DNA from: a virus
Strand: one strand, 5' to 3'
UHGV virus genome: UHGV-0466844
DNA length: 38,567 bases
The position numbers and the translations under genes are program-made. This document shows positions 1-38,567 of the stretch, one piece after another. The notes under the pieces were generated by a model, which searched no databases, had not been told where the DNA came from, and saw nothing but the letters and a program-made list of their open reading frames with translations. Each line of letters begins with the position of its first letter. Positions within the stretch are counted from its first letter, which is position 1.

Positions 1-750
1 GAAGTACGTATGTGTTTCTACGCCTGCAAAGATTACAACTGTATGGATCACACGTTCTTCTTTTGATTCAATACTGAGCGATCCAGCAGTCACACTTCTT
101 GATTGCATGGGTTGTTCTGTTTGCATGGAGTCTTCCTCCTTCTTCGCGTATTGGGCAAATCGAGCACCATTGAAATTTTGCATTTGTTTTTTTGATTTAA
201 TGCTTGTTGTTCCGGGTTTTACATTAGTAGTGATTTTGCCTTCTTTTCTCAACCTATTTACCTTTTGGACAACCTTTGTATATTGTTTTCCAGTAATTCG
301 TGCAAGCTCTGGATAATTTGACACATATCCATTAGCGTCAAATTCAACTTTATCTAAGATCATTGCAACTTCTTGGTTAGTCCAGTGTGCCAAACGTTTA
401 CTTTTAATTTTTCCTATTGATTGCAGCTTAGAAGCTTTTGTTGAACAAGACGCCTCAGATCTTCCTAATGTCTCTGCAATATCAGCGTAAGAACTGCCTT
501 GCTTATACATAGCAATCAATCGTTTTTCTTCTGTAGCAGTCCAAGGTCTGCCTTTACTATCAAAAGCAAGTTCTCGTTTGGTCTTAGGTAATGCACCATC
601 ACGACGCAACTCATATATTTTTTTTGAAACTGCAGCAACTGATCTTCCTAATTTTTTTGCCATATCCTCGACATTAATGACCTCATTTGTTTCAGCCAAT
701 AAAGCATTTTTTTGAATATAAGAAACTTCTTTAGTAGTCCAATACTTCAT
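1..750 (-). CDS. Partial early-region protein (>=250 aa; the C-terminal part is beyond the window) with three ~50-aa internal repeats, each with a W-T-x-x-E helix-like motif; putative DNA-binding protein
   Basis: Hand reverse-translation from ATG (plus 748-750) to position 1 is open with no stop. RBS GAGGAGGTG lies upstream. The repeats KYWTTKEV, RPWTATEEKRL and AHWTNQEVAM are spaced ~50 aa apart. This ORF is absent from the six-frame track because no stop lies in the window. Confidence 0.5.
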   Translation of the reverse strand, partial: MKYWTTKEVSYIQKNALLAETNEVINVEDMAKKLGRSVAAVSKKIYELRRDGALPKTKRELAFDSKGRPWTATEEKRLIAMYKQGSSYADIAETLGRSEASCSTKASKLQSIGKIKSKRLAHWTNQEVAMILDKVEFDANGYVSNYPELARITGKQYTKVVQKVNRLRKEGKITTNVKPGTTSIKSKKQMQNFNGARFAQYAKKEEDSMQTEQPMQSRSVTAGSLSIESKEERVIHTVVIFAGVETHTYF

Positions 751-936
751 TTTTATCACCTCCTCAATCGTCTCCTATAAGCTATCTCGTCATACTGAAT
801 CAGCCACCACATAATTGACACCGGTAATACGATTAAAGCCCAATCTGGTAATTGACGGTGGTTTCCGAACCAAACGCCTAGAAAGAATATGGTGATCAAG
901 AACGCTGACCTTCGTAAACTTTTCATAGAATCTTTC

Positions 937-952
937 CTTTCTTTGGTATAAT
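937..952 (+). promoter_or_regulatory. Sigma70 extended -10 promoter (TGgTATAAT, 944-952); the 16-mer CTTTCTTTGGTATAAT is identical to the one at 34664-34679
   Basis: TGnTATAAT match read directly. It lies ~45 nt upstream of the TTG start at 1002, which has RBS AAAGGAGA. Confidence 0.45.
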
Positions 953-1001
953 CTCCTTATCAGTCAGTGGTCGGCTGAAATAATCAAAAGGAGATGATTA
1001 T

Positions 1002-1202
1002 TTGTTTGTTGATGCAAAAGAGTTTGCTTTAGCTGTTGTTTCTTCCTCTAATCCAAATTTGACAATCCAAGAGAAATTTGAATTATACGAAGCAGCTTAT
1101 TCGCTTGCCGATTCAAAAATTAGGCAAGTAAATGACGAGCGGAAGAAAAAACAACCTTCGGTTAAAGATAAAATTAACGCTGCAAAACAGTTGGGGCTGT
1201 AG
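1002..1202 (+). CDS. Small hypothetical protein (66 aa, TTG start), opposite strand to the surrounding early operon
   Basis: ORF with RBS AAAGGAGAtgattatTTG and its own promoter. It overlaps the 3' end of minus ORF 1174..1392 convergently by 29 nt. It could instead be an antisense transcript. Confidence 0.35.
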   Translation: MFVDAKEFALAVVSSSNPNLTIQEKFELYEAAYSLADSKIRQVNDERKKKQPSVKDKINAAKQLGL

Positions 1203-1392
1203 CTAAAGCTTTGAGGATTTCTGCAATTGTGCGGATTTCCTCTTTTTCGAATTGATCAATCAATCGATTAAAGGTCCCTACAGCTGCTAAAGATAGCTGT
1301 TGTTCGGATCCCGAAAAGGCAGATTCATACATTTCTAACAAATCTTCACTCTCGTTTTTTTCTATTCCTTTGATTTCTTCCATTCCTCTCAC
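1174..1392 (-). CDS. Hypothetical early protein (72 aa)
   Basis: ORF in the leftward early operon; ATGA-type overlap with the upstream gene. Confidence 0.45.
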   Translation of the reverse strand: MRGMEEIKGIEKNESEDLLEMYESAFSGSEQQLSLAAVGTFNRLIDQFEKEEIRTIAEILKALATAPTVLQR

Positions 1393-1583
1393 CTCAAATC
1401 TATTTGCCGATTCAATCGGTTTTGATAAAGTAACTCCTGATACCTTTTGAGATCTCTAACTAGCAAATCTCGTTGAGAGTCGCTCAGTATGCTTTTGCGA
1501 TCGTGTAGCTGCTCGTGCAAGCTGTGTACTTTCTCTTTGGCCAAGGTGTCAATCAGCAGCTCTTGTTGTAGTGTGTAGTTCAT
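1389..1583 (-). CDS. Hypothetical early protein (64 aa, coiled-coil-like)
   Basis: ORF translationally coupled (ATGA overlap) to its neighbours in the early operon. Confidence 0.45.
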   Translation of the reverse strand: MNYTLQQELLIDTLAKEKVHSLHEQLHDRKSILSDSQRDLLVRDLKRYQELLYQNRLNRQIDLR

Positions 1584-1756
1584 GCACTATCCCTACTTTC
1601 ACTACTAGATCTTTTGGAATGATACTCAAGTCTTTCATCGGCCGTCATTTTACGAATTGAAATTGAAACACGTTCGCCAGATTGTTCTTCATGAATCCTT
1701 TCCAAAGCCCTAGCTAATCTATCGAGATTCAAACTTCCGTTTATTTTAACTGTCAT
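1580..1756 (-). CDS. Hypothetical early protein (~58 aa, MTVKINGSLNLDRLARALERIHEEQ...)
   Basis: Hand-translated; not in the track because it is <60 aa. Strong RBS AAAGGAGGGAGTTCAATG. Its stop overlaps the start of 1389..1583 (GCATGA). Confidence 0.4.
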   Translation of the reverse strand: MTVKINGSLNLDRLARALERIHEEQSGERVSISIRKMTADERLEYHSKRSSSESRDSA

Positions 1757-1772
1757 TGAACTCCCTCCTTTT

Positions 1773-1790
1773 TGTATCGTTTACGATACA
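1773..1790. promoter_or_regulatory. Operator-like palindrome TGTATCG-TTTA-CGATACA (half-sites are perfect reverse complements) between the cro stop and the next early gene
   Basis: Read directly. A near-identical site sits at 2028-2045 in the cI/cro intergenic region. Confidence 0.5.
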
Positions 1791-1791
1791 T

Positions 1792-2007
1792 TCAGTTAAA
1801 AAAAATAGCCAATACTTCATCATTGTTCAAATCAAGAGCTTTGGAGATAACCTGAATTTCGTTACGAGTAAAATCACTGTTCCCATTTTTTTTGTTATAA
1901 AAAGCTGATTTACTCATATCAATACCGTAGCTTTTCAACTTAACTAAGAATTCTTCGATAGTCATCTTATTAGCTACTATTTTTGCACGTAGCAGTTCTT
2001 CTCGCAT
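1792..2007 (-). CDS. cro: Cro-like XRE-family helix-turn-helix regulator (71 aa)
   Basis: Small HTH protein divergent from the cI-like gene. RBS AGGAGGAcatgatATG. It is the first gene of the leftward early operon. Confidence 0.7.
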   Translation of the reverse strand: MREELLRAKIVANKMTIEEFLVKLKSYGIDMSKSAFYNKKNGNSDFTRNEIQVISKALDLNNDEVLAIFFN

Positions 2008-2027
2008 ATCATGTCCTCCTCTCTTAT

Positions 2028-2045
2028 TGTGTCGTTTACGATACT
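2028..2045. promoter_or_regulatory. Operator TGTGTCG-TTTA-CGATACT directly abutting the -10 of the leftward (cro) promoter
   Basis: Same 7-4-7 palindrome family as 1773-1790, placed over the predicted transcription start of Pcro. Confidence 0.5.
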
Positions 2046-2046
2046 C

Positions 2047-2075
2047 ATATTAGCACCTGTGCATTCGAGAGTCAA
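2047..2075 (-). promoter_or_regulatory. Putative Pcro: -35 TTGACT (plus 2070-2075), 17-nt spacer, -10 TAATAT (plus 2047-2052)
   Basis: Consensus-like hexamers read on the reverse complement; positioned to transcribe cro. Confidence 0.45.
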
Positions 2076-2125
2076 CATAAAAGTTTCTTAAAATACACAA
2101 AAAATGTTTTTTATAACACTATTGG

Positions 2126-2154
2126 TTTACAATAAGATACAAAAGTAGTAAAAT
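2126..2154 (+). promoter_or_regulatory. Putative repressor promoter: -35 TTTACA, 17-nt spacer, -10 TAAAAT
   Basis: Hexamers read directly ~40 nt upstream of the cI start. Confidence 0.4.
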
Positions 2155-2193
2155 TACTTCTATAAAAGTCTAAGAATGATAGGAGTGAAATTG

Positions 2194-2790
2194 ATGGCTA
2201 CATTTAATTTAAAAAAACGTAGAGAAGAACTGAATTTATCGCAAGAATCTGTCGCTGAATCTATTGGCGTTACAAAAGCAACTGTAAGCAAGTGGGAAAA
2301 AGGCGATATAGCTAATATGAAGAGAGACAAAATCGCTTTATTAGCAAAAGTTCTTAAAGTTAGCCCTTTAAGCATCTTGGGATTAGAAGATGTTAGTGAT
2401 AGTGATCGAGTGATGATTCCTATATTAGGAACAATAATGTGTGGTGAACCAATTTTAGCGGAAGAGAATATCGAAGGTTATAGAGAAGAGATTGCTGACT
2501 TTTTACCATCTGGTGAATTATTCTTTCTTAAAACAAAAGGTGACAGCATGGAACCTACAGTGCCTGAGAAAAGCTATGTTTTACTAAGAAAACAAGAAGA
2601 TGTCGAAGATGGCGAAATAGCTGCAGTTATAGTTAATGGGGATAATGAAGCAACATTAAAACGAGTAAAAAGACAAAATGGAATAGTTATGCTTATTGCA
2701 GATAACAAAGATTATAGTCCAATATTGATTACCCCTGAAAACCCCGCGCGTATTATTGGTAAAGCTGTTAAAGTTAGTTTCGATCTATAA
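2194..2790 (+). CDS. cI: CI-like phage repressor: N-terminal XRE HTH plus C-terminal S24 (LexA-like) autopeptidase domain
   Basis: HTH region (QESVAESIGVTKATVSKWEKG) and S24 motif KGDSMEPT present. Preferred start is the second ATG (2194) with RBS AGGAGTGAaattgATG; the track ORF starts at 2176. Confidence 0.85.
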   Translation: MATFNLKKRREELNLSQESVAESIGVTKATVSKWEKGDIANMKRDKIALLAKVLKVSPLSILGLEDVSDSDRVMIPILGTIMCGEPILAEENIEGYREEIADFLPSGELFFLKTKGDSMEPTVPEKSYVLLRKQEDVEDGEIAAVIVNGDNEATLKRVKRQNGIVMLIADNKDYSPILITPENPARIIGKAVKVSFDL

Positions 2791-2872
2791 AAAAATCCCT
2801 ACCAAAGTTGCGACTTCGATAAGGGATCAGTATATTATGCATATTAATTATATCAAAAAAGAGGTGAAAGTA

Positions 2873-3073
2873 ATGGCAAAAATTAAATGTCCTAAATGTA
2901 GAAGTACCGATGTTGAGTTTATGAGCAATAATAGAAAAGGTTTTTCAGCTGGAAAAGCAGCGGCTGGTGCTGTGCTGACTGGTGGTATTGGTCTGTTAGT
3001 TGGTTTCGCCGGAAAAAAAGGTAAAAATGAATTCTTCTGCAGGAAATGTAACAATACTTTTTTGCATAAATAA
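2873..3073 (+). CDS. Small protein (66 aa) with two CxxC pairs (CPKC, CRKC) flanking a glycine-zipper hydrophobic segment; unknown function
   Basis: Internal ATG with RBS AAGAGGTGAaagtaATG (the track ORF 2756..3073 extends upstream without an RBS). Sequence GKAAAGAVLTGGIGLLVGFAG. Lies between cI and int, a common accessory-gene slot. Confidence 0.45.
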   Translation: MAKIKCPKCRSTDVEFMSNNRKGFSAGKAAAGAVLTGGIGLLVGFAGKKGKNEFFCRKCNNTFLHK

Positions 3074-3075
3074 AA

Positions 3076-3109
3076 AAACACGCTCCTCCGACCAAGAAAG
3101 CGCGTGTTT
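3076..3109. repeat. Inverted repeat AAACACGC/GCGTGTTT (8-bp arms, 18-nt loop) after the zinc-ribbon ORF; possible terminator
   Basis: Arms read directly. No T-run follows on the plus strand; a T-run is present only on the minus side. Ambiguous. Confidence 0.25.
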
Positions 3110-3116
3110 AAAATAA

Positions 3117-3159
3117 GGCAATAGCTTATTTAGCTATGCCTATTATACTAAATAATAGG
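3117..3159. repeat. Two adjacent inverted repeats just upstream of the serine integrase: GGCAATAGCT-tattt-AGCTATGCC (3117-3140) and CCTATTAT-actaa-ATAATAGG (3139-3159). Candidate attP core or int operator.
   Basis: Read directly. The second repeat overlaps the int RBS region. Confidence 0.35.
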
Positions 3160-3171
3160 ATGTGATTCAAC

Positions 3172-4527
3172 TTGCAACGAGTAGCGATTTATATGCGTGT
3201 ATCAACTGATCAGCAAGCGAAACATGGTGACAGTTTAAGAGAACAACAAGAAACATTGGATGAATACATTAAGCAAAATAAAAATCTCAAAGTTGTAGAT
3301 AAGTATATTGATGGCGGTATATCAGGTCAGAAATTAAATAGAGATGAATTCCAGCGATTACTCGATGACGTGAAAAATGATCAAATAGATCTAATACTTT
3401 TTACGAAGTTAGATCGCTGGTTTCGTAATTTGAGGCACTATTTAAACACTCAAGAAATATTGGAAAAACACAATGTTTCATGGAATGCCGTGTCTCAACA
3501 ATATTACGATACAACTACAGCGTATGGGAGAACTTTTATCGCACAAGTGATGAGTTTTGCTGAATTGGAGGCACAAATGACTTCAGAAAGAATTAAGTCT
3601 GTTTTTTCCAACAAAATCCAACAAGGTGAAGTTGTTAGTGGGAAAGTCCCTTTAGGCTATAAGATTGAAAACAAAAGATTAGTTCCCACTCCTGATAAGG
3701 ATATTGTGATAGATTTATTTGATTATTATGTTCGAGTTGGATCTTTGAGAAAAACAACAACTTATCTAGAGGAAAAACATGGAATAGTTCGAGATTATCA
3801 AAGTGTTCGAAAACTTTTAACCAATGAAAAATACATCGGCAAACTTCGAAATAATCCAAACTATTGCGAACCTATTATCGACAAAGATGTTTTTGAAACA
3901 GTTCAACTAAGGCTATCTCAAAATGTAAAAACTAGCGGTTCACACGATTATATTTTTAGGGGACTTGTTCGATGTGCAGATTGTAATGGCAGCATGTCTT
4001 GTTCAACTTTAAAATCAAAGTATATAAAAAAGACAGACGGAGAAGTATCATATTACATTCGATCTTGTTACAGATGTACCAGACGAAGGAACAACCCTAC
4101 AAGATGTAAAAATAAAAAGACTTATTATGAGCGAGCATTAGAACGTTATTTGCTAGATAACATACAGACGAATATTGCAATGCATGTAAGAACTTTGAAA
4201 AAAGAGGTAACAAAGAAAGATTCTGTAAAAAGAAAAAAAGATGCTCTTTTCGTAAAAATCGAAAGATTAAAAAAAGCCTATCTTAACGAAATTATTGAGT
4301 TAGATGAATATAAACGTGATAGAGAAATGTTGGAAAACGAAATAGCCAATTTGAAAGAACCTAAAATCAATAAAAATATAGCTCCGTTAAAAAAAGTCTT
4401 GAGTGATGACTTCTTTGAAAAATATGAAAAAGCTTCAATTAATCAAAAAAATGAGTTATGGCGCTCAATAATAGAATCAATAGAGGTTAGTGTAGATGGA
4501 AATATCACTATAAATTTCTTGCCGTAA
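3172..4527 (+). CDS. int: Large serine recombinase (phage integrase): resolvase catalytic domain, recombinase domain, Cys-rich zinc ribbon and C-terminal coiled coil
   Basis: N-terminus (M)QRVAIYMRVSTDQQ has the catalytic-Ser strand. Cys cluster CADCNGSMSC...CYRC. Size 451 aa. TTG start with RBS AGGATGTGAttcaacTTG. Confidence 0.9.
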   Translation: MQRVAIYMRVSTDQQAKHGDSLREQQETLDEYIKQNKNLKVVDKYIDGGISGQKLNRDEFQRLLDDVKNDQIDLILFTKLDRWFRNLRHYLNTQEILEKHNVSWNAVSQQYYDTTTAYGRTFIAQVMSFAELEAQMTSERIKSVFSNKIQQGEVVSGKVPLGYKIENKRLVPTPDKDIVIDLFDYYVRVGSLRKTTTYLEEKHGIVRDYQSVRKLLTNEKYIGKLRNNPNYCEPIIDKDVFETVQLRLSQNVKTSGSHDYIFRGLVRCADCNGSMSCSTLKSKYIKKTDGEVSYYIRSCYRCTRRRNNPTRCKNKKTYYERALERYLLDNIQTNIAMHVRTLKKEVTKKDSVKRKKDALFVKIERLKKAYLNEIIELDEYKRDREMLENEIANLKEPKINKNIAPLKKVLSDDFFEKYEKASINQKNELWRSIIESIEVSVDGNITINFLP

Positions 4528-4588
4528 TTTATGTGCCTAACTGATACTTTCCGCTGGGATGGGATTAATTAGTACATCTAAAAAAACT

Positions 4589-4615
4589 TTCACATTTTAC
4601 TAAGTAATTTGTTAC
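4589..4615 (+). promoter_or_regulatory. Putative promoter (TTCACA -35; extended -10 TGtTACAAT) for the small membrane-protein pair
   Basis: Hexamers read directly upstream of 4646. A small palindrome TTACTaAGTAA sits in the spacer. Confidence 0.35.
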
Positions 4616-4645
4616 AATAACATTAGAGGGAGGCAGCGAAATATA

Positions 4646-4915
4646 ATGAAAAATAAAATATCTGTTGTTACTGGTGCGCATCCTACGACAAAAAAAGAAC
4701 GTATATATGAAACTGTCCTCTATACATTTGTTTTAATTGTTTCCATGGTCATCGTCTCGTGGTTATTCCATTTAACTGACGGATGGTTAGTTCTTCTGTT
4801 ATTGGGCTTCGTTTCTCTTATTTATTTTGCAATAATGTATGACACTTGGACCCGTCAAAGTACAGAAGATCATGAAATTATTGATAATCCTGTTTGTGAA
4901 AAGGATAAGGAGTGA
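4646..4915 (+). CDS. Small membrane protein (89 aa, two predicted TM helices)
   Basis: Hydrophobic stretches VLYTFVLIVSMVIVSWLF and WLVLLLLGFVSLIYFAIMY. The RBS GGGAGG is 12 nt from the ATG, which is suboptimal. Confidence 0.35.
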   Translation: MKNKISVVTGAHPTTKKERIYETVLYTFVLIVSMVIVSWLFHLTDGWLVLLLLGFVSLIYFAIMYDTWTRQSTEDHEIIDNPVCEKDKE

Positions 4916-4919
4916 TTTT

Positions 4920-5066
4920 ATGGGAGTTAAAAATGTTAGAAAGAAGATCCATGAAGATGTTTCTCTTTTTAGGGGTAGGGTCCCTTTATGGAAAAGGGTA
5001 ACATTGTGGATTGTAATAGGCGTAATATTAATAGACATGATTTTAACCCACATAGTCTTTAAATAG
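4920..5066 (+). CDS. Small membrane peptide (48 aa, one TM) translationally coupled to 4646..4915
   Basis: Strong RBS AAGGAGTGAttttATG. TM segment VTLWIVIGVILIDMILTHIVF. Not in the track (<60 aa). Confidence 0.4.
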   Translation: MGVKNVRKKIHEDVSLFRGRVPLWKRVTLWIVIGVILIDMILTHIVFK

Positions 5067-5075
5067 AACTATTAA

Positions 5076-5100
5076 GCCCACTCAAACGAGTGGGCCTTTT
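5076..5100. terminator. Rho-independent terminator (GCCCACTC-aaac-GAGTGGGC, then CTTTT) between the convergent membrane-protein cassette and the endolysin
   Basis: 8-bp GC-rich stem followed by a T-run on the plus strand; read directly. Confidence 0.65.
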
Positions 5101-5105
5101 GCATA

Positions 5106-5996
5106 TTATAGAATATTTCCCCAATCTGACAACTTACCTATAGCAATATACCCCTTCTTGTAAGAATCATTTCGCGGTTGTACACCCCAAATATAGCCTG
5201 AACCAGTTACAATATCATTAAACTCAACTTTACTGCCCTTTTTTAAGGTTGCAATAATCTTGCTATTAGTATTTGCGCTAACACGTAAATTAATATTGTC
5301 TTTTAAAGTTACAGTTTTCATTTTTATTTTTCCTCCTATCGTCGAGTTATTAGATGACACATTGTTGTTTGAACTAGCAGAAGGCTTACCAAAAAGATAT
5401 TCAAATCCTTTGCGAACAATCCGATTCAAGTCGAGCGGTCCGGAATAGCCACTTAGTTTTCCATTTGATGTGTACTGATGGAGATCATAGTTAGAAGTAG
5501 CTGTGGGATTCGAACCATTATACTGGCCATTGTTTGAACCGTATGTGGGAATCCAGATACCATCAAATTTTGAAGTATCTAAATTAAAGCCGGCATACAA
5601 GTGGTTTGCAATATATGCCCCCACTTTTTTAGCACCTAGCGATTTCAATTTTGTTCGGTACTTTTCAATCCCAGTTCTCATATCGCTCATTGATTTTTCT
5701 TCTACGTCAAGCCACCAGAATGTTGGATTATATGCTTTAGCACGATTGTAGAAATCTGTCGCCTCTTTCTCCATATCTGAATTAGAAACTCCTCGAACCC
5801 AAGCATACACCGCTACTGGAACACCACGTTTTTGAAATTCTGCAATATGAGTTTTGTAGTGCTTGTCGATATACCTTGATCCATACTGTATACGAACAAT
5901 TACACCGTCAATAGCACTGGCCAACTTATCATAATTGATAGTGTTTGGCGTTTGCCATTCACTAATATCCAAAATAACTGGTGTTGGAATACTCAT
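5106..5996 (-). CDS. Endolysin: GH25 muramidase catalytic domain with a C-terminal SH3b-like cell-wall-binding domain
   Basis: N-terminal region from MSIPTPVILDISEWQ onward with downstream D/E-rich motifs looks GH25-like. C-terminal segment TVTLKDNINLRVSANTNSKIIATLKKGSKVEF...GYIWGV looks SH3-like. Start chosen at the internal Met with RBS GAAAGGAtgattaaaATG; the track ORF extends to 6068 and overlaps the holin. Confidence 0.8.
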   Translation of the reverse strand: MSIPTPVILDISEWQTPNTINYDKLASAIDGVIVRIQYGSRYIDKHYKTHIAEFQKRGVPVAVYAWVRGVSNSDMEKEATDFYNRAKAYNPTFWWLDVEEKSMSDMRTGIEKYRTKLKSLGAKKVGAYIANHLYAGFNLDTSKFDGIWIPTYGSNNGQYNGSNPTATSNYDLHQYTSNGKLSGYSGPLDLNRIVRKGFEYLFGKPSASSNNNVSSNNSTIGGKIKMKTVTLKDNINLRVSANTNSKIIATLKKGSKVEFNDIVTGSGYIWGVQPRNDSYKKGYIAIGKLSDWGNIL

Positions 5997-5997
5997 T

Positions 5998-6309
5998 TTA
6001 ATCATCCTTTCGCTCAGTGAATTCTTGGCCATCTCCATAATCGACTGTATCTTTCTTTGGCTGTTCATAGGTTAAGGCTTGCTTGCTATCAGTAATACCT
6101 GTAGTTGTTGGATCATTGACGATGCCAATAATCACCAGAACTGCAAAAACTGTATTGACTACTACGATCAGTTTGTTAACCAGGTCGCCAAAATCATACT
6201 CAAATCCAAATACTGCAGCAATTGCTTGCACAGCTAATGCCAATGCTGGAATCACTGCCAACCAAAATGCCTTGCTTTTCAAACGTAATTTCCAATTAAT
6301 GTTGTTCAT
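5998..6309 (-). CDS. Holin (103 aa, two TM helices, charged C-terminal tail)
   Basis: TM segments FWLAVIPALALAVQAIAAVFGF and VFAVLVIIGIV. Sits directly upstream of the endolysin with an ATGATTAA-type junction. Confidence 0.75.
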   Translation of the reverse strand: MNNINWKLRLKSKAFWLAVIPALALAVQAIAAVFGFEYDFGDLVNKLIVVVNTVFAVLVIIGIVNDPTTTGITDSKQALTYEQPKKDTVDYGDGQEFTERKDD

Positions 6310-6311
6310 GT

Positions 6312-6674
6312 TTATCTACCTCCAAAAAATTTGATTAATTCTAAAACAAATGCAAATACAGCTCCTGCTGATGCACCAATACCAAGGATCATTTTCCACA
6401 TGTTAGTTTTATCAACCATCTTTAGTTCATAATCCCGTTCTTCTGATTTTTCATTTCTATTCAAAACAGCACGCAGGATTTCAGCATTTTGTTCGCTCTG
6501 TCGTGTGTTTTGCTCACGTAAGAAGCGATTTGATTCATCAACTCGTGCAAGTCCTTCGTTCATTGACTTTTGCATTTCTAATGTAATGTCATTAAGACGC
6601 CCCAACTCTTTGTCATGCTGTTTTAACCGCTCCTCATGCGCTTGGACCTGCTTTTCTATTTCCACATATGCCAC
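6312..6674 (-). CDS. XhlA-like protein (N-terminal coiled coil plus one C-terminal TM helix), lysis-associated
   Basis: Coiled-coil N-terminus and TM segment MILGIGASAGAVFAFVLELIKFF. Placed immediately upstream of the holin, as for Bacillus xhlA-xhlB-xlyA cassettes. Confidence 0.55.
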   Translation of the reverse strand: MAYVEIEKQVQAHEERLKQHDKELGRLNDITLEMQKSMNEGLARVDESNRFLREQNTRQSEQNAEILRAVLNRNEKSEERDYELKMVDKTNMWKMILGIGASAGAVFAFVLELIKFFGGR

Positions 6675-6703
6675 CTGCTTTCATAAACTAAAAAGAGCAA
6701 GCT

Positions 6704-6952
6704 TTACGCCTGCTCCTCCACTTCATTTAATAAATCATCCTCAATTGCCCAAACCTTTGCTTGAAAATCATCAATATCTTTACGACATTCGACGCGATTT
6801 TGACGGTACAGATTTTGGTCAGTAATCGATTGGTTAATATTTGTATTTCCAGCACTATCCGTTGTGACATTAGCATTTAGGTAAATAACTTGCTGCCCAT
6901 TAATTTTCGATTCTCCTGTAATGCTGATTGATTTTTTAGTATTTAATGCCAT
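6704..6952 (-). CDS. Hypothetical protein (82 aa) between the tail fiber and the lysis cassette
   Basis: ORF with a stop-start gap to its neighbours; no recognisable motif. Confidence 0.45.
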   Translation of the reverse strand: MALNTKKSISITGESKINGQQVIYLNANVTTDSAGNTNINQSITDQNLYRQNRVECRKDIDDFQAKVWAIEDDLLNEVEEQA

Positions 6953-6985
6953 GATAAATTCCTCCTGTTTATTTAATAATACTGA

Positions 6986-7399
6986 CTATTCAGCAATTTC
7001 TTTTTCAAATTCATCTAACAACCGATCATAGATCTCGGCATCTTTACCAGATAACATGCCATCGTACTCATTCAAAATCCGTGGAACTTCATCAAAGTTT
7101 CGCGCATACATACCGCCCTCAATCACAATTTCTTCATCCATCAAAATTCCTTGTTCTTTATTGAAAGCAGCCACATCTTTTGCATCTTGATCTTTGCCCT
7201 CTTTGAGTTGGCCACTCTCATCAAGCAGATTGAATTTTTCCATCAGAGACTTTTCCTCCTCAGAAAGCTCTGTAAAGGCTTCTCGAATACGTTTTACCAG
7301 CTTTGTACGGTGTCGACTGTCCTTATTCGCTTTAAGCGTCATACCTTCTAAAAAATTGATTGCTGGTGCTAACTCGTTGTTCTTCAATGTGATTTTCAT
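6986..7399 (-). CDS. Hypothetical acidic protein (137 aa) downstream of the tail fiber
   Basis: ORF; position typical for small tail-accessory proteins. Confidence 0.5.
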   Translation of the reverse strand: MKITLKNNELAPAINFLEGMTLKANKDSRHRTKLVKRIREAFTELSEEEKSLMEKFNLLDESGQLKEGKDQDAKDVAAFNKEQGILMDEEIVIEGGMYARNFDEVPRILNEYDGMLSGKDAEIYDRLLDEFEKEIAE

Positions 7400-7431
7400 A
7401 TAATTTCCTCCATTAAAACAGGAGTTAGAAA

Positions 7432-10400
7432 CTAAGCAGCTTCCAACTCCTGTATTCTTATTTTTAATTGTTCCACTTCTTGCTTCAGCAATTGAACTTC
7501 ACGTTCGTGATCAGAGAGTATTACGTTGTGGTACATCGTCAATCGATCATAGGCTAATCCTTCAACTTGACCTTTCTCATCGTAGAATACAACTTCTGTC
7601 ATCCCTTTTTCGTGAAATTCATCAGCAATAAACCCATAGTATCGGCCTTTTACGTTCCCCGAACTCAATTCAAATTTATCAATCCATGATACTGGATTGA
7701 TTTCCAAAATTTTCTTGGCATCAGCTACTATCTTATTAGCTACTTGAATATTCATTTTATACTTACGAGCAGAGGTAATCCGACCAAGGGTCCCGTAACT
7801 TGTGACGCATACTTGCGGACCACTTGAATATGTTTTATTATAGATCGATTTAGACCATACACGGGCACCATTAGAGTCTGCACCAAAACTTATACCACCA
7901 TATAACGAGGAATCACCGCCACCATTTATATCTGTACGTTGTGCATCTAGAGTTATTCCTCCGGAATTACCAGCCCATAAGTCAATATACTTCGACTGCA
8001 TAGCTATTTTGTATCCAGCAGTTATCGTTGCTGTTGAAGCCATTTGCTTAATGCTTTCACTAGCACCACTATTTACCTTTGAGGTACCGAGCCTAATAGT
8101 AGGTGCTAAATATCTGCGTCCACTAATCGTAGAATCATAGGCATAACCGCTAGCTAAGTAAACACCATGTCTCGCTATAACCCAAGCTTCCGAAAACAAA
8201 CCGCCAGCCTCATCTTTGTTGACGTCTGATCCAGATTGTTTTACGCCAATACCAGCACCACGGATATTCTGTTTAGTATCAGCACCGCTTTTATCCCCAT
8301 AACCTAACCATGTAGCATCAGTAAAAAAACTACTCGAGAATGGTTCTTGGTATTCTGTTGATGATAAAAGAACGGCTCTGTGTACAGATTGCCACACGCT
8401 TGTATTTGGATTAGCCATTTTCAAAGCAATTGCTGGTCTATTTCCTGACCACATGCCAGCTTGCCAGATACCATTTTCTTTATACTGACCAGAATGTGTT
8501 TCGGTTGTCAACCCACCATAAGATACAGTCGCTTCACCAAATGTTCCAGTATAAAACTCAATTTTACCGTTCATCAGATTATAACCTGCTGCTAAAGTGT
8601 TACCTGTATCATTTGGCGATAAATATTCACCTCTAGATGCAGTTACTCCAGTAGTAATGTTCATTTGAAAAGTATCATCTAAGTTTTTGATGATTCCCTT
8701 GTTGAAAATGACTTCACCAGTAGCAAGGTTTATAGATAAGTTAGTCCCACTGATCGTTCCCGTAGTAATACTATTTGCATTTAGGTTAATAATATTAACA
8801 TTTGCAGCATTTAACGTGCCTGTAGTAATTTTAGTCGCTGATAGACTGCCGATTTTGGCATCAGTGATTGCAGCATTCGCAATTTTAGCAGTTGATACAG
8901 AAAGGTCTGCAATTTGTGCATTTTTAATCACTCCGTTATCAATTGTTGTCTGACCTGTAATGTGAACTTTATTACCGGAAATCAGTATTGATTCAGTTGA
9001 TACATTGATTTGGTTGACGACATCATTTTTAGAAACTTTAAAATTGATCGTGTCGGACAGTTGGGTAAACTGAGCAGATGTAACATCTGTATTTGCTTCA
9101 TAGATATATAATTCTCGTAGCCTTACTGCTTTGCCGGCTTCTACCCAAATACTAAAAGCAGTGTATGTTGTGGCTTTGATAGTACCTTGAACCCATGTGA
9201 GATATCCTGCTCGAGGCGTAACCTTAATGTTTTCTCCCTCAGCTGAGCCAATTTCTACTGTTCCGCCAGTACTTCCTGTGTTCATGTATAATTTGATGTT
9301 ATAAGTTTTTCCGACAGTTAAAGCAACAGGTGTAGATCCCCAATAAACCCTTTGCTTAGCGGTTCCTGAGGTATTATCAATAAGAAATCCATTTGCATCA
9401 TATTGCCCAGTTATCCCATACCCTTCTACTGTAGGCTTTGGATTCTGCTTCTGGAAGTCTGGATCAGGAAATTTATTGACTAGGTCTGCAATGCTTCCTT
9501 GAACTTCTGTAACTGTCTGTCTAATTCCACTAGCTGTTGCTTCAACTTGTGTAGCTTTTGTAAGAGCTGAATTAGCTGTTGTCTCAACGCTAGAAATCGT
9601 TGTTTTCAAACCATTGGCTGTTGTCTCGACTTGAGTTGCTTTCGTAAGAGCTGAATCGGCGGTATTCTTGACACTAGCTATGGTTTGAATAGTGCCATTT
9701 ACAGTGGATTCAATTTGATTGACTTTCGAGACAGTTGCTAAATCTGCTGGTGCTGGTGACCAATCTTTGAACACTACGTTTGATTTAGTAAGCTTTGCCC
9801 ATTCGATTGAGCTAGTTACTCCTGTAACAGAACCTTCTCCCACATAAATATAAATAATATTTGTTACTGTGTTTGTGCCTTTTTTTCCTTTAAATTTAGC
9901 ATAGTAGGTTCCATCTGTATCTTTAGTTAATCGTCCTACTAATGAAATGAGACCACCATCTAACCATATGCCAGCCCATGTTTTTCCTGCACCTAAAGTC
10001 ATCTTTGCTCTAAATACGTAATCTTCGCCCTCAACCATCAATTCACTCATAGCAAACGTGCTAATCAAATAAGACTCATTAGAAGCTGGAACATTTGAAT
10101 TCAGAAATAGATTTCGATCGCTGGTTACCTGGTTAGCAAGGTTTGTCTCAACACTTGTCAACGTCTGCTTAACACCGTCAACGGTTGATTCCAAAACGTT
10201 CGCCTTACTCAAGGCGCTGTTAGCAGTGTTAGTCACCGTTGCTATGGTTTGTTTTTGACCATCCACTGTGACGACTAAATCATTCAGTTTCTTCGTGGTA
10301 CTTGTGGCAGTCGATTCAACATCCGTGATCCTTCCGGTTAAACCAGTGACTGAGGTTTCAAGCGTTGCCGTCCTACCTTCGACAGCATTCGCCTTATTAT

Positions 10401-11793
10401 AGGCTTCATTCGCTTTTGAGCTAATTGTAGTCACATTGCCATTGATAGTTGCAACATCAGAGACAAGACTATTCACATCAATTTGAATTGCGTCAGCTTT
10501 GGCTTTTGCTGCTTGAGCGTCCTCAGTAGCTTGTTCAGCAGCAGCTTGCGCTTGTTCACCTGCTTGTTTTGCTTGATCGACCGATTCCTTAACTGCATCT
10601 GGATTGATAAAAGGCACCCAATCAAAGCCATCCCAGTAATTCATAATGGTTTGTTCACCATCGATTTGATACCAAATATCCCCTTTGTTTGCGTTAGTGG
10701 GTCTATCTGGACCTTGAAAAACTTGATTTTTCCCATCTGCGGATATCCAAGCTTGATTTGCTGTGCTTATTGCATTTTCTAGACCAGCTTGAACTTCCTT
10801 ACGGTATTCATTTTCTTCATTGATATTTTTTTGGATAATATTGTCAGATCCACATGATACATCGTGATCAATAATGTTCCCTTCAGTATCATAGCTTGTG
10901 GTATATGACATGATTCGAATTTTTTGTTCAAATTCAAGATCCTTGTTGATCGCCATGATATAATCGCCCTCGTGAGGTTGATCATATTCATAACCAGCTT
11001 TCGTTAAATCTTCCATATCGATATCAACTGATATCCCATAAGAACTTTCCACATCATTTTTTAGACGATCAATAAAATTACTTTCAACTTTATACCGTTC
11101 ATCAACGATAGGATCGCCCTCAAGTTTTCCGTATAACTCAGCAAGCGGACTCAAATACTCAACTATTAATCTCCCCTTAGATTCATCATCGGGATCAAAA
11201 AAAGCACCATATCCTCTCAAATAGGTAATGAAAGAACCCGGATCCTTTTCTATCCTAAGCTCATTCAAATTGAATCCTTTTTTTACTATTGTTGAAAGAT
11301 TTGTTCCAACCTTTTCAAGAATACGGACAATTTTCCCATTTACCGAAAACTCAACACCTGTAGAAGAAATAAAATCTTTGAATAAATCAAGGCGATTTTT
11401 CATTCCAAAACTTTCTTTTTCAAAAGATGGTATGGTTACTTCTAAGCGATATTCATAACCGCTACCATTGAAAATGAATTGCAGATAGGCATTAGCAGTA
11501 TTTGAACCATTCATTTCGGAATAAATTACAGATTTTCTCAAATCAAAAAAGAATTCATGAACTGCATCAAACTCAACAACAATACGATTACCTTCGTCAA
11601 TAGGATTTACATAGGTTAAACAATAATTTTCCTCTTCAAACTGTAATCGCCATCCACGACCAATACCTTCTAAAATTTCATCGTTTGTATAGATAGTACC
11701 GGATAAAGATTTTTCGCCATTCACGCCCTTTGTTTTCTGACACTCAACAATTGCAGCGTGTTGTTTACCGTATTCATCAATAAAATTAATCAC
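7432..11793 (-). CDS. Tail-associated lysin (Tal) / tail fiber receptor-binding protein (1453 aa): Tal-like N-terminus, Ala/Gln-rich coiled coil, tandem ~22-aa repeats, C-terminal S74-like intramolecular chaperone domain
   Basis: Follows Dit. Coiled-coil stretch QAKQAGEQAQAAAEQATEDAQAAKAKADAIQ. Repeats SALSKANVLESTVDG / SALTKATQVETTANG / SALTKATQVEATASG. The C-terminus ends with a coiled coil (EREVQLLKQEVEQLKIRIQELEAA), as in endosialidase-type chaperone domains. Confidence 0.75.
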   Translation of the reverse strand: MINFIDEYGKQHAAIVECQKTKGVNGEKSLSGTIYTNDEILEGIGRGWRLQFEEENYCLTYVNPIDEGNRIVVEFDAVHEFFFDLRKSVIYSEMNGSNTANAYLQFIFNGSGYEYRLEVTIPSFEKESFGMKNRLDLFKDFISSTGVEFSVNGKIVRILEKVGTNLSTIVKKGFNLNELRIEKDPGSFITYLRGYGAFFDPDDESKGRLIVEYLSPLAELYGKLEGDPIVDERYKVESNFIDRLKNDVESSYGISVDIDMEDLTKAGYEYDQPHEGDYIMAINKDLEFEQKIRIMSYTTSYDTEGNIIDHDVSCGSDNIIQKNINEENEYRKEVQAGLENAISTANQAWISADGKNQVFQGPDRPTNANKGDIWYQIDGEQTIMNYWDGFDWVPFINPDAVKESVDQAKQAGEQAQAAAEQATEDAQAAKAKADAIQIDVNSLVSDVATINGNVTTISSKANEAYNKANAVEGRTATLETSVTGLTGRITDVESTATSTTKKLNDLVVTVDGQKQTIATVTNTANSALSKANVLESTVDGVKQTLTSVETNLANQVTSDRNLFLNSNVPASNESYLISTFAMSELMVEGEDYVFRAKMTLGAGKTWAGIWLDGGLISLVGRLTKDTDGTYYAKFKGKKGTNTVTNIIYIYVGEGSVTGVTSSIEWAKLTKSNVVFKDWSPAPADLATVSKVNQIESTVNGTIQTIASVKNTADSALTKATQVETTANGLKTTISSVETTANSALTKATQVEATASGIRQTVTEVQGSIADLVNKFPDPDFQKQNPKPTVEGYGITGQYDANGFLIDNTSGTAKQRVYWGSTPVALTVGKTYNIKLYMNTGSTGGTVEIGSAEGENIKVTPRAGYLTWVQGTIKATTYTAFSIWVEAGKAVRLRELYIYEANTDVTSAQFTQLSDTINFKVSKNDVVNQINVSTESILISGNKVHITGQTTIDNGVIKNAQIADLSVSTAKIANAAITDAKIGSLSATKITTGTLNAANVNIINLNANSITTGTISGTNLSINLATGEVIFNKGIIKNLDDTFQMNITTGVTASRGEYLSPNDTGNTLAAGYNLMNGKIEFYTGTFGEATVSYGGLTTETHSGQYKENGIWQAGMWSGNRPAIALKMANPNTSVWQSVHRAVLLSSTEYQEPFSSSFFTDATWLGYGDKSGADTKQNIRGAGIGVKQSGSDVNKDEAGGLFSEAWVIARHGVYLASGYAYDSTISGRRYLAPTIRLGTSKVNSGASESIKQMASTATITAGYKIAMQSKYIDLWAGNSGGITLDAQRTDINGGGDSSLYGGISFGADSNGARVWSKSIYNKTYSSGPQVCVTSYGTLGRITSARKYKMNIQVANKIVADAKKILEINPVSWIDKFELSSGNVKGRYYGFIADEFHEKGMTEVVFYDEKGQVEGLAYDRLTMYHNVILSDHEREVQLLKQEVEQLKIRIQELEAA

Positions 11794-11805
11794 TCAATCA
11801 CCTCC

Positions 11806-12645
11806 CTACTTATAGAGTTCAACGAAATTGAGTAGTTGAATTGACCCTTTAAAATTTGTTGTCAAAGCGATTTTCCCACTTGCAGATGGTGTTAAAATAA
11901 AGTGCTCGTAATTCGTTTTATCATTGACATTCAACGAATTTAGTGTTGTTTCTATCCCTTTAATCATCAATACATCACCACTTGCCATAGGTGTTACAGC
12001 ATGATAGATAAATGTTCTATCCCCAACTTTTACAGTCACATCACCGTTTTGGATAGCATTCGACGTGAGCTTCATTATCCATGGCCATTCTAATTGGCTA
12101 CATTTTGCAGTTCCTGCGTAATCAATAGTTGATGAAACAGTAACTGATCTTGGAATAGTCTCCCCAAATGGAAGCTCTGCCGTTCTTCCTTCAAAGGAAA
12201 ATTTCATTCTTAAACCTGCAGCCGATAATCCGACAAATGTATATGAAATTTCGTTTTCTACGATTATTTTGTATCGATACTTATACGCTTGATGTGGAAT
12301 AGCAAGTAAATTTAAATCGCTTGTTTTTTGACCAGGTAATTCAAAATCATACAGTCCAGCAGTAGGGATTAATTTGGTAATATAAAAAGGCTCATCATTG
12401 CTGATAAGCCCATTTATTTGGTCCTTCTTTTCTTCTAATGCATATGCACTTTGAACAACGAAAGTTCCTGAAATAACGATTCGTTTTTCTTTGTGTACTG
12501 CCCCGGAGAATATATATCCACTTCGGTTTGTTACTTCTCTTTTATTCGTGATTATAGAAGATGAACTGTCTTGAAAGTCAGTGACAAGCAACCCAATGGA
12601 GGAAAGTTTCGTTTCAACTCCATCTTTTGTGATCAAAGCATCCAT
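11806..12645 (-). CDS. Distal tail protein (Dit)
   Basis: 279-aa ORF between the tape measure and Tal; conserved siphovirus gene order. Confidence 0.65.
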   Translation of the reverse strand: MDALITKDGVETKLSSIGLLVTDFQDSSSSIITNKREVTNRSGYIFSGAVHKEKRIVISGTFVVQSAYALEEKKDQINGLISNDEPFYITKLIPTAGLYDFELPGQKTSDLNLLAIPHQAYKYRYKIIVENEISYTFVGLSAAGLRMKFSFEGRTAELPFGETIPRSVTVSSTIDYAGTAKCSQLEWPWIMKLTSNAIQNGDVTVKVGDRTFIYHAVTPMASGDVLMIKGIETTLNSLNVNDKTNYEHFILTPSASGKIALTTNFKGSIQLLNFVELYK

Positions 12646-12657
12646 GATCTTTCCCCC

Positions 12658-15600
12658 TTAGTTAAAATAATCGTTTTTATTTTTATCACGTGCTTCTTTA
12701 CGTTTAACTGTCGTGTAAATCTTATCTCCAACAATTTCATTGTGGACATAGATTTCATCCTTTTTGAGTTCTGATTCTGCGATATCTCGATCCATTTCAT
12801 CAGTCAGGGTACTGATATTTTTATTAGTGAAAGTAGTATCACCAACCATAACTGCTTCTGCTTGATACTGCTGCGCTTTGATAATGGATCCGAACTCGTT
12901 AGCTTGTTTGGCTACAAATCCAAACATTGACTGCATCCCTAGCCCAAGCCCTTTACCTAGCATTTCCCCCATCCAAGCAGTGACTCTGGAAGGTGAATGG
13001 ATATCCAATGCCCTTTGAAGCGTTCTTCGTACATTAGCAGCGATACTATTTGCTACACTATAAATATATCCCGACGAACTCGAAAGCCCACTAGCAAGCC
13101 CAGAACCAGCGTAATAGCCGATACTGTTCATTTGGTATCGCAGACTTGAAAAGGCTGATACTATACGCGAAGATGCGCTTCTTGCTGTAGAAACCATCTT
13201 ATTCATTCCATTGCTAAAGGCAGAAGCCATTTGAGAAGTGCTGCTGCTAATTGAACGAGTTGCTTGGCTCATCGACTGCGTGCTTGCTTTACTTACGCTA
13301 GAAAAACCTTTGTTAACCGTACTTGATACTCTTTGCATTGCACTTGAAGCAGTTTGCTCCATGTTCTGCATAGACTGACCTACGCTTCTAGCCATTGATG
13401 TGATCTGTTTCGTAGAATTTTGATTAATGCCAGACGTGCTGTTATTAACATTGTTCTGCATGGTATTCGCAGCACTTGTAGCGTTCTGTGTTGCTGTATT
13501 CATATTGCTAGTAACACTAGATTGTAGACTACCTAAAGAGCTCGTTACATCACTGGCCATTGCAGAATAGTCACTAGTAGTATTAGATTTTGCATTCTTA
13601 GCGGCTTTTGTTGCATCCACCGAAGCAATGCTGCTTAAATCTGATACTGAATTTTGCATGCTAGACATCGATTTACTAACGCTAGAGTTCGCTGTACTAA
13701 AACTGCTTGCGACTGATTGAGTAGCTGACTGTGTATCAGAATCCATTTCATCGCCTTTGGATTTTGATTTGCCGGTGATTGTATCCCACAAATTACTAAA
13801 TCCATTCTTGATTCCATCCCAAGCACCTTTTAATACTCCGGGAATAGCTTCTAAAACACCGCTAGCAAGAGATTTAACAATATCCCAACCAGCAGCTAAA
13901 ATACTAGGCAACATTTGAATGATAGTGGCTACCAATGACATGATAATTTGGATACCGCTTGAAATGATATTAGGTAGATTTTGTACTATACCGCTAACTA
14001 AAGCTTGGATAATCTGAACCGCTGCTTGTAAGATCATCGGTAGATTTTGCACAATAAAATTACACAAAGCTTGAACAATTTGAACGGCACCATTTAATAG
14101 TTGAGGGATATTGGCCATCAATCCATTGATTAAAGTCAAGATAGCATTCAAAGCTACTGGAAGTAACTGAGGTAACAATTGTGTCAACCCATTAATTAAA
14201 CTTAATAGAATTTGAATACCGGTCTGAATAATCTGTGGTAGATTTGAAACAATATTTCCAACAAAAGCTTCTAGAATTTGTTGCACTGAACTAACGATTT
14301 GCGGAATATTTTCTACAATACCGTTGATTAAGCTTAGCAATAAATTCATACCCATCACTATCAATTGTGGCAATGCGCTTGCTAATGATGTCAGTATAGT
14401 TGTAATAATTGTCAAAGCTGAACTAATTAAAGAAGGCAGATTTTGAGCCACACCGCCAACTAGCGATCCGATAACGTCTACACCAGCTTGAACAATCAAT
14501 GGTAACATTGTGGCAATCGTATTTGCTAATTTACTGATCAGCTGTGTACCGCTACTTATAAGTTGAGGTAATTGCGACGTAATCCCTTGAACAAATTTAG
14601 AAATTACTTCAGGACCTTTTGTTGTGACCATTTTTAACAAATCATCAATTTGAGATCCAAACTGATTATTTACTAATCCAAGACCGGCGACAACAAGCCC
14701 TAAAATTGCTGCAGGTCCAATGGCAGCTAAGGCAACTTGCATAATTGTTGCCATTGCAGAAGTCATGCCGCCTAGCGCACCCATTCCTACAGTAGCCGCA
14801 GAAGAAAGTCCACCGCCAATTTTAGGAAACAGACCGACTAACCCGCTCACGTTTCCTGATACTAAACCGAAAGCTGAACTTAATGGACCAGATAAAATGC
14901 CAGAAAAATTTATAAAACCAGTAGATAGTGTTTTCAGGATTGGTAAAGCACTATTTAAAGTCAATGCGCCACCTAATAACCCAGCGATTGGCAGAATACC
15001 TGAAATTATGGTCTGCATATTTTTTAATGCATCCCCTGATAATTCTGTTCCGTTTATAAAATGATCCAAAACTGGAATAACGCTATCGATCGCCGTATTA
15101 ATCTTATCCATATTGAAATCGCCGATTTTGTCAGTGATTTTACTAATGGCATCAATTCCGACTTGGGAAAGTTTGTCAAAAGAAGGCTGTAATTTGTTTG
15201 TTAATGTTTCTCGCAATCCATCCATTGCTTGCCCGACAGTTTTGTACTCAGTTGCCATTTTACTAAACGTGTCATTGGTACCGACTTTTGTTATAGCATC
15301 AAAGAAATCTTGCGTCTTGATCGTACCATCTTGAACAGCTGTGACCATTTCAGATGTTGACATGCCCATTTCTTTAGCAACTGCTGCAATACCAGCAGGT
15401 GTCTGTTCTAGCATCAACTTGAAGTCTTGCCATTGAACCATTGGTTTTGCAGCCATTTGAGTAGCTTGCTGGCTAAGAGTAGTCATTGCTTGAGTTGGAT
15501 TTTCAGCGGCTGCTGCTAAACCACCAAATCCCATAACCAATTTATCAGTATTTTTTATACCTACCGCTGCTAATTGACTATAAGTTGTGGCCATCTCAGA

Positions 15601-16353
15601 AGCAGAGTAAATTGTTTGAGTTGCAAAATCTTGTAATTCTTTTTTTACTCCAGCGATTTCTTTCTTGCCCATGCCAATATTTTCCATATTGGCATTAAAA
15701 GTTTTCCAAGTTGCAGATCCCTCATTTAAATCTCCAATTAAGCCAGAAATAGCGCCAGTGATCAACGAGATTCCTTTTTGCGCAATTGCATATGCAGCAC
15801 CAATACCCGCAATTTTTTTGATCAATCCGCTGGTGGCATCAGTTACATTATTGGTTTTGCTTCCCATATTGCTCAAGGCTGTTGCTGCTTTTGTTCCTGC
15901 TTTGTTGAAAGCACTAGTTAGACCGCTACCAACTTTGGTACCAATCGTAGAAGTAGTCTTAACCATTCCGTTCAAGCCTTTTGCAACTAGGCTCGAAGTA
16001 TTACTTGCAGCTTTCGATACTTCACTAAAGCCTTTTTTTATGGGTTGAGGAATTTTTTCGCCAATAGATGCAATGACTCGCTGGATTTGACCACCAGCGG
16101 TATTGAACGGAGCGACCATACTGGTTTTGAGCCCGCTTAGCTTTGAAGGAATGACTGAACTGAGTTGCCCCATAATGCTACCAACCTTAGATACAATACC
16201 GTTTGTGCTGTTTGTCATACTAGATTGAACTTTGCTCATAGCAGACGTAGTGCTGCTTACAACCTCAGACATAGCCTTTTTATAGTCGCCGGTATCCGCG
16301 CCAATCAGAGCTTTAATTGATCCGGTTATTTCTCCTGCTGCCATATATCTCAC
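12658..16353 (-). CDS. Tail tape measure protein (1231 aa)
   Basis: Very long Ala/Gly/Ser/Gln-rich protein with many tandem ~11-22-aa repeats of the type IVQNLPxIIxxGIQIIxSLVxxI, Gly-rich hydrophobic stretches and a basic C-terminus. Position follows the G/T chaperones. Confidence 0.9.
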   Translation of the reverse strand: MRYMAAGEITGSIKALIGADTGDYKKAMSEVVSSTTSAMSKVQSSMTNSTNGIVSKVGSIMGQLSSVIPSKLSGLKTSMVAPFNTAGGQIQRVIASIGEKIPQPIKKGFSEVSKAASNTSSLVAKGLNGMVKTTSTIGTKVGSGLTSAFNKAGTKAATALSNMGSKTNNVTDATSGLIKKIAGIGAAYAIAQKGISLITGAISGLIGDLNEGSATWKTFNANMENIGMGKKEIAGVKKELQDFATQTIYSASEMATTYSQLAAVGIKNTDKLVMGFGGLAAAAENPTQAMTTLSQQATQMAAKPMVQWQDFKLMLEQTPAGIAAVAKEMGMSTSEMVTAVQDGTIKTQDFFDAITKVGTNDTFSKMATEYKTVGQAMDGLRETLTNKLQPSFDKLSQVGIDAISKITDKIGDFNMDKINTAIDSVIPVLDHFINGTELSGDALKNMQTIISGILPIAGLLGGALTLNSALPILKTLSTGFINFSGILSGPLSSAFGLVSGNVSGLVGLFPKIGGGLSSAATVGMGALGGMTSAMATIMQVALAAIGPAAILGLVVAGLGLVNNQFGSQIDDLLKMVTTKGPEVISKFVQGITSQLPQLISSGTQLISKLANTIATMLPLIVQAGVDVIGSLVGGVAQNLPSLISSALTIITTILTSLASALPQLIVMGMNLLLSLINGIVENIPQIVSSVQQILEAFVGNIVSNLPQIIQTGIQILLSLINGLTQLLPQLLPVALNAILTLINGLMANIPQLLNGAVQIVQALCNFIVQNLPMILQAAVQIIQALVSGIVQNLPNIISSGIQIIMSLVATIIQMLPSILAAGWDIVKSLASGVLEAIPGVLKGAWDGIKNGFSNLWDTITGKSKSKGDEMDSDTQSATQSVASSFSTANSSVSKSMSSMQNSVSDLSSIASVDATKAAKNAKSNTTSDYSAMASDVTSSLGSLQSSVTSNMNTATQNATSAANTMQNNVNNSTSGINQNSTKQITSMARSVGQSMQNMEQTASSAMQRVSSTVNKGFSSVSKASTQSMSQATRSISSSTSQMASAFSNGMNKMVSTARSASSRIVSAFSSLRYQMNSIGYYAGSGLASGLSSSSGYIYSVANSIAANVRRTLQRALDIHSPSRVTAWMGEMLGKGLGLGMQSMFGFVAKQANEFGSIIKAQQYQAEAVMVGDTTFTNKNISTLTDEMDRDIAESELKKDEIYVHNEIVGDKIYTTVKRKEARDKNKNDYFN

Positions 16354-16625
16354 CCCCTATTTTTGAAATGTTCCAAAGCTTTCAATGCTCGGTCTAAACG
16401 TTTGTTTTGTTTTTTCATTTGCTTGGTATTACGATCAAAGGCTTTTTTAATCCGATTTTCTGCTGATTTCTTGTTGATAATTTTTTTCATCTGCGGTTTT
16501 TTAGCATTCAGAATATAGCGCAAATTAAATCCAAAAATAGCATTTTGTTCCTGTTTATCTAACTCACGCAAACTCAATCCTTCCAGAATTGCTTCCAATT
16601 CCCACAGATAACAATTCATAATCAA
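16350..16625 (-). CDS. Tail assembly chaperone gpT-like frame, probably the C-terminal extension of a G-T frameshift fusion product
   Basis: The -1 frame relative to the upstream G-like ORF stays open for >30 codons across the G stop (hand-checked). Basic C-terminus. Confidence 0.5.
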   Translation of the reverse strand: MIMNCYLWELEAILEGLSLRELDKQEQNAIFGFNLRYILNAKKPQMKKIINKKSAENRIKKAFDRNTKQMKKQNKRLDRALKALEHFKNRG

Positions 16626-16660
16626 ATCAATATCGGTTAAGCCATATCGCGCACAATTGA

Positions 16661-17134
16661 CTATGAGATCTCTTTCGTGATTCTTTCCGCTAATTTCTTC
16701 AGCTCTTCTGCCTGAAGCTTCTCGTCTTCCGTCTTGCGAGTTGCTAGAACTTGCTGGGCTTTTTCGATATTCTCCTTGTACTTGCGGATCTTGCTCACGA
16801 AAAAACCGGAAGCTAACATTTCTTCCTTCAAGTCAATAAAAATTTGATTATATGCTTCTTCTTCACTCATGCCGCCATCCACAAGATTATCCACGTAATT
16901 TTGAACAGCTTCTAAAACATCGTTTTCGGTGAAATTTTTATCTACAATTTGCAACAAATTGACTAAGGCGTCGTCTTCTTTTTCAAGAACTTGGACAAAT
17001 AGAACCCCCGCACCATCGTTTTGCGAGTTTCCTTCTTTGTCTTTAGTTCCTAATTTTTTATTAGCTTTAAAATTTAAGGCGTAATTAAACTTGATTTTTT
17101 GCTCTTTGTTTTTAATTTTGATATCAAATGACAT
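16661..17134 (-). CDS. Tail assembly chaperone (gpG-like, acidic)
   Basis: 157-aa acidic protein between the major tail and tape measure genes. Confidence 0.6.
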   Translation of the reverse strand: MSFDIKIKNKEQKIKFNYALNFKANKKLGTKDKEGNSQNDGAGVLFVQVLEKEDDALVNLLQIVDKNFTENDVLEAVQNYVDNLVDGGMSEEEAYNQIFIDLKEEMLASGFFVSKIRKYKENIEKAQQVLATRKTEDEKLQAEELKKLAERITKEIS

Positions 17135-17227
17135 TCCAATGTCCTCCTATGTTTAAAAATAGAGACCAAGGATTACTCCTTAGTCTCTGGATCAGTTTCT
17201 TCATTCCCCGCATCTTCTGCGGGAGGA

Positions 17228-17818
17228 TTAGGGTGTAGGCGTTGTTTTGATTTCATCATAGTCGCCTGTGGTTTCGCCAGGGTTTTGGTAATCATACAGT
17301 GCTTCAATTGCTGAAATATCATCATCTGACAATGGGAATTTTCCTTCTTGAAGCTTTCCGATAATGTTTAATGTGTAAGAAGCTTCTACAAGATCATCAC
17401 CGTCTGCGATTTCTACATCATCAGGCATACCATAGCCGAATTCTGCTGGATACAGTTTGACATCAGTTTCGCCCTCGACTGCTTCTGCAACAGAATCATC
17501 AATTTCCACACGCCAAACTTTTACAGAAGTGCCGTTTTTCTTTGCATCTTTGACAACTTTGATTGCTTCGTCTTTTGGTACAAAATATTGTGTCAAATCA
17601 ATCGAATGCTCATCCGTTGATTTGATGATGATACGCCCCATTTTAGTTTGTTCATCAATATTTTCTCCGCCATAGGTTACGCCGCCTTCTGTTTGAAAAG
17701 CAGGCAATAGCGCAGGTGAGCCAATTGCTGCGGAAACTGATTGGATAAAATACCAGACTTTCTTAGCAGTCAATGCTTTACCTGTGGTTTTTTTGACGCC
17801 ATTATTTACAATAGCCAT
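17228..17818 (-). CDS. Major tail protein
   Basis: 196-aa ORF upstream of G/T with strong RBS (GGAGGAATGAAACATGGCT). Confidence 0.7.
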   Translation of the reverse strand: MAIVNNGVKKTTGKALTAKKVWYFIQSVSAAIGSPALLPAFQTEGGVTYGGENIDEQTKMGRIIIKSTDEHSIDLTQYFVPKDEAIKVVKDAKKNGTSVKVWRVEIDDSVAEAVEGETDVKLYPAEFGYGMPDDVEIADGDDLVEASYTLNIIGKLQEGKFPLSDDDISAIEALYDYQNPGETTGDYDEIKTTPTP

Positions 17819-17830
17819 GTTTCATTCCTC

Positions 17831-18181
17831 CTAAATTATTAGATCATTGATTCTGAAAACTACATGATAGACTTCTCGACCAACTGAGCTATCAATAAGC
17901 ACTTGGTGAGTAAGTCGCTTGTTTAACGCAACTTTCGTTTTAAAAATAGCTTCTTCTAAATTTGTCCGACTGTTAATCGGATAAAATAAGTCGATCTGCA
18001 AACTTGTATCAACGATCGCTGGTCCAAATTTAGCACTGGATGAATCATCCCCAGTGTGTGTGCCTATCACATAAAAAGGCTCCTTGGTTTCTGGATCAGG
18101 GAGCTTAAATTCTACTGGAATGCCAGTGGTAGATAACTTTTGAGATACATTTTTAAGATATTCTGTCATAGGAGAGTACAT
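17831..18181 (-). CDS. Tail component (tail terminator/completion-like)
   Basis: Position between the head-tail joining genes and the major tail gene. Confidence 0.45.
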   Translation of the reverse strand: MYSPMTEYLKNVSQKLSTTGIPVEFKLPDPETKEPFYVIGTHTGDDSSSAKFGPAIVDTSLQIDLFYPINSRTNLEEAIFKTKVALNKRLTHQVLIDSSVGREVYHVVFRINDLII

Positions 18182-18185
18182 GCAA

Positions 18186-18563
18186 TCACCCTCTCACTAG
18201 CTTTGCAAGCCGTTTTTGCAAGACTGGCCAATCTGCCTTTAATGCTGGGAATAAAAATGGCTGCGCAAACATGAAGCGAGTCCCCATCTCAACAAAGATG
18301 GAGTATTCAGCTGGCGAGATAACTTCTGCTTGCATCAAACCAACTACACTGGCATAGATATTATTTGACATCCAACCAGTATCCCAAGCTGCCAATTTCT
18401 TACTGCGTTTTTCCACACGCAAGCTTGAAAGCTTAATTTCCTGATCAATGGCTTTATCCAACTGAGGTGCTTTTCGCTGAACGTTTCGAATAAATTGCTT
18501 CATGCCTTTTATTTTAACGCTTTTACTCATGTCAAAATCACCACCGTTGAATTTCGGTGCCAC
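18186..18563 (-). CDS. HK97 gp10-like head-tail joining protein
   Basis: Size and position. Confidence 0.5.
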   Translation of the reverse strand: MAPKFNGGDFDMSKSVKIKGMKQFIRNVQRKAPQLDKAIDQEIKLSSLRVEKRSKKLAAWDTGWMSNNIYASVVGLMQAEVISPAEYSIFVEMGTRFMFAQPFLFPALKADWPVLQKRLAKLVRG

Positions 18564-18808
18564 TTCGTCTGATAAACAGATCGTTCCAAACTATCGTATT
18601 CAATTTTAGAAAATCCTTTATGAATTCCTTGAATATGCAATTTGAATGCCTTCTGATTGTACTTTCCGAAGATCCCGATTTGTTCATTATTTGTTAATCC
18701 AGTTTTGCCACATGGTTCAATCATTTGCTTTTCGTCCATGGCATCGTCGCCAAGATAACTAGGGACTTTTCTTTCATAGGTTATCTTGACACGATCGTTG
18801 TAATTCAA
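18527..18808 (-). CDS. Head closure / head-tail adaptor protein
   Basis: 93-aa ORF overlapping its neighbours in the connector cluster. Confidence 0.5.
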   Translation of the reverse strand: MNYNDRVKITYERKVPSYLGDDAMDEKQMIEPCGKTGLTNNEQIGIFGKYNQKAFKLHIQGIHKGFSKIEYDSLERSVYQTKWHRNSTVVILT

Positions 18809-19161
18809 CTAAAAAACCTCGTGATACCTTTGCCGGCACGGATTGCCGGCTTAGTATACTCATCGAAAATATCCAGATATTCATTTAAATAAGATGGTTC
18901 CCAAGAGTAGGAACGACCTTCCTCGCTATCTGCAGTAGTCCCTTCACTGTTTCGTTTGTTAAAACGTTTGATAGCGACATCTCTATGAATATAGATCAGA
19001 TCATCTGGAATAGACTTGTGTTTTTCAGTATCATTTTTGGCAGCAAATTGATTCAATGCAGATAAGATCCGTTGCTCACTATCCTTAATAATAAGGTTAA
19101 GCAGCGGATCTTGAAGCTCATCAGCAATACCTAGAAATAGCTTGATATCTTCTAACATCAA
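18805..19161 (-). CDS. Head-tail connector protein (gp6-like)
   Basis: N-terminus MMLEDIKLFLGIADELQDPLLNLIIKDSEQRI resembles gp6-like connector proteins. Confidence 0.6.
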   Translation of the reverse strand: MMLEDIKLFLGIADELQDPLLNLIIKDSEQRILSALNQFAAKNDTEKHKSIPDDLIYIHRDVAIKRFNKRNSEGTTADSEEGRSYSWEPSYLNEYLDIFDEYTKPAIRAGKGITRFFS

Positions 19162-19175
19162 TAGCCACCTCTTTC

Positions 19176-20132
19176 TTATTCGCCTGCGCCACCGTCATCA
19201 GGAACTGTAGGTGCGTCAATCGTTGCTTCAACAACGCCTGTAGGGATTTCAGGGAACAACACCATAGCATTCATGAATAGTGATTCGTAAGTGGCGTTGC
19301 GCAAAGTACGGCCGCGAGTAGCAGAAATAAATCCAGTTTCATCAGTGAAATCGACGAAGATATCACCAAGATCTGAAGCATTCATGTCCAAGTAAGCCAG
19401 AACGATATTATCTACTGCAGTAGAATAAATCTTGCCTTGTGGCACTGAGTTTAAGACAACTACATTCGATGCACCTGTAAAGTTTTTCAACAATGTCATT
19501 CCAAAGACATTAGAGGCATCTGCCAACACTTTGGTATCTCCCAAGTAATCGGAAACGTCCAAAGGGTTAACGAAAGAAACAAATTCTGCTCCATCAAATT
19601 CATCAAAGGTACTTAATTTTCCCCATGAGTTTGCTAACGCCTTTTGTAATCCAACACCATTAATTTTGGTTGGCGCTGTTCCCAAGAAAGTTGTGAACTG
19701 TGTTTTGATACCGCCTTGGATTTGTCGAAGTAACTTATTGTCTGCTTGATCAATTGCCAATGAAGCACCATGACGCGCAATTGCTTCAGCAGATACAGCA
19801 CGACGCCATTTACCAAAGGTCACTTGATGTGAAGGTCCTTTAGTCCGAGTGACTTTAGATAATGGGATATCTTCACCCTCAGCAACATTCCCGCTTTTCA
19901 CATCAGTTGTCCATTTATACATTTGAATCTTCAAATCTTGAGAAAGAGGCTCCAATCGAGTAACACCTAGCAAAGCAAGCAAGTCTTTGATTCCTGCTTC
20001 AAAACGACTAACAAAATCAATCGACTTGATTTCACCCAAATCATCCATAGTTGTTAAATTTGTTTCAGCAGCAAAAAACTGCAATTGCATTTTCAATAAA
20101 CGCTCTTTGTTTGATTTTGACATATTTTTCAT
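19176..20132 (-). CDS. Major capsid protein
   Basis: 318 aa, directly downstream of the scaffold gene. N-terminal LQFFA motif. Confidence 0.75.
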   Translation of the reverse strand: MKNMSKSNKERLLKMQLQFFAAETNLTTMDDLGEIKSIDFVSRFEAGIKDLLALLGVTRLEPLSQDLKIQMYKWTTDVKSGNVAEGEDIPLSKVTRTKGPSHQVTFGKWRRAVSAEAIARHGASLAIDQADNKLLRQIQGGIKTQFTTFLGTAPTKINGVGLQKALANSWGKLSTFDEFDGAEFVSFVNPLDVSDYLGDTKVLADASNVFGMTLLKNFTGASNVVVLNSVPQGKIYSTAVDNIVLAYLDMNASDLGDIFVDFTDETGFISATRGRTLRNATYESLFMNAMVLFPEIPTGVVEATIDAPTVPDDGGAGE

Positions 20133-20145
20133 GTTGTTTTTCCTC

Positions 20146-20769
20146 CTAAAATAATTCTCTGTTTGCAGCGATCATTCGTTGGCGTTCAGCAGTATCTTTG
20201 ATTGCCATGATTTCCGCTTTGGTCATTTGACCAGCACCAGTACCAACTTTTGTTTTGTTTTTCGAAGCTAGTCGTTCATTGACCTTTGCTTCTACCGCTT
20301 TGTCCCATTCAGCACGAAAAGCTTTCACATCTTCTAAGATATCTTCAGCAGTATCACCGGTAATACGATGAGCAAAATCCGCCGGAATTCCTTGAGCAGT
20401 TAGTTGCTTGCCTTTTTCTACAAACAATTGTTGCTTTCGAAATTCTTCTTTTTCTTTTTCAAACTCTGTTCGGTCTTTATCCAAAAGTGCTTTTTGACGA
20501 TCTTCTTCAGATAGCTTTGCCAAACGTGCAGCTTCATTTTTTTCTTCTTCGGCTTCTTTTTGCCAACGTGACTTTTTACTTTTGACAATAGAATCGACAT
20601 CCTTGTCGTCCTTGAAGCCAAATTTTTCTTTGATGGCTGCCAATTGCTCTTCATTCAATTCATCGACATTGAATTCTGGTGGTGTATGATCTCCCGGGTT
20701 ATCATCTCCACCGTCTTCAGCGAAGAATTGTAGATTCAATGGCATAAAAAATTTCTTAGTTGTTTTCAT
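20146..20769 (-). CDS. Scaffolding protein
   Basis: N-terminal MPLNLQFFAE motif, highly charged coiled-coil body, position before the capsid gene. Confidence 0.8.
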   Translation of the reverse strand: MKTTKKFFMPLNLQFFAEDGGDDNPGDHTPPEFNVDELNEEQLAAIKEKFGFKDDKDVDSIVKSKKSRWQKEAEEEKNEAARLAKLSEEDRQKALLDKDRTEFEKEKEEFRKQQLFVEKGKQLTAQGIPADFAHRITGDTAEDILEDVKAFRAEWDKAVEAKVNERLASKNKTKVGTGAGQMTKAEIMAIKDTAERQRMIAANRELF

Positions 20770-20871
20770 GATTTGTTGCTCCTTCCATATCTTTTTACGT
20801 GGATAAATGCTTGCACTTCCATAGCTTTTAAAGTCTTCAATGCTTGGACAAAATAAAAAGCCCAGCGGCTG

Positions 20872-21093
20872 CTAGACTTCCATTTCTTGAATTAGTTGTT
20901 GTTTCGCTACTTCCATCATGCCGATAGCGTTGAGGGACGTACTTTGTGTGTAAAAGGACGAGATAATTCCATTCTGATCTACACCAACCACAACAATACT
21001 TTCCGCATCTTTAAAGAATTCTTTTGATTGATCCATGAACTCTTCATTGCTCACACCACGTTCTTTCTTACGCTTCAATTCTTTGAAATCCAT
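20872..21093 (-). CDS. Hypothetical protein (73 aa)
   Basis: ORF between the head morphogenesis and scaffold genes. Confidence 0.4.
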   Translation of the reverse strand: MDFKELKRKKERGVSNEEFMDQSKEFFKDAESIVVVGVDQNGIISSFYTQSTSLNAIGMMEVAKQQLIQEMEV

Positions 21094-21148
21094 GGGTACC
21101 TCCTATAATCGCTATTTAACGCATAACTGCGAGACACGTGGATCACCA

Positions 21149-21319
21149 TCACTTTCCGCCATGCCGGCTTTTGTATTCCGTTGTATCAAAATCAGGTGGT
21201 TCTTTTTTATTAATTATGTTCCATCCAGTTTTTAAAATTGTAATTGTAATTGTAATAACCAACGATAATGCTATTAAAGGCACTCCAACAAGCATTAGGA
21301 CAAATTTCATCATCATAGA
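21149..21319 (-). CDS. Small membrane protein (~56 aa) containing an ITITITI stretch encoded by a (TTGTAA)x3 tandem repeat
   Basis: Hand-translated: MMMKFVLMLVGVPLIALSLVITITITILKTGWN... RBS GGAGTGAtatctATG. Not in the track (<60 aa). Confidence 0.3.
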   Translation of the reverse strand, partial: SMMMKFVLMLVGVPLIALSLVITITITILKTGWNIINKKEPPDFDTTEYKSRHGGK

Positions 21320-21327
21320 TATCACTC

Positions 21328-22251
21328 CTATTCTTCATAACCTAGTTCTGAATCGTCCGGAACAATTCCGGTTCGACATCCCACGTGATAAGGTGGTGCT
21401 GTGATACCGGGTTGATATTCAACTAACAAAAATGTTTTATCTTCACGATTCACTCGCAGGCATATTTCAGTGGTCCGGTCGTCAACATGAACATTATTTT
21501 TGTACTTGGTCAATCCAAAATCTTCAAAGCGTTTAGCAGCTGACAAATTTACAACATTTGTTCCATCTGTACGCACTATAGCTTCTGCTCTACTTTTGGC
21601 CACATTGTATTTTTTACGCAGTTCACGAGCCATATCGGCTGGACTAGATCCACGAATAAATCCTTGAGTAAGAACTTTTTTTAGGTCTTTGGCAAGATCA
21701 TCTGTATTCCCCCAAATACTGGAAGAATAATTTTTCCCATTAAAGGGAGTTTTTACAATCTGTTCCAAAGCAGCTTTGTTCAATGTGCTTTTAGAGTTTC
21801 CGCCGATTATTTTACGATAAGCATATTGAGCTACTTCTTTTAGATATCGATCGAATGACTTATGCAATTCTCCGCTCATTTTGCCTAAGTGCCATTCCAT
21901 ATCTAGGTGCAATGCTTCAAGCCGTGTCACTTTTCCGGCTTTGTACTGCTCATTCAGCCGCTTCAATAATTCGGGATCTTTTTCAGCTTGTTTGAAATAC
22001 TTCTCAGCATTTGCTCGATAATCAGACAGATCTTCACGCATAAGCCTTTGTTTTGCTTCCTGTAGCGTAATTTGATTATCTTTGGCATATTGTGCATAAA
22101 ACGCATAAATCTCTTTCTGCACGTTCTGACGGCCTTCTGTGTAAATAGTCTGCAACTCATCGAAGAAATCGATATCTGTTCGATCAACATAAGCCATGAT
22201 TTCATCCATACGACCGGACCAGTATTTCGGTGATTTATTGAGTTTAGCCAT
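21328..22251 (-). CDS. Head morphogenesis protein, SPP1 gp7 / Mu F family
   Basis: C-terminal Phage_Mu_F-like region (...VRTDGTNVVNLSAAKRF...HVGCRTGIVP). Position after the portal gene. Confidence 0.8.
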   Translation of the reverse strand: MAKLNKSPKYWSGRMDEIMAYVDRTDIDFFDELQTIYTEGRQNVQKEIYAFYAQYAKDNQITLQEAKQRLMREDLSDYRANAEKYFKQAEKDPELLKRLNEQYKAGKVTRLEALHLDMEWHLGKMSGELHKSFDRYLKEVAQYAYRKIIGGNSKSTLNKAALEQIVKTPFNGKNYSSSIWGNTDDLAKDLKKVLTQGFIRGSSPADMARELRKKYNVAKSRAEAIVRTDGTNVVNLSAAKRFEDFGLTKYKNNVHVDDRTTEICLRVNREDKTFLLVEYQPGITAPPYHVGCRTGIVPDDSELGYEE

Positions 22252-22459
22252 TTTTTTGACCTGCTAAAATAATTTGCATCGCTTGTTCTTCGGTAAATCC
22301 TTGTTCTTGCAGGAGAACAAAGTAGTTCCAATTAATTTTTGCAGTTAGTTCCATCGACTGAATGGAGAAAGCTTCGATGGCTGCCATTTGTTTGTCTTCC
22401 GATGTATCACTGTTCATCTCCGTCAGCATTTCTAACATTTTTTTCATTAGCTCTTTCAT
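22244..22459 (-). CDS. Hypothetical protein (~71 aa from the internal start; the full ORF runs to 22534 and overlaps the portal 3' end)
   Basis: ORF in a different frame from the portal C-terminus. The best RBS (GGAGGAtgaaggaaATG) favours the start near 22459. Confidence 0.35.
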   Translation of the reverse strand: MKELMKKMLEMLTEMNSDTSEDKQMAAIEAFSIQSMELTAKINWNYFVLLQEQGFTEEQAMQIILAGQKNG

Positions 22460-23963
22460 TTCCTTCATCCTCCATTTGTGGACGTCTGGGCGGAGTTGTT
22501 CCACCAGCGTCTTCTTTGATTCGTTCCAACTCAACTTCTGGATCTACACCAGTGACTGTTTTCAGAATTTCAAAAAGTGTCTCATCAGATACTTGCCCCA
22601 CAAGCTGACTTGCCAGCGCAACAATTTCACTGTCTGACTTAGGAACATTGGCCGTAAATATGATATTCGTATCATTGATTTGATCATAAGCAACAGAATC
22701 ATTTCCTTTGATTCGCCAAATATTAACCGCTAGCCTCAAACGTCGCATTAAACCTTTTTCAAACAAGCGTTGTTGCATGACACGGCGATTATCTGCGGCC
22801 ATCAATTTATATTTCATGCTTTCTCCAGACTGGACACCTGAAAAATTATCATCCGTTACATCCGGAGTAAATGTGAAGCGCAAGATATCATTCACTAAGC
22901 GTTTCTTGTAGGCTTCAGCGCCTTCAGTATCGTATTCTTTTACAAGGTAAAAGGCATTTGGCTGTGCGCCATTTGGATTCGGATTATCATCTAAGTACAT
23001 CAATTTCGCACGTTTGAACGCTAATGAAACAGCAAGCCGCGAATTAGGAACGATATTCCCTTCTTCGTCTAAGTCGTTTTGAGCAGTACCTGTATAGGGG
23101 TTTCCAGCAATTACAAGGATTGCATCCATCGTGTCTTGCTGATAATTTGCTAGTTCGGATTGCGAAAGATCATATGCATCGATCGAATCTAAAACTGGCT
23201 CAAACGCACCAGTACGATCTTCGTTGTTCGCAAACTCATTAACAGGAACGCCGTCAAATGCATAATCGTCAAAATCGACTAGATGCATGCCCTTTTCCTC
23301 TTGATTGCTGTTTACATACATATAAACCATATCTGACGTGTATACATTGATAAAATCTTTGCGAACGCCGTCACCATAATCAAGTGTGTAATAATAAACA
23401 CCGAATAAAGAATTACTGTCAGTTGTGTCATCGTAAACAACAAATGTTTGTTCCGGATTTAGTTTAACTAATTTGACATAAGCACTTCCTGATTCGTCTA
23501 ACACTGTAGTCTCCAGTTCATAGGCCCTACCGTAAATTGATAAATCTGTCTTAATCAATACATTGTGATAAGTTTCGTTGTTCCTATTATTGAAATCGTC
23601 AATTTGCGCTTGGATATTATCGTCATCGTTCTTGTATTGGATAGGTTGACCTAGCATGTATCCTTGCTCAAAGATGGTGATATATCGTGCAAAATCGCTA
23701 GCAATACGATTATCTGCTGCGAATTCATCCGTCTTAGCAGGACGGTATTTGATATTGTTGTCTGATAAAGAATACCGTTTAAGTTCTTTCAATCTAGGTA
23801 CTTGTTCATTTTGATGTCGATTAATGAATTTTTCTAGTCGTGAAATCCAAGTCTCGCTATCAAATTCCACCGAATCGAAATCTTCTTGTGCCATTCTAAA
23901 AACAGCATTCGCATTTTTGTGGTAGCGATGGTTTCTCAAAAATGTAATATTCTTACTGTCCAT
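22407..23963 (-). CDS. Portal protein (SPP1 gp6-like)
   Basis: 518 aa, immediately downstream of the large terminase, acidic C-terminus. Confidence 0.85.
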   Translation of the reverse strand: MDSKNITFLRNHRYHKNANAVFRMAQEDFDSVEFDSETWISRLEKFINRHQNEQVPRLKELKRYSLSDNNIKYRPAKTDEFAADNRIASDFARYITIFEQGYMLGQPIQYKNDDDNIQAQIDDFNNRNNETYHNVLIKTDLSIYGRAYELETTVLDESGSAYVKLVKLNPEQTFVVYDDTTDSNSLFGVYYYTLDYGDGVRKDFINVYTSDMVYMYVNSNQEEKGMHLVDFDDYAFDGVPVNEFANNEDRTGAFEPVLDSIDAYDLSQSELANYQQDTMDAILVIAGNPYTGTAQNDLDEEGNIVPNSRLAVSLAFKRAKLMYLDDNPNPNGAQPNAFYLVKEYDTEGAEAYKKRLVNDILRFTFTPDVTDDNFSGVQSGESMKYKLMAADNRRVMQQRLFEKGLMRRLRLAVNIWRIKGNDSVAYDQINDTNIIFTANVPKSDSEIVALASQLVGQVSDETLFEILKTVTGVDPEVELERIKEDAGGTTPPRRPQMEDEGNERANEKNVRNADGDEQ

Positions 23964-23977
23964 TTCGACCTGCCTTT

Positions 23978-25330
23978 CTAGCCAAAGAAAAACTTGGCTG
24001 CTTTCATTCTCTCTTCAAGATTTTGTTTACTGTACATATCGTCAGAAAATGCATATCGAGTGGCATCGATTGTGTGGTTATCTTTGTCCTCAAGTCGAGG
24101 TTTAGGATTGCCATCCTTATCCGTTTGATAGTCGATATTCTCAAATTCTCTAGCAATATTAGGTGTTCTTTCAGGATCTATACAAATAAAATCCAAGTCA
24201 TCTAACCATTGTTCTCCATACTCCACGCTATCCGGTCCTTTTTTCACTCCGAATACACGTGTCATAAAGTGGTCATTCCTCAATTCGGCTATTGACTTAG
24301 GCTCTGCTGAATCGGCATTAATTCGATCCGATTGATACCCTTTCGCACACGCTTTACTTGCAAACTCACGGTTGCTAATCTTCACACCGTAGATTTCGTC
24401 AATAGCATAGATACCATTTTTTTTCTTGTCGTAGTGCCAACGTACAAATGCCAGCGGATCAGTAGCGTAACCAAAGTCAAGACCGTTGCGGATGTTATCG
24501 AAATTCGCCACCATCTCATCAGTGATAGATCCTGGTTCGATTTGTAAGTTGTCAAAAGGAACCACACCTGAACCGATTGCTTCGCCCATATACTCCCATC
24601 GATATTTCAACGGCTTATTCTTTTTGACGTTTTCCGCTTCTTCAACAAATTTCTTTGATAAATATGGATTACCAAGATACGTTGAGTGATGAACAAAAGT
24701 ATTTGAATCGATAAAACTAGATTCATATTTTTTATTAACCCAAGACTGGCGCCGTTTGGGCGGATTGTATGAATAGTAAAAGCTATAATCAAATGGATAT
24801 ACCTTTTTTCGTTGGCTGTCGGAAGTAAATTTCCCTTCCAACTCTTCACGAAGAATTGAATTTTCAATCGTAGTGACTTCTTCTTCGGTTTTGAATTCTG
24901 CTAATTCTTCCCACCAGCCAATAGCTAGAGGAAAGTCAGCATCTTTGATTGATTTGATTTTTTCAGGATCATCAGCACCAGCAAAGTAAATCTTATTCCC
25001 CCTGGGCTTATATGTGATCTCAAGTTTTGAGTCAACAAAACGAAAAAGATGCCGAACGCCTAAGACGTTTGCAGCACCTTTAAAGTTTGCATAGGATGAT
25101 TTCAAAATTGTATTTTGTACTTTTCTTATTCCAATTGCAGATACTGGATATTCCATCACATCCAACATGATTCTCATAGGGATATGAAATGATTTACCAG
25201 ATCCACGTCCACCTTTTAGGATATATCGAAGGTGCTTCTTTTTCTTGGATGCTATCCAGAAGGATTTGAATTGATCAAGTACGATTTCCGAAAGCCTAAC
25301 CGTCGTTCGTGTCGTCGATATCATCGACAA
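23978..25330 (-). CDS. terL: Terminase large subunit
   Basis: Walker A motif GGRGSGKS near the N-terminus. 450 aa. Follows the small terminase with an overlap. Confidence 0.9.
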   Translation of the reverse strand: MSMISTTRTTVRLSEIVLDQFKSFWIASKKKKHLRYILKGGRGSGKSFHIPMRIMLDVMEYPVSAIGIRKVQNTILKSSYANFKGAANVLGVRHLFRFVDSKLEITYKPRGNKIYFAGADDPEKIKSIKDADFPLAIGWWEELAEFKTEEEVTTIENSILREELEGKFTSDSQRKKVYPFDYSFYYSYNPPKRRQSWVNKKYESSFIDSNTFVHHSTYLGNPYLSKKFVEEAENVKKNKPLKYRWEYMGEAIGSGVVPFDNLQIEPGSITDEMVANFDNIRNGLDFGYATDPLAFVRWHYDKKKNGIYAIDEIYGVKISNREFASKACAKGYQSDRINADSAEPKSIAELRNDHFMTRVFGVKKGPDSVEYGEQWLDDLDFICIDPERTPNIAREFENIDYQTDKDGNPKPRLEDKDNHTIDATRYAFSDDMYSKQNLEERMKAAKFFFG

Positions 25331-25811
25331 TCACCACTTTCTGTGCTGCATTGACATCAAGCTTATCATTGAACATTCCCAAATGACGGCCAAGCATTTC
25401 TAGTGATCTAGTCTTGTCTGCTAATTTAATTTCCCTTTCGACACTTGAGCCTTTTTCTCCCCAAGACTCTTTTACTTTGATTGACTGAATGACTGCCAGA
25501 TCATCATCGGATGCATTTTCTAAAACTGATGCATCTTTCGGATCAATCAAATCAGTTGCTTTAATAAATGCAATTTTCGCTAATTCTTGAAGCACTCGGT
25601 CTTGATTAATGCCAGTACGGCGTGACCGTTCTGCCATTTTTTGTTCAATGTACGTGCGAACCTTGACAATTGTTAACAATCTAGATCCTTGCTGATCGGC
25701 TGTTTTTGGACTATAGCCAGCTCTGATTGCAGCTTGCGTGGCATTTAGGTCAATTAAATACTCATCGGCGAATAGCTGCTGCTTTGGACTAAGTTTGGCC
25801 ATAAATGCCAC
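25296..25811 (-). CDS. terS: Terminase small subunit
   Basis: N-terminus LSPKQQLFADEYLIDLNATQAAIRAGYSPKTA is a typical Terminase_2 HTH. Confidence 0.85.
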   Translation of the reverse strand: MAFMAKLSPKQQLFADEYLIDLNATQAAIRAGYSPKTADQQGSRLLTIVKVRTYIEQKMAERSRRTGINQDRVLQELAKIAFIKATDLIDPKDASVLENASDDDLAVIQSIKVKESWGEKGSSVEREIKLADKTRSLEMLGRHLGMFNDKLDVNAAQKVVIVDDIDDTNDG

Positions 25812-25828
25812 ACTCCTTTCTGTACACG

Positions 25829-25854
25829 AAAAAAGACACCCACAAGGGATGTCT
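25829..25854 (-). terminator. Rho-independent terminator (AAGACACCC-acaa-GGGATGTCTT with a T-run on the minus strand) between the late regulator and terS
   Basis: Stem-loop read directly; followed by TTTTT in the minus-strand direction. Confidence 0.5.
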
Positions 25855-25928
25855 TTCTAGTCACTTTTATTTTACGTTATCATATTAAAACATTTAATCG
25901 GGGATATCAAGGCACTGTTTGTGCACTT

Positions 25929-26459
25929 TCAAACTGATAGGATTTTCTCCAGGTCATTTAAACTATCAATTCCAAATAGAAAAATTGACAGTTCTTTAGT
26001 TGCTTTACTTTCATCTCTTCTGACAGTTGATTCGTCAATACCATATAGCTCTGCAATCTCTGTTTTCTTAAACTCTCCGTGAGAAATATAAAGTTTAAAC
26101 AAAACATCAGCTCTTCTTTGTGCCATTTTCCCACTGTTTTTGCAGTGCTGAAAGAAGGATCCCCAGGTGGCGTCAAAATAATTCATCATGCGTTTGGTTT
26201 TTGCTTTGTACTTCATTAACGCTTTTAAGTTCAATTCCTCGGGATCAAAAATGATATCCTCGTACTCTTCTAGATCCTCAACTATCTCTTCGCAATGTGC
26301 TTCAAGCCATCGGTAATTACGTAGCAAAAGCTTGGTATTTCTCAATCGCCAATCTTTTGAAGAAAGATTTGTTTTATTTTCTTGTTTTTGGTGCTCTCTT
26401 AAAACAGCTTCTGCGATGATTTCTAACTGATGTTTCGTCAAATTGTTCGTTTTGGCCAT
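25929..26459 (-). CDS. ArpU/RinA-like phage late transcriptional activator (sigma region-4-like HTH)
   Basis: C-terminal HTH TEIAELYGIDESTVRRDESKATKELS. Positioned directly upstream of terS. Confidence 0.6.
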   Translation of the reverse strand: MAKTNNLTKHQLEIIAEAVLREHQKQENKTNLSSKDWRLRNTKLLLRNYRWLEAHCEEIVEDLEEYEDIIFDPEELNLKALMKYKAKTKRMMNYFDATWGSFFQHCKNSGKMAQRRADVLFKLYISHGEFKKTEIAELYGIDESTVRRDESKATKELSIFLFGIDSLNDLEKILSV

Positions 26460-27826
26460 TAATTTTTACCCCCATATTCCTTTATCTTCGCTTTTACTGC
26501 TGCCATTAATGCTTCTTGGCCAACTTCTTTGTTTTGCAAAGCACTAATGACCTGTTCATCAATCGTGTCTTTAGCCACTAGGTGATGGACGATCACAGGC
26601 TGTTTTTGACCCTGACGATCTAATCTTGCATTGGCTTGTTGGTAATATTCTAGGGACCACGTAAGCCCAAACCAAACGATGATATGCCCACCTTGCTGTA
26701 AATTTAAGCCATGCCCTGCAGATTGCGGATGTGCTAAAAGCAAAGGCAGCTTGCCTTCATTCCACTTTTGAATATCTCCATCGGACACATCAATTTTTTT
26801 CGCTTGTTTGAAACGCATCAACAGCCGATCTAAATCGTGTTTGTATTGATAAAAGACCAAGATGGGTTGTCCTTGTGCCTCTTCGACGATTCGTTCTAAA
26901 GCATTTAGCTTTTCTTGATGGATTTCCCACTCATTGCTGAATTCGTCGTATATCGCGCCATTAGCCAGCTGTAAAAGCTTATTAGAAAGTGTGGCGGCAT
27001 TGCTGGCAACCACATCGGATTCTTCAAGTTCTAGCACGTATTCTCTTTCTAGTTCTTTGTATTGCTTTCGGTCCTTCGCTGACAGTTCAACCTCGACAAC
27101 ATTGTTTATTCGTTGCGGTAGATTCAAATAATCTTTCGCTTTCATACTGACACAGATGTCACTGATTTTTTTGTAAATTGCTTCTTCTGCCCCCGGTACC
27201 AGTTGCCAACTGTAAACGATATGTCCATTCTTTTGTGCTGGGACAAAGTATCTATTGCGGTACTGGGTGATTGTTTTGCCTAGCCGTTCACCTTGGTCTA
27301 GTAAATAAATCTGTGCCCATAGGTCCAGAAGTCCATTTGGTGATGGCGTTCCGGTTAAACCAATTACTCGTTCCATCATAGGTCGAACCTTTCGCAAAGC
27401 TTTAAAACGTTTGGCACTGCTTGATTTAAAACTGGATAGCTCGTCGATGATAACCGTTTTAAATGGCCACCGTCGCTGATAATGATTAACCAACCATTCC
27501 ACATTTTCACGATTGATTAAGTACACGTCCGCTTTTTTATTTAAGGCATCTAGTCTTTGCTTTTGACTACCTAGAATCTTAGAAAAAGTCAAATGATTCA
27601 AATGATCCCACTTTTCAATTTCATCTGTCCAAGTTTTTTCTGCTACAGAAAGTGGGGCGATCACCAGTACATTTTCGATTGTTTCGAATGTATTCAACAG
27701 TTCTTCGATGGCAGTCAAACTGGATAATGTCTTGCCCAATCCCATATCTAAAAGCAATGCACAATAAGGATTGTCCAGAATGAAATTCTTTGAATACTCT
27801 TGGTACGGATGCAGTTCACATTTCAT
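26459..27826 (-). CDS. SNF2-family DEAD/DEAH helicase
   Basis: Motif I LLDMGLGKT, motif II DELSSF and the helicase C-terminal region LLLAHPQSAGHGLNLQ. Confidence 0.85.
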   Translation of the reverse strand: MKCELHPYQEYSKNFILDNPYCALLLDMGLGKTLSSLTAIEELLNTFETIENVLVIAPLSVAEKTWTDEIEKWDHLNHLTFSKILGSQKQRLDALNKKADVYLINRENVEWLVNHYQRRWPFKTVIIDELSSFKSSSAKRFKALRKVRPMMERVIGLTGTPSPNGLLDLWAQIYLLDQGERLGKTITQYRNRYFVPAQKNGHIVYSWQLVPGAEEAIYKKISDICVSMKAKDYLNLPQRINNVVEVELSAKDRKQYKELEREYVLELEESDVVASNAATLSNKLLQLANGAIYDEFSNEWEIHQEKLNALERIVEEAQGQPILVFYQYKHDLDRLLMRFKQAKKIDVSDGDIQKWNEGKLPLLLAHPQSAGHGLNLQQGGHIIVWFGLTWSLEYYQQANARLDRQGQKQPVIVHHLVAKDTIDEQVISALQNKEVGQEALMAAVKAKIKEYGGKN

Positions 27827-28115
27827 GTTTTAGATCACCTGCTTTCAATTCTTGGATAAAGTGATCTACCTCGTTTTTTGTATCGATGGCGTATACATCA
27901 ACGCCTTGTTGATTGATATAACTTTTTATTTTCATCTGATTTTTTCGTAAAGACTCTCCTGGTCTTTTCAATTCAATAAAAAATGTACTGCCTCGAAATA
28001 TTACGATTCTGTCCGGTACGCCTCTTGTGCCTGGGCTTACCCATTTGTAACATAGCCCACCGATTTTCTTCACCTGTCTGACAAGATATTTTTCGATGTC
28101 GTTTTCAATTTGCAT
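27816..28115 (-). CDS. VRR-NUC domain nuclease
   Basis: GVPDRIV...FIELKRPGE...L...Q motifs. Preferred start is MQIENDIE with RBS GGAGGGcactATG; the track ORF extends to a TTG at 28157 that lacks an RBS. Confidence 0.75.
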   Translation of the reverse strand: MQIENDIEKYLVRQVKKIGGLCYKWVSPGTRGVPDRIVIFRGSTFFIELKRPGESLRKNQMKIKSYINQQGVDVYAIDTKNEVDHFIQELKAGDLKHEM

Positions 28116-28129
28116 AGTGCCCTCCTTTT

Positions 28130-28477
28130 GTGTAACTTTTTTTTTCAACTCACTCAAGCTTTATATAGGAATAAAGGGGGATATACATATAACGTTTATA
28201 TACATATTCTTTATTTCTTTTAAGAAGAGAAGATAGAAAAAAAGGTTACAAAGTTACATTTAGGCTGTATACGTTGATATATAAGGTTTTACACTGTAAC
28301 TTTTGTGTAACTTTTCGCGCTTTTTGTAACTTTTTAAAGTTACATTTTCTTAAAAAGTAACTTTGTAACTCTTCTTTTTATCTGATTAATTTTTTTACAG
28401 TTCAGATTTCCGGTTACAAAGTTACATTTATAGGACTGTAACCTTTTTTTTTCGTTAAAAGTTACATTAAAGTTACG
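28130..28477. repeat. AT-rich iteron array: >12 copies of GTTACA / AAAGTTAC in both orientations, including an 18-bp direct repeat GGTTACAAAGTTACATTT (x2) and an (ATATACATAT)x2 element. Putative origin of replication.
   Basis: Counted directly in the non-coding gap between the primase 3' end and the VRR-NUC start. Confidence 0.6.
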
Positions 28478-30886
28478 CTAAAATCCTGCATTCCCTGTAT
28501 CAATTCCCTGCCAACATTTCACGACTTTCCCGTCTACCCTTGTCGGCTTATTTTCAAATCCAAGTTCCTTCATCCGATTGACAAAATTATTCCTGGTCAT
28601 CGGTTTATACCCAGAACCTTTGCAATAGGTGACGTAATCGCTATAGGCTTCCGCCGCTGGGGTTTTCTTATCATCCCCCAACTCGCATTCATCTTCGATA
28701 AATAGTGATAACACATCATTGCCTTGAACCCATTTTTCCACGTTATCTAGCATCCCATTTGAAACAGAAAAACCATTCTGATTAAATGCACGACGTAATC
28801 CCTGCATCGCTTTATTAAAGATCCCCGCCGTTTCCTGCTTCATCACAGCCAAAGGAAATTGCTCCTTGACCTCTTTAGTCAACACCTCATCAATGTTCAG
28901 GATAATCAGACGACGCTTAAGCCCTCCACTGAAATCACGCATGGCCGGAAGCTCATTCATTGCGAAGGTCAACTTTGCATAATTGTAGAAATAGATTGGG
29001 TCTAAGTTTTTCCGATCAGCATAGATCGTATCTTCACCAGTAAGCTGTTTTAATAAAGAACCATCTGCTAGGTACTCAGGCTTTGCATCGGTATCAAAGT
29101 TTGCTGTCTTTCGATATAATCCTGCCGGCGCAAATCGTTCGTTCATCAGGTTTTTCAACGTAACAGCGGAGTAATTATCACGACCGATCATATCTTTCAA
29201 AATATTCACTAAAGTTGATTTCCCCGTACCAGCTTTCCCGTGAATAAACAGCATTTTTTGGAAATTGTACTCGCGATAAAAATTGTAGCCAAACCATTCG
29301 TAGACAAAGTCTGCATTTTCCTCCCCGACGATTCGCTTTAAAAATCCGTCAAATACCGGGCAGTCGGCAGAAGAGTCATAAACTACTGGATGCGAGACAC
29401 GGGCATAGAGTTTTTTGTCAAACCCTTGAGAAAAGAAATCTTTTTTAATGTCATATACGCCGTTAGCTAACACCAACTTGTTCAGATCCATTTCGTGAAA
29501 TTCATTCTCCGTGTAAGCCAGGTTCTTAATACTGGCGATTGCCTCAGTAATATAGCGGATTTTTGATTCTTTGATCAGTTTTTTGTTCGTGATATAACTT
29601 CTTAAAAATTCATCGACACCACCACACCAAATGCCAGAAGAAGGATCATACCTTAAAAATTCAGAACCATCATAAAAGATAGGAATTTCGGATAGTACCT
29701 CTTGCGCCAATAAGTACGTGTTGATCACTGGTGCCCCATTTTGATCAAAAGTAAGCCATTTCGTTTGGATGGATTCTTCTTCATTGATTTCAAATGCATC
29801 AAATTCCTCAAGTGCCTCACCTAGCCGCTCTTTTTGCATCTGTCCCATGACCAATTCATCTTCTTGAAGAAATTCGTTCATGGCCCGATAGCTTTTCATT
29901 TTTTGCGGCGGCGTCCCAGCTTTAGCATCATCATCTAAATCACCAAATTTATGAATACGCACGAGGTCAAAAGCATTCACCAGTTGATCACCGACCGGAT
30001 CGGTTCCGTGATGGCTGTATGCAAACTTGTCATCATAAATGACCAAACCACCGCTGGTGGACCCACCTAAATAGGTCCAGCGATCATCGCGACCTGTGGG
30101 TCCGTAGATTTCTGGCAAGAACGTTTCTATCGCAGACACGATATCATACGAGCGACAGAATGCCCCGACAACGCCTTTTTTCTCTAACGGATCTCCTGCT
30201 TTTTTAGCTTGGCTTTCCCTAATTGAATGCCCTCGGCTGCTCTCTGGCCAAAAACTGGAATCGCGCCAATCCTCGTATCCTGACAAAACTTCATCTGGAT
30301 CTACCCAAGGCAAATCCAAGTAATCTGTAAAATATTCGCCATCCAATGAATGGCTAGGGAAATACATCAATCGCTCTGCTTGATAGGTCGTATCGTCGAA
30401 ATTATCCATCCCAAAGATTTCCGCTAGCTTGCGGGCTAAAGGTTCATATTCTTCTGCTGTCACAGGCCGTTCTAGTGGAATGATCAAGCGATAACGCGGA
30501 CCTTTAACTAAATGGCTATGCGTCGTGTAAATAGCTGCTGCATGATCAAACAACAACTTGATGTCTTCCCAGAAATCCAACGTTGTGCTATCGGCATCAA
30601 GCGTAACTAGACTGCGCTGTTGCGCATGTCCGCGTTTTCGCTTCCCTTCTTTTAACCAGCCACCGACAAAGCCTCCAACATCTTTGATCTCGTCTTGGCG
30701 TGACTTTGGCATCTTTTTGTAGTCACTGACTGTCTCTTGTGTAACAGTAGGTGTTGCTAAACGTTGTAAAAAATCAGACCAGTTTTGGCTACGATTTTTC
30801 CATTTCTTTTCTGTTTTGGAACTACCAATGGCGAGATGGATCTCACCGTTGTATTTCAGATTTGGCAACTTTTTAGGTTGTTCCAT
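28478..30886 (-). CDS. Phage/plasmid primase-helicase (P4/D5 family: N-terminal primase domain, D5_N-like region, P-loop NTPase)
   Basis: 802 aa. Walker A motif FIHGKAGTGKST. D5_N-like region upstream of it. Gene context (polA, SSB, nuclease). Confidence 0.8.
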   Translation of the reverse strand: MEQPKKLPNLKYNGEIHLAIGSSKTEKKWKNRSQNWSDFLQRLATPTVTQETVSDYKKMPKSRQDEIKDVGGFVGGWLKEGKRKRGHAQQRSLVTLDADSTTLDFWEDIKLLFDHAAAIYTTHSHLVKGPRYRLIIPLERPVTAEEYEPLARKLAEIFGMDNFDDTTYQAERLMYFPSHSLDGEYFTDYLDLPWVDPDEVLSGYEDWRDSSFWPESSRGHSIRESQAKKAGDPLEKKGVVGAFCRSYDIVSAIETFLPEIYGPTGRDDRWTYLGGSTSGGLVIYDDKFAYSHHGTDPVGDQLVNAFDLVRIHKFGDLDDDAKAGTPPQKMKSYRAMNEFLQEDELVMGQMQKERLGEALEEFDAFEINEEESIQTKWLTFDQNGAPVINTYLLAQEVLSEIPIFYDGSEFLRYDPSSGIWCGGVDEFLRSYITNKKLIKESKIRYITEAIASIKNLAYTENEFHEMDLNKLVLANGVYDIKKDFFSQGFDKKLYARVSHPVVYDSSADCPVFDGFLKRIVGEENADFVYEWFGYNFYREYNFQKMLFIHGKAGTGKSTLVNILKDMIGRDNYSAVTLKNLMNERFAPAGLYRKTANFDTDAKPEYLADGSLLKQLTGEDTIYADRKNLDPIYFYNYAKLTFAMNELPAMRDFSGGLKRRLIILNIDEVLTKEVKEQFPLAVMKQETAGIFNKAMQGLRRAFNQNGFSVSNGMLDNVEKWVQGNDVLSLFIEDECELGDDKKTPAAEAYSDYVTYCKGSGYKPMTRNNFVNRMKELGFENKPTRVDGKVVKCWQGIDTGNAGF

Positions 30887-30941
30887 CTCTCAACCATTCC
30901 TTTCCTTGTTTCAAGTGTCAAAAAAATAAGTATTTTGTAAA

Positions 30942-31325
30942 TTACCGAACTTCGACATCCGGAATCAACGCACTAGGTTTCAATGTGATTTTAAACCGAT
31001 ACTGATTGGCTTCTGTCCACTCTTGTTGCTCCACGATATATACAGTAGTCGGAGACAACCCAAGAAAATGCTTTTGAAACTCGTCTTCGCCTGTCTTGGC
31101 TGTGATTTCCAACTGGTTGTCAGCTGTATCTGCTGTGATTGAAAAGTTGCCTTCAACTGTGTAAAGAACTTCGTCTGTAACTGTATTGATAAAAGTTACC
31201 TTGCGTAAAATCTTGAAATTATCAGCATCTTGGCTAAGATTATTTGAAGCGACATCCGCATCATTACATCCAGCTAAAACAACTAACCCGATTGATGCTA
31301 AAATAATTAATAATAGTTTTTTCAT
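30942..31325 (-). CDS. Secreted lipoprotein (127 aa), unknown function
   Basis: Signal peptide MKKLLLIILASIGLVVLAGC with lipobox LAGC. Confidence 0.7.
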   Translation of the reverse strand: MKKLLLIILASIGLVVLAGCNDADVASNNLSQDADNFKILRKVTFINTVTDEVLYTVEGNFSITADTADNQLEITAKTGEDEFQKHFLGLSPTTVYIVEQQEWTEANQYRFKITLKPSALIPDVEVR

Positions 31326-31421
31326 TTAATTCCCCTCTTTTTCATCCAATTTTTTACCGATGATCACCGAAATGACCATAATCACCACGAATCCAGAAAA
31401 CCCTAATACCGCATAAGCCAT
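31326..31421 (-). CDS. Possible 31-aa hydrophobic peptide (MAYAVLGFSGFVVIMVISVIIGKK...)
   Basis: Tiny ORF with stop-start overlaps on both sides (TAAATG). Speculative. Confidence 0.2.
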   Translation of the reverse strand: MAYAVLGFSGFVVIMVISVIIGKKLDEKEGN

Positions 31422-31423
31422 AG

Positions 31424-31612
31424 CTATCCCCCACTTTCTATAGCTTTACGAACAATTGGATCTCGATACAACATTTTATACTTGAGTTTTTCTTGCTGCA
31501 GTTGTTCTTCAAGTTGCTCAATCTGTTTCTGCTGGTCCACAATTGTAATAGTTAGACAACATAGTGCCAGAACAGATAAGATCGTTATGACAATTGTTTG
31601 TTTATGATTCAT
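31424..31612 (-). CDS. Small membrane-anchored coiled-coil protein (~62 aa from the internal start MNHKQ)
   Basis: TM segment TIVITILSVLALCCLTITIV followed by a heptad-rich tail. RBS AGGAGAaaaccaATG. Confidence 0.4.
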   Translation of the reverse strand: MNHKQTIVITILSVLALCCLTITIVDQQKQIEQLEEQLQQEKLKYKMLYRDPIVRKAIESGG

Positions 31613-31622
31613 TGGTTTTCTC

Positions 31623-31787
31623 CTATTTAGGTCGTTGTCCATTCCCCTGAACATTAGTGCCTCGATATTTTATAGCACAATCCGCATGTTGAATTTTCCA
31701 ATAACCGTTTTTCCGTTCAAAATGCCCTTTGCCTTTTTCAACGTATCCACCGCAACGATAGCAGTAGCCCGGATATTTATTTCTCAT
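31623..31787 (-). CDS. Small Cys-rich zinc-ribbon-like protein (~54 aa)
   Basis: Hand-translated: MRNKYPGYCYRCGGYVEKGKGHFERKNGYWKIQHADC... RBS AAGGAGTGAagacaATG. Not in the track. Confidence 0.35.
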   Translation of the reverse strand: MRNKYPGYCYRCGGYVEKGKGHFERKNGYWKIQHADCAIKYRGTNVQGNGQRPK

Positions 31788-31821
31788 TGTCTTCACTCCT
31801 TCAGTTGGTTATTTTGGTGGA

Positions 31822-32064
31822 TTACTGACGAAAAGAACGATAAAGCTCTCGTGCTTCTTCATCTGTACGAACAACAAACTCATTCCGCTTTACCCATGTT
31901 GTAGTTTCCGTATCCCATTTTTTTGAAACATCCTTTTCGCTAAGACAGACCTTACAAATATAATGATCCCAAGACACCCCAATTCCGCCAAAAGATCCAT
32001 TATCATCAACACACATTAAGGCTTTTTGCTTGCATACTTTACACTCATATAATTGGCGTTCCAT
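31822..32064 (-). CDS. Small zinc-ribbon protein (80 aa; two CxxC pairs)
   Basis: CKVC and CKVC pairs ~25 aa apart. Confidence 0.45.
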   Translation of the reverse strand: MERQLYECKVCKQKALMCVDDNGSFGGIGVSWDHYICKVCLSEKDVSKKWDTETTTWVKRNEFVVRTDEEARELYRSFRQ

Positions 32065-32109
32065 ATCATTCCTCTTTTCTTTAGTTGGTAATATCTGTCG
32101 CTAAGGGAA

Positions 32110-32313
32110 TTACACTTTCTCCCATTTCAATACAACATCATTTTCTCTTTCTATCGAATCTCTCCAAACGTGATCAACGGTTCCATCTTCTTGGTCAATC
32201 ATTACTAGCCTTAGTGGGTAACCCATTTCGTCAAATTGAATTACATTTGATCTCATAACTATCTTTGATACGAACTTTTGTGATCTGCGTCTGTTAAAAA
32301 AATTATTGAACAT
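32110..32313 (-). CDS. Hypothetical protein (67 aa)
   Basis: ORF in the replication operon. Confidence 0.4.
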   Translation of the reverse strand: MFNNFFNRRRSQKFVSKIVMRSNVIQFDEMGYPLRLVMIDQEDGTVDHVWRDSIERENDVVLKWEKV

Positions 32314-32351
32314 GGTATCCTCCTATTCCGTAATTTCTTCCGATTGCTGAC

Positions 32352-32549
32352 TCACGCAATGTCTTCAAACAAAATGGCATAGTCATCAATGTCCAGAATT
32401 TCGGCTATTTCTTGTACCTTTTTTAGGGTTACATTTGCCGTTTTATCCCTTGCTGATTTTGCATTACCACCCATTAAATCAACCAATTCGACGCCTTTGT
32501 TTTCCACATGCCATTGGACGTTTGTCCAAAATACTTCGAGAATGTTCAT
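32352..32549 (-). CDS. Small XRE-like HTH protein (~65 aa from the internal start MNILEV)
   Basis: RBS AAGGAGTGGAGAAATG. C-terminal HTH-like segment VTLKKVQEIAEILDIDDYAIL. Overlaps the zinc-finger ORF by ~70 nt in another frame. Confidence 0.4.
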   Translation of the reverse strand: MNILEVFWTNVQWHVENKGVELVDLMGGNAKSARDKTANVTLKKVQEIAEILDIDDYAILFEDIA

Positions 32550-32682
32550 TTCTCCACTCCTTCGTTTCTTTGCGAACAGCAGCACCATCTTTATTGCAGA
32601 CAGGACAGTTGATTGCTACTGCCCGACCAAATTCATTTTTACTCCAAATAATCCTTTCGCCTTTACATCGATTGCATTTCAT
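32479..32682 (-). CDS. Small zinc-finger protein (67 aa; CxxC x2)
   Basis: CNRCKGE...CPVCNKDG. RBS AGGTGAtccCATG directly after the polymerase stop. Confidence 0.45.
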   Translation of the reverse strand: MKCNRCKGERIIWSKNEFGRAVAINCPVCNKDGAAVRKETKEWRNEHSRSILDKRPMACGKQRRRIG

Positions 32683-32690
32683 GGGATCAC

Positions 32691-34598
32691 CTAATCTTTC
32701 ATGTAGTATTTCGTCTCAAAACCGGCTGCCGCTAACGGTAATCCTTCTGCCCATTCAGGTACAACTGACATGATTTGATTCATTTCTTCAACGGAATGCA
32801 CGCCATCTGGAACTTCTGCAACAGCCTCATCATGTACATGAAAGACAACGGGATAGCCCTCTTTTTCCAGTCTCATCATTGCTTCTGCTAAAATATCTCT
32901 GGCTGTCGCTTGGACAATGTTTTCCACTAGCTTTCCACCATAGGTCTGCTGTTTCGTGAAAACGACTTTGTCCCCCTGTCCTTCATAAAAGATTGCTGGG
33001 CCATAGTTTCCTTCTTCTAGATGCGCTTTTGCATAAGCTAGTTTGCGACCACTTGGCAGCTGAATAAAAAGAAATCCGTTCTTTTTGTAGAACTTTAACC
33101 CTTTAGGCCCTTTTTTGATGCCACCGTTTTGAAGGCAGGCAATGACTGCTTTTTGTGTGTCATACCAAAACGAGCGAATGCGTTTGTTGGCATCTCGCCA
33201 TCGATCGACGATATCCTGCAGTTCATGTTCTTCAATACCATTATCTAGCGCCCCCATTGCTTTTAGCGCACCAGGACCACCTTGATAGCCTAGTGCCAGA
33301 GTTGCCACTTTTCCCCGTTGCCGCATGGCTTTACCTTCATTATTTTTCCAATCATAGCTTTCTACCTCCCCAAGGTGAAACATCTGTGCCGCAGTCGCTT
33401 CATAGATTTTCCCGTGCGTTCGAAATACATCCAGTACCCACTCTTGATTTGCATACCAAGCAATCACACGGGCTTCAATCGCTGAAAAGTCACTAATGAT
33501 AAATCGATGCCCTTCTTTTGCGACCAATCCTGTCCGGATCAATTGTTTCAACGTATCCGGCACACTGTCATACATCCACTCGATTGCTTCTGTATCTTTA
33601 GCTTTGATCAATTCTCTTGCAAAGCCGATTTCATCCAAGTAGTTTCTCGGCAAATTTTGAACTTGTAACAATCTCCCAGCCCAACGTCCCGTCCGATTAG
33701 CCCCATAAAATTGCAGAATGCCATGAATTCGTCCGTCACGACATCGGGCGCCATCCATCATGAGATATTTTTTTGTGCTTGAATTTGAGAGATTCAACCG
33801 TATTCTTAGCGCCCTCTCAACGTTTTCTGGCAAATTACCACTATTGACTGCCGCAGTAACTAACTCTTTACCAAGTGTTTCAAAAGGGGCTCCTTGTCCT
33901 TTTAACCACTCTTTTAATTGTTTCAAACTATTGGGATTTTCTAAACCGGTCACTTGCTTGAGTTCATTCATATTTTTGGCTGTTAACTCCTCCATGATTT
34001 CAATCGCTGCACTGGCAAGTTCGTGATCGATTTCAGCCCCACGATCATTAATCCGTTGATCCAATGAATAAAGTGCCCATTCACTCTCTTTTACTGGAAA
34101 ACGATTTAATTTGTCCGCTATTGCCATTTCAACCACTACGTCTTGGATACAATAATAGGTAAACGTCTGCCATTTTTCTGGATCATGATCTGGAAGATTC
34201 CTTGTCCGCATCCCATTTGCCTTAGTCGGTTTACAAGGTTTCGAAAAATAATTAATTAATTGTGTCCCACGAGTATCTTTTTGTTGTTCAATATTCAAGT
34301 ATTTTGCACATTGTCCTAATGAAGCTGGTAAGCCTAATTCATTCGCATGGACCATCGTACAATGCCATTGTTCTGGATCTAAATAGTAAGGAATTCCCAA
34401 GTGTTTAGATAAGCAAACTCGTTCGAATTGCGCGTTAAAGGCAATCTTGAGAACATTTTTATCCGTTAATGCATGCAGTATATCTTCCGGAATTTCACTG
34501 ATTGTCATGTCTATGCATTCAACAGTTCCACCATCGACAGAATAGGCAAAAAGCAATATTTCAAAGTTTGGACTTTCTGCATATTTGTAGACACCCAC
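32691..34598 (-). CDS. Family A DNA polymerase (phage-type, with an N-terminal 3'-5' exonuclease-like region and no 5' nuclease domain)
   Basis: Motif A-like ISDFSAIEARVIAWYANQEW and motif C VVFHVHDEAVAEV. GTG start. Confidence 0.85.
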   Translation of the reverse strand: MGVYKYAESPNFEILLFAYSVDGGTVECIDMTISEIPEDILHALTDKNVLKIAFNAQFERVCLSKHLGIPYYLDPEQWHCTMVHANELGLPASLGQCAKYLNIEQQKDTRGTQLINYFSKPCKPTKANGMRTRNLPDHDPEKWQTFTYYCIQDVVVEMAIADKLNRFPVKESEWALYSLDQRINDRGAEIDHELASAAIEIMEELTAKNMNELKQVTGLENPNSLKQLKEWLKGQGAPFETLGKELVTAAVNSGNLPENVERALRIRLNLSNSSTKKYLMMDGARCRDGRIHGILQFYGANRTGRWAGRLLQVQNLPRNYLDEIGFARELIKAKDTEAIEWMYDSVPDTLKQLIRTGLVAKEGHRFIISDFSAIEARVIAWYANQEWVLDVFRTHGKIYEATAAQMFHLGEVESYDWKNNEGKAMRQRGKVATLALGYQGGPGALKAMGALDNGIEEHELQDIVDRWRDANKRIRSFWYDTQKAVIACLQNGGIKKGPKGLKFYKKNGFLFIQLPSGRKLAYAKAHLEEGNYGPAIFYEGQGDKVVFTKQQTYGGKLVENIVQATARDILAEAMMRLEKEGYPVVFHVHDEAVAEVPDGVHSVEEMNQIMSVVPEWAEGLPLAAAGFETKYYMKD

Positions 34599-34663
34599 TT
34601 TTGTCAGATCTTCATCTGAATATGTCTCAATATCAATATTTAAGGTTTTGATAACGCTTCACC

Positions 34664-34679
34664 TCTTTCTTTGGTATAA
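34664..34679 (+). promoter_or_regulatory. Extended -10 promoter (TGgTATAAT, 34671-34679); the 16-mer CTTTCTTTGGTATAAT is identical to 937-952
   Basis: Read directly; 33 nt upstream of ATG 34713, which has the strong RBS AAGGGAGGAAG. Confidence 0.5.
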
Positions 34680-34712
34680 TTTATTTGAACAAAAATAAGG
34701 GAGGAAGAACAA

Positions 34713-35204
34713 ATGAATATTTATCAAATGCAAGCGCTAGACTATGTCCTGAAGGAAAATAAGTATCTCAATAAAGTAGATTTCAACTATATAATTATTT
34801 TCAAAATGAATAATGAACTTTATGAAGCAGACTTTTTGGAAGTAGACGAAAGTGGTGTCATTCTTGAAAATCCTACAATCACTCCAACAGGAGGAATCTC
34901 TCAGTTCGAATACTATTATGACTCCTATAAAGAAAGTCCTCTTAAGAAGGCTAATATTCAGGTATTCCCTAGACAAGGTGGTCCTTACTCTAGAAAACTC
35001 CAAAATATTCTAATTGAAGGAAAATCACTTCATTTAATCCACAAATCTCTTCTTGAAGTAATTGAGAACACAGAAGGTACCAATAACTTAGATCCTATTA
35101 TTTACAACGTTAAATCCTTAACTCATGACTACCAACTTCCTTATATGCTAGTAGACGAATCCACTGAATTTGAATGGATTTCTTTAGATAAAAAAGAAAA
35201 CTAA
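34713..35204 (+). CDS. Orphan plus-strand protein (163 aa, AT-rich, no recognisable domain): a moron inserted between polA and the SSB
   Basis: Own promoter, strong RBS and a bidirectional terminator. Opposite orientation to the entire replication operon. Lower GC than its neighbours. Confidence 0.6.
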   Translation: MNIYQMQALDYVLKENKYLNKVDFNYIIIFKMNNELYEADFLEVDESGVILENPTITPTGGISQFEYYYDSYKESPLKKANIQVFPRQGGPYSRKLQNILIEGKSLHLIHKSLLEVIENTEGTNNLDPIIYNVKSLTHDYQLPYMLVDESTEFEWISLDKKEN

Positions 35205-35214
35205 CAAAAGATAA

Positions 35215-35240
35215 GGGGGGGCTTTGCAGCCCCCTATTTA
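35215..35240. terminator. Bidirectional rho-independent terminator (GGGGGCT-ttgc-AGCCCCC flanked by A-run / T-run)
   Basis: 7-bp G/C stem read directly between the convergent 34713..35204 (+) and 35245..35832 (-) genes. Confidence 0.65.
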
Positions 35241-35244
35241 CTTT

Positions 35245-35832
35245 TTATGCAAACATGTCGTCGTCACTGCCGTCCTCTTCTTCTTCATCCCAGTCAAGAT
35301 CACCGAAATCAGATTCAGCATTGGCACGTCCGCCAAGGAAGTCACCTTTTCCTGTTGTCAAAATGTTATTCAGACCAGCAGTTACGCCTTTATTTCCTGC
35401 TGTGTTATAAGCGTAAAAGTTAATTGACGCAATCGCATAAACGCCAGAGTAAACATCGTCCGCATCATCTGTTTTAACAAGCATGCCATCTTCACGCTTC
35501 ACTACTTGGGGTTTCGTTTTAGAAGAGACGTTGATAAACATCGCATTTTCAAATTCAGGGCGCTCTTCTGTATCCATTTCTTCATCACCATCACGCAGAG
35601 ACGTTTTCAAACGATCAAATTTAACACCTTTCAACTTGTCTGATTTCCCTGCTTCATAAGCTGCTTTAATTGCGCTGTTCATTGCTTTTAGAGTTTCCTT
35701 GTCATCCTTCGAAATAATTAGCATTGTAGAATATTTTGCCTCTTGTCCTTCAAATGCATGAGGTTCCAACACGTGGACAAAGCTCAACCGTACTTTATTT
35801 GTAATTACTTTCGTTCCATTCACTTTTGCCAT
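35245..35832 (-). CDS. Phage single-stranded DNA-binding protein (DUF2815 / gp2.5-like) with an acidic C-terminal tail ending in F
   Basis: N-terminal [13 protein letters not shown] motif. C-terminus [16 protein letters not shown]. Confidence 0.65.
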
Positions 35833-35856
35833 TTTAATTTCCTCTTTTCGTTTTTT

Positions 35857-36189
35857 TTAGTTAAACAAATCATCTTCGATGTCGTTTACTTCCGGTTCAT
35901 TCTTTTCTAGGTGCTCATGGATACTGCGCAGAATAGATTCCCGTGCAGATTCCATCGACTTCAAATAACTTTTCACATCATGGGTCGTTGATTCATCCAG
36001 CAGATAAGCATTTCGTACAACACTACCCAAACAATGTTCGATAGTGGGATAATACCCGACAAATTGATACACCATTTTTCCTTCACTGTTACTTCGCAAT
36101 ACGTGCAATTCTAAGTTTCTGGGATCGGACCGGATGATCTGATACCCTTCTCCTTGAAAAACAATGGCCTTTTCCTGTTTTTTCGGCAT
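35857..36189 (-). CDS. Hypothetical protein (110 aa)
   Basis: ORF in the replication operon. Confidence 0.45.
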   Translation of the reverse strand: MPKKQEKAIVFQGEGYQIIRSDPRNLELHVLRSNSEGKMVYQFVGYYPTIEHCLGSVVRNAYLLDESTTHDVKSYLKSMESARESILRSIHEHLEKNEPEVNDIEDDLFN

Positions 36190-36191
36190 TG

Positions 36192-37364
36192 TCAGCCCAC
36201 TCCTTCGAAATCATTTAGCGCATCTTCCATGCTACTAAGCGCTGGCCGCTTGTCCTTTTCAGTAACAAGCACGGGCTTGCCTTCTGGCTTCACGATAAAA
36301 TCGCTGGCCAGTTCTGCAAATTTCTTTTTACCAACAACTTTTTCTAACTGCCCAATTGCTTGTAAGGCACGAGGTTTAAGAATTTCATCATCATCAAAAC
36401 CTTCTGCCTCCAATAGGAAGAGCAAGGATTCTTCATCACTGATTTTTCGATTACTTCGCCCAGCGACAACTTTCCATCCCGGAAACTCCTCGCCTTCTGT
36501 CAACGCTTTATTCAGTGCGTACTCTTCAACATGATCTAACCACTTTTTAATTTCAGGTGCCCGATCAAGAATTTCAGCAATCTCTTCGTTTGTCAGAAGA
36601 GGTGATTCCTTTAATTCGTATTTATCGACTAACGAAAAGTTCCTTTCCGCCCTTAACCGCAGTTGCGCTCGAACCTTGGAGAATTTAACCACATCATCAG
36701 TGATTGTCCATTCTCCTGTACCTTCCCAGGCTTGTGCTGCCCGTGGCGCTACATAGTTGTCAGCCCAGTAAAGTAACTCTTCTTTATCAATCTCAAAGGT
36801 TGAAACATTATCCAAACGAGGCTGAACAATTGTCATACGCACCGTTTCAAACTCATAAATGATGTCGTATTTGTCTACCGCCCCAAGCGCATAGAGCATT
36901 AACTGCGGGTTGAGATACGCGTCAACAGGAACACCTTTGCCGTACTTCAAGTCAATGATCTCGATCGTATTGTCTGCCAACACGACCACATCCGAGGTGC
37001 CAAATCCTTCGGGTACCCATTTTGTGAAATCAACTTTTTGTTCAAGTTCGATCACAGCATCTTGATAATGGTTAACACGTTCTTCAACCAAGTCACAGTA
37101 AGCTTCAACATAATCTTCCATGGATTGATCATAGTAGCTGTTTTCAGATCGAAACTTTTTCAATTTGGTATTCACTGAACGAGTAGCCATCAACTTGAAT
37201 CTTTTTGCCAAAGCTAACTCTGCCAGTTCATGGGCGGCAGTCCCTTCTTCGGCAAATGAACTGCCTCGATCTTTGAACTGTTCTTCTAATCGTGCGATAG
37301 GTGGACAAATCAGCCACCTATGTGCACTACTAGCCCCTAAAAGGGCATGACTTCCCACTGGCAT
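36192..37364 (-). CDS. PD-(D/E)XK-family nuclease (DUF2800-like), putative recombination exonuclease
   Basis: N-terminus LLGASSAHRWLICPP resembles DUF2800/Cas4-like phage nucleases. Commonly clustered with a DUF2815 SSB and polA. Confidence 0.65.
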   Translation of the reverse strand: MPVGSHALLGASSAHRWLICPPIARLEEQFKDRGSSFAEEGTAAHELAELALAKRFKLMATRSVNTKLKKFRSENSYYDQSMEDYVEAYCDLVEERVNHYQDAVIELEQKVDFTKWVPEGFGTSDVVVLADNTIEIIDLKYGKGVPVDAYLNPQLMLYALGAVDKYDIIYEFETVRMTIVQPRLDNVSTFEIDKEELLYWADNYVAPRAAQAWEGTGEWTITDDVVKFSKVRAQLRLRAERNFSLVDKYELKESPLLTNEEIAEILDRAPEIKKWLDHVEEYALNKALTEGEEFPGWKVVAGRSNRKISDEESLLFLLEAEGFDDDEILKPRALQAIGQLEKVVGKKKFAELASDFIVKPEGKPVLVTEKDKRPALSSMEDALNDFEGVG

Positions 37365-37366
37365 AC

Positions 37367-37834
37367 TTATTCACCCACCAATGCTTCAAGATCAGTAATG
37401 AAAGCAGAATAGTCTTCTTCTTTCAGATCAGACAACTTACTCGCATTAAAGCGTTCAAAAGCTGTCAAAATGGCATCCCGTTTCTTTTTGGCTATAGCAT
37501 TTTTCATTGCTGCTTGTACATCTGCTTTTGTCGCACCAGGATGTTGTCCGGCTGTGATCGATTTTTCAGGTTCTTCTTGTCCCACTTTTTCAGTAGGCTC
37601 TTGAACTTCCCCAGTTGTGGATGGTTCGGTGTCTGAGGTCGAGTCCGTAGAGACCTCTTGCTTTTTTTCTACGGGTTTCTTTTCCTCTTTTTTTGCTTTT
37701 GAAGCTTTCTTTTTAGGCTGTTTTTCTTCAATTTCTGATGCGATTAATTGAATAGGATTGCCCACATACGAACGAATCTTTTCGTGTAACTCCTCAACTG
37801 ACTCTGCGCTAAATGATACTTTGATTGATGACAT
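37367..37834 (-). CDS. Hypothetical acidic/lysine-rich protein (155 aa)
   Basis: ORF with a low-complexity KKxxEEKK region. Confidence 0.45.
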   Translation of the reverse strand: MSSIKVSFSAESVEELHEKIRSYVGNPIQLIASEIEEKQPKKKASKAKKEEKKPVEKKQEVSTDSTSDTEPSTTGEVQEPTEKVGQEEPEKSITAGQHPGATKADVQAAMKNAIAKKKRDAILTAFERFNASKLSDLKEEDYSAFITDLEALVGE

Positions 37835-37858
37835 AATTTAGTTCCTCCTAGTATTTTT

Positions 37859-38458
37859 TTAGTGTGTTCTAACTGGCGCGATAAGACCTTGAAACAGTCC
37901 TTCAACCTTAAAAATCATTGGTTTTAAAGAACCAGATACAAGCAACTCCGTGACGCCGATACTACAATCTGCAATGAACGCCATAACATAACTCAGATAC
38001 GTACAGTTAAACGTCAGGCTAATACCATCACTGTCTCCGGTTACGTAATCCGCAAGTCGGAAATCAGAACTGATCACTGTGTTACTAATGTGAAAGCTTT
38101 TATCCTGAACGGATACATTAACCAAACTATTCTTTTCAAATCCTTTTAAGAATTTAGCAATCTTCGCAGCCTCTTCTGGTGCTAATAACCACGTAGCCTC
38201 GATGTTCGAAGGGAATAACCGAGATACCTCAGGATAAGTCCCTTGTATTTCTCGCATTTCTTTCGGATGTAAAACCATATCTGGTAATGGATCTACCCTT
38301 AAATCGATTGCACTCACCAACCGTAATAAGATGTGCCCGTTTGTTGCTTCAATATCTCCATCTTGCGTATAGTGGAAACCTTTTAGAATAGGACGTGATG
38401 GCGAATTTGCAACGAAGTTTAGTAAATGACGATAGGTGTTTTGAGGTTTTAATTTCAT
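37859..38458 (-). CDS. Hypothetical protein (199 aa)
   Basis: ORF with no confident motif; a weak resemblance to clamp-like folds is not reliable. Confidence 0.45.
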   Translation of the reverse strand: MKLKPQNTYRHLLNFVANSPSRPILKGFHYTQDGDIEATNGHILLRLVSAIDLRVDPLPDMVLHPKEMREIQGTYPEVSRLFPSNIEATWLLAPEEAAKIAKFLKGFEKNSLVNVSVQDKSFHISNTVISSDFRLADYVTGDSDGISLTFNCTYLSYVMAFIADCSIGVTELLVSGSLKPMIFKVEGLFQGLIAPVRTH

Positions 38459-38483
38459 TGTGTTATACTCTCCTTGAATGAAT

Positions 38484-38567
38484 TTAATTATTTACTGTTT
38501 GGCTTACACTAGCGGGAACTGGTGTAGGCTCTTTTTGTACTTCCGCAATTTTGTTTCCATCTGCTGA
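38484..38567 (-). CDS. 3' end of an upstream early/replication gene (partial; ...SADGNKIAEVQKEPTPVPASVSQTVNN*)
   Basis: Hand-translated open frame from the window edge to TAA at 38484-38486. Confidence 0.35.
   Translation of the reverse strand, partial: SADGNKIAEVQKEPTPVPASVSQTVNN

What the first reader, a model, noticed from the sequence alone, without database searches (positions are those of the whole stretch)
28130..28477. Dense iteron array (GTTACA / AAAGTTAC, >12 copies, both orientations) plus AT-rich (ATATACATAT)x2 element: putative replication origin for the primase-helicase
The 350-bp non-coding gap between the VRR-NUC start and the primase stop contains an 18-bp perfect direct repeat GGTTACAAAGTTACATTT (28244 and 28412), many inverted copies (GTAACTTTT), long T-runs and an AT-rich direct repeat. 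This is the architecture of iteron-type origins bound by P4/D5-family primase-helicases or a dedicated initiator. It may also act as an incompatibility or partition determinant.
Basis: partly seen in the sequence, partly recalled or inferred. Interest (0 to 1): 0.55.

Follow-up and report, generated by a model that had tools for sequence, protein, structure and literature searches.

The report
Iteron replication origin after primase-helicase gene
The 362-bp gap just after this Enterococcus prophage's primase-helicase gene is very probably the phage's replication origin, where many short binding sites for that enzyme flank an easily melted AT-rich stretch; it is a well-supported but unsurprising example of a layout already proven in staphylococcal pathogenicity islands.

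Summary
The gap 28116-28477 holds 14 GTTAC cores, 7 per strand, where 0.48 are expected (P 2e-16). It is the only short-repeat array in the 38.6-kb window and contains the window's least stable 40-bp duplex.

Thirty-five related loci from Enterococcus, Streptococcus, Listeria, Lactococcus and Lactobacillaceae show the same synteny (primase-helicase, then a gap, then VRR-NUC in all but one locus cut by its contig end). Every gap has the same layout: paired short sites in fixed positions and orientations, a ~100-bp AT-rich block, then a last site or pair just before the VRR-NUC ribosome-binding site. The site sequence changes between lineages (at least 15 variants) while its slots stay fixed.

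Among the segments tested, the last 36 residues of the helicase track the site sequence best (AUC 0.96); VRR-NUC, SNF2 and the primase domain track it less well. That tail is the recognition helix and wing of a predicted winged helix. The closest solved structure is SaPI5 PriRep5, which binds iterons immediately downstream of its own gene.

Best reading (about 0.8): a SaPI-type origin for a self-loading D5-like primase-helicase. No experiment exists. It is a new member of a known kind. The partition suggestion has no support.

The parts
28478..30886 (-). Primase-helicase gene (802 aa): an AEP-like primase N-domain, then D5_N, a DUF5906 SF3 ATPase and a Pox_D5 C-terminal domain. Proposed initiator and self-loading replicative helicase.
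   Evidence: Pfam and PHROG hits. The AlphaFold2 model has mean pLDDT 86. The best PDB fold match is SaPI5 PriRep5 7OLA (TMt 0.74, E 3e-21), followed by ASFV PrimPol and poxvirus D5/E5. phmmer to 7OLA gives E 1e-11 over residues 534-773.
28481..28774 (-). C-terminal domain (about residues 705-802), predicted winged helix. The recognition helix is about 765-774 (TRNNFVNRMK) and the beta-hairpin wing 778-796. The last 36 residues (28481-28588) are the proposed specificity determinant.
   Evidence: Secondary structure is H725-733, E735-743, H744-758, H765-774, E778-784, E787-796. Pox_D5 matches 722-791, with a weak RFX_DNA_binding hit. The tip tracks the iteron class with AUC 0.96.
28412..28477 (.). 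Iteron cluster I, starting at the first base after the stop codon. Five GTTAC cores at 28472, 28461, 28438, 28421 and 28413, including the double site GGTTACAAAGTTACATTTA (28412-28430).
   Evidence: The same slots are occupied in L011, L010, L003 and L001 by their own motifs.
28296..28369 (.). Iteron cluster II. Six cores at 28365, 28357, 28339, 28326, 28307 and 28296: an inverted double site (8-bp spacing), a palindromic pair TGTAACTTT-n-AAAGTTACA, and a direct pair at 11-bp spacing.
28244..28262 (.). Iteron cluster III. This is the second copy of the 19-bp double site (cores 28245 and 28253) and forms the left border of the AT-rich block.
   Evidence: family D2, 100% identical to 28412-28430. 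The equivalent last pair lies about 100-110 bp before the final site in all relatives.
28141..28243 (.). AT-rich block, the proposed DNA unwinding element. It includes ATATACATAT twice (28181-28190, 28198-28207) and T/A runs.
   Evidence: It contains the least stable 40-bp duplex of the window, 28182-28221. An equivalent block is nearly identical among phages with different iterons. GTATAT/ATATAC is enriched 11-fold in this part of the gap and is present in 19 of 21 loci.
28131..28139 (.). Right-hand iteron (TGTAACTTT on the + strand, AAAGTTACA on the gene strand). It is inverted relative to cluster III and lies 6 nt upstream of the VRR-NUC ribosome-binding site.
   Evidence: A last site or pair in this position occurs in every relative, carrying its own motif.
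27816..28115 (-). VRR-NUC nuclease gene, the conserved downstream neighbour. It is not the determinant of the iteron sequence.
   Evidence: Pfam and PHROG hits. VRR-NUC proteins that are 96% identical sit next to different iteron classes. AUC is only 0.69.

Best explanation
The gap is the phage's origin of replication, of the type used by self-loading SF3 (D5-like) initiator-helicases.

Shown by computation:
- Thirteen short sites (core GTTAC, consensus AAAGTTACA) in three clusters lie on one side of a ~100-bp AT-rich block. That block contains the least stable 40-bp duplex in the window.
- One inverted site lies on the other side of the block.
- The arrangement and its position directly 3' of the primase-helicase gene are conserved in relatives.
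- The site sequence changes together with the winged-helix tip of the helicase.

Inferred mechanism:
1. The C-terminal winged helix of the 802-aa primase-helicase binds the sites cooperatively. The paired sites at 8- and 11-bp spacing suggest adjacent subunits of an oligomer.
2. Helicase rings assemble on both sides of the AT-rich block and melt it.
3. The SF3 motor then unwinds.
4. The enzyme's own N-terminal primase lays primers for the phage PolA.

One consequence follows. The helicase tail plus the array form one specificity cassette, so phages with different cassettes should not cross-activate each other's origins.
For: 1. Local statistics. There are 14 GTTAC cores where 0.48 are expected. 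This is the only such array in the window. It also holds the minimum of duplex stability.

2. Conservation of place. All 30 loci have primase-helicase, then a gap of 270-560 bp, then VRR-NUC, then SNF2. Five more distant loci also have a gap after the primase-helicase gene; VRR-NUC or a same-sized gene and then SNF2 follow in four of them, and the fifth is cut by its contig end.

3. Every gap holds 3-11 exact copies (9-16 allowing one mismatch) of a lineage-specific 7-mer, which occurs 0-2 times in the remaining ~9 kb of the locus (for the five distant loci).

4. Site slots are conserved while the motif switches. Examples are +,+ pairs at 9 bp, -,- pairs at 12 bp, a 45-bp spacer, and a ~100-bp AT block before the last inverted site or pair. 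In the alignment of L002, L014, L019 and L022 the AT block is nearly identical, but each slot reads GTATCCA, GTAACAC or GTCACAC.

5. Co-variation. The last 36 aa of the helicase separate same-iteron from different-iteron pairs with AUC 0.96 (0.92 within the VapE type). The other segments score lower: primase domain 0.81, helicase core 0.89, VRR-NUC 0.69, SNF2 0.67. In those other segments, pairs up to 97-100% identical carry different iterons. An unbiased scan over about 9 kb of L002 finds only the gene's 3' end plus the gap to be associated with iteron class. The late-regulator gene is not associated.

6. In relatives 90-99% identical in the gap, 41 gap positions vary but only 1 falls in the 70 core nucleotides (7.9 expected, P 0.0016).

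7. The tail is the recognition helix and wing of a predicted winged helix. The closest solved protein is SaPI5 PriRep5. Its C-terminal winged helix binds iterons located immediately downstream of its gene around an AT-rich region (PMC9371898; also PMC7581432).

8. Starting from the DNA alone, 41 of 120 viral-contig hits to GTTACAAAGTTACA lie in arrays of at least 9 GTTAC. Of 22 genes that end at such arrays, 9 are VapE-like, 6 match DUF5906 and 2 are DUF927 plus the Cch helix-turn-helix domain.

9. There is no Rfam family, no sigma-70-like promoter or terminator on the gene strand, and no DnaA box in the gap.
Against: - There is no experimental evidence of binding, melting or initiation for this phage or any close relative. 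I found no paper on it.
- The helicase tail is physically adjacent to the array, so part of the co-variation could be linkage. Concerted replacement of about 10 dispersed sites cannot be explained that way, however.
- A trans factor encoded more than 4 kb away was not excluded.
- In this window only one exact site lies to the right of the AT-rich block, whereas SaPI origins are described with at least two on each side.
- In phage P4 the iteron cluster directly 3' of the alpha gene is crr, a cis-required region, and the start site (ori) is elsewhere.
- Some GTTAC arrays in viral contigs lie next to tail tube genes.
Confidence: 0.8

Rival explanations
1. The array is a cis-acting accessory region like P4 crr. 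The primase-helicase binds it and it is required in cis, but DNA synthesis starts at another place in the genome.
For: In the P4 record, crr (ten 8-bp type-1 repeats in both orientations, pairs at 9-bp spacing) lies directly 3' of the alpha gene, and ori lies 2.1 kb on the other side. The window has an inverted GTTAC pair at 31177-31199, upstream of the primase gene.
Against: No second cluster exists in the window: the maximum 6-mer count elsewhere is 5, against 12 in the gap. The relatives have 0-2 exact sites in the rest of each locus. The gap itself holds the AT-rich, least stable block, flanked by inverted sites. The closest homologue, PriRep5, uses a single origin 3' of its gene.
Confidence: 0.07
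2. The repeats are operator sites of a transcription regulator that controls VRR-NUC, SNF2 and the late genes. The regulator could be the phrog_1558/36 protein at 25929-26459 or an early-region repressor. On this reading the element is not an origin.
For: The last site lies 6 nt from the VRR-NUC ribosome-binding site in every relative. A putative regulator gene lies just upstream of terS.
Against: No sigma-70-like promoter is predicted on the gene strand in 27700-28800. Thirteen to fourteen sites spread over 340 bp are far more than an operator needs. Iteron class does not track the regulator gene, VRR-NUC or SNF2, but does track the helicase tail. A dual role, in which the helicase represses downstream genes, is not excluded.
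Confidence: 0.06
3. The sites are bound by another, unidentified phage or host protein encoded outside the 8-kb neighbourhood analysed. This could be a separate initiator or a nucleoid protein, and the helicase would be recruited indirectly.
For: The association scan covered only about -4 kb to +2.5 kb. Physical linkage could inflate the tail-array correlation.
Against: The helicase tail is a winged helix homologous to the origin-binding domain of PriRep5. Two unrelated helicase modules (D5-type and VapE-type) each carry their own array at the same place, as do DUF927/Cch-type helicases. No DnaA boxes are present.
Confidence: 0.05
4. The array is a packaging (pac/cos) recognition site or a partition centromere.
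For: Repeated short sites are also typical of terS-binding pac sites and of parS/centromere arrays.
Against: terS lies 2.3 kb downstream (25296-25811), with two genes and a putative regulator in between. No ParA or ParB genes were seen in the ORFs examined. Plasmids gave no similarity. The array tracks the helicase tail.
Confidence: 0.02

Closest known systems
SaPI replication origins with Rep / PriRep5 self-loading helicases (Staphylococcus aureus pathogenicity islands)
   Same: - The origin lies immediately downstream of the (pri)rep gene.
- It consists of 6-12 penta- or hexanucleotide iterons in both orientations around an AT-rich region.
- The helicase's C-terminal winged helix recognises the iterons.
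- Iterons and C-terminal domains differ between islands (PMC9371898; PMC7581432).
- PriRep5 is the best sequence and fold match of the window protein.
   Different: - This element belongs to a complete temperate siphophage with its own PolA, SSB and exonuclease, not to a satellite.
- Sequence identity to PriRep5 is only about 19%.
- The AT-rich block is not central: 13 sites lie on one side and 1 on the other.
- There are more sites (14).
- Binding and melting have not been tested.
Phage P4 alpha protein with ori and crr
   Same: - A fused primase plus D5-type SF3 helicase plus C-terminal origin-binding domain.
- Short (8-bp) iterons in both orientations, with pairs at 9-bp spacing.
- One cluster (crr) lies directly 3' of the alpha gene.
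- NCBI names the homologues 'phage/plasmid primase, P4 family'.
   Different: - P4 has two clusters (ori and crr) 4.5 kb apart; the window has one.
- P4 has a terminator between alpha and crr; none is predicted here.
- From my own knowledge, the P4 primase domain is of a different type (DnaG-like). Here the invariant DxD and H residues suggest an AEP (inference).
SCCmec Cch2 helicase binding site
   Same: A D5-family helicase binds short direct repeats in the intergenic region just downstream of its own gene (PMC7581432).
   Different: Only three iterons are present, the primase is a separate protein, and replication of the element has not been demonstrated.
Non-coding origins 3' of the replication protein gene in other elements (Streptococcus thermophilus phage Sfi21 and archaeal plasmid pRN1)
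   Same: A non-coding origin lies 3' of the replication protein gene. For pRN1, the abstract of PMC4234260 states that 166 bp downstream of orf904 are essential. The Sfi21 case, with phage-encoded resistance when the origin is cloned, is from my memory; I could not retrieve a paper.
   Different: The proteins and repeat structures differ. No sequence relationship was tested here.

Membership tests
SaPI-type origin (self-loading Rep/PriRep helicase origin) | [quoted passage not shown] | tested here: met
   The first site starts at the base after the stop codon (28477). The same holds in 35 related loci.
SaPI-type origin (self-loading Rep/PriRep helicase origin) | Multiple (6-12) short penta- or hexanucleotide iterons | tested here: met
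   There are 14 GTTAC cores (consensus AAAGTTACA), P 2e-16. This is slightly more than the published range.
SaPI-type origin (self-loading Rep/PriRep helicase origin) | An AT-rich region flanked by iterons in opposite orientation, at least two on each side | tested here: inconclusive
   The AT-rich block 28141-28243 is flanked by an inverted arrangement: a pair at 28245/28253 on one side and a single site at 28132 on the other. Only one exact site lies on the right in this window. The VapE-type relatives have two there.
SaPI-type origin (self-loading Rep/PriRep helicase origin) | The initiator is an SF3/MCM-like helicase with a C-terminal winged helix that determines origin specificity | tested here: met
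   The fold match to PriRep5 has TMt 0.74. A winged-helix secondary structure spans 725-796. The tail co-varies with the iteron class. Specificity is inferred from co-variation, not measured.
SaPI-type origin (self-loading Rep/PriRep helicase origin) | The helicase binds and melts the origin, and the fragment supports replication with pri/rep supplied in trans | not testable with these tools
   This needs EMSA or footprinting, KMnO4 probing and a plasmid replication assay.
P4-type bipartite origin (ori + crr) | Two separated iteron clusters, both required in cis | tested here: not met
   Only one cluster exists in the 38.6-kb window. Relatives have 0-2 stray exact sites outside the gap. The P4 layout was read from its record.
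DnaA-dependent origin (oriC-like or lambda-like host-dependent origin) | Clustered DnaA boxes (TTATCCACA) next to the unwinding element | tested here: not met
   No match with up to 1 mismatch occurs between 22099 and 32500.
Structured non-coding RNA | A match to a curated RNA family, or a structure not explained by the DNA repeats | tested here: not met
   No Rfam match at E up to 1. The strong single-strand fold (z = -4.5) is made of the inverted iterons themselves.

The most novel reading that the evidence does not exclude
The last ~35 residues of the helicase plus the adjacent array may form a small swappable 'specificity cassette' with a readable recognition code.

In the VapE-type relatives the two variable residues of the wing motif GYG-x-Q-x-A map one-to-one onto the iteron:
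- L,T with GTATCCA
- V,V with GTAACAC
- I,S or I,T with GTCACAC
- R,S with GGTAGAC
- A,R with GTACCCA
- H,R with GGACACA

The rest of the protein and the AT-rich block stay more than 90% identical.

If this holds, origin specificity could be predicted from sequence for thousands of Firmicute phages and satellites. That specificity would determine replication cross-talk, satellite hijacking and superinfection interference. Hybrid origins such as L014 would mark recent specificity switches.
Probability: 0.45. Interest if true: 0.55.

Novelty: new member of a known kind. Interest (0 to 1): 0.35.

Why it matters
It gives a concrete, testable origin for a replication module found widely in temperate phages of Enterococcus, Streptococcus, Listeria, Lactococcus and lactobacilli: PolA, primase-helicase, VRR-NUC, SNF2. 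I found no mapped origin for this module in the searchable literature. It extends the SaPI 'helicase gene followed by its own iterons' rule to true phages and to two unrelated helicase modules.

The many natural specificity variants, with conserved site positions, make a ready-made data set for studying how a winged helix reads DNA. They could also help explain how phages avoid or exploit each other's replication proteins.

Practical uses:
- The fragment could interfere with the phage when cloned in multicopy, by titrating the initiator.
- It could provide a phage-dependent conditional replicon for enterococci.

Tried and rejected
- Rfam scan of 27700-28900: nothing.
- Promoter and terminator scan: one promoter-like site on the antisense strand and none on the gene strand, fewer than in shuffles. 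A promoter reading is therefore not supported.
- DnaA boxes: none in or near the gap.
- Plasmid collection, blastn with the gap: no match.
- Single-strand DNA fold: strong (z = -4.5) but fully explained by the inverted iterons. I do not take it as evidence for a hairpin origin or an RNA.
- Tandem repeat finder: sees only the 11-bp pair, because the array is dispersed and not tandem.
- Homologue search with the C-terminal 143 aa alone: only 2 hits. I repeated it with the full protein.
I used only the subset lying in dense arrays.
- L029 comes from a contig of the same length as the window (38567), but it is a different phage, 63-68% identical in patches.
- The SaPI origin papers PMC1964853 and PMC3804134 are not held. 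Their content is cited through PMC9371898 and PMC7581432.
- One look-up of a distant homologue (P0097) found no contig.

Full report
**1. What is in the window**

All genes around the finding are on the minus strand and belong to a temperate siphophage or prophage. In order of transcription they are:

| Gene | Coordinates |
|---|---|
| DUF2800/PD-(D/E)XK exonuclease | 36192-37364 |
| Enc34/gp2.5-like SSB | 35245-35832 |
| Family-A DNA polymerase | 32691-34598 |
| VG64-like protein | 30942-31325 |
| Primase-helicase (802 aa; D5_N, DUF5906, Pox_D5) | 28478-30886 |
| The gap | 28116-28477 |
| VRR-NUC | 27816-28115 |
| SNF2 helicase | 26459-27826 |
| Putative regulator | 25929-26459 |
| terS | 25296-25811 |
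| terL | 23978-25330 |

The closest named homologue of the primase-helicase is from Enterococcus mundtii (95% identity). IMG/VR contigs reach 98-99%.

**2.

- The gap (362 bp) contains 14 GTTAC cores, seven on each strand. The remaining 38.2 kb contain 53. The expectation for the gap is 0.48, P = 2.4e-16.
- Ten of the window's 14 AAGTTAC copies are in the gap.
- The 19-bp double site GGTTACAAAGTTACATTTA occurs twice, at 28244 and 28412, with an inverted copy near 28353-28370. ATATACATAT occurs twice.
- An unbiased scan for the commonest 6-mer per 350 bp gives 12 in the gap and at most 5 anywhere else.
- The least stable 40-bp duplex of the whole window is 28182-28221, inside the AT-rich block.

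**3. Anatomy on the gene strand**

- Directly after the stop codon come five sites (cluster I, 28412-28477).
- A 41-bp spacer follows, then six sites (cluster II, 28296-28369). These include an 8-bp-spaced pair, a palindromic pair and an 11-bp-spaced pair.
- A 35-bp spacer follows, then an 8-bp-spaced pair (cluster III, 28245-28257).
- Next is a ~100-bp AT-rich block (28141-28243).
- One last site in the opposite orientation (28131-28139) lies 6 nt before the GGAGG of VRR-NUC.

**4. Relatives**

- Streptococcus phage 315.6 (primase-helicase 57% identical over its full length) and Enterococcus phage phiFL4A (N-terminal 360 aa 81% identical, the rest unrelated) both have a 330-365-bp gap at the same place, with the same layout but other motifs: ACGTAAC and GGATAC.
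- I collected 30 loci from phage records, GTDB genomes and IMG/VR and five more distant ones through exact-protein look-ups.
- The 30 loci all keep primase-helicase, gap, VRR-NUC and SNF2 in that order. Four of the five distant loci keep a gap followed by VRR-NUC (or a same-sized unannotated gene) and SNF2; the fifth is cut by its contig end just after the gap.
- In the 16 non-redundant loci analysed, each gap holds 3-11 exact (9-16 allowing one mismatch) copies of a lineage-specific 7-mer that occurs 0-2 times in the remaining ~9 kb.
- At least 15 motif variants were seen:
  - With D5-type helicases: AAAGTTAC, AAAGTAAC, GGTAACC, ACGTAAC, TGGTAGC, AATGTAAT, TGGGCCA, TCTGACAC, AAGTGGAAA.
  - With VapE-type helicases: GTATCCA, GTAACAC, GTCACAC, GGTAGAC, GTACCCA, GGACACA.

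**5. Conserved syntax, switching words**

Site positions and orientations are nearly superimposable between phages with different motifs. For example, positions relative to the stop codon are:

| Locus | Motif | Site positions and strands |
|---|---|---|
| L002 | GTATCCA | 58+ 79- 102+ 111+ 131- 143- 188+ 197+ 299- 308- |
| L014 | GTAACAC | 32+ 54- 77+ 86+ 107- 119- 164+ 173+ 284- |
| L019 | GTCACAC | 32+ 54- 77+ 86+ 107- 118- 163+ 172+ 275- 284- |

The D5-type loci show the same kind of agreement: the window, L011 and L001 all have a -,- pair, a +,+ pair, a -,- pair, ~105 bp of AT-rich DNA, then one + site.

In the nucleotide alignment of L002, L014, L019 and L022, the ~95-bp AT-rich block and the flanking genes are almost identical while every site slot carries the lineage's own motif. 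Concerted replacement of about ten dispersed sites is what selection by one sequence-specific binding protein predicts. Simple linkage does not explain it.

**6. Which protein**

- Pairwise identities of six protein segments were compared with identity of iteron class in 24 non-redundant loci:

| Segment | AUC, all loci | AUC, VapE type only |
|---|---|---|
| Last 36 residues of the helicase | 0.96 | 0.92 |
| Proximal C-terminal domain | 0.90 | 0.75 |
| Helicase core | 0.89 | 0.74 |
| Primase domain | 0.81 | 0.72 |
| VRR-NUC | 0.69 | 0.64 |
| SNF2 | 0.67 | 0.66 |

- In every segment other than the tail, pairs 97-100% identical carry different iterons.
- VRR-NUC proteins 96% identical to phiFL4A's sit next to AAAGTTACC and AAAGTAAC arrays.
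- A nucleotide association scan along about 9 kb of L002 finds a positive signal only from the 3' end of the helicase gene through the gap. The small ORFs upstream, VRR-NUC, SNF2 and the regulator gene show none.
- In the VapE-type tails, the two variable residues of GYG-x-Q-x-A map one-to-one onto the motif.
- In the D5 type, changes in the helix TRNNFVNRM and the following hairpin accompany motif changes.

**7. The protein**

- An AlphaFold2 model built from 34 homologues (mean pLDDT 86) shows helix-strand-helix-helix-hairpin at residues 725-796, that is, a winged helix. The variable tail forms its recognition helix and wing.
- The best PDB fold matches are the SaPI5 primase-helicase PriRep5 (7OLA/7OM0; TMt 0.74, rmsd about 3.9 Å), then ASFV PrimPol and poxvirus D5/E5.
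- PriRep5 is also the best sequence match (E 1e-11, residues 534-773).
- According to PMC9371898, SaPI Rep proteins are self-loading helicases. Their C-terminal winged helix recognises penta- or hexanucleotide iterons. Six to twelve iterons lie immediately downstream of rep around an AT-rich region, with inverted iterons on both sides, and PriRep5 binds its cognate origin.
- PMC7581432 reports the same rule for the D5-family helicase Cch2.

**8. Further support**

- In relatives 90-99% identical in the gap, 41 gap positions vary but only one lies in the 70 core nucleotides (7.9 expected, P = 0.0016).
- GTATAT/ATATAC is enriched 11-fold in the AT-rich part of the gaps and is present there in 19 of 21 loci, whatever the iteron. 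This fits a common unwinding element.
- Starting from the DNA alone, 41 of 120 viral-contig hits to GTTACAAAGTTACA lie in dense GTTAC arrays. Of 22 genes that end at such arrays, 9 are VapE-like, 6 match DUF5906 and 2 are DUF927 plus the Cch helix-turn-helix domain.

**9. Rivals**

- P4-like crr. In P4 the cluster 3' of alpha is crr and ori lies elsewhere. Here no second cluster exists, and the unstable block lies inside the element.
- Operator array. No promoter is predicted on the gene strand, there are too many sites, and there is no association with the regulator gene. A side role in expression of the downstream gene is possible because the last site abuts the ribosome-binding site.
- Another binding protein encoded further away. 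This is not excluded, but it is unnecessary.
- pac or partition. The position and the association argue against it, and plasmids gave no match.
- RNA. No Rfam hit. The strong single-strand fold is the inverted iterons themselves.
- No DnaA boxes are present.

**10. Verdict**

- Shown: the array, its conservation, its syntax, the co-variation with the helicase tail, the fold, and the unstable block.
- Inferred: binding, ring loading on both sides of the AT block, melting and priming.

It is a new member of a known kind. I found no description of this origin in the searchable literature, but a specialist would have expected it. The more interesting by-product is the natural series of specificity switches, which suggests a simple recognition code.

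Noticed in passing
window 28478-30886 (breakpoint near 29750-29810, about aa 360-380); L002 5001-7433: The primase-helicase is mosaic. The N-terminal primase domain is ~80% identical between this phage and phiFL4A-type phages. The C-terminal ~440 aa are unrelated modules: D5_N/DUF5906/Pox_D5 here and VapE-like there. Each module comes with its own iteron array.
   Followed up: partly
window 31177-31199: An inverted GTTAC pair (TGTAAC...AAAAGTTAC) lies inside the VG64-like gene, 300 bp upstream of the primase-helicase start. It includes one of only four exact AAGTTAC copies outside the gap. Relatives show no equivalent second cluster, so it is probably chance.
   Followed up: partly
L014 about 6700-6745 (right-hand sites before the VRR-NUC RBS): In L014 the main array is GTAACAC, but the pair to the right of the AT-rich block reads GTGCCAC/GTGTGAC, the GTCACAC type. 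This may be a hybrid origin left by recombination inside the conserved AT-rich block.
   Followed up: no
L081 284-520, L100 1725-1963, L106 991-1227, L118 4401-4604: Dense GTTAC arrays (10 copies per 350 bp) lie directly downstream of ~211-215-aa genes in several viral contigs; three of the scanned products match tail tube proteins (PF04630). They are not next to a helicase gene and remain unexplained.
   Followed up: no
AT-rich part of the gaps, e.g. window 28181-28207, L002 7620-7690: GTATAT/ATATAC is enriched 11-fold and present in 19 of 21 loci irrespective of iteron class. In Enterococcus VapE-type phages a ~95-bp block, including a GC-rich TTCGCGCGCGCGA tail, is almost invariant. It may be more than a passive unwinding element, for example a priming site or a host-factor site.
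   Followed up: partly
window 30942-31325: The gene just upstream of the primase-helicase matches Pfam Phage_VG64 (E 4e-45) and the PHROG family annotated 'recombination directionality factor'. It sits in the middle of the replication module.
   Followed up: no
window 34713-35204 (+ strand): A 163-aa ORF lies on the opposite strand between the SSB and PolA genes, in an AT-rich stretch (34755-34814 is the least stable 60-bp duplex of the window). I did not examine it further. No iteron-like repeats occur there.
   Followed up: no
L029 (IMGVR_UViG_2597490170_000002): This contig has exactly the window's length (38567 bp) but is a different phage: only patches of 63-68% nucleotide identity, and CGGACACA iterons. 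The equal length is a coincidence.
   Followed up: yes

What the first reader, a model, noticed from the sequence alone, without database searches (positions are those of the whole stretch)
34664..35240. AT-rich orphan gene on the opposite strand inside the replication operon, with its own promoter and bidirectional terminator
The 163-aa ORF 34713..35204 is the only plus-strand gene between 26.4 kb and the window end, sitting between polA and the DUF2815 SSB. It has an extended -10 promoter (TGgTATAAT), a near-consensus RBS (AAGGGAGGAAG) and a GC-rich bidirectional hairpin terminator. It is visibly more AT-rich than its neighbours and has no motif I can recognise. This matches a moron expressed from the prophage independently of the lytic programme. 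Such loci often encode superinfection-exclusion, abortive-infection or anti-defence functions, so it is the best candidate here for an undescribed accessory function.
Basis: partly seen in the sequence, partly recalled or inferred. Interest (0 to 1): 0.7.

Follow-up and report, generated by a model that had tools for sequence, protein, structure and literature searches.

The report
Backward-facing accessory gene cassette in phage
A small self-contained gene of unknown function sits backwards between two DNA-replication genes of an Enterococcus-type temperate phage; it is an optional, swappable accessory cassette ("moron"), and its protein belongs to an uncharacterised family with no match to any known fold.

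Summary
ORF 34713..35204 (+, 163 aa) is a real gene under purifying selection (dN/dS about 0.2). It has a TGGTATAAT extended -10, a strong RBS and a two-way hairpin terminator, and its GC is about 0.33 against 0.42 in the flanks.

Comparison with 77 related SSB-polA loci supports the moron reading. The SSB-polA junction is empty (about 43-58 bp) in most relatives, including a phage with 98-100% identical flanks. Elsewhere the slot holds other cargo.

The gene is not an orphan. An exhaustive profile search finds 53 cluster representatives, mostly 150-175 aa and acidic. They occur in temperate Firmicutes phages (Paenibacillus Harrison gp56, Staphylococcus pseudintermedius phages). One is a conserved Listeria chromosomal gene, by synteny lmo1257, which is reported as very highly expressed.

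In every phage context examined the gene stands alone on the strand opposite its lytic neighbours. Where a repressor and integrase are present, it shares their strand.

Function is untested. My best guess is a constitutively expressed, non-enzymatic binding protein that serves the lysogen. This is a new member of a known kind, of moderate interest.

The parts
34665..34680 (+). Promoter module CTTTCTTTGGTATAAT. The extended -10 TGGTATAAT is at 34672-34680 and there is no recognisable -35. The predicted transcription start is near 34687.
   Evidence: Sequence. This is one of only 4 TGNTATAAT sites in the window. TG(A/G)TATAAT is conserved at the same position in L003, L006, L069 and L094 despite 41-63% protein identity. 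The same module precedes unrelated backward cargo (DUF4145 proteins) in L010, L021 and L074. An identical 16-mer occurs at 937-952. Function as a promoter is inferred, not shown.
34698..34708 (+). Ribosome-binding site AAGGGAGGAAG, with core GGAGG at 34700-34704, 8 nt before the ATG.
   Evidence: Sequence. An equivalent AAGGAG is present in the L003, L006 and L069 alleles.
34713..35204 (+). Coding sequence of the 163-aa protein: 19.1 kDa, pI 4.7, net charge about -10, no Cys, no membrane segment.
   Evidence: ORF list. dN/dS is 0.20-0.25 between alleles. There are 7 close homologues and 53 representatives in the exhaustive profile search. The AlphaFold2 model has pLDDT 94.2 and pTM 0.89.
34731..35030 (+). 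Allele-variable segment of the gene, about residues 7-106.
   Evidence: Nucleotide identity to the otherwise 90-100% identical phage in L003 falls to 52-70% only in this stretch. dS over the gene is 1.19. This points to replacement by a diverged allele through recombination between conserved ends.
35216..35235 (.). GC-rich hairpin with T-runs on both sides, acting as a two-way intrinsic terminator shared by SSB (minus strand) and the 163-aa gene (plus strand).
   Evidence: Terminator scan on both strands. Folding energy -18.2 kcal/mol on each strand. It is present at the empty site in L008. In L006, L069 and L094 it is replaced by a different but fully paired hairpin, AGGAGGCC....GGCCTCCT.
34650..34669 (-). 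Right-hand junction of the cassette, which is also the polA translation-initiation region. It holds the SD GAAAGAGGTGA (34659-34669), an in-frame TGA (34659-34661), and ATC (34650-34652) at the position where relatives with an empty slot have ATG.
   Evidence: Alignment with the empty site L008: ATG AAT ACC there against ATC AAA ACC here. All loci with backward cargo have ATC or ATT at this position, while most others have ATG. The ExoI motif DIET lies upstream of the GTG at 34598 that the ORF lister uses.
35245..35832 (-). Left flank: Enc34/DUF2815 (Gp2.5-like) ssDNA-binding protein.
   Evidence: PF10991 E 6e-61; phrog_112.
32691..34652 (-). Right flank: family A DNA polymerase with 3'-5' exonuclease domain.
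   Evidence: PF00476 and phrog_17. It is 85% identical to polA (gp21) of Enterococcus phage phiFL4A.

Best explanation
The locus is a self-contained accessory cassette (a 'moron') in the SSB-polA junction of a complete, circularly permuted temperate siphophage genome of the Enterococcus phiFL4A type.

Shown by comparison:
- The junction is empty in most relatives and in a near-identical phage.
- The cassette runs from about 34653 to 35210.
- It uses a hairpin terminator that already exists behind SSB.
- It brings a promoter module (CTTTCTTTGGTATAAT) that abuts the polA ribosome-binding site.
- The same promoter/polA-start junction is shared by unrelated backward cargo genes in sister phages. 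The slot therefore behaves as an exchange site between conserved ends, and even the 163-aa gene has been swapped for a diverged allele between otherwise identical phages.

Inferred:
- The gene is transcribed by host sigma-A RNA polymerase from the extended -10 promoter. It runs in the direction of the repressor and integrase, against the early lytic operon, and ends at the hairpin.
- No repressor-operator-like sequence was found at the promoter, so expression is probably constitutive and continues in the lysogen (my estimate about 0.75).
- The product is a soluble, acidic 19-kDa alpha/beta protein. The family has no conserved catalytic-type residues, so it most likely acts by binding another macromolecule stoichiometrically.
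- The conserved N-terminal helix (QLQALDxLLK) and the C-terminal sheet (LYN, LPF, VS) would form the scaffold. The variable middle (about residues 15-105) would set the partner.
- Most likely role: a lysogen-benefiting or phage-competition function, such as interference with incoming phages or another conversion trait. I put about 0.35 on defence specifically.
- A side effect may be that its convergent transcription blocks leaky early transcripts from reaching polA and primase in the lysogen.
For: Slot and cassette:
- SSB and polA are adjacent (gap 8-106 bp) in about 50 of 77 related loci. L008, with SSB 100% and polA 98% identical, has a 56-bp gap and no gene.
- Other cargo occupies the same slot. 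There is a backward DUF4145/phrog_1305 protein in L010, L021 and L074. There is a same-strand gp19+gp20 pair in phiFL4A-like phages. There is also a clamp-like protein and a 2.6-kb block with a methyltransferase.
- Every filled slot examined has lower GC than its flanks.
- The promoter module and hairpin are conserved, or compensated, among alleles of 41-63% identity. The junction is shared with DUF4145 cargo.
- The allele swap is confined to 34731-35030.

Gene reality and orientation:
- dN/dS is about 0.2.
- The orientation matches the S24-type repressor (2176-2790) and serine integrase (3172-4527) here, and cI/integrase in L003 and L006.
- In the nine distinct phage or prophage contexts examined, the gene is a lone gene opposite its lytic neighbours. 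Three different positions occur: next to the antirepressor, at SSB/polA, and before the terminase. In a tenth, ambiguous context (L092) it is also opposite its immediate neighbours.
- No exact match of 9 nt or more links the promoter to the cI-cro region.

Listeria homologue:
- It has the same unit architecture (TGTTATAAT, RBS, strong terminator).
- By synteny it is lmo1257, reported as the 11th most abundant transcript in L. monocytogenes (PMC8273982; lmo1258 = lipase neighbour, PMC7253607).

Protein properties:
- Soluble and acidic: pI 4.7, family median 4.9, maximum hydropathy 0.95.
- Only L13, F41, N132 and S157 are nearly invariant across 56 sequences.
Against: - No expression data exist for this phage. 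The promoter has no -35, was not called by the scanner, and TGNTATAAT is not enriched in the window.
- No member of the family matches PADLOC, Pfam or NCBIfam, and the fold has no structural neighbour. The proposed activity therefore rests on context and composition only.
- A conserved, highly expressed chromosomal homologue in Listeria outside any prophage fits a general cellular role as well as it fits a phage-competition role.
- The operator search used exact words only, so a degenerate repressor site would be missed.
- Backward orientation does not prove lysogenic expression.
Confidence: 0.6

Rival explanations
1. It is an immediate-early counter-defence or host-takeover protein. On this view it is made from a host-type promoter as soon as the phage DNA enters the cell. 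It then acts as an acidic decoy or inhibitor, as Ocr/ArdA-type DNA mimics and other small anti-defence proteins do. It would be silenced later by the oncoming early/middle transcription.
For: - The protein is strongly acidic and has no catalytic signature.
- It is small and single-domain.
- It shows presence/absence and allele swapping between near-identical phages, which is also typical of anti-defence loci.
- A sigma-A promoter would fire immediately on entry.
- The convergent arrangement offers an automatic shut-off.
Against: - The gene is co-oriented with repressor and integrase wherever these are present. Known early anti-defence genes are usually at the head of the lytic early operon.
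- A conserved chromosomal copy in Listeria is hard to explain as an anti-defence gene.
Confidence: 0.17
2. It is part of lysis-lysogeny control. The protein would modulate the antirepressor or another early factor. Alternatively the convergent transcription unit itself would be the functional element, acting by transcriptional interference or antisense RNA against early or replication genes, with the protein secondary.
For: - In Staphylococcus, Paenibacillus, Halolactibacillus and metagenomic phages the family gene lies 2-5 genes downstream of cro. It is beside or near a Bro/ANT/pRha/ORF6N antirepressor.
- In those phages its 3' end overlaps the convergent early gene by 10-45 bp.
- That convergent neighbour is itself conserved at 35-52% identity.
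- In the window, early transcripts must cross the gene antisense to reach polA.
Against: - A near-identical phage lacks the gene, so it is dispensable for the switch.
- In the window-type phages it is far from the antirepressor and has no homologue of the usual convergent partner.
- It occupies at least three different genome positions.
- Purifying selection on the protein shows the protein matters.
- The Listeria copy has no phage switch to control.
Confidence: 0.15
3. It is a dedicated accessory factor of the polA/SSB replication module, for example a polymerase or SSB partner. On this view its position between the two genes reflects function.
For: Its position between SSB and polA is conserved in all seven close homologues.
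Against: - It is absent from about 50 relatives with the same module and from a near-identical phage.
- Distant family members sit in phages with unrelated replication modules (ERF/SSB/DnaD/IstB-type) and in a bacterial chromosome.
- It is on the opposite strand with its own signals.
Confidence: 0.03
4. It is not a functional gene. On this view it is a chance ORF in AT-rich spacer DNA, or a decaying remnant.
For: None beyond the lack of any annotation.
Against: - dN/dS is 0.2 with dS up to 1.2 or more.
- There are 53 full-length representatives.
- The AlphaFold2 model is confident once the family alignment is supplied: pLDDT 94, against 47 with 8 sequences.
- The RBS and promoter are conserved.
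Confidence: 0.01

Closest known systems
Morons of lambdoid phages (Hendrix/Juhala definition from HK97/HK022 comparisons; my own knowledge)
   Same: It is an extra gene between two genes that are adjacent in related phages. It is flanked by its own promoter and a terminator, has a different base composition, and is presumed to be expressed from the prophage.
   Different: It lies inside the replication module rather than in late or lysogeny regions. It is transcribed against the surrounding operon. It uses a terminator that pre-exists at the site. Its promoter junction is shared by different cargo genes, so the slot works as an exchange site. Expression in the lysogen was not tested.
Abi-alpha (ef2833, DUF4393) of Enterococcus faecalis V583 prophage 6 (PMC6356687)
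   Same: It is a single gene in an enterococcal siphophage prophage that lies outside the integrase-repressor block. It is constitutively expressed during lysogeny and had no known function until tested, when it proved to be an abortive-infection gene.
   Different: There is no sequence relationship: no DUF4393 hit, and 272 aa against 163 aa. A defence phenotype has not been tested for the 163-aa protein.
PHROG families phrog_17213 and phrog_7137 (unknown function)
   Same: Five and one of the 56 aligned family members match these phage protein families, with best E-values of 3e-15 and 3e-14.
   Different: The window protein itself matches neither, and the PHROGs carry no function.
Paenibacillus phage Harrison gp56 (YP_009193869.1) and Staphylococcus phage phiSP119-2 / phiSP38-1 hypothetical proteins (AZB66757.1, AZB66553.1)
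   Same: They belong to the same family. The Staphylococcus proteins, which were not in the profile, score E 2.5e-20 and 6e-20 against it. Harrison gp56 is 71% identical to family member P0059. All are about 165-170 aa and stand alone on the repressor/integrase strand inside the early operon.
   Different: They are only about 20-25% identical to the window protein. They lie near cro and the antirepressor rather than at SSB/polA. Their 3' ends overlap a convergent early gene instead of ending at a hairpin. All are annotated only as hypothetical.
Listeria chromosomal protein of the P0022 cluster (by synteny lmo1257)
   Same: It is a family member: E 1.5e-6 in the library-wide profile search and pairwise BLASTP E 4e-8 at 23% identity. 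It has the same stand-alone unit of TGnTATAAT, RBS and strong terminator.
   Different: It is not in a prophage. It sits between a NUDIX gene and a lipase gene, next to the trehalose and proBA operons. It is conserved in L. monocytogenes, L. marthii and L. welshimeri (374 cluster members). It is reported as very highly expressed (PMC8273982). The lmo1257 identity is inferred from gene order, not from a sequence match.
Membrane superinfection-exclusion proteins of Gram-positive temperate phages (Sie2009, Ltp; my own knowledge)
   Same: They are prophage-expressed single genes that vary between related phages.
   Different: Those proteins are membrane-anchored or lipoproteins encoded between integrase and repressor. 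The 163-aa protein has no hydrophobic segment or signal peptide and lies elsewhere in the genome.

Membership tests
Moron (autonomous accessory transcription unit in a phage genome) | Lies between two genes that are adjacent in related phages | tested here: met
   SSB and polA are 8-106 bp apart in about 50 of 77 related loci. L008 (SSB 100%, polA 98% identical) has a 56-bp gap without the gene.
Moron (autonomous accessory transcription unit in a phage genome) | Own promoter | tested here: inconclusive
   TGGTATAAT at 34672-34680 is conserved as TG(A/G)TATAAT in diverged alleles and in other backward cargo. However, there is no -35, the scanner did not call it, the motif is not enriched in the window, and no transcript data exist.
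Moron (autonomous accessory transcription unit in a phage genome) | Own or adjacent terminator | tested here: met
   The hairpin at 35216-35235 was called on both strands and is stable. Pairing is kept by a different sequence in L006 and L094. It pre-exists at the empty site. This is sequence-level evidence only.
Moron (autonomous accessory transcription unit in a phage genome) | Base composition differs from neighbours | tested here: met
   GC is 0.31-0.34 against 0.36-0.45, and 0.33 against 0.42 in the slot analysis.
Moron (autonomous accessory transcription unit in a phage genome) | Expressed from the repressed prophage | not testable with these tools
   No transcriptome is available. Indirect support: no shared word with the cI-cro region, and a homologue with the same promoter architecture is highly expressed in Listeria if it is lmo1257.
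The 150-175 aa acidic family defined here (alignment A3) | Full-length profile match with the QLQALDxLLK, GDF, LYN, LPF and VS motifs | tested here: met
   The window protein seeded the profile. 53 representatives score E<=1e-3, nearly all over their full length. Staphylococcus phage proteins outside the profile score E 2.5e-20 and 6e-20.
Abi-alpha / DUF4393 | Pfam DUF4393 domain | tested here: not met
   The window protein and all 56 family members give no such Pfam hit.
Known anti-phage defence proteins (PADLOC-DB v2) | Match to any of the 5027 models | tested here: not met
   No hit for the window protein at E<=10, nor for any of 56 members at E<=0.01. The library dates from 2023, so newer systems are not covered.
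Membrane superinfection-exclusion proteins (Sie/Ltp type) | Transmembrane segment or lipoprotein signal | tested here: not met
   The maximum 19-residue Kyte-Doolittle hydropathy is 0.95, there is no Cys, and GRAVY is -0.46.
Core component of the DUF2800/DUF2815/polA replication module | Present wherever the module is present | tested here: not met
   Only 7 of the 77 loci compared carry it, plus L094 and the window itself.

The most novel reading that the evidence does not exclude
The 163-aa protein would be the founding member of a new single-protein system with a previously unseen fold. Temperate Firmicutes phages, and Listeria chromosomes, would express it constitutively from a portable extended -10 promoter to block competing phages or to stabilise lysogeny. 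The variable middle of the protein would act as the specificity determinant. The SSB-polA junction of phiFL4A-like enterococcal phages would be a dedicated exchange site in which such backward cargo genes are swapped between a conserved promoter/polA-start junction and a conserved terminator.
Probability: 0.3. Interest if true: 0.7.

Novelty: new member of a known kind. Interest (0 to 1): 0.45.

Why it matters
Prophage accessory genes are the main reservoir of undiscovered phage-defence, anti-defence and lysogenic-conversion functions. They are hard to prioritise. This one has an unusually clean case for being an autonomous, optional and exchangeable unit:

- There is an empty-site relative.
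- An allele swap is confined to the gene.
- The promoter junction is shared with other cargo.
- It belongs to a family that always stands alone on the strand opposite its lytic neighbours, across several genera.
- The predicted fold is confident and has no structural precedent.
- The likely Listeria homologue is already known to be among the most abundant transcripts.

Together these make it a tractable target for experiments: deletion or over-expression in Enterococcus, Listeria or Paenibacillus, followed by phage challenge and pull-downs.

The finding also shows that the SSB-polA junction is an insertion hot spot. Backward cargo at this junction goes with a non-ATG start on the phage polymerase.

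Tried and rejected
- Megablast of the 4.7-kb region against 50,697 phage records found nothing.
- tblastn of the protein gave only weak hits, E 0.01-0.6. The profile later confirmed the Staphylococcus hits, and a stronger tblastn from P0059 confirmed the Listeria hits.
- The first AlphaFold2 run with 8 sequences gave pLDDT 47 and was discarded.
- The AFDB Foldseek library was unavailable.
- A profile search against PDB sequences gave only chance-level hits to designed proteins.
- Rfam gave nothing near any gathering score.
- I tested whether the conserved, convergent, 3'-overlapping gene of about 80 aa seen in Paenibacillus- and Halolactibacillus-type phages forms an obligatory pair with the family. 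It has no homologue in the window or in the window-type loci, so the pair idea was dropped.
- I looked for a repressor operator shared between the cI-cro region and the promoter and found none, using exact 9-mers only.
- The antisense 88-aa ORF 34737..35003 is not conserved in L003 and was dismissed.
- Literature searches for a described backward gene near antirepressors found only an analogous 79-aa backward gene in S. aureus phage ASZ22RN, with no assigned function. A search on Paenibacillus phages found nothing relevant.
- dN/dS for the most diverged pairs could not be computed because of saturation.
Full report

The ORF 34713..35204 (+) of 163 aa is present.
- The RBS AAGGGAGGAAG is at 34698-34708.
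- TGGTATAAT is at 34672-34680.
- A GC-rich hairpin at 35216-35235 was called terminator-like on both strands. It folds at -18.2 kcal/mol in either direction.
- GC falls to 0.31-0.34 over the ORF, against 0.36-0.45 around it.
- The neighbours are a family A polymerase and an Enc34/DUF2815 SSB, followed by a phrog_1669 protein and a DUF2800 PD-(D/E)XK nuclease, all on the minus strand.

Two cautions apply. The -35/-10 scanner did not call a promoter, because there is no -35. TGNTATAAT is also not over-represented in the window (4 found, 2.47 expected). The promoter call therefore rests on position and conservation, covered below.

**2. What genome is this?**

The window is a whole, circularly permuted temperate siphophage genome.
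- On the plus strand lie an HTH-S24 repressor (2176-2790), a small Zn-ribbon/membrane protein, and a serine integrase (3172-4527).
- A cro-like gene (1792-2007) and everything from lysin to replication genes are on the minus strand.
- The 163-aa gene therefore points the same way as the lysogeny genes.
- The nearest named phage is Enterococcus faecalis phiFL4A (polA 85% identical). A 44% homologue of the protein lies in an Enterococcaceae genome (L069).

**3. Is it a real gene, and is it an orphan?**

It is a real gene, and it is not an orphan.
- The word-indexed search found 6, then 7, close homologues at 37-98% identity.
- dN/dS between alleles is 0.20-0.25, with dS up to 1.2 or more.
- An exhaustive profile search of 1.84 billion representatives found 53 proteins at E<=1e-3. 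Nearly all are 150-175 aa and aligned end to end.
- The alignment shows an N-terminal QLQALDxLLK helix, then GDF, LYN, LPF and VS motifs. Only L13, F41, N132 and S157 are nearly invariant.
- No member matches Pfam, NCBIfam or PADLOC. Six members match PHROGs of unknown function.
- Staphylococcus pseudintermedius phage proteins that were not in the profile score E 2.5e-20 and 6e-20.
- Family member P0059 has 71%-identical matches in Paenibacillus larvae phages Harrison, Paisley, Mock2, Bert, Dash and Callan.

**4. Structure.**

With 8 sequences AlphaFold2 failed (pLDDT 47). With the 56-sequence family alignment it gave pLDDT 94.2 and pTM 0.89. The model has:
- a long N-terminal helix;
- a beta-hairpin region;
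- three helices;
- a three-stranded C-terminal sheet.

The protein is soluble and acidic: pI 4.7, net charge about -10, family median pI 4.9. It has no hydrophobic segment and no Cys. The absence of conserved polar residues argues for a binding protein rather than an enzyme. This last point is inference.

**5. Is the slot variable?**

I fetched 77 loci encoding relatives of the SSB and located SSB, polA and the 163-aa gene in each.

| Slot content | Loci | Notes |
|---|---|---|
| Empty (8-106 bp between SSB and polA) | about 50 | Includes L008, with SSB 100% and polA 98% identical to the window and a 56-bp gap |
| The 163-aa gene | L007, L009 | 99% and 96% identical |
| The 163-aa gene, diverged allele | L003-L005 | 63% identical, flanks 98-100% |
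| The 163-aa gene, distant allele | L006, L069, L094 | 39-44% identical |
| gp19+gp20, same strand | phiFL4A-like phages | |
| Backward DUF4145/phrog_1305 protein | L010, L021, L074 | |
| Clamp-like protein, same strand | L052, L053 | |
| 2.6-kb block with a methyltransferase | L071 | |

Every filled slot examined has lower GC than its flanks.

**6. Anatomy of the cassette.**

Alignment with the empty site shows three things.
- The hairpin terminator is native to the SSB 3' end. It is present in L008. In L006, L069 and L094 it is replaced by a different but fully paired hairpin.
- The insert runs from just after the T-run (about 35210) to the polA initiation region (about 34653).
- On the polA side, ATG AAT ACC of L008 has become ATC AAA ACC. 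This is preceded by an SD GAAAGAGGTGA at good spacing and by an in-frame TGA.

The GTG at 34598 used by the ORF lister lies downstream of the ExoI DIET motif. The real start is therefore probably the ATC at 34650-34652.

All loci with backward cargo share the junction CACC.ACTTTCTT(T)G(G/A)TATAAT and have ATC or ATT at the polA start. This holds for both the 163-aa family and the DUF4145 proteins. Loci with same-strand cargo, and all but one empty-slot sequence type (L046/L073, ATC), have ATG or TTG there. The promoter module therefore belongs to the slot, and cargo is exchanged between conserved ends.

Consistent with that, identity between the window and L003 drops to 52-70% only across 34731-35030 (residues 7-106). 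It stays at 90-100% on either side. With dS 1.19 in the gene, this indicates allele replacement by recombination rather than in-place divergence.

**7. The promoter.**

- TG(A/G)TATAAT is kept 35-41 nt before the ATG in the L003, L006, L069 and L094 alleles.
- A perfect or near-perfect -10 at a similar distance precedes most distant members (L001, L089, L091, L092) and the Listeria homologue.
- Within the window, the identical 16-mer CTTTCTTTGGTATAAT recurs at 937-952. There it lies 50 nt upstream of a second backward gene, 1002..1202 (66 aa, phrog_6930), in the early region.
- No exact word of 9 nt or more is shared with the cI-cro intergenic region. There is thus no sign of repressor control, though degenerate operators would have been missed.

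**8. Family-wide context.**

I examined nine distinct phage or prophage contexts:
- the two window-type groups;
- S. pseudintermedius phiSP119-2 and phiSP38-1;
- a metagenomic prophage (L084);
- a P. larvae prophage and phage Harrison;
- L087/L088;
- Halolactibacillus (L089/L090);
- P. albidus (L091).

In all of them the gene is a single gene on the strand opposite the flanking lytic genes. Where a repressor and integrase are present, it is co-oriented with them. A tenth context (L092) is ambiguous; there too the gene is opposite its immediate neighbours.

Its position varies:
- most often 2-5 genes downstream of cro, beside an antirepressor, with its 3' end overlapping a convergent early gene;
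- at SSB/polA in the window group;
- just upstream of the terminase block in P. albidus.

The convergent neighbour is homologous among four of these phages but has no counterpart in the window. It is therefore not an obligatory partner.

**9. A chromosomal homologue.**

The GenBank records named 'Listeria phage LM 4-11-1/4-14-1' are bacterial chromosome fragments. The gene order is treR-treA-treB-NUDIX-[family member]-lipase-proA-proB.
- The family member there is P0022. Its 90% cluster has 374 members in L. monocytogenes, L. marthii and L. welshimeri.
- It scores E 1.5e-6 in the library-wide search. Pairwise against the window protein it scores E 4e-8 at 23% identity.
- It is again a stand-alone unit with TGTTATAAT, an RBS and a strong terminator.
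- By gene order it should be lmo1257, since lmo1258 is the 'putative lipase' (PMC7253607).
- lmo1257 is listed as the 11th most abundant transcript in L. monocytogenes, with TPM 8372 and 9943 (PMC8273982).

The locus-tag assignment is an inference from synteny. If it is right, this promoter architecture drives strong constitutive expression, and the family is not confined to phages.

**10. How it most likely works.**

Shown:
- It is an optional, exchangeable, autonomous unit.
- It encodes a protein under purifying selection.
- It belongs to a wide family that stands alone on the opposite strand.
- It is soluble and acidic, with no known fold and no known domain.

Inferred:
- Sigma-A transcription starts near 34687 and ends at the shared hairpin. 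It is constitutive and therefore on in the lysogen.
- The protein acts by binding a partner. The conserved N-helix and C-sheet form the scaffold, and the variable middle sets specificity.
- The unit's convergent transcription may also dampen leaky early transcripts heading for polA and primase.

The most likely biological role is a lysogen-benefiting or phage-competition function, as for Abi-alpha of E. faecalis prophage 6. That gene is likewise a constitutively expressed single gene outside the lysogeny block (PMC6356687).

The rivals are an immediate-early anti-defence protein, a lysis-lysogeny modulator linked to the antirepressor, a replication accessory factor (largely refuted by L008), and a non-gene (refuted).

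**11. Novelty and verdict.**

The kind of element, a moron in a temperate phage, is well known. The particular protein family is uncharacterised, and the predicted fold has no PDB match.

The added findings of moderate interest are:
- the slot-level exchange with a shared promoter/polA-start junction;
- the consistent opposite-strand orientation across the family;
- the highly expressed Listeria homologue.

Function remains unknown, and nothing here demonstrates a new mechanism. I rate it a new member of a known kind, with interest 0.45.

Noticed in passing
window 34598-34669 (minus strand); also L003, L006, L007, L009, L010, L021, L069, L074: polA probably starts at a non-canonical ATC (34650-34652), 6 nt after the SD GAAAGAGGTGA, and not at the GTG (34598) given by ORF callers. 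The GTG would cut off the ExoI motif DIET. Every locus with backward cargo in the slot has ATC or ATT at this codon. Loci with same-strand cargo, and all but one empty-slot sequence type (L046/L073, ATC), have ATG or TTG.
   Followed up: partly
window 937-1202 (+): A second backward unit lies in the early region. A 66-aa ORF (TTG 1002..1202, RBS AAAGGAG, phrog_6930 E 4e-15) is preceded at 937-952 by the same 16-mer CTTTCTTTGGTATAAT as the 163-aa gene. Its 3' end overlaps the convergent gene 1174..1392 by 29 nt.
   Followed up: partly
L010, L021, L074 (slot between SSB and polA); L003 7151-7828: Backward 219-236-aa proteins with a DUF4145 domain (phrog_1305, 'DNA binding protein') occupy the same SSB-polA slot in E. 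faecalis-type relatives, behind the same promoter junction. L003 carries another backward gene with a faint DUF4145 hit, between the primase and polA.
   Followed up: partly
L097 (GenBank OR846872.1); also OR846871.1, OR848181.1, OR848182.1: Records deposited as 'Listeria phage LM 4-11-1 / 4-14-1' (11.5-12.4 kb, flagged UNVERIFIED_ORG) encode trehalose PTS/phosphotrehalase, NUDIX, lipase and proBA genes. They look like bacterial chromosome fragments rather than phage DNA.
   Followed up: partly
L084 8478-8744, L085 8548-8799, L087 8454-8837, L089 8449-8694 (all minus strand): A conserved early protein of about 80-127 aa (motif ERDPL.HLKKRIS, 35-52% identical) is always convergent with the family gene and overlaps its 3' end in Paenibacillus- and Halolactibacillus-type phages. 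It has no homologue in the window.
   Followed up: partly
window 2756-3073 (+) and 4646-4915 (+): Two small plus-strand genes flank the integrase in the lysogeny block. One is a Zn-ribbon protein with a C-terminal hydrophobic stretch (phrog_6837/24502). The other is an 89-aa protein with two hydrophobic segments. Both are candidate lysogen-expressed membrane proteins.
   Followed up: no
window 37859-38458 (-) and L052/L053 slot cargo: The 199-aa early protein of the window is a distant homologue (23% identity, pairwise E 1e-9) of the 206-aa clamp-like protein (weak DNA_pol3_beta_3 hit). In L052 and L053 that protein sits in the SSB-polA slot on the same strand.
   Followed up: partly
PMC12323379 (S. 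aureus phage ASZ22RN gene 41): S. aureus phietaviruses carry an unrelated-looking 79-aa acidic backward gene immediately upstream of the antirepressor, overlapping the preceding gene. The 'backward gene next to ant' slot therefore seems general in staphylococcal phages.
   Followed up: no
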